Assembly: GCA_005223125.1 (NCBI GenBank)
Contig: NJBH01000030.1
Span: 1-49,817 of the forward strand
Origin: Promethearchaeota archaeon Loki_b32
GTDB lineage: Archaea; Asgardarchaeota; Lokiarchaeia; Sigyniarchaeales; SOKP01
Length of the DNA stretch: 49,817 nt
Reading direction: 5' to 3'
A program made the translations under genes and the position numbers. Below, piece after piece: positions 1 to 49,817 of this stretch. The notes below the pieces were generated by a model. It saw nothing but the letters and a program-made list of their open reading frames with translations. It was not told where the DNA came from and made no database searches. Positions within the stretch are counted from its first letter, which is position 1; every line of letters begins with the position of its first letter.

Positions 1-95
1 CTTTACCGTTATACTTTAATGAAAGGCCTAAATCAGTCATAGGAATATTTCAAAAGTCGATAGATTCTAAAATTTGAAACAAGACTTTCGTAAGA

Positions 96-779
96 ATGGG
101 AATTACGGGGATAATTTTTTCTATTTCAACATTCTTTTATGTCTATGCTTTTGAGACAGCAGGTACCGTCAGTGCTGCGATTGCTATGCAAACATATCCC
201 TTATTCTCAATTGTTATGGAATTCATTTTATTTAAGAAGAAGAAGCGATTACCTGAGCTTATATTCACATTACTCATGATATTAGGAGTATATTATCTCG
301 GGACAGAAGGGACTTGGCTTATTAGTGGTTTTTCTCCTTGGTTTGCATTGGCATTGATTGTACCTTTTTTATGGGGCATTGCCCATGTTATTATTAAACA
401 CACACTTGATACGTCTCCAATTACTCCAAATCAAGTTACTTTTTTTCGGGTACTCGTATCTTCAATAATCCTTTTCGGAATTTCCTCTCTTCTAAGTGGT
501 ACTAATAACATTTTGGAAGGATTAATAATTATTGAATTTCAATTCTTTGGATTCCTGATGGGAATTGTTTATTATTTAGAACTCATTAATTGGTTTTATG
601 CTGTGAAGCATGTGGAAGTGTCTCTGGCAAGTACAATTACCACACCTACACCTATAATTACTATGATTTTTGCCTTATTCACATTAAAAGAATCTGTTGA
701 AATATACCAAATAATCGCTATGGTCACCGTATTTGTGAGTCTTCTTGGCTTACTATGGTCAGGAAGAGAAAAGAAATAA
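96..779 (+). CDS. EamA/DMT family transporter (5' part runs off the window; in-frame TGA at 75-77, possibly a pseudogene)
   Basis: Multi-TM protein with EamA-like repeats (YAFETAGTVSAAIAMQTYPLFS; YAVKHVEVSLASTITTPTPIIT). The frame reads from position 3 except for one TGA. Confidence 0.8.
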   Translation: MGITGIIFSISTFFYVYAFETAGTVSAAIAMQTYPLFSIVMEFILFKKKKRLPELIFTLLMILGVYYLGTEGTWLISGFSPWFALALIVPFLWGIAHVIIKHTLDTSPITPNQVTFFRVLVSSIILFGISSLLSGTNNILEGLIIIEFQFFGFLMGIVYYLELINWFYAVKHVEVSLASTITTPTPIITMIFALFTLKESVEIYQIIAMVTVFVSLLGLLWSGREKK

Positions 780-856
780 GGAATAATTGATAAATTTTTG
801 CTGGGAAAAATCACATTTTATTGAAATCAATCACTAATGTATAGTTTTTAAATTAT

Positions 857-1513
857 TCATGAGGGAGTCTCCCTAGGAATCAGTTTTATAGTATTTTCAG
901 GACAAGTAGTAACGCAGAGACCACATCCAAAACAAAAATTATGGTTAAAAATAATTTTTTCAGAAGAATCTAACATTCTCGCCCCAAAATGACATCGCTC
1001 CACACAAATATGACATTGAGTGCAAGTTTCTGAATCGAATGTTGCTACAAATTCACTTGGCTCAACTAATCCTTTCATGTTTAACAATTGTAATCCTTGA
1101 AGAGCTTGACAACAACACGGGCAGCAGCTACATACTTCAGAGGGAAATTGGCTATGTGTAATCGATTGATGCATTGCTAAATGGATTAATCCTTTTTCAT
1201 GAGTCTCAGAAACAATGAGTTTAGCTTGTTCCGCAGTTACATATTTAGCTCGTCCATCCTTTACACATGTTTCTGCTCTAGAGTTGAAGAAAATACAGGT
1301 CTCTCTTGGAGAATTACAATTTTGGAGAGTTGTACGACAGACACAACTCCCTAAAGCGATTTTTTCTGCTTGCATGATAATTTGATTGACTCTATTTAAA
1401 TCTAAAGCAACTTGCTTATTTTCTATTTGGATATTAACTGGAATAGTAAAGGCGTACCATCTTTCTTTAAAATCAGAAAGTTCTGCATCTGACCACTGTT
1501 TGTTTTTTTGCAT
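857..1513 (-). CDS. 4Fe-4S dicluster-domain protein
   Basis: CVCR, CSCCPCCC and two ferredoxin motifs (CTQCHICVERC; CFGCGLCVTTCP). Confidence 0.85.
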   Translation of the reverse strand: MQKNKQWSDAELSDFKERWYAFTIPVNIQIENKQVALDLNRVNQIIMQAEKIALGSCVCRTTLQNCNSPRETCIFFNSRAETCVKDGRAKYVTAEQAKLIVSETHEKGLIHLAMHQSITHSQFPSEVCSCCPCCCQALQGLQLLNMKGLVEPSEFVATFDSETCTQCHICVERCHFGARMLDSSEKIIFNHNFCFGCGLCVTTCPENTIKLIPRETPS

Positions 1514-1803
1514 ATAGAATCCATTAAATTTTTTAAAATAAATAACTCTAATTCTAATTTATAGTCTTCTAAAAACATTATGAAATCCTACTTTCTTAGC
1601 GATTTTTGCAATATATAAAAAAACCCGCAATTACAATAATTTCAATTATAATGCCAATAATATTAACAAAATTATTTTAGAATTAAATTTCTTCTAGACT
1701 TTTCTTGTTCTACTGTTTCTTACTTTCGTTTGATTTTTGCTTTAAATCATGTAATATCTATGAGAGTTGTAAATTATAATAAAAATGAAAGCCTATTTCA
1801 AAA

Positions 1804-2202
1804 ATGGAAGAAAAGTCAAGTCAGATTGATGATATTAAGAAATTCCGAAGGAAGTACTATGATGCCCATGCGAGAATTTATGATGGAGAATGGAATGAAG
1901 ATTCGATTGAAGAATTCTTAAGTTTCAAAAAAAAAGTATCTATAACTCCTGGAGCTGTTGTTTTAGACATCGCAACGGGAACAGGGATATACTTGATTCA
2001 TATGGCGAAATCAGGTGCCCTCTGTTATGGTATTGATCAATCTCCAAAGATGCTCAAACATTTGAATCTTAGAATCAAAAAAGAAAATGTCGAGCAAAGC
2101 ATAAAGAAAATAAGTGTAGGAGTAGCAGATGATTTACATTATCCTGATCAATACTTTAGGGCAAAAAATAAATGGAAAAGGATGATAAGTCTCTTAAAAT
2201 GA
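1804..2202 (+). pseudogene. Class I SAM-dependent methyltransferase, C-terminally truncated
   Basis: Motif I VLDIATGTG and GIDQSPKML; similarity stops right after LHYPDQYF and downstream frames are full of stops. Confidence 0.7.
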
Positions 2203-2348
2203 TCAATGCATCAATTTAATGAAAAATCGAAACAAACTAGAGAAAATTTGAATAATACCCGTAATATTCCAACCCATCAAAAACAAAAGAGATAGAAGAC
2301 TTTATTCCCAAAGAGGTTTTATTTGGACTTTATTTCCAAGAAGTGATT

Positions 2349-2948
2349 TCACGTACAAATATGATTAAATCGAATTAATTTCCATTTTTTAAATGTTGTC
2401 TGGTATTCAATTTCCATAATCCCACATGTATCTACTCGAAAATCCCATCTTCGATACACGGCAATTCCTAATATGTAGCACAATAACAGTCGAATCAATC
2501 CATCATGGCTAACAAGAATAATATCCTCCTTGGATACCAGTCTGTCTTCAAAAAACGACTTGATCCGGTTTCGGGCATCTTCTCCACTCTCTCCTTCGAG
2601 AAATTGAAAATCACGATCCCTATCCTTAAAAGCATTCCAAACATCGGGATATCTCTGCTGTAATACTTGCTCAGATAATCCTTCAATTAAGCCATTATCA
2701 ATTTCGTTTAAGCGACTATCAGCAATCGGTGATATCTTTTTTTTTTCAGCAACATATTTAATTGTTTGTTTAGTTCGAATATATTCACTAACATAAATTT
2801 TATCAATCGACTTATCTGAGAAGTACGAAAATAATTTTTGTGCCTTTAAATGTCCTTTTTCACCAATTGGCTGATCATGATGCCTTAAATCAGGATTATA
2901 AAAATCTCCTTGTTCTTTATCAGCATGCCGAATTATATACCATTTCAT
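2349..2948 (-). CDS. Histidine phosphatase (phosphoglycerate mutase-like) family protein
   Basis: IIRHA, SEYIRTKQT, LNEIDNG, GES and LVSHDG motifs. Confidence 0.9.
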   Translation of the reverse strand: MKWYIIRHADKEQGDFYNPDLRHHDQPIGEKGHLKAQKLFSYFSDKSIDKIYVSEYIRTKQTIKYVAEKKKISPIADSRLNEIDNGLIEGLSEQVLQQRYPDVWNAFKDRDRDFQFLEGESGEDARNRIKSFFEDRLVSKEDIILVSHDGLIRLLLCYILGIAVYRRWDFRVDTCGIMEIEYQTTFKKWKLIRFNHICT

Positions 2949-3167
2949 TTTAAAATCCTTTTTCTAATTATTCACAACAGATGATTAATAATTATCTATA
3001 TATTATCTACTTTATTTTTACTCATAACTTGTATGATTTTCTTGCTTCAGACAATCCTGTAGATTCTATATATAACAAACCTAAATGTTATGGTTTTACA
3101 ATTTAAGGTAAAAAAAAATGCTATTAAGATCTTAAGAATTTATAAGGTTAATAAAAAAAAAGATAGG

Positions 3168-3196
3168 CTCTGAAATTACCTTTCCACCCCAATTTC
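3168..3196. repeat. 29-bp dispersed direct repeat, copy 1
   Basis: CTCTGAAATTACCTTTCCACCCCAATTTC; 26/29 identical to 5710-5738. Confidence 0.7.
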
Positions 3197-3255
3197 GCTC
3201 ATCGCTAATCCTCAAATTATAAGTATAAATAATGTAAGGGATAATTATAATTTAA

Positions 3256-3411
3256 ATTTTTTATCATGCGGCAGCGGTCGATAATTTAAAAGCTTTGCAT
3301 GATAATGTGTTAGAAATTTTAAAGGCTTCATTTACTCCACGGGAGATTCGGATGCGATTGCGAGAGGTGGAGTATGACGAGAAGGAAGCTGAGCAAGTAT
3401 TTCCTTTATAA
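3256..3411 (+). pseudogene. Startless 3' gene remnant (..HAAAVDNLKALHDNVLEILKASFTPREIRMRLREVEYDEKEAEQVFPL*)
   Basis: GC-richer open frame of 51 codons with no start codon at its 5' end, followed by a T-rich tract; partial copies at 4424-4489 and 7430-7450. Confidence 0.55.
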
Positions 3412-3607
3412 ATTTTACAAATTTTTATTTATCGCTTATTTTTTAGATTTTTTCTATATTTGAATCAATTATTAAATTTCCAAATGGTGGCATAGCCAAG
3501 AACTACCAAATCTTTATTGGATTTATATAAAGAATTGCAATTAATGGACTCCTATTGATTATTCAATTCTCTTTGAGATCGATATATTAGATACCTAAAT
3601 ATTAAAT

Positions 3608-4363
3608 TTGAAAATAAAAATGTCAAATATAGGAGTTAATAAAGAATTCCATGATTTTGGGAAATATATTCAAGTCGTTGCAATTTTAACGATTGTAAGC
3701 ATTACTACAGGAATGGCAGGTTTTATAGCAATGATTTTTATTTTTATTGCAATGAGAAGTCTTAAAAGGGCAAATTATACCTTAAATAACTCGTCGTTAC
3801 ATGAATTTCGATCAAAATATATCAAGGGTTTTATATCAAGAATATGTGGCATGATCATCTTGATTATCGGAGGTGTTAATCTTGCGTTATTTTTCTTTAT
3901 CCCTACCTCGATCCCTATTTATATCTCGCTCTCTATACCTATAATTCTTATAATATCGGGTATAGTGTTTATATATGTAGGCGTAGCAGCTGAAATGAAA
4001 GCGTGGAAAAATCTCAAATTATTTTTTGAGAATAATTTTAGGATGTTTCCAGTCAATATATCTGAGGAGGCAATTGAGGGTTGTGAAAAACTTAAAAAAG
4101 GTGCCCTTTTAAGTTCATTATGGTTTTTAATCGTTCCGGTAATCATTGGATTTATCTATCAAGTTAAAGGGTATTTTATGCTAGCAACATTAAACAAATT
4201 GTCGACTAATGACGCTCCAGAATCTACAGAACTGCAATCAGACTTATATAAACCTCAATTAATAAAAGATCCTGAAAGAAAAATTAATTTTTGCCCAAAT
4301 TGTGGAACCAAATTATCTGAACTAGGAAATTTTTGTGCTTTATGTGGTTCAGCGATTAGCTAA
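3608..4363 (+). CDS. Membrane protein with C-terminal zinc ribbon
   Basis: Several TM helices plus FCPNCG..FCALCG. Confidence 0.8.
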   Translation: MKIKMSNIGVNKEFHDFGKYIQVVAILTIVSITTGMAGFIAMIFIFIAMRSLKRANYTLNNSSLHEFRSKYIKGFISRICGMIILIIGGVNLALFFFIPTSIPIYISLSIPIILIISGIVFIYVGVAAEMKAWKNLKLFFENNFRMFPVNISEEAIEGCEKLKKGALLSSLWFLIVPVIIGFIYQVKGYFMLATLNKLSTNDAPESTELQSDLYKPQLIKDPERKINFCPNCGTKLSELGNFCALCGSAIS

Positions 4364-4514
4364 TAATTATTTTTTTTTTTTTATTTTTTTATAAATATTT
4401 ACAAAATTATTGTTTTAATGGTATTTACTGTTTTTAGATAATTTTTGAAGAAATTTTCATTGAAGTATGATGAAAAAGAAGCCGAGAAATTCAAAGTTTT
4501 TTTGGAGGATATGA

Positions 4515-5603
4515 TTATTCTTCTAGACTTTCTTTCAAAACAATGTTTATTAATAAGTCCTGGTACTTCTCTTTTTCTTCAATTATTAAAAAGTGTGCTG
4601 AGTTTTCAAAAATGACAAGTTTTTTACCTTTTTCAGCGTCTAAGTTTTTATAATAATTCTCAACAAGAATTGTGGGATGGATCATATCATATTTACCTGC
4701 AAAGAAGTATATGGGAACTTTTATAGACTGTATTTCATTTGTAAAATTGATATTTTTTATTTCATCAAACAAAGCGTTCGTAGTAAAATGCAATCCTTTT
4801 CCTCTTAAAGTTTTAATTCCTTCTCTTAATGAATATTCAGGTGAAGTTAAATAGCTTAAAATAATTCCTCCAATTAATTTAATAGATTTATGATGCGTAA
4901 ATCCTCCATATCGCCCAATATACCTAGATTTTTCGAAGAATTTTTTCGGTGTTTCATAAGGCGGAGATCCAATTGCTTTTATAGCTTTTAATTTTTTTAA
5001 ATCTCCAGATTTTTCAGCTTCTTCAACTATAAAATTATAAGATATTCTTTCTTGTTCATAGTCGTTGATAATTTGCCCCACTCCTACATAAGCTTGGATT
5101 TTTTCTGGATATTTATAAGTAGTTTTAATTCCAATTACTGTTCCTGAAGAGTGTGCGACAATAAAAACTTTTTGAGTGTTAAACTTAATTCGTAAATAAT
5201 CAATTAACTCATTACAGTCTTCAACCAATCTATCCAAAGTCATTGAATAGACTGGGATATCACTATTATATGATTTACCTGCTCCTCGCTGATCCCAATG
5301 AACTACTGTAAAATGTTTAATTAATTCAGCATCTAATTTACGCGAACTTGACATACCCAATGCTGGTTCACCAGGACCCCCATGTAAAAATATCAAAATT
5401 GGGTTTTTTTGATCTGTACCTCTAATGAATATCCATTGTTTCAAACCGCCCAGTGTAATCTCTTCTAATGAACTTATACCATTAGAAGTTTTAATTTTAG
5501 TTGAATTTCTCAAACTGTTCCTGTATATTAGTAAACTAATAAAAACAAGTAATAAAAGGACTATTAAAATGAATACAACACATATAATAATCTGTAAATA
5601 CAA
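4515..5603 (-). CDS. Alpha/beta hydrolase (proline iminopeptidase-like), N-terminal membrane anchor
   Basis: LHGGPG, WDQRGAGKS, nucleophile elbow AHSSG, GKYD, FENSAH. Confidence 0.9.
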   Translation of the reverse strand: MYLQIIICVVFILIVLLLLVFISLLIYRNSLRNSTKIKTSNGISSLEEITLGGLKQWIFIRGTDQKNPILIFLHGGPGEPALGMSSSRKLDAELIKHFTVVHWDQRGAGKSYNSDIPVYSMTLDRLVEDCNELIDYLRIKFNTQKVFIVAHSSGTVIGIKTTYKYPEKIQAYVGVGQIINDYEQERISYNFIVEEAEKSGDLKKLKAIKAIGSPPYETPKKFFEKSRYIGRYGGFTHHKSIKLIGGIILSYLTSPEYSLREGIKTLRGKGLHFTTNALFDEIKNINFTNEIQSIKVPIYFFAGKYDMIHPTILVENYYKNLDAEKGKKLVIFENSAHFLIIEEKEKYQDLLINIVLKESLEE

Positions 5604-5709
5604 TTTCGCCTCATTCTCTTTTTAATTTAAACTTCATGTTACTTCGAGGAGTTCTTGCTATTTTAATTTTAACTTTAAGTTTTTCCATTGAAATTTCATT
5701 GAAATCAGA

Positions 5710-5738
5710 CTCTGAATTTACCTTTCCATTCCAATTTC
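5710..5738. repeat. 29-bp dispersed direct repeat, copy 2 (overlaps the CCAATTTC-AAGG-GAAATTGG hairpin at 5731-5750)
   Basis: CTCTGAATTTACCTTTCCATTCCAATTTC. Confidence 0.7.
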
Positions 5739-5784
5739 AAGGGAAATTGGGACAAAATTTAAAAAGAAAAAATATAAATCCTAA

Positions 5785-6531
5785 TTAACTCGAAGTGTAG
5801 AAAGGAAGAGTGCTGAGTTTCTTTTGGATTTCGTTAAATGGGTGTAAAACCATTTTTTTGGTGAGTTCATAAACATCTTTTGCATCTGAATAAATACTAT
5901 GCCATTTTACGGCCTTTCCAAACACAGTTTTTAACGTTGCCTTCTTATTAAGGAGGACGTCCTTTGCAACATCCTTTGGCATATTTGCCATTGTTTCTTT
6001 AAAGACTTTATCTATAGCAGTTTTTACCTTCATTTTGGGTTTATCCTGTAGTTTTTTAACTACATTATCCATATAGTCTTTATATTCACTTAAATAATCA
6101 AATGTCTTTTCAGCATAATTAACAACTTTTTGAGCGTCAATTTTACTCGCATCAAAACCTTGAATTGTCTCTCCAATCCTTTCTTTCGCTTTATCTACAA
6201 GTCCATCTTTAATTTCCTTAATTAGAACATCTATTGAGCCTTCACCAGATAAAACATCATTAGCCTTCTGTTCTAAACTTGAGAGGAGACTTCTTTCTAT
6301 TTCTATTGGTGAAGACTGAGTGCTTTTAAGATTATTTTTCATTCTTTTGGTGTGTTCTGTATCATATTTATTCATTATATGATCCTCTGCACTTTCTTGC
6401 TGCATTTGATTTTCTTGTTGTTCTCCTGCAATGCATGAAGAACAAATTCCGTTATATGTATGTACCTCACCTATCCAGGTTTCAGTATTATATACCCTTT
6501 TACACTTCTCGCAATGATTATATTTTACCAT
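5785..6531 (-). CDS. Hypothetical protein with N-terminal CxxC..CxxC and helical C-terminus
   Basis: 248-aa ORF; CEKC...CSSC. Confidence 0.65.
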   Translation of the reverse strand: MVKYNHCEKCKRVYNTETWIGEVHTYNGICSSCIAGEQQENQMQQESAEDHIMNKYDTEHTKRMKNNLKSTQSSPIEIERSLLSSLEQKANDVLSGEGSIDVLIKEIKDGLVDKAKERIGETIQGFDASKIDAQKVVNYAEKTFDYLSEYKDYMDNVVKKLQDKPKMKVKTAIDKVFKETMANMPKDVAKDVLLNKKATLKTVFGKAVKWHSIYSDAKDVYELTKKMVLHPFNEIQKKLSTLPFYTSS

Positions 6532-6774
6532 AAATAACTCATACCTTGTTTTTAAGTGAATAAAATTATTATTTTTAATTTTTAACTTGAGTTTATATTA
6601 TTTTCGCTATATTAGGAGAATAAAATTTGTTAGTGATTTATAATTAGGTTAATTTTCTTTATTAACATTTAGCGAAAAAATTTTCCCTATTTTTATAAAA
6701 TTTATATGGATTCTAAGTGTTAAATATATTTAATAATTCAAAATATTAGGTAAAAGTAAAAATCCTAAAACACA

Positions 6775-7394
6775 TTGATGAGAATGGTAGATGAAGAAAA
6801 TGAGCAGAAAAAGAAAATTGCAGAAGCAGAAGATTATTATAAAAAAGGATTAGTTTACGGTCAGGAGTCTGATGTTAACGGGGCGATTGAATGTTGGCAA
6901 AAAACTGTGGAATTGAATCCTAACCACTTTGAAGGATGGTACAATTTGGGCAATGTATATGACATAGGAAAGGGGGATTTAGAGCGAGCATTAGAGTGTT
7001 GGAATAGAGCGTTGGAACTCAAACCAGATGAGGTGATGTGTTGTATAATATGGGCAACGCTTACAGAGAAAATAAATATTACGATAAGGCAATAGAAAGT
7101 TATAAAAAAGTAGTAGAAATAAATCCGGAGGATCATGAAGCATGGAATAATATGGCGAATGCTTATCGCGGTAAAGGTGAGTTAACTCAAGCGATTGAGT
7201 ATTGGAAGAAAGCTCTGGAAATTAAACCCGACAAATATGAAACATGGTATAATCTAGGAGTTATATATAGAGAACTAGGGGAATTTGATCTGGCGACAAA
7301 TTGTTGTCAAAGAATCCTAGAGAGATACCCTAACTCCTACGAGGTGAAACGTTTACTAAACACAATTAATGAAGAAAAAGAAAGAGCAAAATAA
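6775..7394 (+). pseudogene. TPR-repeat protein with a 1-nt frameshift at ~7033
   Basis: Two overlapping ORFs form continuous TPRs; the junction GAT GAG GT GAT GTG TTG TAT AAT lacks one base for P-D-E-x-D-V-L-Y-N-M-G. Confidence 0.8.
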
Positions 7395-7482
7395 AAAAAA
7401 TAAGTTTTTCAAAACAAATGGATATGTGCGAGAAAGTTTTTCCTTTATAGTTTTTGTATTTTTTTTTATTTGGAATAAAAAA

Positions 7483-7653
7483 TTAAGAGTAATTTAAATC
7501 AACGCACAGTTCTTTTGCGATGATAAACAGCGCTTTCTTATAGGAGATAAATCCAGAAAAAGCATCTTTGTTCTGATTAACCCTATTTTGAAGTTCTTTT
7601 CTGGAAAGTCCTGTTTCTTTAATTATCCTTATGATACAATCTTCAATATTCAT
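7483..7653 (-). CDS. Small protein resembling the N-terminal helical domain of archaeal RPA (DUF2240-like)
   Basis: I..ETGLSRKEL......SGFIS..KALFIIAKEL.VD pattern; likely ATG at 7653. Confidence 0.5.
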   Translation of the reverse strand: MNIEDCIIRIIKETGLSRKELQNRVNQNKDAFSGFISYKKALFIIAKELCVDLNYS

Positions 7654-7797
7654 TATTAAATAAATTATGAATCTGCTCTTTTTATGTCGTATGTCTCTAT
7701 AGATTTTCAATAATTTTTCTATCGTTTTTTCCAACTTTAAGTCCCAAAATAAGTTAATATATACTCTAGCCTTGATTATTAATATTTAAAGTTATAT

Positions 7798-8754
7798 TTG
7801 AATCATCAATTGAAGGATAAATTAAATTTGATCCCTCTTTATTATTTCAGTGCATCAGGAAACACTAAATACTGCTCTCAGCTAGTTCAACGTGGATTTC
7901 AAGATAAAAGCGTTTCAATTGAGCTAATTAGAATAAAGTCTGTACGAGATCTTACATTTCCAGATAAAAGTAAGTCATATCCTGCTATAGGTCTTGCTTT
8001 CCCTATATATGAATTTATGGTCCCTCGTATAATTTTGATTTGGTTAAACCAATTACCCACTGCTAATCAAACAACTCCAGTATTTATTATTGATACTAGT
8101 GGAGGATTACCCTGTAATTCTGCGGAAATTGCAATGGATTTATTACGGAAAAAGAATTATGAGCCTATTGGGGTTTTAGAAGTTCCAACACCTACAGTTG
8201 AGCCGTTTTTCGATAACAAATATTACCCAGCTGGATGGAATCGGGAGATTCTTGATAGATGCTATTATTTTGGTGCTTTACTCGCCAAAAAGTTACGGAA
8301 AGAAGATAATAGATTTATTGATTTACGCCTCGGACGCTTTCGTTTTCGCAAATTAACAAAATATATGTATCGATTTTTTATTGAGGGATGGTCCTCTTCA
8401 GCTGGGCTAATTAGATTTGATCCTTCTAAATGTAATAGATGCGGTGCATGTGAACGGGTATGTCCTATGGCAGCTATTAATATTCAACAAATACCTAATC
8501 TTATTAATCACAACCGTTGTATGTTTTGCGCTACATGTATCCGAACTTGTCCGTATCATGCGATTAAGATTTCTTATCGCCCTAAAAAAAGCCCTCCCTC
8601 AGCAATATGGACCCCGAAATCTCGTCCGGGATATATCGATCCTGAAAAATATCATTATAGTAAAAACCCTAGTCTCGGTAGTGGATATTTACGTCTTCTT
8701 ATAGGTATGATGAGAGTTAAGAAAATTTTAATGAATAAGAGAATTAATGGTTGA
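7798..8754 (+). CDS. EFR1-family flavodoxin-like/4Fe-4S protein
   Basis: YFSASGNT and AFPIY flavodoxin-like motifs plus CNRCGACERVCP and CMFCATCIRTCP. Confidence 0.85.
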   Translation: MNHQLKDKLNLIPLYYFSASGNTKYCSQLVQRGFQDKSVSIELIRIKSVRDLTFPDKSKSYPAIGLAFPIYEFMVPRIILIWLNQLPTANQTTPVFIIDTSGGLPCNSAEIAMDLLRKKNYEPIGVLEVPTPTVEPFFDNKYYPAGWNREILDRCYYFGALLAKKLRKEDNRFIDLRLGRFRFRKLTKYMYRFFIEGWSSSAGLIRFDPSKCNRCGACERVCPMAAINIQQIPNLINHNRCMFCATCIRTCPYHAIKISYRPKKSPPSAIWTPKSRPGYIDPEKYHYSKNPSLGSGYLRLLIGMMRVKKILMNKRING

Positions 8755-8813
8755 TGCTAATGATCTTTTTTATGAGATTTCTGTCCTTTCAATGATTTAA
8801 CCTTAATATTACA

Positions 8814-9093
8814 TCAAAAAAATAGTCGTAGAGTTCCGAGAATGATGGTAATGATCACAATTAGAATTGTTATTCTTCCTAGCCATTTATGAAAAAGTCT
8901 GATTGAACGAATCTTCTTAGGAGGTCTTTTCTTTTTCACAGCCCAGAATATAGATTGACCAATTAGTGGAGTAAAGCTTAAAAAACTTATGGATATTAAA
9001 CCAAAAACTGAATGAATGTTATTAATATGATTATTAAAATTTTCACCGACCATCCTAATTCCTAATCCAACTAAACAAGAGAAAACAAGAGAT
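8814..9093 (-). pseudogene. 5'-truncated cytochrome b561-like membrane protein
   Basis: TM helices with IHSVFG and FHKWLGR histidines; the hydrophobic frame continues upstream to a stop at 9094-9096. Confidence 0.55.
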
Positions 9094-9672
9094 TTAATTA
9101 GATTAGGACTACTTGAATCCTATACAAAAGATGATGAAATTCAACCAGGTAATATTAAAAGGAAGTATTATCGACTAAGTCAAAATTTTGATTCAATAAT
9201 GGAGAAAAAAGAGTTTGATTTGGAAAAAGCAATAAGAGAAAATAATTGGGAACCTCTTCTTGAAAATTTAGTAAAATATTCCTTTGAGTATAAAAAAATC
9301 AAGATGATTTCAGAACATTTAAACAATTATATAGAGGTGACAGAAAATCAGCTTCTAACGTCTGTAGCAATTGAAGAATTGCCGATGATTGAAACAATTA
9401 ATTTACTCATGGAGAGATTGGAACATATTTTAATTAACTTTCACTATTTGTCGGAAAAACAGTATAAAAAAGCAATTTCTTTAAGCTCTGAATTTCATAC
9501 AAAATTGGAAAAGGTGTTAGAAAATGATGATAGTTCAGAAAAGCCATACTTATACATTGATATGCTATTACCTATTCTAATTATTACAAAATTTGGGAGT
9601 AAATCTTACTTAAATCTATTAAAACTACGTCAGGCGGTTAAGGATACACAAAATTCAAAATTCAAGAAATGA
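9088..9672 (+). pseudogene. 5'-truncated winged-helix (ArsR-like) regulator
   Basis: The frame upstream of ATG 9199 encodes the wing RDLIRLGLLESY...KRKYYRLS, but the HTH N-terminus is missing. Confidence 0.6.
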
Positions 9673-9910
9673 AGTAAAACTAATTGCAGACAATGAATAT
9701 ATCGTATTTGATTTATAAAATTTGAGATAAACATCAATTCAAGGAAATTTAATTACATATCCAAGAAAGTTTTTCAATTCTTATTTTTATTTTTAATATT
9801 TTTCTTTTCGAAAACCTTACATTTTATAATTCAAAATAATAAATATGTTGATTAATTTCAACACTTAAGATTAAAAAATTACTTTTTGTAAAAAACTGTG
9901 ACAAAAAAAA

Positions 9911-10582
9911 ATGGTTATTATAACTACTAAGAAGCCAGTAGATGAAGTTCTTAATGTTCTGAAAGATAATAATGCTAGAAAATTGTTTCTTGTAAGTTGT
10001 GGAGTTTGTTCCGCGTTATGTCAAACAGGCGGCGAAGAAGGCTTAGTGGAATGGAAAGAAATCTTAGAGAATGAAGGATATGATATAGTTAATGGCATAG
10101 TTGTAGATGATGTTTGTGATAATAGGGAAATGGCAAAGGTCGTACGTAAAAATGACGCTGATGTTCAAGAAGCTGATTCCATTATTACTTTAAGCTGTGG
10201 ACTTGGTGTTCAATCTATAGTCCAGGTGCTTTCTAAGAAATATCCTGAAAAGAATGTGTTTGTTACAAATAATACAGAATTTATGGGTATGACGGAGCGA
10301 ATCGGCAGATTTTATATGCGATGTCAAGGCTGTGGTGATTGTCTCTTAAATGAGACTGGCGGTATTTGTCCAATAACTACGTGTGCTAAATCGCTTATGA
10401 ATGGTCCATGCGGAGGAATGGTTAATGAAAAATGTGAGGTTGGTAATTACGAGAAAGATTGCGGTTGGGTATTAATTTATAATCGATTGAAAGAGATAGG
10501 AAGATTAGATTTATTCTCCAAATTAAGAGATCCAGTAGATTGGAGCGAATCTGGTCACCAAAGAGAAGTAGTATGGAGGTAA
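9911..10582 (+). CDS. metV: Methylenetetrahydrofolate reductase small subunit (MTHFR_C, MetV-like)
   Basis: CGVCSALCQTGG, SCGLGVQ, CQGCGDC, CPITTCAKSLMNGPCGG, CGWVLIY; directly upstream of metF. Confidence 0.9.
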   Translation: MVIITTKKPVDEVLNVLKDNNARKLFLVSCGVCSALCQTGGEEGLVEWKEILENEGYDIVNGIVVDDVCDNREMAKVVRKNDADVQEADSIITLSCGLGVQSIVQVLSKKYPEKNVFVTNNTEFMGMTERIGRFYMRCQGCGDCLLNETGGICPITTCAKSLMNGPCGGMVNEKCEVGNYEKDCGWVLIYNRLKEIGRLDLFSKLRDPVDWSESGHQREVVWR

Positions 10583-10589
10583 AGTCAAA

Positions 10590-11522
10590 ATGGCAGAAAA
10601 AAAAGTTTATTCCAAATTAGGTGAAATGCTTGCGAATGGGGAATTCATTTTAACAGGTGAGCTTGAGCCTGAAAAAACTTGTGATTTGTCACATACAATC
10701 CAAGAAGCCAAGGAAATAGCTCCATACGTCGTTGCTGCCAATGTAACTGATAGTCCACTTGGAATAGTGACAATTAATAGTATGGCAGCCTCTCATATTA
10801 TCCAAAAAGAAGCCGGATTAGAAGTGATTTGGCAGCTTACAGTAAGAGATGTAAATAAATTGGGGATAGCTGGAATGATTATGGGTGGACATGCATTAGG
10901 CTTGAGAAATGTGTTATCTCTTACTGGTGATCATCCTGCTCTCGGAGATATGCCTGAATCTAAACCTGTATTTGACCTTGATTCAGCAACTTTAATTAGA
11001 TTAGTAAAAGATATGGTTGATAAAGGAACAATAAATGGTCATGAAATTGAAAATCCTCCAACTCTTCATGTAGGTGCTGCTGCGAATCCAAACTCAGATC
11101 CCATGGGTGCTGAGATTTTAAAAATTGGAAGAAAAGCTGAAGCAGGTTGTGAATTCATACAAACTCAAGTTGTATATGATTTGGATCGGACTATTGAATT
11201 TTTAAGTGAGATCAAAAAGTATAACGTTCCCATTTTACTTGGAATTTTTCCAATGAAAAGTTATGGTATGGCTAAGGGTTTTGATACATTTGTTCCTGGA
11301 GTTGATGTACCAAAAGATATTTTGGCTAAATGGAAAAGCATCAAAACAGAGTTTAAGGATGATAAAAAGGAACAGAAAAGATTATATGATCAAGCGAACT
11401 ATGAGTTTTTCAAGCCCTTTATTTCAGAGCTCAAGAAAAAGGGTTTGCTAGCTGGTGTGCATTGCATGGCAGTTCATTATCCCCGAATTTTTCCTAAATT
11501 GATGGAAGTTATCAAAGCTTAA
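10590..11522 (+). CDS. metF: Methylenetetrahydrofolate reductase
   Basis: TGELEP, NVTDSP, RDVN, LTGDHP, GAAANP, IQTQVVYD, GVHCMA motifs. Confidence 0.92.
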   Translation: MAEKKVYSKLGEMLANGEFILTGELEPEKTCDLSHTIQEAKEIAPYVVAANVTDSPLGIVTINSMAASHIIQKEAGLEVIWQLTVRDVNKLGIAGMIMGGHALGLRNVLSLTGDHPALGDMPESKPVFDLDSATLIRLVKDMVDKGTINGHEIENPPTLHVGAAANPNSDPMGAEILKIGRKAEAGCEFIQTQVVYDLDRTIEFLSEIKKYNVPILLGIFPMKSYGMAKGFDTFVPGVDVPKDILAKWKSIKTEFKDDKKEQKRLYDQANYEFFKPFISELKKKGLLAGVHCMAVHYPRIFPKLMEVIKA

Positions 11523-11686
11523 ATTAAATAAGGAAAAACAAATTCAAGTTTTTATTTTCTTTTTTACTTTTTCTTTTAGTTAGAAATTCTAAAATCACTA
11601 ATTAATGTATCTTTTTCACAAAATAGTATAAATATTAGATTATACTCACATTACTTACCATTCAAGAAATTCAAAGGTAAATAAAA

Positions 11687-12844
11687 ATGGATATTAGTGA
11701 TTTAAAAATAGGAATGGAGAATTCATATACTCCTCCTTTTGAAAATAATCTCAAAAGAACAAAAACATTTGAGAAAGATGGATTCGATTCTTTGTGGTTT
11801 TCAGATCATATAATGAGTTGGTGGCCTGATGCAATTTGGACTCCGGATATTATCAACCTAGCTTCTCTTCTTAAAAGTCCACATGATTCGTATAACTTAT
11901 ATCCTGTAATGGCAATCGTAGCTAGCAACACTAAAAAAGTTAAAATAGGAACATCAGTTACGGAAATTTTTCGCCATCCTCCATCATTACTGGCTCATAT
12001 GATTATAACTTTAGATCATATTTCAAAAGGTAGGATAATCCTTGGAATAGGTGCTGGTGAGAAAGAAAACATTGTTCCTTATGGCATCAAATGGGAAAAA
12101 CCATTTAGTAGATTAGAGGAAGCTATTAAAATTATCAAACTCTTATGGAGAAAAGATAAAAAAGTGGATTTTGATGAAAAATTTTGGAAATTAAAAGATG
12201 CTGTTCTTTCTTTAAAACCAATTAAAAAAAACAGAGCTCCTCCTATATGGATCGGGGCGTTTGGACCTAAAATGCTTGAGTTAACGGGCAAAATAGGAGA
12301 TGGATGGTTACCATTCAATTTGAATTCTAGAAGATATAAAGACAGTCTCGAAAAAATTCAAACATCAGCTAAAAATCATGGGCGGAATCCAGAAGAGATA
12401 ACACCAGGTAATGAATTGTGTTTAATTATCGATGAAAAACACGACGAATGTGATAAAATGGTTGATAGTCCTCTTGTAAAAAATCAAATGTTGACATTAC
12501 AAGATGAAATATTTAGAGAGTATGGTATTTCACATCCATTTGGGGACAATTTTCATGGTGGTTTAGATTATATTCCAACTAGGTATGATAAAAAAACTCT
12601 AATGGAAGCTTATGATAAGATCCCGACGGAGATGTGTAAAGATTTTTTTGTTGTTGGTACACCTGATGATATTATTGGGAAATTCGAAGAATATGCCAAA
12701 ATCGGAGCAAAACATATAGTAATTGTTAATTACACAATAATGTGTGATCTTCGCAAGTTTCAAAGTTCATATAATTGTATCAAAAAGGTATTAGATTACT
12801 TTAAAGACTCATCACCTAAAATTGTCCAAAAAATTGAAGTTTAA
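11687..12844 (+). CDS. LLM-class (luciferase-like, probably F420-dependent) oxidoreductase
   Basis: GFDSLWFSDH, TLDHISKGRIILGIGAGE, PPIWIGAFGPKML..DGWLP. Confidence 0.9.
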   Translation: MDISDLKIGMENSYTPPFENNLKRTKTFEKDGFDSLWFSDHIMSWWPDAIWTPDIINLASLLKSPHDSYNLYPVMAIVASNTKKVKIGTSVTEIFRHPPSLLAHMIITLDHISKGRIILGIGAGEKENIVPYGIKWEKPFSRLEEAIKIIKLLWRKDKKVDFDEKFWKLKDAVLSLKPIKKNRAPPIWIGAFGPKMLELTGKIGDGWLPFNLNSRRYKDSLEKIQTSAKNHGRNPEEITPGNELCLIIDEKHDECDKMVDSPLVKNQMLTLQDEIFREYGISHPFGDNFHGGLDYIPTRYDKKTLMEAYDKIPTEMCKDFFVVGTPDDIIGKFEEYAKIGAKHIVIVNYTIMCDLRKFQSSYNCIKKVLDYFKDSSPKIVQKIEV

Positions 12845-12878
12845 ATAATTTGCGCAAGAAACCTTAAAATTTCTTTTT

Positions 12879-13970
12879 TTATGAGATTTTAATAGATTTT
12901 CCAACCTTTAAATCAATATAAGCTTCTTTAAATGTATCTTTAAAAGCATTAATACTTTCCATGCTACTATCATGAGGTGAAAGTGCAACTAGCTTAGGAT
13001 TTCTAGCTTTCAGGTAATCTAAAGTGTAATCTCGGTCACTTTTATGCCATGGTTCCCAAGGGGGCCTTCTTGTAACGATAAATTTAAATATAGGCAATCC
13101 TGACCAGGTTATATCATCACCCGGGAATTCTGGGATAGGTAAGTGTAATCCACCTATAATACCATAAATAGGAGTATCAAACAAAGCTTCGACACGGTCG
13201 ATTATCTTTTGGATCCCTTGATGCCCACAACCAACTATGATTAAAATACCTTTTCCTTCTACATTTATTGCTAAAGATTGTTCGAATACTTCTTCAAAAA
13301 AGAACAGAGGGTTTCGTATAGATCCTATAGAAGCGATACCATTTGCAATAACAATTGGTTCTTTCACATGATGAATTTTGGCTGTGGGGTGATTCATTGA
13401 TACTGGTGTGAATGCTTTCACATGACTTATGTTGGCTTGTGTTCCTGAGAGGGAAAAAGTTTTTTTACTAACCCATTTAGAGCCTCCTACATGGTCTCCA
13501 TGCAAATGGGATATGACAACATAGTCGAAATCTTCTAATGTGATCCCTAATGACTTCATATTTTTCATAAGTGGAGAAGGATGTTTTTCCTCATCATTTA
13601 AGCCTGTATCAAATAAAATACCAGTATTATCCGCTTTAATATAATAGGAAACACCCTTCTCTGTTGATAAATCACCTTCACCATGATAATCAATAAGAGG
13701 GAGTATTTCTAAATTCTTAATAGTACCCATATTGTCTAATTTCTTTACCTTAGTACTAGACCACTCATTCTCAGCAAGTTGTTTATTCCTTTCAAATCTC
13801 TTATTCAATACCATTAAGGTGAAAAGAGGGAGCGATAATTGAAATGCTCGCGTCAATTCCATCTCGGAAAGTTTATCCCCCTCTATAATTTTAGAGATAA
13901 TCACACGATCCTTTTTTAAGGGATATTCTCTAAGTAACTTCTTTATTTCTTCTAATCTTATACTACTCAA
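12879..13970 (-). CDS. Metallo-beta-lactamase-fold hydrolase
   Basis: LFDTG, SHLHGDHVGG, EQSL, GCGH, GGLH. Confidence 0.85.
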   Translation of the reverse strand: MSSIRLEEIKKLLREYPLKKDRVIISKIIEGDKLSEMELTRAFQLSLPLFTLMVLNKRFERNKQLAENEWSSTKVKKLDNMGTIKNLEILPLIDYHGEGDLSTEKGVSYYIKADNTGILFDTGLNDEEKHPSPLMKNMKSLGITLEDFDYVVISHLHGDHVGGSKWVSKKTFSLSGTQANISHVKAFTPVSMNHPTAKIHHVKEPIVIANGIASIGSIRNPLFFFEEVFEQSLAINVEGKGILIIVGCGHQGIQKIIDRVEALFDTPIYGIIGGLHLPIPEFPGDDITWSGLPIFKFIVTRRPPWEPWHKSDRDYTLDYLKARNPKLVALSPHDSSMESINAFKDTFKEAYIDLKVGKSIKIS

Positions 13971-14058
13971 TTCAAAAACCAGATTTTAATATTTAAGTAA
14001 TTTTTTCAATTCTCGATTTTTTTTATATCTTATTATAATAATCAACCTATTTCCACTT

Positions 14059-14931
14059 CTATCCGAAGGAAATTCCTCCTGATTTTGTTAATAAACCCCA
14101 ATCTTCCCAAGCATAACTGGTGTCGATCATCGTAGGTGAATTACAACTGTCGCATTTCTCAGTATCTTTTAAATATTGTTGGAACCGTGGTAAACTCATG
14201 GCATTTTTAACTGAAACTTTTCGTAAATTTGCTATTGGTTTATCTAATCGAAGACAATCTTCAATATCAACATTAGAATTAACAAACATGAAGACTTTTC
14301 TCGCATGACATCGATAAGGTTTTTTACCTCCTATGAAGTGTTTCAAATACATTTCTGAATTTAGGATATGAGATCCATTCTTTTTCGCTTTTAAAATTCT
14401 TGAAAAGGCATCACTTATTTCTTGGTTGGTTGCAGAAAGCTCTCCTTTTTCATCTATATCACCATATGAATAGTGACGTATAATATTTATCACATTGAAT
14501 GCTATGGGAATTTCTCTTTCATCACCGAGTGCAATCATTTCATCAACACGATGAATATTATATTTACTGATAGAAAAACTAAATTGTAAAGAAATAAGAG
14601 GATAATCTCTTTTAATTATTTCAACTGATTTCATTATATTATCATATAATCCAGGTCATTTTCTAATTTTATCATGTTCTTCTCGTATAGGAGAATCAAG
14701 AGACATAAGAATGAGGTCAAGATCATCCCCAAATTCAGAGATTCGTTTAGGAATAAGAAATCCATTGGTCACCATTCCTATAAAAGCAAAATTAGCTTCA
14801 TGCTTCGCAAATTGTATAATGTCTGTGATGTCTTTACGAAGTGTAGGTTCTCCCCCCCAAAGAAGAGTTATCAAAAAACCTTCCTCTTTAGCTTCCAAAT
14901 AAATGCGTTTAATTTCTTCTAATGTTAATTC
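14059..14931 (-). pseudogene. Radical SAM/SPASM-like protein lacking the N-terminal CxxxCxxC, with in-frame TGA at 14658-14656
   Basis: ELTLEEIKRIY..WGGEPTLRKD..VTNG..SLDS..HDKIRK*PGLYDNIMK..C-terminal Cys cluster; both predicted ORFs are in the same frame. Confidence 0.8.
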
Positions 14932-15677
14932 AATGTGTCTTGATCAATTATGATTTGACCTTCTGTCTCAAGAATAATTGCATGTATAATATCATTCGGT
15001 TGTGGACTATCTATATTCACTTTAAGGTATAGAGTTTCATTATCAATATTTGGAACCATTTTCAAACTTTCAATATAGGTATCTGAGACTGGTTCAAACC
15101 AAACTGTCTGCCAAATGCCTGAAACGGCGGTATATAATATTATATTTGGTTTTAAAGATTGTTTACCATGTTCCTGATGTTCCCTGTCAGTGGGATCCCA
15201 GACCGATAAGATTAACTCATTATCTTCTCCTTTTTTCAAATATTCTGAAATTTCGAAATAAAATGGTGTAAATCCTCCTTTATTAACACCAACTAACTTT
15301 TCATTAATCCAAATTGTAGCTTCCCAATCTACAGCTCCAAAATTTAGAAGTATTTTCTTACCCTTCCAGGAGTCTGGGATTGTAAAAATCCGACGATACC
15401 ATAGTATTTGTTCTGGTTTTAATTTCCCTTTCACACCAGATAAAGCAGATTCTACAGGAAAGGGAACAAGTATTTTCCCTTCAAATTTTTTAACAAATAT
15501 AACATCTTTGGGGAGTATAGCATAGTCCCATAGTCCATTTAAATTTATCCATTCTTTACGTTTAAGCTGTGGTCTTGGATATTCAGGAAGTGGGTATTTA
15601 GGATCAATTTCACTAACCCATCGAGTCATTATTTGATCTTTTATGGGTTCCCAGGAAGAATTATCAATTTTTTTCAC
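14925..15677 (-). pseudogene. Glycoside hydrolase family 2 N-terminal fragment (catalytic domain absent)
   Basis: EYPRPQ, NLNGLWDY, VPFPVES, LNFGAVDW, SGIWQTVW; ends after 250 aa. Confidence 0.8.
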
Positions 15678-15693
15678 AGAATATTCACTCTAT

Positions 15694-16296
15694 TTAGCGT
15701 TTTTTCTTAGGAAAGAACATACCTGTTTGGTTTATGTAGTCAATATAGGGTTTTTCATATCTTATTATTAAATCTTTTTCTTCAGCTTTACAAAACCAAT
15801 AAAATATTGGAAACCAGACTATAGAATATAGAAATAGAAATGGGGAGTTTAGCAGTAAGGCAGCAGCCCACCAAATGAATACTTCTCCTAAAGCTTGAGG
15901 ATGACGAATTTTTTCATATATTCCTCCATAAAGAGTATGTTTCTTATCTGGAAAAAGAGCTTCTCTCCCTGCATCTTTAACTCCTTTAAGCATAATATAT
16001 AAACAAGGAATTAAAATGACTATACTAAGAACTACAGAAATCCAATAATCCCAAATAAAGAATTGAGGTATAGGAATTGGTAGAGGGAAAAAGAAGTAAA
16101 AAATAAAATTGATTATTGTAATTAACTCAAAAAAACTCGCAATAATTCGATAATTCCCGCATCTTTTATAAGCAATTTCACCTATTTTTTCTTCTAATTT
16201 TGCAGGTCCTACACTTTTAATATAAAAAAAAGCCATTAACGTAGTTGAGATAACTAAAATTAAGAAATTAATCCATTCTATCATATAAATTTCCAA
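15694..16296 (-). CDS. Isoprenylcysteine carboxyl methyltransferase (ICMT/PEMT) family membrane protein
   Basis: GIYEKIRHPQALG, EEKDL, Y..Y...TGMFFP. Confidence 0.85.
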   Translation of the reverse strand: MEIYMIEWINFLILVISTTLMAFFYIKSVGPAKLEEKIGEIAYKRCGNYRIIASFFELITIINFIFYFFFPLPIPIPQFFIWDYWISVVLSIVILIPCLYIMLKGVKDAGREALFPDKKHTLYGGIYEKIRHPQALGEVFIWWAAALLLNSPFLFLYSIVWFPIFYWFCKAEEKDLIIRYEKPYIDYINQTGMFFPKKKR

Positions 16297-16299
16297 AAA

Positions 16300-17322
16300 C
16301 TAGCAATAATATAAAAATTTTCCATTTTTCTCAATTTTTTTTACTTTATCCTGAGCTTGAAGATATAAGAGATGGCCTAAAACTTCACTTAATGCCATAT
16401 AGGAATTTATTTCATCTAAATCTTCTCCAAAGTGGATTTGAGAAAGTTTGTAGGCAGTGATGGGATTATCTTTAATTACACTCGAAATCTCAGCTAAACG
16501 ATTTTTATGATGCTCTTTAATCTGTAAAATTCGTTCATGGGGATTATATATAATTTCTTGATGACCGGGGAAAATTATTTTTGGACTTAAATTGTCAATT
16601 TTATCTAATGAAGCTAAGTAATGTTTTAATATATTATTAAAGTCATAATCTTTATATTGTTCTGCTAGATGTGAAGGAACTACAAAATTCCCAATGTGAG
16701 GGGTAATTCGGCTCAAAATATGGTCACCTGAAAAAAGATATTTCTTATTTTTATCAAAAATACAAATATGGCCAAAACTGTGTCCTGGAGTCCAAATTAT
16801 TTCTAAATCTTCAAATACAATGTCTCTATCGTGTACAATAATATCCGGTTTTTGATATTGTAAGAATTTTGGCCAATAAGTGAAAAACTTCACAATTCTT
16901 TCTCCTTGTTCTTCACTAATCCCATATTTTATTAGTTGGTCTGCAATTCCTCTGGCTTCTTGCTCTAATTCTTTTAAATTATCATCACTAGTTTCCCATT
17001 TCAATAATTCATGAGTTATATCATGCATTAAGATTTGAAGGTTAGGGTTTTTTTGTTTGAGAAGCCGAACTAATCCTATATGGTCAGTGTGTAGATGGGT
17101 TATGATACAATAATCGATATCTTGAATTGAAGTGTTTAATTCTTCAAATGCGGAAAACAATTTTTTTTTCCAATTACCCATATTCAAACCGGAATCAATA
17201 AGGATGTTCTTTCCGTTTAATTTAAAGAGGTAAAGACAAACAAATTTAACTGCGAAAGGTACATCTATTTTAATTTGATAGATACCTTCAATTTCATTAA
17301 TTTCAGATTTATAAGTAGGCAA
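16300..17322 (-). CDS. MBL-fold metallo-hydrolase with C-terminal winged helix
   Basis: LIDSG, THLHTDHIG, TPGHSFGH, FSGDHIL..ITP, PGH. Confidence 0.9.
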   Translation of the reverse strand: MPTYKSEINEIEGIYQIKIDVPFAVKFVCLYLFKLNGKNILIDSGLNMGNWKKKLFSAFEELNTSIQDIDYCIITHLHTDHIGLVRLLKQKNPNLQILMHDITHELLKWETSDDNLKELEQEARGIADQLIKYGISEEQGERIVKFFTYWPKFLQYQKPDIIVHDRDIVFEDLEIIWTPGHSFGHICIFDKNKKYLFSGDHILSRITPHIGNFVVPSHLAEQYKDYDFNNILKHYLASLDKIDNLSPKIIFPGHQEIIYNPHERILQIKEHHKNRLAEISSVIKDNPITAYKLSQIHFGEDLDEINSYMALSEVLGHLLYLQAQDKVKKIEKNGKFLYYC

Positions 17323-17749
17323 TGATGACGTTTTTTATATTCTTACTTTATTAAGGAAAATTTTGAGAATTTTTGTATTTTCCGATATGAGTGAGATTTA
17401 ATTTAATATTAAAAAAATAGGAGTCCAGATTTTGACCTATATCAACAATCTGTTTACCTTATTTTTTATTGATTAATATTAATCTTGAAATATGAATACA
17501 TAAGTAAATAAAGTTTTAGTAAAGATTTGAAAATTTCATCTTCATCAATAATAGATTTCTTCTTCCTTTTTTTATCAATAAATAAGTCTATTCTATTTAG
17601 TATATATATTTGCTCTAAGTAATAAGATACGATAATTTCTGAGCATCTTCTCCCAATTAATAGTTATACAATAATATTAAAAATAAGTAGTTCTATTATT
17701 CTAATTACATAATTTTGAAATATAATACTTATTAAAAAGATGACAAAAA

Positions 17750-19222
17750 ATGGAAAGAGACCTAGAAAAGGATTTAGCAAAAATTCTCAAAAAAGAAAAA
17801 TTACAAGGGAACATGATAAGTTACATGTCCAAGGTAGGGAAATTATTGCTTTTTACACTTCCTATAGTACTTGTAGTAATAACAATACTTTCATTATTCG
17901 CTCCTCTTGATCTTACATTAACAATAATATTTTATGCGATTCTATCTGTCTATTTATTCAATTCAGTTATGCTATTATTAGGCGCTAATTCGACTGAATC
18001 TTCCCTTAAATTACGTTTGGATTTTGAAAGAAAAAGGGGTCGACCAATTGATAGTCTTGATGGTTTTGATTTATTGGCAAATAACGTAAAAAGAGTAACT
18101 AATTTATTGAAATTTATTTCTCTTATTTGTTTTGTTGCCTTAATATTATTTGTAGTAATGATATTTCTTGATGATCTTAATTTAGGATTTGCAGCGGCAG
18201 GTTTTGCTTTAGTAGGTTTTGGCTTAGCATTATTAATCCGGAGTTTAAACCTAAATATACATGATGTCAATGGTCTTCAAGACTTTTATAAACCAACAAC
18301 CCATCAAATCTTCTTAGACAATTTTTTCGCTGAAATATTGTCTAACCATTTAGATCCAGTGACATTTCTTAAATGGGATGAATATTTAGCAGGAATTAAT
18401 CAAATCTTGACTCCATCCTTTATACAGAAAGTGAAAGAGCAAGAAGCAGAAGAATTACCAATCACATTTGCTATTGAAAGAATTCTATTTCTTTATTACT
18501 TGAGATTTCAAGATGTATTAACAGAGGAACAGTTTATACAAGAATTAAAAGAAGTAATTGATGTGGATTCGGATATATTTGATATTAAAAAAGGCTTAAT
18601 GATTGAAAATCGTTGGTATTTTGGTGCCGCAGATATTACAAAACTTTTTAATTATATAAAAACCTTTAATCCCGGATTTTTCAACATTATTGATAGATTA
18701 CAATTAGAACTTGCAGACAATATTGAACGTGTGTCAAAAGATCCAATTTATATGGATTCTACTGCTCAAGAAGTTGTTTATCTAGACAGTGAACTTAATA
18801 TTTTTTGCTTCTTGTATAACAACTCTCCAGAGGCTAAAAAATATATTTTAAAAGTAAACGCCCCTGGATTTGAACCCAAAAAATTGAAGCTTAATATCGA
18901 AGTAGAAGGAAGGGGCACATTTGTGATACCAAATACACCTATCTCGCTAATATCCTCTGAAAGTAGGGATATTGCTGGTGTATTGTCAACAATGTTAGAA
19001 AACGGAGATACTACATGGTTAACTTTAGAACCTCGAGAAACTGGGGAACAAACAGTCCAAATTTTCTTACTCTCCGAAGATGGAACAATCATCGAGGGAA
19101 AAACTCGTGTAGTCAAAGTAACGAAAAATATAAAGGATTATCTTAAAAAATTGGGCTCGATTGGCTCCCTACTTGGCGGTCTTGCAGTTCCACTGGCAAA
19201 AATCTTACCCTCGATGTTATAA
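17750..19222 (+). CDS. Hypothetical membrane protein (about 4 N-terminal TM helices plus a soluble domain)
   Basis: 490-aa ORF; hydrophobicity pattern. Confidence 0.75.
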   Translation: MERDLEKDLAKILKKEKLQGNMISYMSKVGKLLLFTLPIVLVVITILSLFAPLDLTLTIIFYAILSVYLFNSVMLLLGANSTESSLKLRLDFERKRGRPIDSLDGFDLLANNVKRVTNLLKFISLICFVALILFVVMIFLDDLNLGFAAAGFALVGFGLALLIRSLNLNIHDVNGLQDFYKPTTHQIFLDNFFAEILSNHLDPVTFLKWDEYLAGINQILTPSFIQKVKEQEAEELPITFAIERILFLYYLRFQDVLTEEQFIQELKEVIDVDSDIFDIKKGLMIENRWYFGAADITKLFNYIKTFNPGFFNIIDRLQLELADNIERVSKDPIYMDSTAQEVVYLDSELNIFCFLYNNSPEAKKYILKVNAPGFEPKKLKLNIEVEGRGTFVIPNTPISLISSESRDIAGVLSTMLENGDTTWLTLEPRETGEQTVQIFLLSEDGTIIEGKTRVVKVTKNIKDYLKKLGSIGSLLGGLAVPLAKILPSML

Positions 19223-19383
19223 ATAAAAGTATTTATACATTTTTTTTATTTTTTCTAACAAATTTTCATTAAATTTTTTTTAAAATTATTACAATCTTTA
19301 TGAGAATGTCCCCCCTTATGTTTTCGACGCATAAGTTTAAATACAATTAGTTGACTAGATAAATGGTTTAAAGGGTTAATTGA

Positions 19384-20901
19384 ATTGATTTTAAAATAGT
19401 TAATGATTTACAAGAATCAGAAAAGAAATATAAAACAATGATAAAGAATTTAAACATTGGATTTTTTAGAGTAGATTTAGTGGATGGAAAAATTCTAAGT
19501 CATAATCCAACTTGTAGTAAGATTTTAGGATTAGATCCTGAAGAAAATCTAATTGGTAAAAAAACTATTGATTTTTATGAAAATCCTGAAGAACGCACTT
19601 TTATTATAAAAAAATTAAAGGGAAAAGGGTTTATTAAGAACCATGTAGTATCAGTGATAAGAAAGGATGGGAAAAAAATCATTATTCAAATGGATCTCCG
19701 TATTATAAAAAATGATAAAGGAGAACCTATCTATTCAGAAGGTACATTTGTGGATATTACTGATAAGTATTATCTTGAACAAAAATTAAGAGAATCAGAA
19801 GAAAAATTTAGAATGCTTGCTGACCAATCGTTAATGGGGATAGGCATTCTCCAAGATGGTGTCTATAAATATTTCAATAATGCATTAGCTACTATTGATG
19901 GGTATGAGGCCGAAGAAATTCAAAATTGGGAACCTTATGGATTTTTGGAACTTATTTATCCAGATGATAGAGAGTTTGTTACTAATCAAGCAAAAAAGAA
20001 ACAAGCAGGCGATAAGGATGTTGTCATTCAATATCAATTTCGAATCATAAAAAAATCAGGAGAAATTCGATGGGTCGAAATCTATTCAAAAACTATTAAT
20101 TACGAGGGAAAACTTGCAGATTTTATAACTGTAATTGATATTAATGAAAAGATTGTAGCTGAACAAAAATTAAAAGAATCTGAAGAAAAATATCGAAAGG
20201 CATATTATCAAGCTAATCTCTACAGAGATATCTTCGCTCACGATATTAACAATATACTTCAAAATATAAGTTCCTCTGCTGAGCTTAGTTCACTTTATCT
20301 AAATAACCCTGAAAAATTTCACACTCTTAAAGAATTATATGAAATCATTAATGAACAAGTCAATAGAGGTAAAAAATTAATAAATAATGTCAGAAAAATA
20401 ACTGAGATCGACGAATCCGAAATTATTGTAGAAAAAATTTATACAAATCGTCTTTTAAAAAATGCGATTGAATTTATACATAATAGTTTTCAAACTCGAG
20501 ATATTGACATTCAGCTCAATAATCCTACTAAAAACACATATGTAATTGCAAATAATCTCTTGTTGGATGTATTTGAAAATATATTAATAAATGCCGTGAG
20601 ATATAATGACAAATCCAAGATTGAGATCATTATTGACATTAGTAAAGAAGAAAAAGACGAGAAGAAATTTATTAAAATGGAATTTAAAGATAATGGTATA
20701 GGTATTTCTGATTATCGGAAGAATACCATATTTGAAAGAGGATCACGAAAACGCTACAAAAGTAAGGGATTGGGTCTTGGATTGTCTCTTGTGAGAAAAA
20801 TAATTGATACTTACAATGGTGATATCTGGGTTGAGGATAGAATTAAGGGGGATTATAAACAGGGAAGTAATTTTGTAGTTTTAATTCCATCCAACCACTA
20901 A
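19384..20901 (+). CDS. PAS-PAS sensor histidine kinase (first ATG at 19438; coding appears to extend to ATT 19384)
   Basis: Two PAS domains, H-box HDINNILQ, N-box NILINAVRY, G boxes DNGIG and GLGLGL; linker LQESEKKYKT lies upstream of the ATG. Confidence 0.9.
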   Translation: MDFKIVNDLQESEKKYKTMIKNLNIGFFRVDLVDGKILSHNPTCSKILGLDPEENLIGKKTIDFYENPEERTFIIKKLKGKGFIKNHVVSVIRKDGKKIIIQMDLRIIKNDKGEPIYSEGTFVDITDKYYLEQKLRESEEKFRMLADQSLMGIGILQDGVYKYFNNALATIDGYEAEEIQNWEPYGFLELIYPDDREFVTNQAKKKQAGDKDVVIQYQFRIIKKSGEIRWVEIYSKTINYEGKLADFITVIDINEKIVAEQKLKESEEKYRKAYYQANLYRDIFAHDINNILQNISSSAELSSLYLNNPEKFHTLKELYEIINEQVNRGKKLINNVRKITEIDESEIIVEKIYTNRLLKNAIEFIHNSFQTRDIDIQLNNPTKNTYVIANNLLLDVFENILINAVRYNDKSKIEIIIDISKEEKDEKKFIKMEFKDNGIGISDYRKNTIFERGSRKRYKSKGLGLGLSLVRKIIDTYNGDIWVEDRIKGDYKQGSNFVVLIPSNH

Positions 20902-20987
20902 TTATCTATTACTGCATGGTTTGTGTTTCTAATATCCTTTAATTTATTACTATAAACTTTAAAAAGGATATAGATAAAAATGAAATT

Positions 20988-22508
20988 ATGGAGACTTATG
21001 ACATTATAGTTATTGGAAGTGGAGTAGGATTAAGTGTTTTAAACGTTGGAATTCAAATGGGAATGAAATGTGCTCTTGTAGAAAATACTAAAATGGGGGG
21101 TACGTGTTTAACGAGAGGTTGTATTCCATCAAAAGTATTGGTCTATCCCTCTGATTTAATTCGAGAATCACAGCATGCTAAAAAGGTTGGAATAAAATTC
21201 AATGTAGAAAATATTGATTGGGACTTAATTGCTGAAAGAATGTGGTCACAAATCGATGAGAGTAAAATGATGGATAAAGGACTTTCAACTGTTCCAAATT
21301 TAAAGGTGTACAAGGGTGTTGGAGAATTTGTTGGAGATTATGAGATGATCGTGAGAGACACTAAAAACGGTAAAGAAATAGGACATTTTAAAGGTGAGCG
21401 ATTTGTAATTGCATCGGGTGCAAGGTCTTTCATACCTCCTATTCATGGAATTGAAGATGTAGACTATATTACAAATGAAAACTTTTTTGGGGATAAATTT
21501 CCGAAAAGTCCGTGGAAAAGTCTTATAATTATTGGTGGTGGAGTCATTGCAGCAGAATTTGCCCATATCTTCTCAGCAATGGGTACTGAGGTGACAATTG
21601 TAGAGATGCTTCCACGGTTGGTTATAACTGAAGAACCCGAAATCAGCCAACTATTAGAAAAAAGCTTCAGTAAGCATATGACTGTATTATTAGATGAAAA
21701 AGCCATCAAAGTATATGAGAAGAAAAAACAAAAAGTAGTTTTATTAAAAAATACACAAACTGGTAAAGAAAAGGAAATAGCAGCAGAAGAAATTCTTATA
21801 GCAGCAGGTCGTCGTTCAAATGCTGATTTACTAAAAGTTGAAAATACAGGAGTTGAAACAGACGAAAGAGATTGGATAAAATCTAATGAATACTTAGAGA
21901 CAAGTAAGAAAAATATTTGGTGTATTGGTGATGCCAATGGTCTTTATCAATTTAGACATAAGGCAAATTATGAAGCAGAAATTTGTACAAATAATATATT
22001 TGGTCCTGAGGATCAAAAAAGATCTGTTGAATATTCGGCAGTCCCATGGGCAATCTTTACATACCCACAAATAGGCCATGTTGGAATGACTCAAGCAGAA
22101 GCTATTGAAAAGGGACATGAGATATATGTTGCAATAAAAAATTATTCCACAATAGCAAAGGGTTTTGCAATGGGCTACGAAACAGGTGAAGAAGATGATG
22201 GTTTTGTAAAATTAATTGTTGATAAATCATATAGAATATTAGGTGCTCATGTTATTGGACCTCATGCAGCTCTTTTAGTCCAACCTTTTGTATATTTGAT
22301 GAATTCGGGTTTTACATGTTCCTTACCTGAACTTAGGGAGGAGAAAGATATTCCTAATGTACAAAGAGCATGTCCTGAGGCAGGTTCATTTATGCCTATT
22401 TATCATTCAATGGTGATTCATCCTTCTCTCAATGAGGTAACAGGTTGGGCAATTGGTAATTTGAAGCCAATTAATATTAAAATGAGCCATCATGAACATC
22501 ACTCATGA
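20988..22508 (+). CDS. Pyridine nucleotide-disulfide oxidoreductase (dihydrolipoamide dehydrogenase/mycothione reductase-like)
   Basis: GGTCLTRGCIPSK, IIGGGVIAAE, IGDANG, HPSLNE. Confidence 0.9.
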   Translation: METYDIIVIGSGVGLSVLNVGIQMGMKCALVENTKMGGTCLTRGCIPSKVLVYPSDLIRESQHAKKVGIKFNVENIDWDLIAERMWSQIDESKMMDKGLSTVPNLKVYKGVGEFVGDYEMIVRDTKNGKEIGHFKGERFVIASGARSFIPPIHGIEDVDYITNENFFGDKFPKSPWKSLIIIGGGVIAAEFAHIFSAMGTEVTIVEMLPRLVITEEPEISQLLEKSFSKHMTVLLDEKAIKVYEKKKQKVVLLKNTQTGKEKEIAAEEILIAAGRRSNADLLKVENTGVETDERDWIKSNEYLETSKKNIWCIGDANGLYQFRHKANYEAEICTNNIFGPEDQKRSVEYSAVPWAIFTYPQIGHVGMTQAEAIEKGHEIYVAIKNYSTIAKGFAMGYETGEEDDGFVKLIVDKSYRILGAHVIGPHAALLVQPFVYLMNSGFTCSLPELREEKDIPNVQRACPEAGSFMPIYHSMVIHPSLNEVTGWAIGNLKPINIKMSHHEHHS

Positions 22509-22615
22509 AAAAAGCAATAGATCAGTATAATGGAAAAATATGGGTAGAAGATAGAATGAAAGGGGATTATTCTAAAGGAAGCAATTTTATTCTATTAATT
22601 CCAGAGGGAATTTAA
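22505..22615 (+). pseudogene. 3' remnant of a histidine kinase ATPase domain
   Basis: MKKAIDQYNGKIWVEDRMKGDYSKGSNFILLIPEGI*; 23/36 aa identical to the end of the kinase at 20791-20901. Confidence 0.8.
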
Positions 22616-22686
22616 GAAAAATTTATACTAACATTAATAGGTATAACCATCAACTATTTAGATTCTTAATCCAATATTAAGATTAG

Positions 22687-24651
22687 ATGGTAATAAAAAA
22701 CTTTAAATCTAAAAACGATAATAGAATTGGGCAAATCTTTACTCCAAGTTATATTGCTAAATTTATGGTAAATAACATCTTGAATTTTATCGAATTTAGC
22801 GGAAAAAAGCCACAAACTTTAAGTGCCTTAGAGCCTTCGGCAGGAGAAGGTATTTTTTTAAAATTTCTCTTAAAAAATAACTTATTAGAGATAACAGCCT
22901 ATGAAATGGATATCAACTTGAAAGAAAAACTTTTGAAGTCTTATCCTAACGTGCAATTTAGATTTGAAAATTTCTTGGGTTCAGATCCAAATAAAAAGTT
23001 CGATCTTATAATTGGAAATCCACCATACTTGGGTCAAAATTATAATGCTGAAGTTTTTCAGGAATATGTAAGAGAGTTTCCTTTTTGTGCTAAATACTTT
23101 GTAGGTAATATGGATCTATTCTATTTTTTCATTCACTTAGGGATTGAAAAATTAAATCCCGGTGGATTTCTTTCTTTTATTACAACTAATTATTGGATTA
23201 CAAAATCTAAGAAAACTGGAATAAAATTATTAAAGCCTCATGTGTTAGAAGAGTGTTTTTTGGTTCAATATATAGATATATCACATTTGAAGGTATTTGA
23301 GGGAGCTAAAGGTCAACATAATAGCATTGTTGTTATACAAAAAAAAACTGAGCAAGAAAAAATTCAAAAAGTAAATAAAAAAATTGAAATAATTCATTTA
23401 TTTGGCACTAATCGTTATAATCAAAAAGATAAATCATTTAATGAGGAAATTTTTAAAATCTTAGCTCGTAAAGGGAATTCAAGCTATATAAATAGATATA
23501 CATCAGCATTAACTAATAATGATTTAAGAAAAGATGAAAGTTGGAATCTTATTTATCCAAAGGCCGTTCAGGCCATTGTTAATAAAATTGAAAATTTCTG
23601 TAAGATTGAAGGAAAAACTACATTATTAAAAGATTATTTTGTAATTCGCAACGGGTTAATTCTTATTAAGGATTCTATCTTTATTTTGAGTGAAGAAAAA
23701 CAAATAAAAATTAAGGATAACGATTTTTTTATCCATGTTGATGGGGATTATCTTAAACTCACTGAACTTGAGAAAACTCGGCTTAAAAAAATATATAAGA
23801 GTAAATCAATTAAGCCTTATGGGTATGACCAAAATGATTATGTAGGATATGTAATTTATTTTAATAAAGATGAATTTAAACCACAAACTTCTCTTAAAAG
23901 GAATGATTTACTTAGAAAGAAATACCCAAATTTAGCAAAATATTTGCAGCAATATGAAGAAGAATTACGCGAAATCTTAATAAATGCCAAGGAAAATCCA
24001 GATGATTTTTATTTTCCAAGAAGAGGGTCTTTTATCCGTCAATTTGAAGCTGAAGATAAAGAAAATCTAATTGATCTTGAACCATTATATGATAAAGCCG
24101 AAAAAATCTTCTTTAAATTTATCTCAAAAGAAAACATTTTTGGGTATTCTAATATCTCATATTATGCTACATCTGACACATATTTCCTTTGGCCAAAAGT
24201 ATTTGATAAAAAAATCGACTATTTATTTATCCTTGCGTATTTAAATTCCAAACTTGTTTATTTCCTGTTTAAAGGGAAAAATATTTCAATAAAAAGAAGC
24301 AAAACTAAGCTCGAACAAGGGTTACCAATACCCAATATAATTAATTTCGAAAAAAAAGAAAAGAAACCTATTATGGAATTAATAAAAATGCTTACTTACT
24401 ATTTAGTTAAAATATCTGATGATGGTTTTAATAAAAATATAGAAATCTTTATTGAAAAAATACTCACGTCAGATTATTATATTTCCATCAAAGATGAAGC
24501 GTTGAAAGAAAAAGTCCTGAATTTTTTAATGAAAAATGATAGTAAAAGCATACAAAAAGCAATAGATCAACTAATATTTCAGCTTTTTGACTTAGATGAA
24601 GATGTAATAAACAAATTATTAAAAGAATATTATGATCTTCAATTAAACTAA
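22687..24651 (+). CDS. N6-adenine DNA methyltransferase (TaqI/Eco57I-like, with target recognition domain)
   Basis: GQIFTP, LEPSAGEG (motif I), IGNPPY (motif IV), DLFYFFI, LAYLNSKL. Confidence 0.9.
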   Translation: MVIKNFKSKNDNRIGQIFTPSYIAKFMVNNILNFIEFSGKKPQTLSALEPSAGEGIFLKFLLKNNLLEITAYEMDINLKEKLLKSYPNVQFRFENFLGSDPNKKFDLIIGNPPYLGQNYNAEVFQEYVREFPFCAKYFVGNMDLFYFFIHLGIEKLNPGGFLSFITTNYWITKSKKTGIKLLKPHVLEECFLVQYIDISHLKVFEGAKGQHNSIVVIQKKTEQEKIQKVNKKIEIIHLFGTNRYNQKDKSFNEEIFKILARKGNSSYINRYTSALTNNDLRKDESWNLIYPKAVQAIVNKIENFCKIEGKTTLLKDYFVIRNGLILIKDSIFILSEEKQIKIKDNDFFIHVDGDYLKLTELEKTRLKKIYKSKSIKPYGYDQNDYVGYVIYFNKDEFKPQTSLKRNDLLRKKYPNLAKYLQQYEEELREILINAKENPDDFYFPRRGSFIRQFEAEDKENLIDLEPLYDKAEKIFFKFISKENIFGYSNISYYATSDTYFLWPKVFDKKIDYLFILAYLNSKLVYFLFKGKNISIKRSKTKLEQGLPIPNIINFEKKEKKPIMELIKMLTYYLVKISDDGFNKNIEIFIEKILTSDYYISIKDEALKEKVLNFLMKNDSKSIQKAIDQLIFQLFDLDEDVINKLLKEYYDLQLN

Positions 24652-24703
24652 TAACTCATGCTTTTCTCCTTTATTTTTAAGAATCGATAAGTTTTCTTGA
24701 ATC

Positions 24704-25588
24704 TTAGGGATAGTTATAAAATTTATACTCAATTTTAAAATTAGCATTGCTTAGAAAAGAAGGAATTCTATTTATATTATTCATCCTAATGTACAACTCT
24801 TTTAATGATATAAAATCTCTAATGGATTCTGGTAATGTCGTAATGTAATTATTATCTAACGACAGAAATTCTAAAGATTGGAGTTTAGTTAAGGATTCAG
24901 GAAAATTTGTAAATTCATTATAATCTAAATAAAGAGTCTTTAATGATGTTAGTGTGGAAAATTCTTCTTCGATATATTTTATCTGATTAAATTCTAAACT
25001 CAAAGATTCTAAATTTACAAAGTTATAAAGTGAATCAGGGATTGTATTCAGCCCTTCCCCTTGTAAAAGGACATGGCGAATGTTGTTAATATCTTCAGAA
25101 TTGGATTTCTCTATTAATTCATTTAATCCAATAATAACTTGCGACCTACTATCTGAATAAAGATTTTGATTTCCATTAAAATACATTAATCTTATAGGAT
25201 GTAGTTTTTGTTTAGTTCCATGAGCTTGGATTTTTTCTTGAAAGTCTTTAAGATATATCTTTCGCTCCATCTCATCGTCTTCCATGACCCAGCAACCTTC
25301 TTCGGCAGAAAACTGCGTGTTATTTAATATTTCTTGACGTAAAGACTCTAAAACTTTAATACCAGTGATTAATATCAAATAACCAATGACAAAATAAGAA
25401 GCTCTTCGAAAAGAACGATTTTCCACCATCTTTAATAGTACACTAAAGTTTTTTTCGAGATTTTCCTTAGTTAACACTCGCTCATCAAAAAGAAAATCCC
25501 TAGAATCAATGGCACACGCATCTAACATGAAATCTAGAAGGTCTATCTCCTCATCGTCATCTAATATTTGTGCGCTACTTCTTGCCAT
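24704..25588 (-). CDS. Leucine-rich repeat protein
   Basis: Repeated LxxLxLxxNxI/F..P units in the C-terminal half. Confidence 0.85.
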   Translation of the reverse strand: MARSSAQILDDDEEIDLLDFMLDACAIDSRDFLFDERVLTKENLEKNFSVLLKMVENRSFRRASYFVIGYLILITGIKVLESLRQEILNNTQFSAEEGCWVMEDDEMERKIYLKDFQEKIQAHGTKQKLHPIRLMYFNGNQNLYSDSRSQVIIGLNELIEKSNSEDINNIRHVLLQGEGLNTIPDSLYNFVNLESLSLEFNQIKYIEEEFSTLTSLKTLYLDYNEFTNFPESLTKLQSLEFLSLDNNYITTLPESIRDFISLKELYIRMNNINRIPSFLSNANFKIEYKFYNYP

Positions 25589-25665
25589 TGTATTTAAAAA
25601 AAAATAATTAATTATTAATATTATACAAATTTACAAATATAATCTTTAAGAGTCCCTTTAATTTC

Positions 25666-26469
25666 TTAAACTAAATCTCCAATAAACCCTGACGAAGATT
25701 GAATCTTGGCTCGTTCGTATGAAGTACCAAATAACTTGTGAATTTTTTCATTAATACGAACAGTTCTTTGCCATGGTTTTAACTTTTGAAAACCTGAACC
25801 AAAACCCCAACCAATATCTTCCAATAAACTGAGTGCGTCAGTACTGCTCTCAATCGAAAACCATGCAAGAGGTCTTAAATATAACTCAAGATTTAAATTT
25901 GCAAGAAACATACTCGTCTTTTCCCTAACGAAATTCAATAAAGATTGGACGTAACTTAACCCTATATGATCCGCTAATGGCTTATAAGAACTATACATAA
26001 AACTATGCCCAGAATCAATATGAGCTATACCTATACTGATTAATGTTGTGATAATTTTAATTTTATCTCCAATTAGTTCAGCTTGAATTTCAGAAAATTT
26101 CCTACCTTGATGAGTATCTTTTATCCTATCAGAAAGTGCCGATATACTCATATCAAAATAGTCAGCAAGCTTATAAAGTTCAAATCCATGCGATACTAAA
26201 TGATCAAAAGTTCTAACAAACTCCTTTGTACCATGTCCTCCTCTCTCTTCTGCAACATGGAGTCCTGCGGCTCCAGATGCTACATTATACCCTGTAGGAC
26301 GAAGTGTTCCTAATGTATTCATATAAAAATCTTCAAGTTGTTCAATAATCTTTTTATCTTGACTATAAGAATCTGATATGAACATAATTTCTATTATTTC
26401 AAGTTTAAATGTATCAATTATAGCATTCACTCCGGCCTTTCCGCCTCCGGCGTTATCATAAGTAAGACA
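25666..26469 (-). pseudogene. Probable 5'-truncated GIY-YIG-like endonuclease with HTH-like repeats
   Basis: F.LEIIE...LEDFYM..LGTL.PTGYN resembles the C-terminal half of GIY-YIG domains; a stop at 26470-26472 comes before any GIY/YIG motif. Confidence 0.45.
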
Positions 26470-26700
26470 TTAAGAAATTAAAATCTAAGTTTAAAGTAAG
26501 ATGATGAAAGTAATTAAGTCTTCATATATGTCTCCGAAATTTAGAAATTCGAAATAACTCTTTAAAAAGACTTATATGTGTAAAAGTAAAAAATATGTTT
26601 AGCGAATTTAAAGATATTAAAGCATATATAATTGATTTTGATTTATCATTTTAAGATCCTTAAGTTATCAAATTTTCCCAAAAAAATTCCTACCCTAGCA

Positions 26701-26749
26701 GAAAAGTTTTTATTTACAAATTCCCATATGTAAAGTATAGGTTGACATA
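26701..26749 (+). promoter_or_regulatory. BRE/TATA-like promoter followed by inverted repeat TATGTAAA-N7-TTGACATA (candidate operator)
   Basis: GAAAAG TTTTTATT at 26701-26714; 7/8 inverted repeat at 26727-26749 upstream of hsp20. Confidence 0.5.
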
Positions 26750-26784
26750 AATTGATCCTTTAAAAATCTAAGGTGAGAAATGAA

Positions 26785-27390
26785 TTGGATGATTTTGATG
26801 ATATTATTGATGAAATTAAAAGATATTTTAAATTAGATTCAGATATTTTTGATGTTGATTTCTTATTTATTCCAGAATCCAAAAATGATTTAGATTTAAA
26901 ACCTGAAAATAAGAATGTAAAGGGATTTAAGGTATCATATCATTTTGAGTCAGGGATGGAAAAACCTGAAATAAAGATTGAAGGAAATATTGAACAGAAT
27001 AGAATTCGAGAACTTATAAAGGATGTAGATATTTCAAGATATCCTACACTAAAAAAGATGTTTGAACCAAGACCTTTAAAAGAATTAAATGCTAAAACGT
27101 TGTCTTTAGAATATCCCGTACAAGATGATGATTTATACATTTTAGAACCCCATACAGAAATAAATGATTATAATGAATATTCCGAAATAGTTCTTGAAAT
27201 TCCTGGAATGAGTGAAGAAAATGTGATAATTGATTTCAGTGAAGGAGGGAATAAATTAATATTTAATGCTGAGAATGCGAATCGAAGATTTAAGAAAAGT
27301 ATTCATTTACCTTTCGCATCTTCACCTAACGACATTGAAATGGAAGTTAAAAATGGCTTGGCGATTATTATAGCAAAAAAAATGGAATAG
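26785..27390 (+). CDS. hsp20: Small heat shock protein (Hsp20/alpha-crystallin)
   Basis: EPHTEI..LEIPGM..KNGLAII alpha-crystallin core; TTG 26785 lies 8 nt after the SD GGTGA (ORF track starts at GTG 26773). Confidence 0.85.
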   Translation: MDDFDDIIDEIKRYFKLDSDIFDVDFLFIPESKNDLDLKPENKNVKGFKVSYHFESGMEKPEIKIEGNIEQNRIRELIKDVDISRYPTLKKMFEPRPLKELNAKTLSLEYPVQDDDLYILEPHTEINDYNEYSEIVLEIPGMSEENVIIDFSEGGNKLIFNAENANRRFKKSIHLPFASSPNDIEMEVKNGLAIIIAKKME

Positions 27391-27465
27391 AAAAAAAATT
27401 ATTATTGAATTTTATAGTTTTAATTGAATTATTGAGCAAAATTAAATAAAAAGTGTGAAAAAAGA

Positions 27466-29691
27466 ATGAGTGGAATAACTCGAGAATATGAGGGAAATGG
27501 AAAAAAAGTAAGGATTAAAGATGCATATAAAGGAGATGCTGGTAGAGGTAGGATAAGAATTGATCCTGATGTTATCAATGAACTCAACCTTAGAACTGGC
27601 GATGTAATTGAAATCTCCCATAATATAGCAGGGAAGAAAACTGCCGCATTATTATATCCTGGGAAATTAGAAGATAAAGGTACAAACACAATTAGAATAG
27701 ATTCTTCATTGAGAAGGAATATTGGTGCTTCATTAGATGATATAGTAGAAATCCGTAAAATTGAAGCAAGTTTAGCTGATAGAATAACATTTGCAGGGAT
27801 AGAAGAATCAGTTATTATAAGGAGATCTGATCAATTAGTAAGAATGTTAGAAAATCGTGTTATTACAAAAGGAGATATTCTAAGTTTTAATGCGATGGGT
27901 CGTAGGATTGATTTTATAGTAATAGATTATTCTCCTAGAGCTGCTGCTGTTAGGATTCATTTAGATACTAAAATTACGATTTCAGAGAAAACTCATAAAG
28001 AACTTGAAGAATTAGAGGCAAGAAGAGTTACTTATGAGGATATTGGAGGATTAGAAGAGGAAATCCAAAAAATACGTGAAATGATTGAATTACCAATAAG
28101 GCATCCAGAATTATTTAAAAGAATTGGGATTGATCCTCCTAAGGGGGTTTTATTGCATGGACCACCGGGGACAGGAAAAACCTTACTAGCTAGAGCTGTT
28201 GCATATGAAACTGAGGCACATTTCATAACCATAAGTGGACCTGAAATCATGAGTAAATTTTACGGTCAGAGTGAAGAAAATCTCCGTAAAGTGTTTGAAG
28301 AAGCAAAAGAAATGGCTCCTTCAATAATATTTATAGATGAATTAGATTCAATAGCTCCTAAACGGGGTGAAGTAACTGGTGAAGTTGAAAGAAGGGTAGT
28401 TGCTCAACTACTTTCTTTATTAGACGGTTTAGAAGGAAGGGGAGAAACCATTGTTATTGGAGCAACAAATAGGGTAAATGATATAGATCCCGCGCTCAGA
28501 CGTCCTGGAAGATTTGACCGAGAAATAGAGATTGGTGTACCCGATACTGATGGTAGATATGAGGTTTTATTAATTCATACGCGTGGTATGCCTCTCTATA
28601 ATGATGTTGATCTTCGTCTTATGGCTGAGAAAACGCATGGGTTTGTCGGAGCAGATGTAGAAGCATTAGCAAAAGAAGCTGCAATGTTAGCAATAAGAGA
28701 GTTATTGCCGAAAATTGATCTTGATAAACCCATCCCTCCTGAGGTTTTACTTGATCTTCAACTCAAAATGAAAAATTTTGAAACAGCTTTAAAAAGTATT
28801 GAACCATCAGCTTTAAGGGAAGTATTAATTACTCAACCTACTGAAACTTGGGAAGATATCGGTGGGTTGAAAGAAGCTATACAGCAATTAAGAGAAGTAA
28901 TTGAATGGCCATTAAAATATCCCGAATTATATAATTACTTAAATTCAAAACCACCCAACGGAATTCTTCTATTTGGGCCACCAGGATCTGGAAAAACATT
29001 ATTAGCTAAAGCCCTAGCTCATGAAACTGAAATTAATTTTATTTCGGTAAAAGGTCCTGAGTTTTTATCTAAATGGGTCGGTGAAAGTGAAAAGGCGGTA
29101 AGAGAAACCTTTCGAAAAGCAAGGGCTGCAGCTCCTTGTATTATTTTCTTTGATGAAATTGATGCCATTGCTGGAATGCGAGGTAGATTTGCTAGCTCTC
29201 AAGTAACTGAACAAGTTGTTTCACAACTACTAACTGAAATGGATGGCTTAGAGGGATTAAAGGATGTCATCTTACTTGCTGCTACCAATAGGCCAGATAT
29301 GCTTGATCCTGCATTATTACGATCGGGTAGATTTGGTAGACATATTGAAATTCCTATGCCAGATAAAGATGCCCGGGTTGAAATCTTTAAAATTCATCTT
29401 CAAAATAAGCCTTTAGCTAATAATGTAAACATAGATCAAATGGAGCAAGATCTAGAAGGCTATACTGGAGCCGATATTCAAGCAATCTGTGAAGAAGCTA
29501 CTCTCTTGACAATTCGAAAAGCAATTATAGACACAAATATAAATACTCAAAATGCTGATTCTATTAAGGCGGTAAAAATTTCAAAAGAAGAATTTGATGA
29601 ATCAATCGAAAAGATATTAAAATCTGCAGATAAAGCTAAAAAATCTCAAGAAGTATATGCAAAAGAACCTTCAGAAGATTTGTATAGGTAA
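27466..29691 (+). CDS. cdc48: CDC48/VCP-family AAA+ ATPase
   Basis: N-domain, two AAA modules ([16 protein letters not shown], Walker B, RPGRFDRE) and C-terminal HbYX motif LYR. Confidence 0.97.
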
Positions 29692-29743
29692 AATTTAACC
29701 AAAAATTTATAGAATTAATGATCAAAAATGAGGCGTAATTAGA

Positions 29744-30529
29744 ATGGAATTGGAAGAACAAGAAGGAAAAGATGCCTTTCTTAATATTAATAATTTACTT
29801 GAAATATTAGGAAATCCTACGAGAAGGATTATTCTATCTAAATTAGCTAAGGTTCCACTAGGTGCATCGGAATTAGCAACTTCATTTGGGAAAAAAATTT
29901 CAAGACAAGCGATTCATAGTCAACTTAAAATGCTTTCTGTTGCAGGGATAATTGAAAGTTTCGGTAATGATCCGAGAAATATTAAATATCGAATTAATAG
30001 TAATCTATCTTTAAGAATTGACATCACTCCAGATTATTATAAGATTAATTTTAAAGTGACTAAAATTAATGATCCTAGAGATAATTTCTCACTAAAAGAC
30101 ATAGGATGCCATATAGACTATCAAAAAATAAAAACCCCTGAAAAGAAACTCAGATTTTTAGGAGAAAAAATAAAAGAAATTGAAGAAAACACCATAATTT
30201 TAGAAGCAAAAAGAAATACCTTGTTGCACAATAAGGAGTGTTTTATAATCGAACTCAAAAACATAATGAGAGATCAGTATGAGGAAGATCTTCAAACCAA
30301 AGAGCAACCCAATTTGGAAAAAGAGATTTTTTATACGTTGTTTTACAATCCTACAAAATATTTTAAAAGAATAAATATCGATAAATTATTAGATGATATG
30401 TTCTTCTCAGAAATGGGGCCTATTAGAAGAGATCAACATAAGGTTTCTATAAGACATTTACTTAGAGATTTATCAAATTTGATGGATTTCTTTCGAGAAG
30501 ATGAAGATGCTTGGTTTTTCGATATTTAA
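29744..30529 (+). CDS. ArsR-type wHTH regulator with coiled coil (HSR1/Phr-like heat-shock regulator candidate)
   Basis: LGNPTRRIILSKL..SELA..ISRQAIHSQLKML; operonic with hsp20-cdc48. Confidence 0.8.
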   Translation: MELEEQEGKDAFLNINNLLEILGNPTRRIILSKLAKVPLGASELATSFGKKISRQAIHSQLKMLSVAGIIESFGNDPRNIKYRINSNLSLRIDITPDYYKINFKVTKINDPRDNFSLKDIGCHIDYQKIKTPEKKLRFLGEKIKEIEENTIILEAKRNTLLHNKECFIIELKNIMRDQYEEDLQTKEQPNLEKEIFYTLFYNPTKYFKRINIDKLLDDMFFSEMGPIRRDQHKVSIRHLLRDLSNLMDFFREDEDAWFFDI

Positions 30530-30573
30530 GTTAATAGTTTATGAAATAGTATAGTAAGAATATTGGGTGAAAA

Positions 30574-31074
30574 ATGAATCTACAAGAATTAAAAAAGGAA
30601 ATGCCTGTAATATTTGATCAGGTTAAAAAAAATGTAAGAAAAGTGTATGGGCGCCACAGGGCTGGTTTAAATCTTGGACTTATTGAGATGGGTATGTATA
30701 GAGGAGGCTTTATTGGTGGAATGCATTTTCACCCTGGTACAGATATAGTCATGAATAAAACACCACTTAAAATTATATTGAGAGAACAACCTGATGAGAT
30801 CGTCTGGGCTTATACATATCATATTCTTTTACATGAATATATTCATTCACTGGGAGTTTTAGATGAACAACAATGTAGACTTATTACGCTTAGAATAAGT
30901 GAGAAAATTTTTAAAGATGTGGACCATCCTACAATAATCCTGGCAAAAAATGGTATTGGGACTTATTTTCCAAATTTACCTTTAATATATGCTCCACAAG
31001 ATCTTAAGCCTGATGGAAAATCAATTGAATATATCTATAATTTTGATCATGAGAGTTATGATTATTACTCATAA
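30574..31074 (+). CDS. Conserved archaeal HExxH metallopeptidase-like protein
   Basis: HILLHEYIHSLG; RAGLNLGL. Confidence 0.75.
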   Translation: MNLQELKKEMPVIFDQVKKNVRKVYGRHRAGLNLGLIEMGMYRGGFIGGMHFHPGTDIVMNKTPLKIILREQPDEIVWAYTYHILLHEYIHSLGVLDEQQCRLITLRISEKIFKDVDHPTIILAKNGIGTYFPNLPLIYAPQDLKPDGKSIEYIYNFDHESYDYYS

Positions 31075-31130
31075 CAAAATCAATAATCTAATAAGAAAAG
31101 GAGTTTAAATTAACGTTTTAAGCATATATT

Positions 31131-31511
31131 TCATGAATGTAGTAGCTTCCCCGCATCCAAACACTTATTGAGAGTTGTAATTAACCTTTGGTGTGTAAAA
31201 GGTTTATCCAAGAATCCCATTGCTCCATTTGAATAAACTTCATCTTTAATTGTTTTATCAGCACTAGCAAAAATAACTCTTGAATTGTGATCAATCTGTA
31301 ATATTTCTTTTAAAGCATCCAAACCATTTTTTATTGGCATTCTATAATCTAAAATAATTATATCTGGTTTTTCAGCGAAAGATCTAAACATTTTTATTGC
31401 TTCCTCTCCATTATTAGCAATACTTAACACTTGAAATCCAGACATTCCTAATAGGAGTTCATACAATCTTTGAAGATCTCTATCATCTTCTGCTATAAAG
31501 ATGGTTTTTAT
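31131..31511 (-). CDS. Single-domain response regulator (CheY-like); probable ATA start at 31511
   Basis: IFIAEDD (upstream of the TTG at 31466), PDIIILDYRMP..NG, SA, KPF. Confidence 0.9.
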   Translation of the reverse strand: MKTIFIAEDDRDLQRLYELLLGMSGFQVLSIANNGEEAIKMFRSFAEKPDIIILDYRMPIKNGLDALKEILQIDHNSRVIFASADKTIKDEVYSNGAMGFLDKPFTHQRLITTLNKCLDAGKLLHS

Positions 31512-31761
31512 TCTTACATCACCTTCGATGTACTTAGCCCCGCTTATACACTAATTATTTTAGATAAATCTAAAATACAAATTTTCACTTACTAATTATA
31601 CAAAACTATTACAGAAATTATAGTATATATGCTTTAACTTTTAAAAGTGAAATCATAATTTAGATTATAAAAAACTTGTTATCAAAAACTATTATCGAAA
31701 ATTTCTTTTGTATGTTAAATTTACATGATCTTAGTACCCTTATAGAAATCAAGAAAAGTGG

Positions 31762-32845
31762 ATGAAAAAAAATTACACAAATAGTCTCTGATGATGAATC
31801 TGCTGATGGAGAAAAAGAATCCATTGAAAAAAATATAGAAATCACACCAGAGCAATTAATACTTAAATGGAAGTTTCAAAATGTTGATAAAAAACTTACA
31901 TATGATATAAAACGATGCATAGGATGTTCTTTATGTAAAATTATTTGTCCTGTTGATGCAATTGAGCTTGGTCCCATTCCGGAAATCGCTCAAGGAATCT
32001 TAGATGAAAATAATCCAAAAATTCTAATAGATCATGAAAAATGCTGTTATTGTATGTTATGTGCTATAATTTGTCCGAATGATGCCTTTCATGAAAATTT
32101 TTTTCCTGAGGATCAAATTAATATTGACGAATTCCCCTCAATTGGAAAGTTCTTCAAAATAGATATGGAAAAGTGTGTTGAGGATCCTAAAAATGAAATT
32201 TGCAAACTCTGTTTAACTGTTAGAGATAGGAATAATATAAAAGATTTTTTTAAAATTCAAAATGAGTGTCCCACTCACTGTTTTTCGATTGATTCTCCAA
32301 TAAAAGGAGAGGTAATAATTAAAAAAAATATGCTCCATAAATGCGATCCCCAAGGATGTAAAGCCTGTGTTAATATTTGCCCTACAGAATCTTTTTTTAT
32401 TCCGGAAAGTGCTGTAGATGTTAAAAAATATGGAAAAATTGCCTGTAATGAAGATGAGTGTTTTTATTGCGGAGCATGTGAAAACTCTTGCCCTGATGAT
32501 TTGATAATAGTTGATAGAAAAGAAGTAGATATAATAGATCCAAAAAAAAGGGGCAACTTTCCTTGGATTCATGGTTGGATTAATAGTATAAAAGAAATAT
32601 TAAGGAAGAGATTAATTCAGGGTAAACAACAAATAGAAATCCCAATCATTGCAGAAGAAGTTAAAAAAGTAAAGGAAAAAATTGAAGAGAAAGTCCCTCA
32701 GCTTTCAGACGCAGATAGAAAGAAATTATCTGAATTAAACGAGAAAATTCAGGCTTTCCTTAGCTCTCCAAAAATTCGATATTGGATAAAGGATAAGAAA
32801 ACTGAAAAAATAACAAAAGAACTAAATAAATTCTTAAATAAATAA
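31762..32845 (+). CDS. fwdF: Polyferredoxin, formylmethanofuran dehydrogenase subunit F-like; extra A in an A8 run right after the ATG
   Basis: Open frame from 31766 with CIGCSLCKIICPVDAIELGP, CCYCMLCAIICP, GCKACVNICP and CFYCGACENSCP. Confidence 0.75.
32768..32829 (+). repeat. 62-bp direct repeat, copy 1 (3' end of the fwdF-like gene)
   Basis: 59/62 identical to 35229-35290. Confidence 0.9.
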
Positions 32846-33187
32846 ATTTAAGTTTATTCTTGACTTTAATTAGTTCTCCTTATATTAATTGATCTCTAAG
32901 AAATAAAAAGAACCACCAATCATTGGTGCAAAGAAAACCTCTTTAAAGACTATCTTAAAAATATTAATAAAAATAATTAATTACAATTTGACTCTTTTAT
33001 GTATCCAAATGAATTACTCTAATTTGAAGTTAGATAGATATATATCATAAAAGATTTGGTAATTTAGATCTTAAATCTGGATAAGATTATTAATTTAACA
33101 TATTTATCATAAGAATATGACGCTTTGTCTCTCTGTTTAGATGAATTTTACTATAGTAAGAATTTACAGTTAATATAACTTCAGAAT

Positions 33188-34345
33188 TTATTTTTTCATT
33201 TTAAAAACTACAACTGCAAGTACCAAAAATAACGAAGTTAATAATAACATGATTAGAAAATCCATGAAAAACATATCTAAACCAAAGCCATTAATCATGA
33301 TTGCTCTGCTAATCCTTATCGAATATGTCATGGGAATAAAATATGAAACATATTGAAATACTTCTGGAAATGAATTTATAGGAAAAATAAATCCTGAGAA
33401 GAACATTGAAGGAATTAGGAGCAATGGGATGAATTGAAATGCTTGTAGCTCGTTTTGGGCAAAAGTAGAAGCAAAAATACCTAGTCCAACACAGGACATT
33501 GAGTAGATAAAGAGGACAAAAAATAACAATAGAATATTACCAACAATATGGATTTGGAAGAAAAGTACTGAAATTGCTAGCAAAAGTGCACTTTGGACTA
33601 ATGCTATTAATGAGTTCCCCAATAAATACCCTATCATTATTTCGGATTTGGAAGTGGATGTCACCTTAACTCTATACAAAGTTCCCGTCAATTTTTCCTT
33701 AGTAAAACCCCCAGTAACCGTTAAAATCATGAATAAAAAGAGTGCAAAACTGAGAATTCCTGGTCCAAGAGAATCAATTGGTCTTAAATTTGGATCCCCT
33801 GCAATATAGATGAGATTTATTTCTAAATGAGATTCTTCTCCTGATATCTCATTTATCACCGTTCCAATAACTTCTGAGATTGCACCTATTACGGAGCTTA
33901 TCGTCTGTGGATCGCTTCCATCTATATATGTTGATATTTGGATATAATTTGAAATATTCACCATATCCTCCGTAAAGTTTATAGGAATTACGATTAGTGC
34001 ATAATAATCGTTTCCTCCATAGATTTGTTGAATTTCTTCTGAAAGATTAAATGTGTTTAAATTCAGCAATTCGACATCCACTCTATCGTCTTCTTCAAGG
34101 GATCTTATGAAGATTTCAGAGAATTTGGTGTCATTTATCCCCATATAAGGTATACCCTCTCCACCTTCATCAAAATTAACAATCTTGATGGGTACATGTC
34201 TAACAGGTTGTCCAAAAGCATATCCAAAAAGAACCATCATAAGAATAGGCATCATAATGAGTAATCCTACTGTTCTTTTATCATGTAATAATGCTTGGAG
34301 ATTCTTTCGTGTGATTGCCATAATCCTCCTTGAACTAATGCTCAT
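33188..34345 (-). CDS. ABC-2 type transporter permease
   Basis: N-terminal TM, extracellular loop with DGSDP, KEKLTGTL, FFSGFIFP. Confidence 0.92.
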   Translation of the reverse strand: MSISSRRIMAITRKNLQALLHDKRTVGLLIMMPILMMVLFGYAFGQPVRHVPIKIVNFDEGGEGIPYMGINDTKFSEIFIRSLEEDDRVDVELLNLNTFNLSEEIQQIYGGNDYYALIVIPINFTEDMVNISNYIQISTYIDGSDPQTISSVIGAISEVIGTVINEISGEESHLEINLIYIAGDPNLRPIDSLGPGILSFALFLFMILTVTGGFTKEKLTGTLYRVKVTSTSKSEIMIGYLLGNSLIALVQSALLLAISVLFFQIHIVGNILLLFFVLFIYSMSCVGLGIFASTFAQNELQAFQFIPLLLIPSMFFSGFIFPINSFPEVFQYVSYFIPMTYSIRISRAIMINGFGLDMFFMDFLIMLLLTSLFLVLAVVVFKMKK

Positions 34346-35115
34346 CTTCCTATCCCTCCTAACTTTTTTTCCTTCTTCTCCTGATGGGTGTAATGGATAA
34401 AAACCTCTTCCATATCTGGTAGGCTTTCAAGGTTTTTGAGTCTTCTGACATTCTCCATTAACTCTATGGGTGTTCCAGAGATTAATATCTTCTTATTCAT
34501 CAAACCAATTTGATCACAGTTAATTGACTCTGCCAAATAATGAGTGGTAATGAGAATTGTAACTCCTTTTTCTTTTGAAATTTTCTTAAAATAATTCCAG
34601 AATTCGATTCTAAGTTCAGGGTCAATCCCTACAGTAGGTTCATCTAAAATTAGAATTTCTGGTTGATGAAGTAATGCAACCGCAAGGGAACATCGTCTTT
34701 GCATCCCTCCTGAACATTTGGAGATTAATCTTTTTTTATATTCTGTGAGGTCAATCAATTCAAGGACTTCTTGGATATGAGAATCAATAATAGGTTTTGG
34801 AATTTTATATAAGTTTCCAAAAAATTTTAGATTTTGCTCGATTGTTAGATCTAAATATAGAGAGAGCTCTTGGGGCATAAAACCGATTTTATGATAGACT
34901 TCATTAATCCTTTTGGGGATTTCCTTTCCATCAATCGTTATTTTAGCTCCCGGATCTGGGTCTAATATATCTAATAGAACTAAGATAGTTGTCGTTTTTC
35001 CTGAGCCATTGGGTCCAACGAGGCCAAATATCTCACCTCTTTGAATATTAATATCGAGATTCTCTACAGCCTTGAATCTTCCAAAAGATTTTGAAAGACT
35101 TGATATTTTTATCAT
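34342..35115 (-). CDS. ABC transporter ATP-binding protein
   Basis: GPNGSGKTT, CSGGMQRR, LDEPTVG, ITTHY. Confidence 0.95.
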   Translation of the reverse strand: MIKISSLSKSFGRFKAVENLDINIQRGEIFGLVGPNGSGKTTTILVLLDILDPDPGAKITIDGKEIPKRINEVYHKIGFMPQELSLYLDLTIEQNLKFFGNLYKIPKPIIDSHIQEVLELIDLTEYKKRLISKCSGGMQRRCSLAVALLHQPEILILDEPTVGIDPELRIEFWNYFKKISKEKGVTILITTHYLAESINCDQIGLMNKKILISGTPIELMENVRRLKNLESLPDMEEVFIHYTHQEKKEKKLGGIGR

Positions 35116-35228
35116 CTTTTACTATAAAAAAATTGTATTTTTTGCAATATTATTCAAAACATAAAAACTTAAATATATTACTACTTTGGTAGCAGATTTT
35201 TGGTTTAATTATAATTGATGAAAGACTC

Positions 35229-35290
35229 CCAAAAATTAGATATTGGATAAAGGATAAAAAAACTGAAAAAATAACAAAAGAACTTAATAA
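35229..35290 (+). repeat. 62-bp direct repeat, copy 2 (orphan fwdF 3' end, PKIRYWIKDKKTEKITKELNKGLNQKK*)
   Basis: All three mismatches to copy 1 are synonymous. Confidence 0.9.
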
Positions 35291-35415
35291 GGGTTTAAAT
35301 CAAAAAAAATAAGCAATCTAGATTTCACTGAATTAATTCTTTAAAATTCTCCTTGTTTAAATATATAATCTAATACTTAAGGTAAATAATAAGATCATTT
35401 TAGGTGCATTATTTT

Positions 35416-35703
35416 ATGAAATTAATTCTGAAAATTAAGAAAAATAAAATCACCAAGAAAGAGAGAATTATTGCTTGGATACAGAAAAATTCAGATTTAA
35501 ATGAGGATGTTCAACAACTCTTCCAACTTTTTAAAGAAAATATTAAAATATCTAAATTTAGCAAATTTTTAAGGTTTTATATTGTGTCTTCTTCTAATCC
35601 TGCTATCATATTGAACATTTTTTCATCTCTTCAAGAATCAATTCCAGATGTTTACTTTAAGAATGAAAATTCGATAGGAATAGAAGATTTTATGGACATA
35701 TAG
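35416..35703 (+). CDS. Hypothetical small protein
   Basis: ORF with ATG downstream of SD-like AGGTG. Confidence 0.6.
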   Translation: MKLILKIKKNKITKKERIIAWIQKNSDLNEDVQQLFQLFKENIKISKFSKFLRFYIVSSSNPAIILNIFSSLQESIPDVYFKNENSIGIEDFMDI

Positions 35704-35740
35704 ACGACCAATAATTAAAATAGAAATTTATAATAAAAAA

Positions 35741-35871
35741 TGGGAGGGGGGGGATTTGTTCGAGGTCCCCGATACGAGAGCCCGTTGAACCCCCGACCCC
35801 TTGGTCCCAAACCAAGATTCACGCCGTAGAGAAAAACTCTACAGTATCATACCAAGCTAGACCACCCTCCC
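35741..35871 (-). tRNA. tRNA-Pro(TGG) with two non-canonical BHB introns (25/26: 35845-35818, 28 nt; 58/59: 35784-35756, 29 nt)
   Basis: Spliced 74-mer GGGAGGGTGGTCTAGCTTGGTATGAT/TCTTGGTTTGGGACCAAGGGGTCGGGGGTTCAA/ATCCCCCCCCTCCCA gives a full cloverleaf with discriminator A and no encoded CCA; a T-tract follows. Confidence 0.95.
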
Positions 35872-36037
35872 TTTACTAAACAGGTTTCTCTTTTTAAAGA
35901 TTTAATTAAATCCATCTTTAAAGAGATGGGATAATTAATTATACAACTTGATATAAAATCTAATTGTTATATAATACAAACAATAAAAATTAAAATATTT
36001 TTTCAATTTGAATTCTATCTTCTAAAAAGAAATTGAA

Positions 36038-37144
36038 TTAATCTTTATTTAGTGGGAGTGAAAAACAAAATTTGGCTCCTTTATTTCTCCCTTCAGACTC
36101 TACCCATATTTCTCCGCCATGTAATTCAACTATTTTCTTCGAAGTATATAATCCCATTCCCGTTCCCTCAATGCTAATATCCCAACCTTGACCATATCGT
36201 TCAATTTTTCCAAACTGTTTAAAAAGTTTCTTCTTTTCATCTTCTGACAGACCAATTCCATTATCTTGAACAGATACAATTACATAATCCTCAACTTTTT
36301 CAGTTTGAATTTTTATCTCTCCATATGGAGGTGTATATTTTATAGCATTAATGATTAAATGAGTGACAACTTCATAAATTCTCTCTTTCTCAAAATTAAG
36401 AATCATTTTATCTGGAATATCTAAATTTATAAAATTACTTCTTGTTTTTGCTAAACCTCGTAAATCTTTTACGCAAAACCTTATTAAAAACGAAAGATCT
36501 TCTTTACTCGGTTTAAATTGTATTTTACCTGATTCTAATATGGAGCTTTCTAAAAGCTTATTGATAATTGTCTCAAGTCGCTCAGTTCCATTACTGATCT
36601 CACTTAATATTGAGAGGACATCATCATCAAACTTTTCTTTATGTAGCTCTAATAACAGATCAGTAAAACCTTTGATTGAAATAAGAGGTGTCTTTAATTC
36701 ATGTGATGTTCTCTCAATTAATTCTGTTTTCAATTGATTTATTTCTTTCAATTCTCGTTCTGCTTTTTTTTTTTCAGTAATATCCCTTAAAACCCCTATA
36801 ATTTTTGCTTTATTGTTAATTTTTACTAAAGAACCTTTAGCAAACACGTATACGTAATGTCCTTTCTTATGTCTAATTTTATATTCTATAGCAACTATGT
36901 CTTCTCCTCCTATTGCCCTTTGAAAATTTTCAATTATGGTTTCCATATCATCTGGATGGATGTAGCTAAAAAACTGATTCCCAATTACTTCCTCAGGTGT
37001 ATATCCGAGTATATCATAGACTTGTGGACTAAGATATGTAAAGGTTCCATCTAAATCAATCTCAACAATAATATCTAAAATATTATTGATAAGAAATTGA
37101 TACTCTTTACCTGATTTTTTCATTATACTTTTAATTTCAGTCAA
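36038..37144 (-). CDS. PAS-domain sensor histidine kinase
   Basis: PAS (YIHPDD), SHELKTPL, NAIKYT, DNGIG, GTGMGL. Confidence 0.93.
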   Translation of the reverse strand: MTEIKSIMKKSGKEYQFLINNILDIIVEIDLDGTFTYLSPQVYDILGYTPEEVIGNQFFSYIHPDDMETIIENFQRAIGGEDIVAIEYKIRHKKGHYVYVFAKGSLVKINNKAKIIGVLRDITEKKKAERELKEINQLKTELIERTSHELKTPLISIKGFTDLLLELHKEKFDDDVLSILSEISNGTERLETIINKLLESSILESGKIQFKPSKEDLSFLIRFCVKDLRGLAKTRSNFINLDIPDKMILNFEKERIYEVVTHLIINAIKYTPPYGEIKIQTEKVEDYVIVSVQDNGIGLSEDEKKKLFKQFGKIERYGQGWDISIEGTGMGLYTSKKIVELHGGEIWVESEGRNKGAKFCFSLPLNKD

Positions 37145-37324
37145 AATTAACTCAACCCAACGAAATATATTAATTAACTGATTATGATTTGATATAATTA
37201 GAAAGGATTGTTATGAATAATTTAGAAGTTACTTACTTATTTAAAAATTAGCATCTAGGAGTGTAATTTTAAATTTTAATTGATACCTTTTTAATTAAAA
37301 TATGCTTATATTTACATAATTTAA

Positions 37325-37903
37325 ATGATGAAAACTATTAATTTGTTAAAAATAGGAGACCTAAATCATTCTGTCTTAGTGAAATTAAAGAAAAAACTTG
37401 AATTAGGGTTTAAAAGATTTAATTTATCTGTCAATATTGTCCAAGAAGAAATTCCTCTCGAAGAAACAGAGTATAATCCGAGAAAAAGACAATATAATGC
37501 TATAAAAATTTTAAAAAAAATTATAATATATGCTCAGAATAAAAAAGATTTCCATGTGTTAGGTGTCATGGATAAGGATATCTTTTCTAGTGGGTTAAAA
37601 TTTGTATTTGGCAGAGCTATTAAAGCGGAAGGTAGAGCTCCAGAATCTCCTATTGTGGCTCTTATCTCAATTACAAGGCTCAGAGAATCCTTTTATGGTA
37701 GAACTGAAAACAAAGGTCTTTTTGAATTAAGGATATTAAAAGAAGCTATTCACGAACTTGGACATACTTTTAATTTAGACCATTGCAATAAACTTTGTAT
37801 TATGCGATTTTCAAATTCAATATCAGATACAGATGAAAAACCTCCGAAATTTTGTGAAGATTGTGTGAATAAATTAGAGATTTTCTTTAAAAATTCATCT
37901 TAA
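37325..37903 (+). CDS. amzA: Archaemetzincin zinc metalloprotease
   Basis: KEAIHELGHTFNLDHC..CIMRFSNS..DEK..FCEDC. Confidence 0.9.
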   Translation: MMKTINLLKIGDLNHSVLVKLKKKLELGFKRFNLSVNIVQEEIPLEETEYNPRKRQYNAIKILKKIIIYAQNKKDFHVLGVMDKDIFSSGLKFVFGRAIKAEGRAPESPIVALISITRLRESFYGRTENKGLFELRILKEAIHELGHTFNLDHCNKLCIMRFSNSISDTDEKPPKFCEDCVNKLEIFFKNSS

Positions 37904-37908
37904 TCATT

Positions 37909-38910
37909 TTAATATCTTCTTTTATATTTGTTATAAAGTTCCTCACTGATATTCAAGATTTTTTTATTATCTTTAGCTAATTTTATTAAATCAGGTGAAA
38001 TATTTTCCAAACCAAAATAAACACCAGCTAAACTTCCCCCAATCGCTCCGACTGTATCACTATCACCACCAGCGGTTGCAAGCTCAAAAATACACTCTTT
38101 AAAAGAAGTAAGTCTTTTTAAAAATATGAAAATTGAACAAATAACTGTACTTATCGTATATGGATGAACAAACGCTTGACCTAAATATTGTTCAATAAAA
38201 TATGGTGATTTAACTCCAGCTTGAGAAAACTTAATCAGTCCCGATTCAATTGGTATGTTCAAATTCGATTTCAATTTATTTAAAATTTGAATGAATTCTT
38301 CCCAAATTTCTTCTTGGGAATTAGAAATTGAGGTAGTAATGACATCAAAAAATTCATCTATGGAAAAACCAGTTTCTGGATCTTTATCAATTAAAAATGC
38401 AATAGCTCTTGCGATAACTACAGCCCCAGCTGAAGCGGCAGGATGAGAATGGGTAATTATACTGGATTTGATCGCTGTTGTTTTTAATGCTTTAATATCT
38501 TTACTGTAAAATAATCCAACCGGTGCAATCCTCATTGTAGTACCGTTCCCACCAGAATTCGATGCAGCTTCTTTCCAATGAACTCCATACTTTAACTTAC
38601 GGATGGAAGAAATACAACCGTAACCTGGGCCAATAGGAGGATCATCTAACCAATTTATATATTCTCTGATAAAATAATCGATATTAAAGCCATTACCTTT
38701 AATTAAAGCTTCAGCCGTATGAAGTGTTAGTTGTGAATCATCAGTATAGGTTCTAAATAATCGTCTATTATTATGTCTAAATTCTTCAAAATCATCGAAG
38801 TAGGAATATATTTCAGAACGAAGCTTCCCTTCAAAAGGATGTCCTAGTGTATCTCCTATAGTAACGCCTAATAGACAACCTTGAAATTTATCCAATAGAT
38901 CGATTTGCAT
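37909..38910 (-). CDS. ADP-ribosylglycohydrolase family protein
   Basis: GDTLG.PFE, YTDDSQ, GNGTTMRIAP, ITHSH, GGDSDTVGA. Confidence 0.93.
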   Translation of the reverse strand: MQIDLLDKFQGCLLGVTIGDTLGHPFEGKLRSEIYSYFDDFEEFRHNNRRLFRTYTDDSQLTLHTAEALIKGNGFNIDYFIREYINWLDDPPIGPGYGCISSIRKLKYGVHWKEAASNSGGNGTTMRIAPVGLFYSKDIKALKTTAIKSSIITHSHPAASAGAVVIARAIAFLIDKDPETGFSIDEFFDVITTSISNSQEEIWEEFIQILNKLKSNLNIPIESGLIKFSQAGVKSPYFIEQYLGQAFVHPYTISTVICSIFIFLKRLTSFKECIFELATAGGDSDTVGAIGGSLAGVYFGLENISPDLIKLAKDNKKILNISEELYNKYKRRY

Positions 38911-38959
38911 AATAAGTTAGAATTGAGTTAAAATTATAAAATAGTCATTTTTAATTCTT

Positions 38960-39175
38960 TTATTTTTTATGTATGCTTAAAAGATTGAACATAAACTCTC
39001 CATCATTGTACTCAAGAACTTTATATCCTTTTTTATTCAATAAAGTAATCTCACCATTCTTATTGAGAGCAACAAAAATAACACCTGCCAGATCTAAATA
39101 CAAATCTGCTCGAATCTGCTCTTTCTTTAGTCTTTCTTCTATTTTCTCTTTTTCTGTAATATTTTCTAAGGTCAA
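38960..39175 (-). pseudogene. Fragment of a PAS-domain sensor protein
   Basis: ENITEKEKIEERLK..YLDLAGVIFVALNKNGEITLLNKKGYKVLEY, then truncated. Confidence 0.65.
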
Positions 39176-39449
39176 ATTAGTAAAAGCGTCCTAATTCTTT
39201 AATAAACATATAATTCAATATTTTTATTCCATATCCAATGATAAAATTTTTGATATTTAACATTAATTATTTCAGAAAAAGTATTGGTATCAGATCACTT
39301 TATCATCACTGAATTTTGTATCTGACCAGATTTTTTTCTTTAAATACACGTGATTCAATTTCCTTATAATGTTATTAATAAGTCTTATATACGATTTTTA
39401 CTAATAATTGCTTTAATTATTCATTTAAAATTGAAAGGATGATCTATTT

Positions 39450-40349
39450 ATGCCTGGTATTGAAAAATTAAAAAATGTAATCACTGCAATGATCACACCG
39501 TTTAATGATGAACTAGTTCTTGACGAGGAGAAATATAGAGAATTTATACGATTTCAAATCGAAAATGGATGTCAAATCTTGACAATGGGTACAACAGGAG
39601 AAAGTGCTACCATGTCGCATGAAGAACATCACATTGCAATGGATATCGCCCTTGATGAGGCTAAAAAGAGTGATAAAAATCCTTTTGTTTTAGCTGGAAC
39701 AGGAAGTAATTCTACGAAAGAAGCGATTTCCTTATCCCAATACGCTGAAAAAGGGGGAGCAGATGGGTGTTTAGTTGTTGTTCCTTATTATAATAAACCA
39801 GTTCAACATAGTTTAATAGATCATTTTTCAGCAATAGCCGATTCTGTTTCTCTCCCTATAATTTTATATAATGTTCCCAGTCGTACTGGGAGAAATTTAG
39901 AACCGGAAACAGTCTCTAAATTAGCAAATACTAAAGATAACATTGTAGGGATAAAATGCGCTAGCGGAAATATTGATCAAATTACTAAAATTATTAAGAC
40001 AACCCCTGATGATTTTCTTGTTTTAAGTGGAGATGATAGTATGACTTATCATATCATGGCATTAGGAGGTAAAGGAGTTATAAGTGTTGCTTCTAATATT
40101 ATTCCTTTAAAGATAGTTGAATTTACAAGCAGCATGCTTAATAATGATTGGGGAAAAGCAAGAAATATGCAATTAAAACTATATGATCTATTCAAGGTTC
40201 TGTTCATTGAAACAAATCCTGGTCCAGTAAAATTTGCTGCCGAGATTATGGGTTTAATGAATAAAAGGATGAGAATGCCATTGACACCCCCATTAGAAGC
40301 AAATCAAAAGAAAATAAAAGATGTATTACAAAATTTAAATCTAATCTAA
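39450..40349 (+). CDS. dapA: 4-hydroxy-tetrahydrodipicolinate synthase
   Basis: TPF, GTTGES, PYYNKP, LYNVPSRTG, catalytic K in IKCASG, LSGDD, ETNP. Confidence 0.96.
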   Translation: MPGIEKLKNVITAMITPFNDELVLDEEKYREFIRFQIENGCQILTMGTTGESATMSHEEHHIAMDIALDEAKKSDKNPFVLAGTGSNSTKEAISLSQYAEKGGADGCLVVVPYYNKPVQHSLIDHFSAIADSVSLPIILYNVPSRTGRNLEPETVSKLANTKDNIVGIKCASGNIDQITKIIKTTPDDFLVLSGDDSMTYHIMALGGKGVISVASNIIPLKIVEFTSSMLNNDWGKARNMQLKLYDLFKVLFIETNPGPVKFAAEIMGLMNKRMRMPLTPPLEANQKKIKDVLQNLNLI

Positions 40350-40369
40350 TTTATCACTGAGGCTTAAAT

Positions 40370-41191
40370 ATGATTAAATTATTAATCTTAGGACCAACTG
40401 GTTCGATGGGCAGACTAATAAGTAAAATAGCATTAGAAGATGATGAAATTGAGGTTGTTGCAGCTTGCGATGTAAATAACATTGGTAAAGAATTAGGGTT
40501 CATAATAGGTCTAAACGATCCAAATAAAATAAAAGTAGATGATGTCAATAGATTACAAGAAATTATAAATAAAACTCATCCAGATGTAGCAGTAGATTTT
40601 ACAATTGCAAAAGCGACGGAAAAAAATTGTTTACTTTGTGCAGAAAATGGAATAAGATGTGTTATCGGTACAACTGCAATGTCAGAGAAATTTCTCACTA
40701 AATTTGAAGAATTAGTAAGAAATAATAAAGCACCAGCAGTTATTTCACCCAACATGGCTACTGGTGTGAATATAATCTTTAAAATGGCTTCAATATTAAC
40801 AGAATATTTAACTAATTGGGATATTGAAGTGTTAGAAGCACATCACCATAGAAAAATTGATGCACCAAGCGGAACCGCATTGAAGATAGGACAGATAATA
40901 AGTAATACGCTTGGTTCTGATTTTGAAAAAATAGCTAAATTTGGACGAAGTAGAGGGCCCAATAAGCGCACAGTGGGGGCAATAAATGAAATAGGAATTC
41001 ATTCGATTAGAGCAGGGGATATTGTAGGAGATCATACAATACTATATGCTGGTCCTGGAGAAAGAATTGAATTAAGACATCAAGCTCATAGTAGAGAATG
41101 TTTTGCTAATGGGGCTATAAAAGCAATAAAATTTGTAGCAAACGCTAAAGAAAATAAAATTTACTCTACGAGTGAAGTTCTAGGACTGTAG
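40370..41191 (+). CDS. dapB: 4-hydroxy-tetrahydrodipicolinate reductase
   Basis: GPTGSMG, DFT, GTT, EAHHHRKIDAPSGTA, IRAGDIVGDH. Confidence 0.96.
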   Translation: MIKLLILGPTGSMGRLISKIALEDDEIEVVAACDVNNIGKELGFIIGLNDPNKIKVDDVNRLQEIINKTHPDVAVDFTIAKATEKNCLLCAENGIRCVIGTTAMSEKFLTKFEELVRNNKAPAVISPNMATGVNIIFKMASILTEYLTNWDIEVLEAHHHRKIDAPSGTALKIGQIISNTLGSDFEKIAKFGRSRGPNKRTVGAINEIGIHSIRAGDIVGDHTILYAGPGERIELRHQAHSRECFANGAIKAIKFVANAKENKIYSTSEVLGL

Positions 41192-41434
41192 TAGTTAATC
41201 TGACTGAAAATATCAATTAGGATAAGATAAAATTATAAAAAAAATCAGTGCAGATCAGTATTATCATTAATCTTCTTAGTTTTAGATCTTAATTCAGATT
41301 TCATATTGCCAATACTTCATCGAGAGTATTAAAGGGTATCCAAGCCTTAATACTCCCACATTTTATAATTTTATCTCAATAATAAATAATAGATTCAAAT
41401 TTTTATTTTTATTGTTTCACATAACGAAATATTA

Positions 41435-42748
41435 TTATTTTAAATAATCTGGTACTATTTGGTTTCTCAATAAATCGTCATAAGTTTCTTCTTCGCGGAT
41501 TTTAAATGTATTTCCATCATTTATTAAAATTTCTGCGGGTCTTGGTCTTGAATTATAGGGACTACTCATGGTGAAGCCATATGCACCCGCATCTAATATA
41601 GTTAGGTAATCTCCTTCACTTAATTCTGGTAGAACTCTTTCTTTACCAAAAATATCGCCTGATTCACATATAGGTCCAACGATATCGTATTTTGAATTTT
41701 CTTCCTTATCTCTTTCATCACAAACAATTATATGATGATATGAACCATACAATGTGGGTCGAATTAGAGTATTGAATCCCGCATCTATTCCAGCAAACAA
41801 TTTAAAACCATTATCTTTTATGGTATTGACTTGCGTTAAAAGAATACTTGATTCAGCAGAAATATATCGTCCTGGTTCAATAAAAATACAAGGTTCTCCA
41901 ATCTCTCCATTTTCTATACTTTCTTTAAATTTTTTAATTACAATATCGCTATATCTGTTTAAATCAAGGGGATCTGTTTCTGGATGGTATGGTATACCCA
42001 AACCTCCACCAAAATCCACAAATTCAAAATGGATTCCTAGTTCTTTTATGATTTTTTCTATTATTATAAGAAATTTTTCAACAGGCATCTCATAATCGTT
42101 AGCCTCAATAATTCCAGAACCAATATGTTGGTGAATACCAAATTTCTTAAAGCCTAATTCTTTTGCCTTTGAATATACCTTAACCATTTGATGCTCTAAA
42201 ATCCCAAATTTAATATCTTTTCCTGTTGTTATAGTATGAGGATGATGTCCAGCCCCAAATTCTGGATTATACCTAAAAGAAATGAGGATTTTCTCTTTTT
42301 CTAATTTTTCATAAATCTTTGCTAATCTTTTTAATTGGCTGAAACTATCTAAATTTACTAATATATCCTGCTTAACTGAGAATTCGAAATCTTGATCAGT
42401 AAACATATTCCCTGTATAGATTATTCGATCTGGTGGAATTCCCGATTTCAAACATGTATAAATCTCGCCTGTTGATGAACAATCAAAATAAGATCCTTCA
42501 GAGCTTAATATTTTTAAAATTGCTAAATTGGTATTTGATTTTACAGCAAAATAAATCCTATTTTTTTTATATACTAGATTAAGCATATATTTTAATTCTT
42601 TATATCTCTTTCGAATCATCTGTTCATTAATAACATAAATGGGAGTTCCATATTTTTCAGCGATGTCAAGCGTGTTTAAATTCGCAAAGTATAATATTCC
42701 CTGTCTATATTCTAAATCTTTATAATTCAACCAATCAACATAGTTCAT
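41435..42748 (-). CDS. lysA: Diaminopimelate decarboxylase
   Basis: YGTP, FAVKSN, KFG, HQHIGS, DFGGG, EPGR, GPICESGD, GAYG..YNSRPR. Confidence 0.96.
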   Translation of the reverse strand: MNYVDWLNYKDLEYRQGILYFANLNTLDIAEKYGTPIYVINEQMIRKRYKELKYMLNLVYKKNRIYFAVKSNTNLAILKILSSEGSYFDCSSTGEIYTCLKSGIPPDRIIYTGNMFTDQDFEFSVKQDILVNLDSFSQLKRLAKIYEKLEKEKILISFRYNPEFGAGHHPHTITTGKDIKFGILEHQMVKVYSKAKELGFKKFGIHQHIGSGIIEANDYEMPVEKFLIIIEKIIKELGIHFEFVDFGGGLGIPYHPETDPLDLNRYSDIVIKKFKESIENGEIGEPCIFIEPGRYISAESSILLTQVNTIKDNGFKLFAGIDAGFNTLIRPTLYGSYHHIIVCDERDKEENSKYDIVGPICESGDIFGKERVLPELSEGDYLTILDAGAYGFTMSSPYNSRPRPAEILINDGNTFKIREEETYDDLLRNQIVPDYLK

Positions 42749-42804
42749 GATATCACGAAAGTGGGTTAATGAAAATAATAATTATTACACTTTGAGATAA
42801 ATCT

Positions 42805-43686
42805 TTATATCTCGATTCTCTCAAGTATACCGTCGAATACCTTTTCTATTGGACCTTCCATGAGAACTCTTCTCCCTATATAGGTAATTTTTAAATCTCC
42901 TCCATCATTATGTACAACTATAGGTACATTTTCATTGAAAATACCTAATATCGTACCAGCTACAACTGTAGCACATGCTCCTGTGCCACATGATTTAGTT
43001 ATACCAACTCCTCTTTCAAATACTCTTACAATACTTTCTTCCTTAGAAATTGCTTTAACAAATTCAACATTGACTTTATTTGGAAAACGATCATGAGATT
43101 CTATTGCCGCCCCATACATATTTAATTTATCATCATCAAATTCCTCTTCAGTAAAGATAACGGCATGGGGATTTCCCATTGAAACAGCTGTAAAATTAAA
43201 AATTTTATCCAAAATAACTAAAGGTTCATTAACACATCGATCTACATTACTATCCAAAAGCACAGGGATTTCTTCACAATTTAAAATAGGGGGCCCCATA
43301 TCAATCTCCACGCTTTTCACTCGGTTATTAACTATGTTAAGTTTAGCAACCATGATTCCTTTAAGGGTCTCGATCTTGATCTTATCTTTTTTAACAATAT
43401 TACTTTCATAGATGTATTTTGAAAAACATCTAATTCCATTTCCGCACATTTCTGCTTCTAATCCATCACTGTTAAATATCCTCATTTTTATATCGGCATC
43501 TTTCGATTCACATACAAAAATTAAGCCATCTGCTCCGATTGAAAAATGAATTTCACATAATTTAAGTGCTAAGGTTGACTTTTTATTCTCTGGAATTCTC
43601 CATTTGATATCATCAATTATAATATAATCATTCCCTAAGCCATGATATTTTCCAAATTCTAAATTTTTTAAAATAAATTGCTCCAT
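42805..43686 (-). CDS. dapF: Diaminopimelate epimerase
   Basis: KYHGLGNDY, GADG, EMCGNGIRC, GNPH, ERGVGITKSCGTG. Confidence 0.97.
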   Translation of the reverse strand: MEQFILKNLEFGKYHGLGNDYIIIDDIKWRIPENKKSTLALKLCEIHFSIGADGLIFVCESKDADIKMRIFNSDGLEAEMCGNGIRCFSKYIYESNIVKKDKIKIETLKGIMVAKLNIVNNRVKSVEIDMGPPILNCEEIPVLLDSNVDRCVNEPLVILDKIFNFTAVSMGNPHAVIFTEEEFDDDKLNMYGAAIESHDRFPNKVNVEFVKAISKEESIVRVFERGVGITKSCGTGACATVVAGTILGIFNENVPIVVHNDGGDLKITYIGRRVLMEGPIEKVFDGILERIEI

Positions 43687-43825
43687 GTAATATCTAAGGT
43701 ATGTACTTTAGACAATAATATTTAATTTTATTCATACTTCAAAAAAATTACTAAAGTGAATTTTAATTAAAACTCATAATTATAATATAATATATTTTTT
43801 TGAATCAGATACAATAACTTTTATT

Positions 43826-44371
43826 ATGAACTATAAAAAGCTCTCAATATCGATTTTTTTACTACTTTTATTAGTACCAATTATTAACGCAAAAGCCTTC
43901 ACCTATATAGATAATATTAAAGATGGAAATTACATTTTTTTTCTAATTGACTTGGAGAGTGGAAATCATCTTGAACTTAGCTTAACTCATGAGGGAAGTG
44001 GTAATTTTACTCTTTTTATATTTAATTCGCGGCCCAGTGATTCAAATGTAAATGAGGATAAAACTCTAAAATCAAAAATTTTCAATAATCCGCCAACTGT
44101 TGATTACAATTTGGATGATAATCCATATATTAATTACACTGCTACAGTGACAAAGATATATTATATAGAAATCATAATCGTTGGTGGTGGTCCAGATACC
44201 TTTACTTTAATATCTACTCGATATCACGCCAATAATTCCTTAAACGATAAGGATTTAACAAGATATTATCTACCAATAATTCCTGGTTTTCAATTAGAAT
44301 ACTTATTAATCTCACTTACTTTCACAATAGGAGTAATATTTATACTACTTAAAAAAAAGATGAGTAATTGA
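43826..44371 (+). CDS. Secreted/surface protein with a C-terminal IPGF-TM-KKK sorting signal
   Basis: Signal peptide (..INAKA|FT) and C-terminal IIPGF + TM + LKKK. Confidence 0.75.
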   Translation: MNYKKLSISIFLLLLLVPIINAKAFTYIDNIKDGNYIFFLIDLESGNHLELSLTHEGSGNFTLFIFNSRPSDSNVNEDKTLKSKIFNNPPTVDYNLDDNPYINYTATVTKIYYIEIIIVGGGPDTFTLISTRYHANNSLNDKDLTRYYLPIIPGFQLEYLLISLTFTIGVIFILLKKKMSN

Positions 44372-44490
44372 AAATAATATTTTTAATATATCCAAAAATA
44401 TCTTCTTTTAGATAACTATTTTGAAATTAATTAGAAAAAGTTGTTTTATAAGAGCAATATGTAGAAAGCAATAAAGGAGGATAAATAAAA

Positions 44491-46170
44491 ATGTATGAGA
44501 AAAAGCCTTGGTTAAAATTTTATGATAAGCATGTTCCTGAATATATTGATTATCCAAGAACTACAATGTATAACGCTGTATTAAAAACCTCTGAAAAATA
44601 TCCTGAGTCAATAGCTTATGATTTTATGGGATATGAATCTACGTATAAACAATTGATTGAACAAATTGATCAATGTGCTAAAGCCCTATTCAATTTAGGA
44701 TTAAGAAAGGGCGATCGGATGACAATAGCAATGCCAACAACACCTCAAGGGATTATCTGTTTCTATGCAATAAATAAAATTGGGGCAATTGCCAGTATGA
44801 TCCATCCTCTAAGTCCTCCAAAACAGATTGAATTTTTCTTAAACCTGAGTAATAGTACGTTTGCTCTTACAATTGATAAAATATATCCTAATTTCGAGAA
44901 AATTTTTGATAAAACACCCTTAAAAGCATTAATACTAACTCAACTAAGTCAAGATAAAGTTGAAATACCCGAAAATCCACAAATTACTTGGTGGAAATAC
45001 ATCATGGCTAAAGAATATGGTGATATTCCAAAAATTCAAGTAAATCCTGATGAAATGGCAGCAATCTTATATTCTGGAGGAACGACCGGTGTTCCAAAAG
45101 GTATAATGCTCTCTAATTACAATTTTATAGCAGAAGGAACTCAAACCGCGACATGGATGAACTTATCAGATAGAGATTCAGCTCTTGCAATATTACCAAT
45201 TTTTCATGGTTTTGGACTTGGAATATGCGTTAATGCTGTATTTATGGGTGGTGGAAAAAGTATATTAGTTCCCTCATTTACACCTGATCAAGTTGCGGAT
45301 TTAATTAAAACTAAAAAACCAAACTTGATATTTGGGGTTCCTACGTTATATGAAGCTCTTAACCGAAACCCAAATTTCCAAAACACAGACTTAAGCTTTT
45401 TAAAAGCAGCATTTTGTGGAGCAGATACTCTGCCACGTACTACAAAAGAAAAATTTGAAGAAATTTGTAGAAATAATAGCTCGAATGTTCAACTCCGGGA
45501 AGGATATGGATTAACAGAAGCGGTTACTGGAATTTGTGCTATGCCATTAGGTGAATATAGAGAGGGAAGTATCGGAATTCCTTTTCCTGATATGATAATG
45601 AAAATAGTAAATATTGATACATCAGAAGAAGCTCCAATTGGTCAAGAGGGCGAGTTATGTATCAATGGACCTGCCGTCATGTTAGGGTATCTAAACAAAC
45701 CTGAAGAGACTGCTGAAACTTTAAAAAAACACAATGATGGAAAAATTTGGCTCCACACAGGAGATATCGCAACAATGGATAAAGACGGATTCTTCTATTT
45801 CAAAATTAGACTTAAAAGAATGATAAAATCATCTGGTTTTAATGTATATCCCGTTCAGGTCGAAAATATTCTTTATAAACATCCTGATGTCCTTGAAGCT
45901 TGTGTTATTGGAGTACCCGATGAAAAACAAGTCCAAATAGTTAAAGCATTTGTAGTTTTAAAAGATCCTAAAAATGAAAGTAAAGAATTGGAAAAAGTAT
46001 TAATTGAATACTGTACTGAAAATTTAATCAAATGGAGTTGCCCACGAGAAATTGAGTTTACCAATCAATTACCTAAAACATTGGTTGGAAAAATTGACTT
46101 TAAACAGTTAGAGGAACAAGAAATAGCAAAATTAAAAGCAAAAGGAAAATATATCGGAGAAAAAGACTAG
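44491..46170 (+). CDS. Long-chain fatty-acid--CoA ligase (AMP-binding)
   Basis: YSGGTTGVPKG, EGYGLTE, LHTGD, GFNVYP, LPKTLVGK. Confidence 0.95.
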   Translation: MYEKKPWLKFYDKHVPEYIDYPRTTMYNAVLKTSEKYPESIAYDFMGYESTYKQLIEQIDQCAKALFNLGLRKGDRMTIAMPTTPQGIICFYAINKIGAIASMIHPLSPPKQIEFFLNLSNSTFALTIDKIYPNFEKIFDKTPLKALILTQLSQDKVEIPENPQITWWKYIMAKEYGDIPKIQVNPDEMAAILYSGGTTGVPKGIMLSNYNFIAEGTQTATWMNLSDRDSALAILPIFHGFGLGICVNAVFMGGGKSILVPSFTPDQVADLIKTKKPNLIFGVPTLYEALNRNPNFQNTDLSFLKAAFCGADTLPRTTKEKFEEICRNNSSNVQLREGYGLTEAVTGICAMPLGEYREGSIGIPFPDMIMKIVNIDTSEEAPIGQEGELCINGPAVMLGYLNKPEETAETLKKHNDGKIWLHTGDIATMDKDGFFYFKIRLKRMIKSSGFNVYPVQVENILYKHPDVLEACVIGVPDEKQVQIVKAFVVLKDPKNESKELEKVLIEYCTENLIKWSCPREIEFTNQLPKTLVGKIDFKQLEEQEIAKLKAKGKYIGEKD

Positions 46171-46395
46171 ATAGGACATTAATATCCATTTTAAATATCT
46201 TTTGTTTTTTTGCAAGATTCCATAATAAAAATCTTAATTTCGAAAACCGATATGTATGTCTTTTAAATCATTGAGGTTTTCAATAAACAAATTTTATATT
46301 TTGTATAATGTTTTTTTCAATATCAATAAAAATTAAATTAATTAAAGTGATATAAAATTTCCTTCGATGAATTAAGTAAAAAATTAGCAGAGTTT

Positions 46396-47583
46396 ATGAA
46401 AAATATAGAAGAAATTGAGCTCCAAGATGTAGATTTATTCGCAGAATATCTGGAATTTCAAATGTTACCAAGCATAGTTCAAGCTGCCGCTCAAGCAGTA
46501 TTACCAGGAGTTCCTGGAAAAGCTGAGTGGACACCTGCCAAATTCTCACTTGATTTGGATTATCCCGGGAAAATCGAGACAATTGAATTTATTCGCTCAA
46601 ATGGTAAAAAAGCTACTATCGGTGGAGAAGTTGTCCCTCCCTTCTATAACTTTTTGGGACTTGAGAAAAGAAATCCTAATCCTCCGCTCGTTACGTATGA
46701 CGTATTTGATATGGGCGCAAAAATGATGCTTCCAAAACCTATTAAACAAGAATATGGCGAAGTATTAGGAGACCCTGCCGAATGGGCGAAGTTTGCTGTT
46801 GATAAGTTTGGAGCAGAATGCATAACATTCCATTCATTAGAGATCGATCCTGCGATGGGTGATGCTCCAGTTTCACAATCCAGAAAATTTTTAGAAGATA
46901 TTCTTCAAGCTGTTGATGTTCCTGTCATAATTGGTTGCTCAGGAAACAAGAAGAAAGATGTTGAGATGTTTACTGAATTAGCAGCTATCTCCGAAAGTGA
47001 AGTTTTGATGTTATCCGCGGCAGATAAGGCTACATGGGAGGAGGTTATCCCTCTAGCAGTCAAACATGATCATAACTGCTTACTTTGGACCAGTTTAGAT
47101 CTGAACAACCAAATTAAGATGAATAAGGATGCTCTTGAATTAGGATTACCCAGAAACCGTATTGTCATGGACCCAACAGTATGTGCATAATTCATGCAAT
47201 ATATTGGGAAATGCGCGACACTCGGTTATGGGATGGAGTACAGTTTCAGTATTTATCAAAGAATGCGCGTTGCTGGATTATTAGGCGAAACTGATTTAGC
47301 TTACCCAATAAGTGGAGGAACAACAAATGCATGGGGAGCACGTGAGGCATGGATGAGTGAAAAAATAGCACCTGAATGGGGATTACGCCAATATCGAGGC
47401 CCCATATGGGAAATCCTCAATGCTTTAGCTTTATGCACAGTAGGCATTGATCTTTGTATGATGTTCCATCCAGTAGCCGCAAAACATGTTAAAGAAATAA
47501 CTTCTCAATTTTTCGCAGAAGTTCCAAAAGTTTTAGACGATAAAGGTTATTATGATTGGGTTTCAGCAAATTTGAAACGTTAG
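46396..47583 (+). CDS. cdhD: Acetyl-CoA decarbonylase/synthase complex delta subunit, interrupted by a 33-nt BHB intron; join(46396..47177,47211..47583) = 384 aa (may start at ATT 46357)
   Basis: YPGKI, IGGE..PFY, DVFD, DPAEWAK, AVDVPVIIGCSGN..KD, IVMDPT|CATLGYGMEYS, TTNAWGAREAWM, RGPIWE, MFHP. Confidence 0.9.
47178..47210 (+). other. Putative BHB-type (tRNA-endonuclease-spliced) mRNA intron
   Basis: CCCA|AC^A|GTATGTGCAT-AATTC-ATGCAATATAT|TGGG|AA^A; contains an in-frame TAA. Confidence 0.85.
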
Positions 47584-47719
47584 ATTTTTATAAATTTTTT
47601 TTCTTTTTATTCCGAAATTTTTAAAAATATCAAAGGAAAATAAAAATAGTAATTTAATTATTAATTTATACTGATCTTTTTTTCTGAATAAGCGCTTAGT
47701 ATGCATTTCTTTTAAACGA

Positions 47720-47968
47720 TTACCAATAGTAATTTAAATATACACCAATTATAGCAATTAGAAAGAGAAAAAAAATCGCGGCAAAGGACATTCCTAATAC
47801 AGGTAAGAGCCATTCAGCAATAACTCTTGGGTAACAATGGGTTTGATAATCAGATTTTTTATAGCAAAGGTTGTATTCAATAATATTTATTGCCACAAAG
47901 GTTACAAATAGAGTACATACGGTAGCTATTATCAGCAATATTATAATTTGTTTACGACTCAAAAACAT
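47720..47968 (-). CDS. Small two-TM membrane protein
   Basis: Two hydrophobic helices; SD-like GGGGGT upstream. Confidence 0.6.
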   Translation of the reverse strand: MFLSRKQIIILLIIATVCTLFVTFVAINIIEYNLCYKKSDYQTHCYPRVIAEWLLPVLGMSFAAIFFLFLIAIIGVYLNYYW

Positions 47969-48272
47969 GTTTAATTTACCCCCTTTATAGTTGTTTAATA
48001 TTTTTACTTTTTGTTGAAATATTAATTTAAAAATAATATCTGTATTAAAATTTGAATTTCAAAATTAATTGAATTGTTAGTAATCATAATTTATAATTCT
48101 TATTATATAAGGAACTTAGTGTAGTATGATAAAATTAGCTTTAATAAATTAGTGCTGAAGAATTTAATCAAGACATTTCCAAGAATCCACAAGTAATTGA
48201 TACTCAAAGTATTCATCGTGGATTTTAGATATTGGATGGTTTCATCCTCTTATAGGAGCATTAAATCGTTCT

Positions 48273-49277
48273 TTGGAGTATTTAAAACAGAGTTTGGCAC
48301 TAAACCGTGAGTTGGGTCAAGATAGGAGCGCTGCATTTAATCTGATAAATATAACTATAAATTTAATTGATAACAATGATCTTGAAAGGGCGAAGCAATA
48401 TCTTAATGATTTGGAGCAAATGGAAATTTGTTCCAAAGATAATTTCATTAATTTATGGTATCGTTTTTGTAAAGCCTATTTATTGAAAACAAGTCTAAGG
48501 GCTCCCAATCGAGGAGAAGCTGAAGTAATTTTAAAACAAATCCTTGATGAGGAATTTGATGATTATGAACTCAATGTGTGGACACTACTTAAGTTATGTG
48601 AATTGCTCTTAATTGAGGTGCGTACGCTTAATGATTTGGGAATATTAGAAGAAGTGGAAACCCTAATTGCTCAACTATTAGATCTTGCTGAAAAGAGCCA
48701 ATCCTATCATCTTTTAACTGAAATAAATTTTTTAAAAGGAAAAATAGCTCTGTTGACTTTAGATATGAAAGAGGCAAGAAAATCCTTAACTCAGGCTCAG
48801 CGAATCGCAGAAAGATGGGGTTTTAATCAATTGGCAACCAAAATTTCTCTGGAACATGACAAATTACGTAATCAATTAAGCATGTGGGATGACTTAAGAG
48901 AGGAAGAAATTTCCTTATCGGATCGAATAAAGTTAGCAGGTATGGACGAACACATGGAACATCTCCTCCGGAATCGTGCTACTTTAACCACTCAAGTTAA
49001 AGAAGAGCAAATTACAGTACATAAAGAACGAAAAATCTGTTTAGTCTGTAAGGGAGATATATTAGGTTTCATGTACGCCTGCAGTTGCGATGCTCTTTAC
49101 TGTGAAAAATGCGCTCGGGCTTTAAGCGAAATAGAGAATGTGTGCTTGGTCTGCAATACCCCGATTGATATAACTAAGCCTATAAAACCTTACAAAGAGG
49201 AAGAAGTTGGAAAAAAAGATATCGTAAAAGAGCCTCACAAAAATCCGAAGAATAATGATATTCCTTTAAAGAAATAA
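48273..49277 (+). CDS. TPR-like protein with C-terminal C4C4 RING-like zinc finger (probably 5'-truncated)
   Basis: TPR-like helices; CLVC-x10-CSC-x4-CEKC-x10-CLVC; a degenerate TPR frame continues upstream to a stop at 48198. Confidence 0.75.
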   Translation: MEYLKQSLALNRELGQDRSAAFNLINITINLIDNNDLERAKQYLNDLEQMEICSKDNFINLWYRFCKAYLLKTSLRAPNRGEAEVILKQILDEEFDDYELNVWTLLKLCELLLIEVRTLNDLGILEEVETLIAQLLDLAEKSQSYHLLTEINFLKGKIALLTLDMKEARKSLTQAQRIAERWGFNQLATKISLEHDKLRNQLSMWDDLREEEISLSDRIKLAGMDEHMEHLLRNRATLTTQVKEEQITVHKERKICLVCKGDILGFMYACSCDALYCEKCARALSEIENVCLVCNTPIDITKPIKPYKEEEVGKKDIVKEPHKNPKNNDIPLKK

Positions 49278-49379
49278 TCACTTTTATTGATAAATTAGTT
49301 TTAGAATAACGCAATATTATGAATCAAACGAATATAAAATCATAATAATTTATTTGAGAGTATATTTAAATTCTAAATT

Positions 49380-49736
49380 GTGATAATAATATACGACAAA
49401 TCTTTATATTTACAACGTGAACCTTTTGGAGAAATTAAGCGAAGAATGTTAAATGATATATTTTTTTATTCAGAACAAAGATTACAACGTTTAGCGCATG
49501 ATCAAATTTGGAAGGGAAAAGGAACAGAAAGTGATCCTTTTGTTATAAAAAATGCTAATATTCTTGGTCAAGCAATTTTAATTAATAACTCATCTTTGTA
49601 TATTTCTTTTGTAAACTGTAACTTTGATCAAGCTCAGTTTGAAGGGTGTCACAATATTCTGTTGAAAGATTGTACTTTTGGGAAACTAGTTTTAAGTAGA
49701 TGTAAGAGTTTCAAAATCAATACGTGCTTTGTATAA
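49380..49736 (+). pseudogene. Truncated beta-helix repeat protein
   Basis: GKGTESDPFVI motif followed by short beta repeats; ends abruptly. Confidence 0.5.
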
Positions 49737-49774
49737 GAAACACGATTTAGAGAGAGAAGGCTACGGCTCAATTT

Positions 49775-49817
49775 CTAAAACCTCCACTTCAAATCAGGAT
49801 CCAAATTCCACCATAAA
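49775..49817 (-). CDS. Possible 3' end of a gene running off the window (..LWWNLDPDLKWRF*)
   Basis: Short open frame ending in TAG at 49777-49775. Confidence 0.3.
   Translation of the reverse strand, partial: LWWNLDPDLKWRF

Follow-up and report, generated by a model that had tools for sequence, protein, structure and literature searches.

The interrupted cdhD gene and the tRNA-Pro introns of the window

The window considered here is the whole 49,817-nucleotide stretch of DNA that was analysed, and it comes from a Loki-type Asgard archaeon (Promethearchaeia) with a 4.1-Mb genome. Within it, cdhD, the gene for the delta subunit of acetyl-CoA decarbonylase/synthase, appears as two open reading frames (46396–47190 and 47194–47583) that lie in the same frame with a single TAA between them, so that the question arises of whether this gene is inactivated, is divided into two polypeptides, or is made continuous by splicing of its mRNA. 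An initial annotation had favored the last possibility upon noticing that this interruption and two introns of a tRNA gene had one design in common—one hairpin, a tetramer near the intron's 3' end able to pair with the 5' exon, A as the first base of the 5' bulge, and an AA end—in sequences otherwise unrelated; both parts of that observation were borne out. We consider with good confidence that these are archaeal bulge-helix-bulge (BHB) introns of one class of about 30 nt, present in a tRNA gene, in cdhD, and in at least nine protein genes altogether.

Exon 1 of cdhD (46396–47177, plus strand) matches the Pfam CdhD profile (7–180) and TIGR00381; there follows a BHB-type intron of 33 nt (47178–47210) with the in-frame TAA at 47188–47190, and then exon 2 together with the stop codon (47211–47583). 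In the predicted fold, the CCCA of exon 1 (47172–47175), which motif is kept in the other carriers of an intron at this site (L213 and L246), pairs with the UGGG of the intron (47205–47208), and the strands are followed by the bulges AC↓A and AA↓A, where the arrows mark the predicted cuts after 47177 and 47210. The intron hairpin, of 6 + 4 bp, directly adjoins that central helix; in the terms of our scorer—H for the central helix, h' and h for the flanking ones—the values were H = 4, h' = 6, and h = 1, the weak outer helix of 1 bp thus assigning the motif to the relaxed form. Excision at these sites restores the ortholog sequence, namely the DPTCATLGYG (GAYCCNAC↓NTGYGCNAC, the arrow here being the joint) of 66 intron-less orthologs. 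Moreover, TIGR00381 runs continuously from exon 1 (positions 52–275; 189.8 bits) to exon 2 (positions 278–376; 131.1 bits), with a rough sum of 321 that exceeds the cut-off of 252.9, which value neither exon passes alone. The dN/dS against orthologs was 0.02–0.06 for exon 1 and 0.04–0.12 for exon 2, where dS is saturated, values that indicate purifying selection and are not those of this lineage's terminal branch alone.

The tRNA-Pro(UGG) gene, on the minus strand, spans 130 nt (35742–35871) for a mature molecule of 73 nt, or 74 if the discriminator base is counted. Because the introns hide it, no tRNA was called in the raw window by either ARAGORN or Rfam at gathering thresholds; upon deletion of both inserts in silico, ARAGORN returned a perfect 74-nt cloverleaf of tRNA-Pro(tgg). 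Intron 1 (35818–35845, minus strand; 28 nt) occupies the non-canonical position 25/26 at the junction of the D- and anticodon arms, with a central helix UAUG/CGUG, bulges AU↓A and AA↓U, and a hairpin of 8 bp (H = 4, h' = 8, h = 2); intron 2 (35756–35784, minus strand; 29 nt) lies in the T-loop at 58/59, with a central helix GUUC/GAAC and bulges AA↓C and AA↓A (H = 4, h' = 3, h = 4). All three introns of the window accordingly have 4/4 central-helix pairs and 3-nt bulges. Both tRNA introns are present in the ortholog of the related whole genome G023, and 13 of the 14 differences between the two genes fall within the introns with pairing kept—among them, in the stem of intron 1, a compensatory replacement of G-C by A-U, together with covariation in intron 2—while the exons, with the remaining difference, are near-identical. 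Covarying stems were also seen beyond the tRNA introns, the structure being kept under fast change of the intron sequence. An intron at the same 58/59 position was found in tRNA-Pro(GGG) on contig C27. ARAGORN with introns allowed recovered only 15 tRNA genes in the entire genome, and in a crude census—of 23 genes only, taking the minimal-intron solution and used for the length distribution alone—11 of the 15 tRNA intron lengths recovered clustered at 28–32 nt.

The MFE z-scores of the folds of the window introns ranged from −0.55 to −1.97 and were not significant against shuffles, so that fold energy is unusable as a criterion for motifs this small; the significance of the BHB fits derives instead from their exact match to the insert ends defined by alignment.

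Inserts of the same geometry in other protein genes

The initial annotation had further supposed that other split or frameshifted genes of this genome, as well as stop-free in-frame inserts, could be spliced mRNAs. We compared the genome with its complete relative G023 by ortholog alignment, without use of any structural motif, and defined the insert ends as the tie sets of the best protein scores rather than by the single best score. The comparison yielded 12 inserts of 25–36 nt bearing a stop or a frameshift, nine of which fitted the BHB geometry at the alignment-defined ends versus 1 of 120 decoys whose cut sites had been shifted from those ends (0/120 in the strict form, 1/120 in the relaxed). 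The supposition thus held for eight genes in addition to cdhD; it was not supported for the open in-frame inserts of 25–36 nt, none of the 26 giving a BHB signal.

A genome-wide scan of the coding sequences with a BHB descriptor, which the initial annotation had recommended, would by that annotation's own standard have led to a mistaken rejection of its idea. With a 4/4 central helix, a flank of at least 3 bp, an A first in the 3' bulge, a length of 20–60 nt, and fusion of reading frames of at least 50 + 40 codons, the scan gave 315 matches versus 284–315 in controls with the cuts shifted by ±9 or ±13 nt, which lack of excess we attribute to operon junctions that swamp the signal, so that anchoring by homology is needed.

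The nine mRNA introns are 28–33 nt long; six combine 4/4 central pairs with a flanking helix, and in the other three the central pairs number 3/4 or the flank is short. The outer helix h of the strict form is reduced to 0–2 bp in most of them, placing them in the relaxed HBh' class, which requires a broad-specificity enzyme. The AA end is found in four, the rest ending in AT or AC, while all nine open the 3' bulge with an A. The eleven introns of the genome show no sequence kinship beyond that of shuffles and thus do not constitute one repeat family. Among the interrupted genes are those for the ribosomal protein uL11, a proteasome subunit, a Ras-like GTPase, an acyl-CoA dehydrogenase, and an epimerase. 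The joint leaves the Pfam profile continuous in the proteasome subunit (1–96 and 99–189) and uL11 (1–25 and 27–58), and likewise in the epimerase and the GTPase. The uL11 gene, single-copy in the genome, carries a frameshifting intron of 28 nt that was seen in 9 of 24 aligned rows of the same genus, this genome being counted, its central helix being GCAU/AUGC in eight of those carriers and GCAU/AUGU in G016.

Three entries of the comparison were rejected: a stop-bearing insert at about C9 11059–11088 without a BHB fit; another at C63 17590–17619 (3/4 pairs + 2 bp), for which the continuity of the Ras profile still supports an intron; and an antisense duplicate of the uL11 locus.

Alternative explanations and the distribution of the cdhD introns

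Introns in cdhD were found in 12 species at two sites, A (33 and 32 nt) and B (36 and 32 nt). All 12 carrier alleles, over four lengths including ones not divisible by three, recover the full-length frame upon cutting at the BHB sites, with 120–123 aa past the joint. This regularity bears on the proposal that a recent insertion inactivated cdhD, the gene being a pseudogene in this lineage and the BHB shape coincidental, which explanation we regard as highly improbable, if slightly less so than the others. The in-frame TAA and the lack of the insert in 66 of 80 related loci speak for that proposal, as does the circumstance that the exon 2 selection estimates do not resolve the terminal branch. 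Furthermore, no spliced cdhD RNA was seen: the RNA-library contigs, from four runs, cover 45760–46032 and 46325–46601, stopping short of 47178–47210. Nevertheless, the insert ends coincide to the base with the BHB cut sites, at which decoys fit at a rate of at most 1/120; homologous site-A inserts of 33 and 32 nt occur with an intact spliced frame in L213 and L246, two distant gene lineages; and nine species retain the parallel intron at site B, with an exon 2 dN/dS of about 0.05 between carriers of dS >1. In addition, cdhD was the only gene to match the delta-subunit models (TIGR00381, NCBIfam) among the PF03599 matches typed, which set comprised the gamma subunit on C44 and left out a third, weak match on C18; and the same kind of insert lies within the single-copy uL11.

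A contig from run X5 in which 10 other letters link 47174 and 47218 was rejected as spliced RNA: since 27 of its 348 aligned bases differ (about 92% identity), we assign it to an intron-less allele of another species. The library type of that run is not on record. A search with exon 2 against the longer proteins among 5.8 billion gave no spliced product of this allele, the best full-length match being 94% identical.

Hardly more credible, and if anything a little less so, is a CdhD that is truly split, with polypeptides of 264 aa and about 129 aa assembling without splicing. An in-frame ATG does exist at 47194, inside the insert and 4 nt after the TAA, and archaeal split genes are known; but the break would fall within the most conserved motif, MDPTCATLGYG, with 3 and 7 foreign residues added, while at site B no start codon occurs in frame until the conserved Met of GMEY. 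The frame is moreover shifted by the 32-nt variants and by the introns of 28, 29, and 31 nt in other genes, most of which lack starts, and the exon 1 of uL11 would amount to a 33-aa fragment.

Finally, a ribosome that bypassed the insert, as in phage T4 gene 60, or read through the stop can be virtually dismissed, for though a hairpin-bearing gap of about 30–50 nt is what bypassing needs and readthrough would keep the frame in the 33-nt case, the take-off and landing codons in cdhD do not match (ACA..AAA), readthrough would add 11 residues to a conserved motif and not handle inserts of 28, 29, 31, and 32 nt, either process would have to act at nine or more unrelated loci, and the same geometry occurs in a tRNA, where translation plays no part.

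Splicing enzymes, known systems, and possible intron mobility

Removal of the inserts as BHB introns therefore continues to be the preferred reading, and these mRNAs very probably need the tRNA-splicing enzymes to cut them and join their exons. The genome contains one RtcB and two matches to PF01974 (C18:184510 and C2:78506), whose reading frames of 202 and 205 aa each have N and C domains. Judging from alignment, the protein on C18 would be an alpha-like EndA, its GLEHS aligning with the GIDHA of the Aeropyrum pernix alpha subunit (3P1Z_B) and including the catalytic His; the one on C2 appears beta-like, having EKDSAKF without that His opposite the DKEHSVY of Methanocaldococcus jannaschii. 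The alpha-like sequence is gapless through A. pernix residues 27–60, with SKPR opposite EK44PR46; a loop with K44 and R46 has been described as specific to the EndA of crenarchaea (PMC3241643). The suggestion of the initial annotation that one relaxed-specificity endonuclease might handle both tRNA and mRNA fits this gene content.

We propose that in the pre-mRNA four exon bases, ending two before the 5' cut, would pair with four intron bases that end two before the 3' cut, so offering each 3-nt bulge to the catalytic alpha subunit of an (alpha-beta)2 endonuclease with the broad-specificity loop; two cuts would then free the intron and RtcB would join the exons. The full-length protein would come from the spliced mRNA only, the unspliced cdhD message ending at the TAA within the intron.

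The closest precedent is the BHB intron of the cbf5 pre-mRNA in Crenarchaeota (Desulfurococcales, Sulfolobales; Watanabe, 2002; Yokobori, 2009, PMC2738675), the one gene for which the searchable literature documents endonuclease splicing in an archaeal coding sequence and the only such BHB case reported, according to PMC7714728. As in cbf5, whose intron is removed by the tRNA-splicing endonuclease and ligase, a short BHB intron lies within the coding sequence, the EndA would be of the broad-specificity (alpha-beta)2 type, and introns are gained and lost among related species. Unlike cbf5, a single gene of the Crenarchaeota, at least nine genes are affected in one Asgard genome, cdhD and uL11 carry introns at two sites in different species, and the splicing is predicted from sequence.

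Multiple non-canonical tRNA introns are known from Thermoproteales and Asgard archaea (Sugahara, 2008; PMC11291895; bioRxiv 10.64898/2026.10.13.758758), and most Asgard genomes have two EndA paralogs (bioRxiv 10.64898/2026.10.13.758758). Our tRNA-Pro, with two BHB introns (25/26 and 58/59) missed by standard finders, resembles those cases, which works treat tRNA genes only, with no mention of protein-coding genes, and emphasize the Atabeya and Freyr classes, whereas the present genome is Loki-type. In Haloferax volcanii, the HVO_1309 mRNA contains a BHB element in its 5' UTR (PMC7714728). There, too, an mRNA is the substrate of a splicing endonuclease, as predicted here; that element, however, lies in an untranslated leader and meets a homodimeric enzyme of narrow specificity, whereas the present introns interrupt reading frames.

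In the eukaryotic HAC1/XBP1 system a cytoplasmic mRNA loses a small intron through cutting by IRE1 and ligation by RtcB or Trl1. The two arrangements share a protein endonuclease acting on stem-loops, a tRNA ligase, and an unspliced message that gives a truncated or different protein; they differ in that IRE1 recognizes another motif in a single regulated substrate, there being no sign of regulation here.

If many protein genes need splicing in the archaeal lineage nearest the eukaryotes, the limits on the coupling of transcription to translation would have to be rethought. Gene callers split or truncate cdhD, of the Wood–Ljungdahl pathway, as well as uL11, the proteasome subunit, and others, so that in Asgard MAGs such genes would be scored as missing, partial, or pseudogenes, which errors bias metabolic reconstructions and quality estimates. 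The uL11 protein is a standard marker in phylogenomics and completeness assessment.

These archaea would also allow the gain and loss of introns by protein genes to be followed in living organisms. We put forward tentatively, as a proposal almost as probable as its contrary, that Loki-type Asgard archaea contain BHB introns of about 30 nt that are mobile within populations, a given intron entering one and the same site of a gene in different species, probably through recombination that involves short tracts on either side. Gain and loss would then be continual in protein genes, even in single-copy core genes like uL11, and mRNA splicing by the tRNA machinery would be a standing genome-wide requirement. 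How tRNA introns arrive is a question posed in bioRxiv 10.64898/2026.10.13.758758, which the cdhD and uL11 cases make testable: carriers of one intron at one site are dispersed across the gene tree, a distribution that for cdhD is in conflict with that tree (AU test, p = 1e-51), and their flanks show a locally higher similarity to each other.

Three interruptions with bulge-helix-bulge geometry

The window is AT-rich (G+C about 30%), and neither ARAGORN nor Rfam found an RNA gene in its raw sequence; on the minus strand, an island rich in G+C (35871..35742) proved to be a tRNA-Pro(UGG) gene with two interruptions. From the canonical 37/38 tRNA intron we derived a bulge-helix-bulge (BHB) rule consisting, per strand, of a 4-nt central helix followed by a bulge of 3 nt that is cut between its second and third bases (here marked ↓). 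Intron 1 (35845..35818, minus strand, 28 nt) lies after position 25/26, with the helix UAUG/CGUG and the bulges AU↓A and AA↓U; intron 2 (35784..35756, minus strand, 29 nt) lies in the T-loop at 58/59, with the helix GUUC/GAAC and the bulges AA↓C and AA↓A. Upon deletion of both, ARAGORN returned a perfect cloverleaf tRNA-Pro(tgg). The ortholog in G023—the complete genome of a relative (CP070805.1)—has an identical 130-nt layout, and 13 of the 14 differences between the two genes fall within the 57 intron bases, with G-C to A-U double changes among them that preserve the stems. A tRNA-Pro(GGG) gene (contig C27, 43896-43998, plus strand) shares the T-loop site 58/59, where its intron is 29 nt long, and has none at 25/26.

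The cdhD gene, encoding the acetyl-CoA decarbonylase/synthase delta subunit, consists of two ORFs (46396-47190 and 47194-47583) in the same frame, separated by a single TAA, over which the Pfam CdhD profile matches at positions 7-180 and 179-227 and the NCBIfam equivalog TIGR00381 at positions 52-275 and 278-376. The 33-nt insert (47178-47210, plus strand) folds through pairing of CCCA (47172-75), in exon 1, with UGGG (47205-08), and its bulges are AC↓A and AA↓A. Directly next to the central helix stands a 6+4-bp hairpin; the outer helix is a weak one. Compared with 19 same-genus orthologs, most of which are uninterrupted with the sequence GAYCCNAC↓NTGYGCNACNYTNGGNTAYGG, the window's insert falls exactly between the AC and the A, which is the position given by the BHB rule. 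The perfect tRNA cloverleaf and this ortholog-exact position confirm that, as the initial annotation had claimed, the three inserts are real and have BHB geometry.

Among the typed PF03599 matches in the Loki_b32 genome, the window gene is the only delta subunit; the stronger match, on contig C44, is the gamma subunit, while a third, weak match on C18 is outside that typed set. cdhD (46396-47583) is solitary; it adjoins an AMP-forming acyl-CoA synthetase gene (44491-46170) and is separate from the gamma-subunit gene on C44.

cdhD introns in related species

Four species of the 19-ortholog set have an insert of another kind: it is 36 nt long and lies about 9 nt farther downstream, at site B, with the helix CGCA/UGCG, the bulges AC↓A and either AG↓A or AT↓T, and TAA stops inside; in one species 7/7 stem pairs are retained despite five substitutions. 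A wider set drew 80 loci from genomes that represent species and bear Promethearchaeota or Promethearchaeia in their record titles. In this set 66 loci had no insert, two further species had introns homologous to that of the window at the same site (site A; 33 and 32 nt), and nine had the site-B intron—unrelated to that of site A—in two length variants, either 36 nt (L181, L202, L203, L210, L216, and L224) or 32 nt (L222, L225, and L231).

An insert that is translated, or a cdhD that is dead, would be hard to reconcile with the observation that cuts at the BHB sites yield a full-length open frame, extending 120-123 residues past the joint, in all 12 intron-bearing alleles, regardless of the intron length modulo three. 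Exon 1 showed dN/dS ratios of 0.02-0.06 and exon 2 ratios of 0.04-0.12; dS exceeded 1, and the comparisons included pairs of site-B carriers. We infer from these sequence comparisons that cdhD is probably spliced.

As to transcripts, the two runs recorded as RNA-Seq (X19 and X20) gave contigs at 36906-37213, 46325-46601, and 45760-46032, none extending to the cdhD joint, and X17, a run labelled metatranscriptomic and flagged 'probably DNA', gave one contig (46725-46953) that ends before it. Of the words sampled from the gene, 92-93% occur in runs X1-X4. A contig of the sediment data set X5, whose library type is not on record, skips the insert (47174-47218), but we rejected it as spliced RNA, since it represents the intron-less allele (GACCC-CACTTGTGCT-ACACT) of a relative of about 92% identity; intron-bearing and intron-less species thus appear to co-occur in one study. 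A search among 5.8 billion proteins found no recorded spliced product of the Loki_b32 allele.

On a cdhD gene tree built from 76 sequences with ±45 nt around the intron sites left out, the presence of the site-B intron requires at least 7 changes and that of the site-A intron 3, and AU tests rejected a single clade of carriers for both site B (ΔlnL 670, p = 1e-51) and site A (ΔlnL 222, p = 6e-7). In flanks of ±15 to ±45 nt, only 0-3 of the 3,059 alternative quartets were as alike as, or more alike than, four site-B carriers, and the gene-wide likeness of the carriers was no higher than that of non-carriers. Pairing constraint on exon bases must account for part of this flank signal. Possible origins of the scatter are lateral spread in short tracts and precise loss on repeated occasions.

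Introns in other genes of the genome

From the three introns the initial annotation had suggested a genome-wide layer in mRNA, stop-free inserts possibly included. The descriptor scan that it proposed, combining BHB geometry with ORF fusion, was powerless (315 hits versus 284-315 at shifted cut sites), so we turned to a motif-free comparison with the whole 2.27-Mb G023 genome, in which all ORFs were searched by tblastn in both directions, some 1,960 being comparable. Every insertion between orthologs at least 65% identical was taken, its ends were set, structure-free, where the 'spliced' product aligned best as protein, and BHB geometry was scored only afterwards. Among the 12 inserts of 25-36 nt that carry a stop or shift the frame, 6 fitted the BHB strictly and 9 under relaxed scoring, as opposed to 0/120 and 1/120 of their shifted decoys, which contrast supports, on comparative grounds, the interpretation that BHB introns would form a wider layer in the protein genes. 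The stop-free part of the proposal found no support, none of the 26 open in-frame inserts of that size fitting under either scoring (decoys, 0/260).

Besides cdhD, the carriers are genes for a Zn-ribbon/LOR-like protein (C36, 188607-188636, 30 nt), a 94-aa protein (C24, 174991-175019, 29 nt), the ribosomal protein uL11 (C57, 12438-12465, 28 nt), a DeoC/LacD-type aldolase (C32, 33892-33921, minus strand, 30 nt), an acyl-CoA dehydrogenase (C60, 2393-2422, minus strand, 30 nt), an NAD-dependent epimerase/dehydratase (C4, 82075-82105, minus strand, 31 nt), a proteasome subunit with the alpha N-terminal signature (C4, 22685-22713, 29 nt), and a Ras-like GTPase (C63, 17590-17619, 30 nt), whose BHB is weak (3/4 + 2 bp). 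Pfam profiles are continuous over the joints of the proteasome subunit (1-96 and 99-189), uL11 (Ribosomal_L11_N, 1-25 and 27-58), the epimerase (1-126 and 135-240), and the GTPase (Ras, 1-58 and 60-159). The nine introns, of 28-33 nt, are mutually unrelated in sequence; the 3' bulge opens with A in 9/9 and the 5' bulge in 8/9. Because introns common to both genomes are invisible to the census, nine genes constitute a lower bound.

Conversely, one such intron was present in G023 alone (CP070805.1, 1382056-1382085, plus strand, 30 nt, helix TCAG/CTGA, TAA inside), the 90%-identical Loki_b32 ortholog (C3, 75833-77993) being without it. At C9 ~11059-11088 and C20 ~13191-13226 (both minus strand), comparison with G023 orthologs of 78-81% identity showed inserts of about 18-30 nt that contain stops but had no BHB fit at their alignment-defined ends.

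The single-copy uL11 gene has its 28-nt frameshifting intron in 9 of 24 aligned same-genus rows, Loki_b32 counted; the helix GCAU/AUGC is retained in 8 of these 9, G016 having GCAU/AUGU instead, and the stem shows covariation (e.g., A-U to G-C). A second uL11 insert of 35-36 nt (GCATAAAGCATATCGC...GGTAAA), located 24 nt upstream, occurs in L162 (genome G005, which has both inserts), L172 (G004), and L170 (G002); our scorer found no clean BHB at its alignment-defined ends, and it may represent a bulge-helix-loop form.

The genome measures 4.1 Mb and is 95.5% complete, yet ARAGORN, with introns allowed, reported no more than 15 tRNA genes, and several of these calls looked spurious (e.g., 'tRNA-Stop', 831-nt intron). 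When strict BHB candidates were cut from intergenic G+C islands before ARAGORN was run again, 23 tRNAs with 15 introns were recovered, 11 of those introns measuring 28-32 nt and thus falling in the size class of the mRNA introns.

Known cases and splicing enzymes

The only coding-sequence BHB intron reported is that of cbf5, according to PMC7714728, which adds a case in a Haloferax 5'-UTR; in contrast to that one coding gene, at least nine protein genes would be concerned here. In the Asgard literature we found tRNA introns only, and none in protein-coding genes.

The genome encodes one RtcB ligase, of which circular 33-, 28-, and 29-nt introns would be by-products, and two EndA paralogs. The EndA on C18 has the Aeropyrum pernix catalytic alpha subunit (3P1Z_B) as its nearest match, retains the catalytic His, and aligns SKPR opposite K44-P-R46 of the crenarchaeal loop; that loop confers broad specificity, as PMC3241643 showed. 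The EndA on C2 is nearest to that of M. jannaschii and has lost the catalytic His. As predicted from sequence, the pair fits an (alpha-beta)2 architecture, which a 2026 preprint reports in 44/60 Asgard genomes (bioRxiv 10.64898/2026.10.13.758758).

Follow-up and report, generated by a model that had tools for sequence, protein, structure and literature searches.

A putative tRNA-type mini-intron interrupts cdhD in a Loki archaeon and has candidate counterparts in other core protein genes

The window, meaning the whole stretch of 49,817 nt that was analysed, carries cdhD on the forward strand at 46396-47583 as two same-frame open reading frames of 264 aa and 129 aa with a TAA between them. Database records enter the gene as two separate proteins of these lengths. 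cdhD is single copy in the genome, which was assembled into 71 contigs (95.5% complete, 4.6% contamination), and encodes the small subunit of an enzyme that is key to carbon metabolism. An intron-less orthologue, 92% identical, passed the TIGR00381 (CdhD) cut-off (350.9 against 252.9), and the labels of named relatives are mostly Promethearchaeota (Loki group of Asgard archaea). The gene stands alone at its position; cdhE-like and cdhC-like genes lie on contigs C44 and C24, and both matches have open frames. Several relatives carry extra copies of the cdhD 3' end downstream of the gene (L209 at 2200-2230, L238, weak matches), and an apparent 490-nt insert in L209 was rejected as a repeated gene end.

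An earlier note on this DNA had given the joined product as a 384-aa CdhD. The protein is probably 397 aa long, starting at an ATT codon at 46357, which adds 13 conserved residues (46357-46395) ahead of the first ATG at 46396. The codon at this start is ATT in 43 relatives, ATG in 5 and ATA in 4, and the peptide encoded from it is conserved among them. The gene is read as follows, where BHB stands for bulge-helix-bulge.

46357..47177, forward strand: cdhD exon 1, with a probable ATT start (ORF listing and homologue comparison)
47178..47210, forward strand: predicted BHB mini-intron of 33 nt, with an in-frame TAA at 47188-90 (register, independent DNA and same-site relatives)
47211..47583, forward strand: cdhD exon 2 (ORF listing, register and selection on the exon)

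Refolding reproduced the arrangement described in the earlier note around the insert, namely a central helix of CCCA (47172-75) with UGGG (47205-08), bulges ACA (47176-78) and AAA (47209-11), and a hairpin. Its elements are listed below.

47172..47178, forward strand: exonic 5' strand of the 4-bp central helix together with the 5' bulge; cleavage predicted between bases 47177 and 47178
47205..47211, forward strand: intronic 3' strand of this helix together with the 3' bulge; cleavage predicted between bases 47210 and 47211
47179..47204, forward strand: intron hairpin of 10 bp with a 5-nt loop; the loop-proximal 4 bp are invariant among carriers and the lower stem is variable
47155..47227, forward strand: exon-exon outer helix in its full extent, pairing 47163-66 with 47217-20 as well as 47155-59 with 47223-27, and using synonymous codon positions

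The archaeal BHB pattern consists of a central helix of 4 bp and a bulge of 3 nt on the 3' side of each of its strands, and it is flanked here by the 10-bp intron stem and by an exon-exon stem that is broken near the bulges and extended further out. The outer helix had been called weak, which holds next to the bulges but not further out, where the two blocks of pairs listed above form. The insert region folds with a z-score of -2.33, and equally good folding was seen in 3 of 200 shuffles. Cleaving each bulge behind its second base would restore the coding motif, and the same holds at two other cdhD sites. Only 2 of 15 removals of 33 nt restore MDPTCATLGYG, 47178-47210 and 47179-47211, with identical product, and the BHB cut is the first of these. 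This motif is present in every one of the 120 intact homologues in the protein search listing, and none of them has the 11 additional residues of the window gene. The length of 33 nt, the single hairpin and the ends (AG..AA or GT..AA) do not match those of group I, group II or spliceosomal introns. Rfam returned no match in the window, and no second copy of the intron was found in the genome. A sigma-70-like site over the intron was rejected as being at chance level.

Homologous inserts were found at the same place, site 782 of cdhD, in L134 (31 nt), L135, G062 and L267 (32 nt), and G076 (33 nt). The exons of these carriers are about 80% identical to the window cdhD, and their genes are without stops once the insert is removed. 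The central helix has 4 of 4 pairs in five of the six site-782 carriers and 3 of 4 in L134; L134 and L135 have an imperfect stem beside the 5' bulge. Two exon-exon pairs at third codon positions are both Watson-Crick in 6/6 carriers compared with 4/82 non-carriers, a count that is not a formal test, as the carriers are kin and L134 and L135 were found by a flank-fixing pattern, the other four without it. In L267 both of these synonymous pairs have changed in compensating fashion, the kind of change that the earlier note had proposed to look for among relatives. Covariation in the site-782 alignment of five sequences was no higher than in shuffles.

These carriers bear directly on whether full-length CdhD could arise by translation alone. 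The window insert is 33 nt long, in frame and has an ATG (47194) after its stop, which is compatible with stop read-through, ribosomal bypass or synthesis of two chains. However, the lengths of 31, 32 and 33 nt cover all classes modulo 3, which rules out read-through; the 31- and 32-nt inserts shift the frame, and the next ATG there lies beyond the conserved LGYG. Bypass lacks a matched pair of take-off and landing codons, inserts occur at three different cdhD sites, the extra residues are missing from the listed homologues, and the exon-exon pairing of the carriers is needed by none of these routes. Translation without splicing is thus very improbable. A cdhD killed by insertion is slightly less probable again. 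The in-frame stop, the two short protein records and the lack of a cdhD match in some relatives would fit a pseudogene, but dN/dS is at most 0.08 in both exons between the four carriers compared, indicating purifying selection, even though these carriers differ at 60-74% of synonymous sites (pS 0.6-0.74, pN 0.05-0.13 in both exons; intron-less pairs are alike). The same kind of insert also occurs in the single-copy uL11 gene of this genome and in an EF-2 gene of a relative. An assembly artefact is a negligible prospect despite the fragmentation and contamination of the assembly, because a 144-nt contig from DNA run X6 of a separate study (P3) covers 47116-47259 with 0 differences, so that the insert is real DNA as the earlier note supposed, and because homologous inserts are present in five other assemblies.

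The genome encodes RtcB and two EndA paralogues, alpha at C18:184174-184782 and beta on C2 near 78500. The best solved match of EndA alpha is Aeropyrum pernix EndA, and the protein retains the catalytic Tyr/His/Lys together with the Lys and Arg of the broad-specificity loop, residues as named in PMC3241643. Judged by these residues, the host enzyme is of the broad-specificity (αβ)2 type, predicted to be able to cut relaxed motifs. A tRNA gene in the window carries a similarly built intron.

35741-35871, reverse strand: tRNA-Pro(UGG), missed by ARAGORN and Rfam

Its T-loop intron of 29 nt (35756-35784) has a perfect central helix and the same build as the cdhD intron. As tRNA-Pro carries a 29-nt BHB intron, the cell must already excise such introns. 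A second insert of about 27-28 nt lies between the D-arm and the anticodon stem of this tRNA. ARAGORN reported only 15 tRNA genes in the genome, and its 831-nt tRNA-Lys intron on C49 was rejected as probably false, since it overlaps a 255-codon ORF.

In the mechanism that we propose, exon 1 of the transcript would pair with the 3' end of the intron to form the 4-bp helix and two 3-nt bulges, a fold held by the intron hairpin and the longer exon-exon stem. The (αβ)2 tRNA-splicing endonuclease would cut each bulge behind its second base, and ligation of the exons by RtcB would yield an intact CdhD subunit of the CdhD/CdhE corrinoid iron-sulfur protein. With sequence, fold, register, conservation, selection and enzyme genes as the observations, we infer at a probability of about 0.9 that the insert is a BHB intron that EndA cuts and RtcB joins in the cell, yielding full-length CdhD. 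An EndA/RtcB-type intron in an Asgard cdhD mRNA, the central proposal of the earlier note, is thereby strongly supported by comparative evidence.

A genome-wide, motif-only BHB scan gave 1381 matches compared with 1557 for decoys. The BHB motif alone therefore proves nothing, the case rests on comparisons, and inserts were sought motif-free by ORF alignment. About 1,700 ORFs were aligned against 2.0 Mb of one relative; as this DNA-level census is noisy, it was restricted to inserts with conserved protein on both sides. It returned 7 frame-breaking inserts, all of 28-33 nt, with BHB scores of 10.8-14.2 (six at 12 or above), whereas 24 frame-preserving indels scored 0.2-10.8. The count of 7 is a lower bound, because introns common to the comparison genome are invisible. 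The acyl-CoA dehydrogenase and GTPase inserts have 3 of 4 central pairs.

Census genes: cdhD, uL11, an aldolase-family gene, an acyl-CoA dehydrogenase, a small GTPase, a zinc-ribbon/LOR gene and a 95-aa protein with no Pfam match
G000 C57:12438 (L243): predicted BHB intron of 28 nt in uL11, frame-shifting (census and family comparison)
G000 C24:174991, C36:188607, C32:33921, C60:2422 and C63:17590: five further BHB-like frame-breaking inserts of 29-30 nt

The uL11 gene is a single-copy ribosomal protein gene, and a same-site intron is present in 25 of 135 family genomes. Among 15 distinct 28-nt copies, pairing of the central helix holds in 60/60 cells and that of the inner stem in 112/120, compared with 0.27-0.62 when the pairing was slid as a control. 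An EF-2 gene of the relative used in the census (G023 C1:1382056) has a 30-nt insert with a stop and a perfect BHB motif. The same relative has a BHB-like insert of 32 nt in a short gene (C1:1097296).

Within cdhD itself, relatives carry unrelated inserts at spliced positions 651 (29-30 nt) and 791 (30, 32 or 36 nt), the latter 9 nt from site 782. Nearly all of these show, at the protein-restoring register, a helix of 4 bp with its two bulges, and at site 651 the central helix differs on both strands between genomes. An intron at one or more of the three cdhD sites was seen in 15 of the 114 family genomes that gave a cdhD match, several of the matches being partial. Carriers are dispersed over the cdhD tree with intron-less sisters adjacent, and a single clade per insert site was rejected with the flanking columns removed (p-AU ≤2e-41). 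Over parts of the gene, the closest relatives of the window cdhD reach 98-100% identity; among them L268 and L269 have no intron, and L271 and L272 have a different one at 791. Differences among these relatives are patchy and peak at the intron sites.

Two candidate signs of splicing were rejected. P0132, a protein with 98.9% identity to the spliced product, comes from a genomic allele that lacks the intron rather than from a spliced transcript, because its contigs have many synonymous differences on both sides of the junction and one contig runs 9 kb across the neighbouring genes. Joints that skip the insert came from DNA runs and derive from intron-less relatives. No RNA run was listed with this sequence, and two metatranscriptome runs from the same studies returned nothing for the region, a result that weighs neither for nor against splicing. 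The contigs of L230 (G137:C10) and L231 (G151:C83) both terminate 3 nt before site 791, where mixed intron-plus and intron-minus strains may have broken the assembly.

The patchy spread at cdhD is accompanied by shared flanks. Carriers compared with each other share 1.0, 0.70 and 0.66 of flanking synonymous bases against about 0.5 gene-wide, while a carrier and its intron-less sister share 0.40 locally against 0.67 gene-wide. A nested carrier lacks the local codons that its intron-less sisters have in common. Structural selection on the flanks, seen in the compensatory exon pairs, explains part of the shared-flank signal. Judged by these patterns, the intron probably moved between lineages within short recombined patches. 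We consider it less likely that the introns are old and vertically inherited, with flanks kept by RNA structure, patchiness due to many losses and no lateral gain. The compensatory pairs are real structural selection, sister pairs without an intron lose similarity near the site too (0.57 against 0.73 gene-wide, a smaller fall), and cbf5 offers a precedent of vertical descent with losses (PMC2738675). Against this, the rejection of one clade per site means that many losses would be required, the nested carrier and the carrier-sister contrast both point the other way, and a metagenome scan turned up no copy that lacks the intron but has carrier-type flanks.

No endonuclease ORF in or beside the cdhD introns was found among the ORFs of the carrier loci, where inserts are all 29-36 nt, and no long or endonuclease-coding version was found among the cdhD loci examined. 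A search with PF00078 found no reverse transcriptase in the genome, at 95.5% completeness. LAGLIDADG-like matches occur in short ORFs at G000 C56:3105, C57:28826 and C21:146857 (L223-L225), one of them beside a tRNA-Ala gene.

The earlier note had further suggested that the intron could be a regulated switch for expression of a Wood-Ljungdahl gene, in the manner of HAC1/XBP1. The non-spliceosomal HAC1/XBP1 intron of eukaryotes is a short, frame-controlling mRNA intron of conserved position, cut by stress-activated IRE1 rather than by a tRNA endonuclease and joined by a tRNA-type ligase. Both it and the cdhD intron control the frame, and nothing at cdhD indicates regulation or homology. The stop does make full-length CdhD dependent on splicing, and in Haloferax the processing of one 5' UTR by EndA seems important for expression (PMC7714728). 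However, most relatives have no cdhD intron at any of the three sites, alleles with no intron, with an insert at 782 and with one at 791 stand in near-identical backgrounds, and similar inserts lie in functionally unrelated genes. Because the pattern is patchy and multi-site, a switch is improbable, and the comparisons give the suggestion no support. The cdhD intron is most plausibly a passenger that the cell tolerates, one among several introns of this type in the genome.

A near known counterpart is the BHB intron in cbf5 pre-mRNA of Desulfurococcales and Sulfolobales (Watanabe 2002; Yoshinari 2006; Yokobori 2009, PMC2738675). Like cbf5, cdhD has a short intron in coding sequence, a relaxed BHB, cuts predicted after the second bulge base and a hetero-oligomeric EndA. 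The cbf5 intron is described as having one ancestral gain, a few losses and no sign of transfer, and its splicing was shown by cDNA (PMC2738675). Unlike it, the present introns are in an Asgard lineage, occupy three sites in one gene and at least 7 genes per genome, and vary in presence between near-identical relatives, with splicing deduced from sequence comparison. The HVO_1309 5' UTR of Haloferax volcanii (PMC7714728) likewise has a BHB in mRNA as a tRNA endonuclease substrate, a role that is predicted here; that BHB lies in an untranslated leader and interrupts no reading frame, whereas the cdhD intron does. The same paper called cbf5 the only other mRNA example as of 2020. Hairpin BHB introns in Thermoproteales 16S rRNA (PMC4496867) are similarly below 50 nt, without an ORF, patchy and found in close site pairs, 7-8 nt apart compared with 9 nt for 782/791. 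Those introns are in rRNA and are co-converted by a neighbouring homing-endonuclease intron, whereas no such endonuclease was found at cdhD. Non-canonical tRNA introns of Asgard archaea (PMC11291895; bioRxiv 10.64898/2026.10.13.758758) share the motif, the enzyme and repeated gains; the accessible parts of these papers treat tRNA only and report no protein-coding introns. The preprint found no general arrival route for Asgard tRNA introns and names their arrival as the central open problem.

In the literature searched, which covered few subscription journals, no report of BHB introns in Asgard protein genes was found; archaeal mRNA substrates of EndA were only cbf5 and one Haloferax 5' UTR, and Asgard intron work concerned tRNA or group II introns. 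The cdhD locus contributes a same-site series of inserts that shift the frame, exon pairs with compensating changes, and alleles that differ in having an intron while their backgrounds are near-identical.

Herein, our findings lead us to lean, somewhat less firmly than for movement at cdhD, towards a wider picture. Lokiarchaeia would harbour a hidden, changing set of ORF-less tRNA-type introns of about 30 nt in genes for core proteins, among them cdhD with its three sites, uL11, EF-2 and a small GTPase. The tRNA machinery would splice these introns, which would move between species in short recombined patches as minimal mobile mRNA introns. Archaeal protein genes are treated as intron-free except for cbf5. 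As cdhD is recorded as two short proteins, pathway reconstructions in Asgard archaea can miss intact genes. If splicing of the inserts does occur, the tRNA enzymes of Asgard archaea routinely process mRNAs for central metabolism and translation. That would have a bearing on the RNA processing in existence before eukaryotes, Asgard archaea being close prokaryotic relatives of eukaryotes. The intron-plus and intron-minus alleles in near-identical backgrounds offer a tractable system for how archaeal introns arrive.
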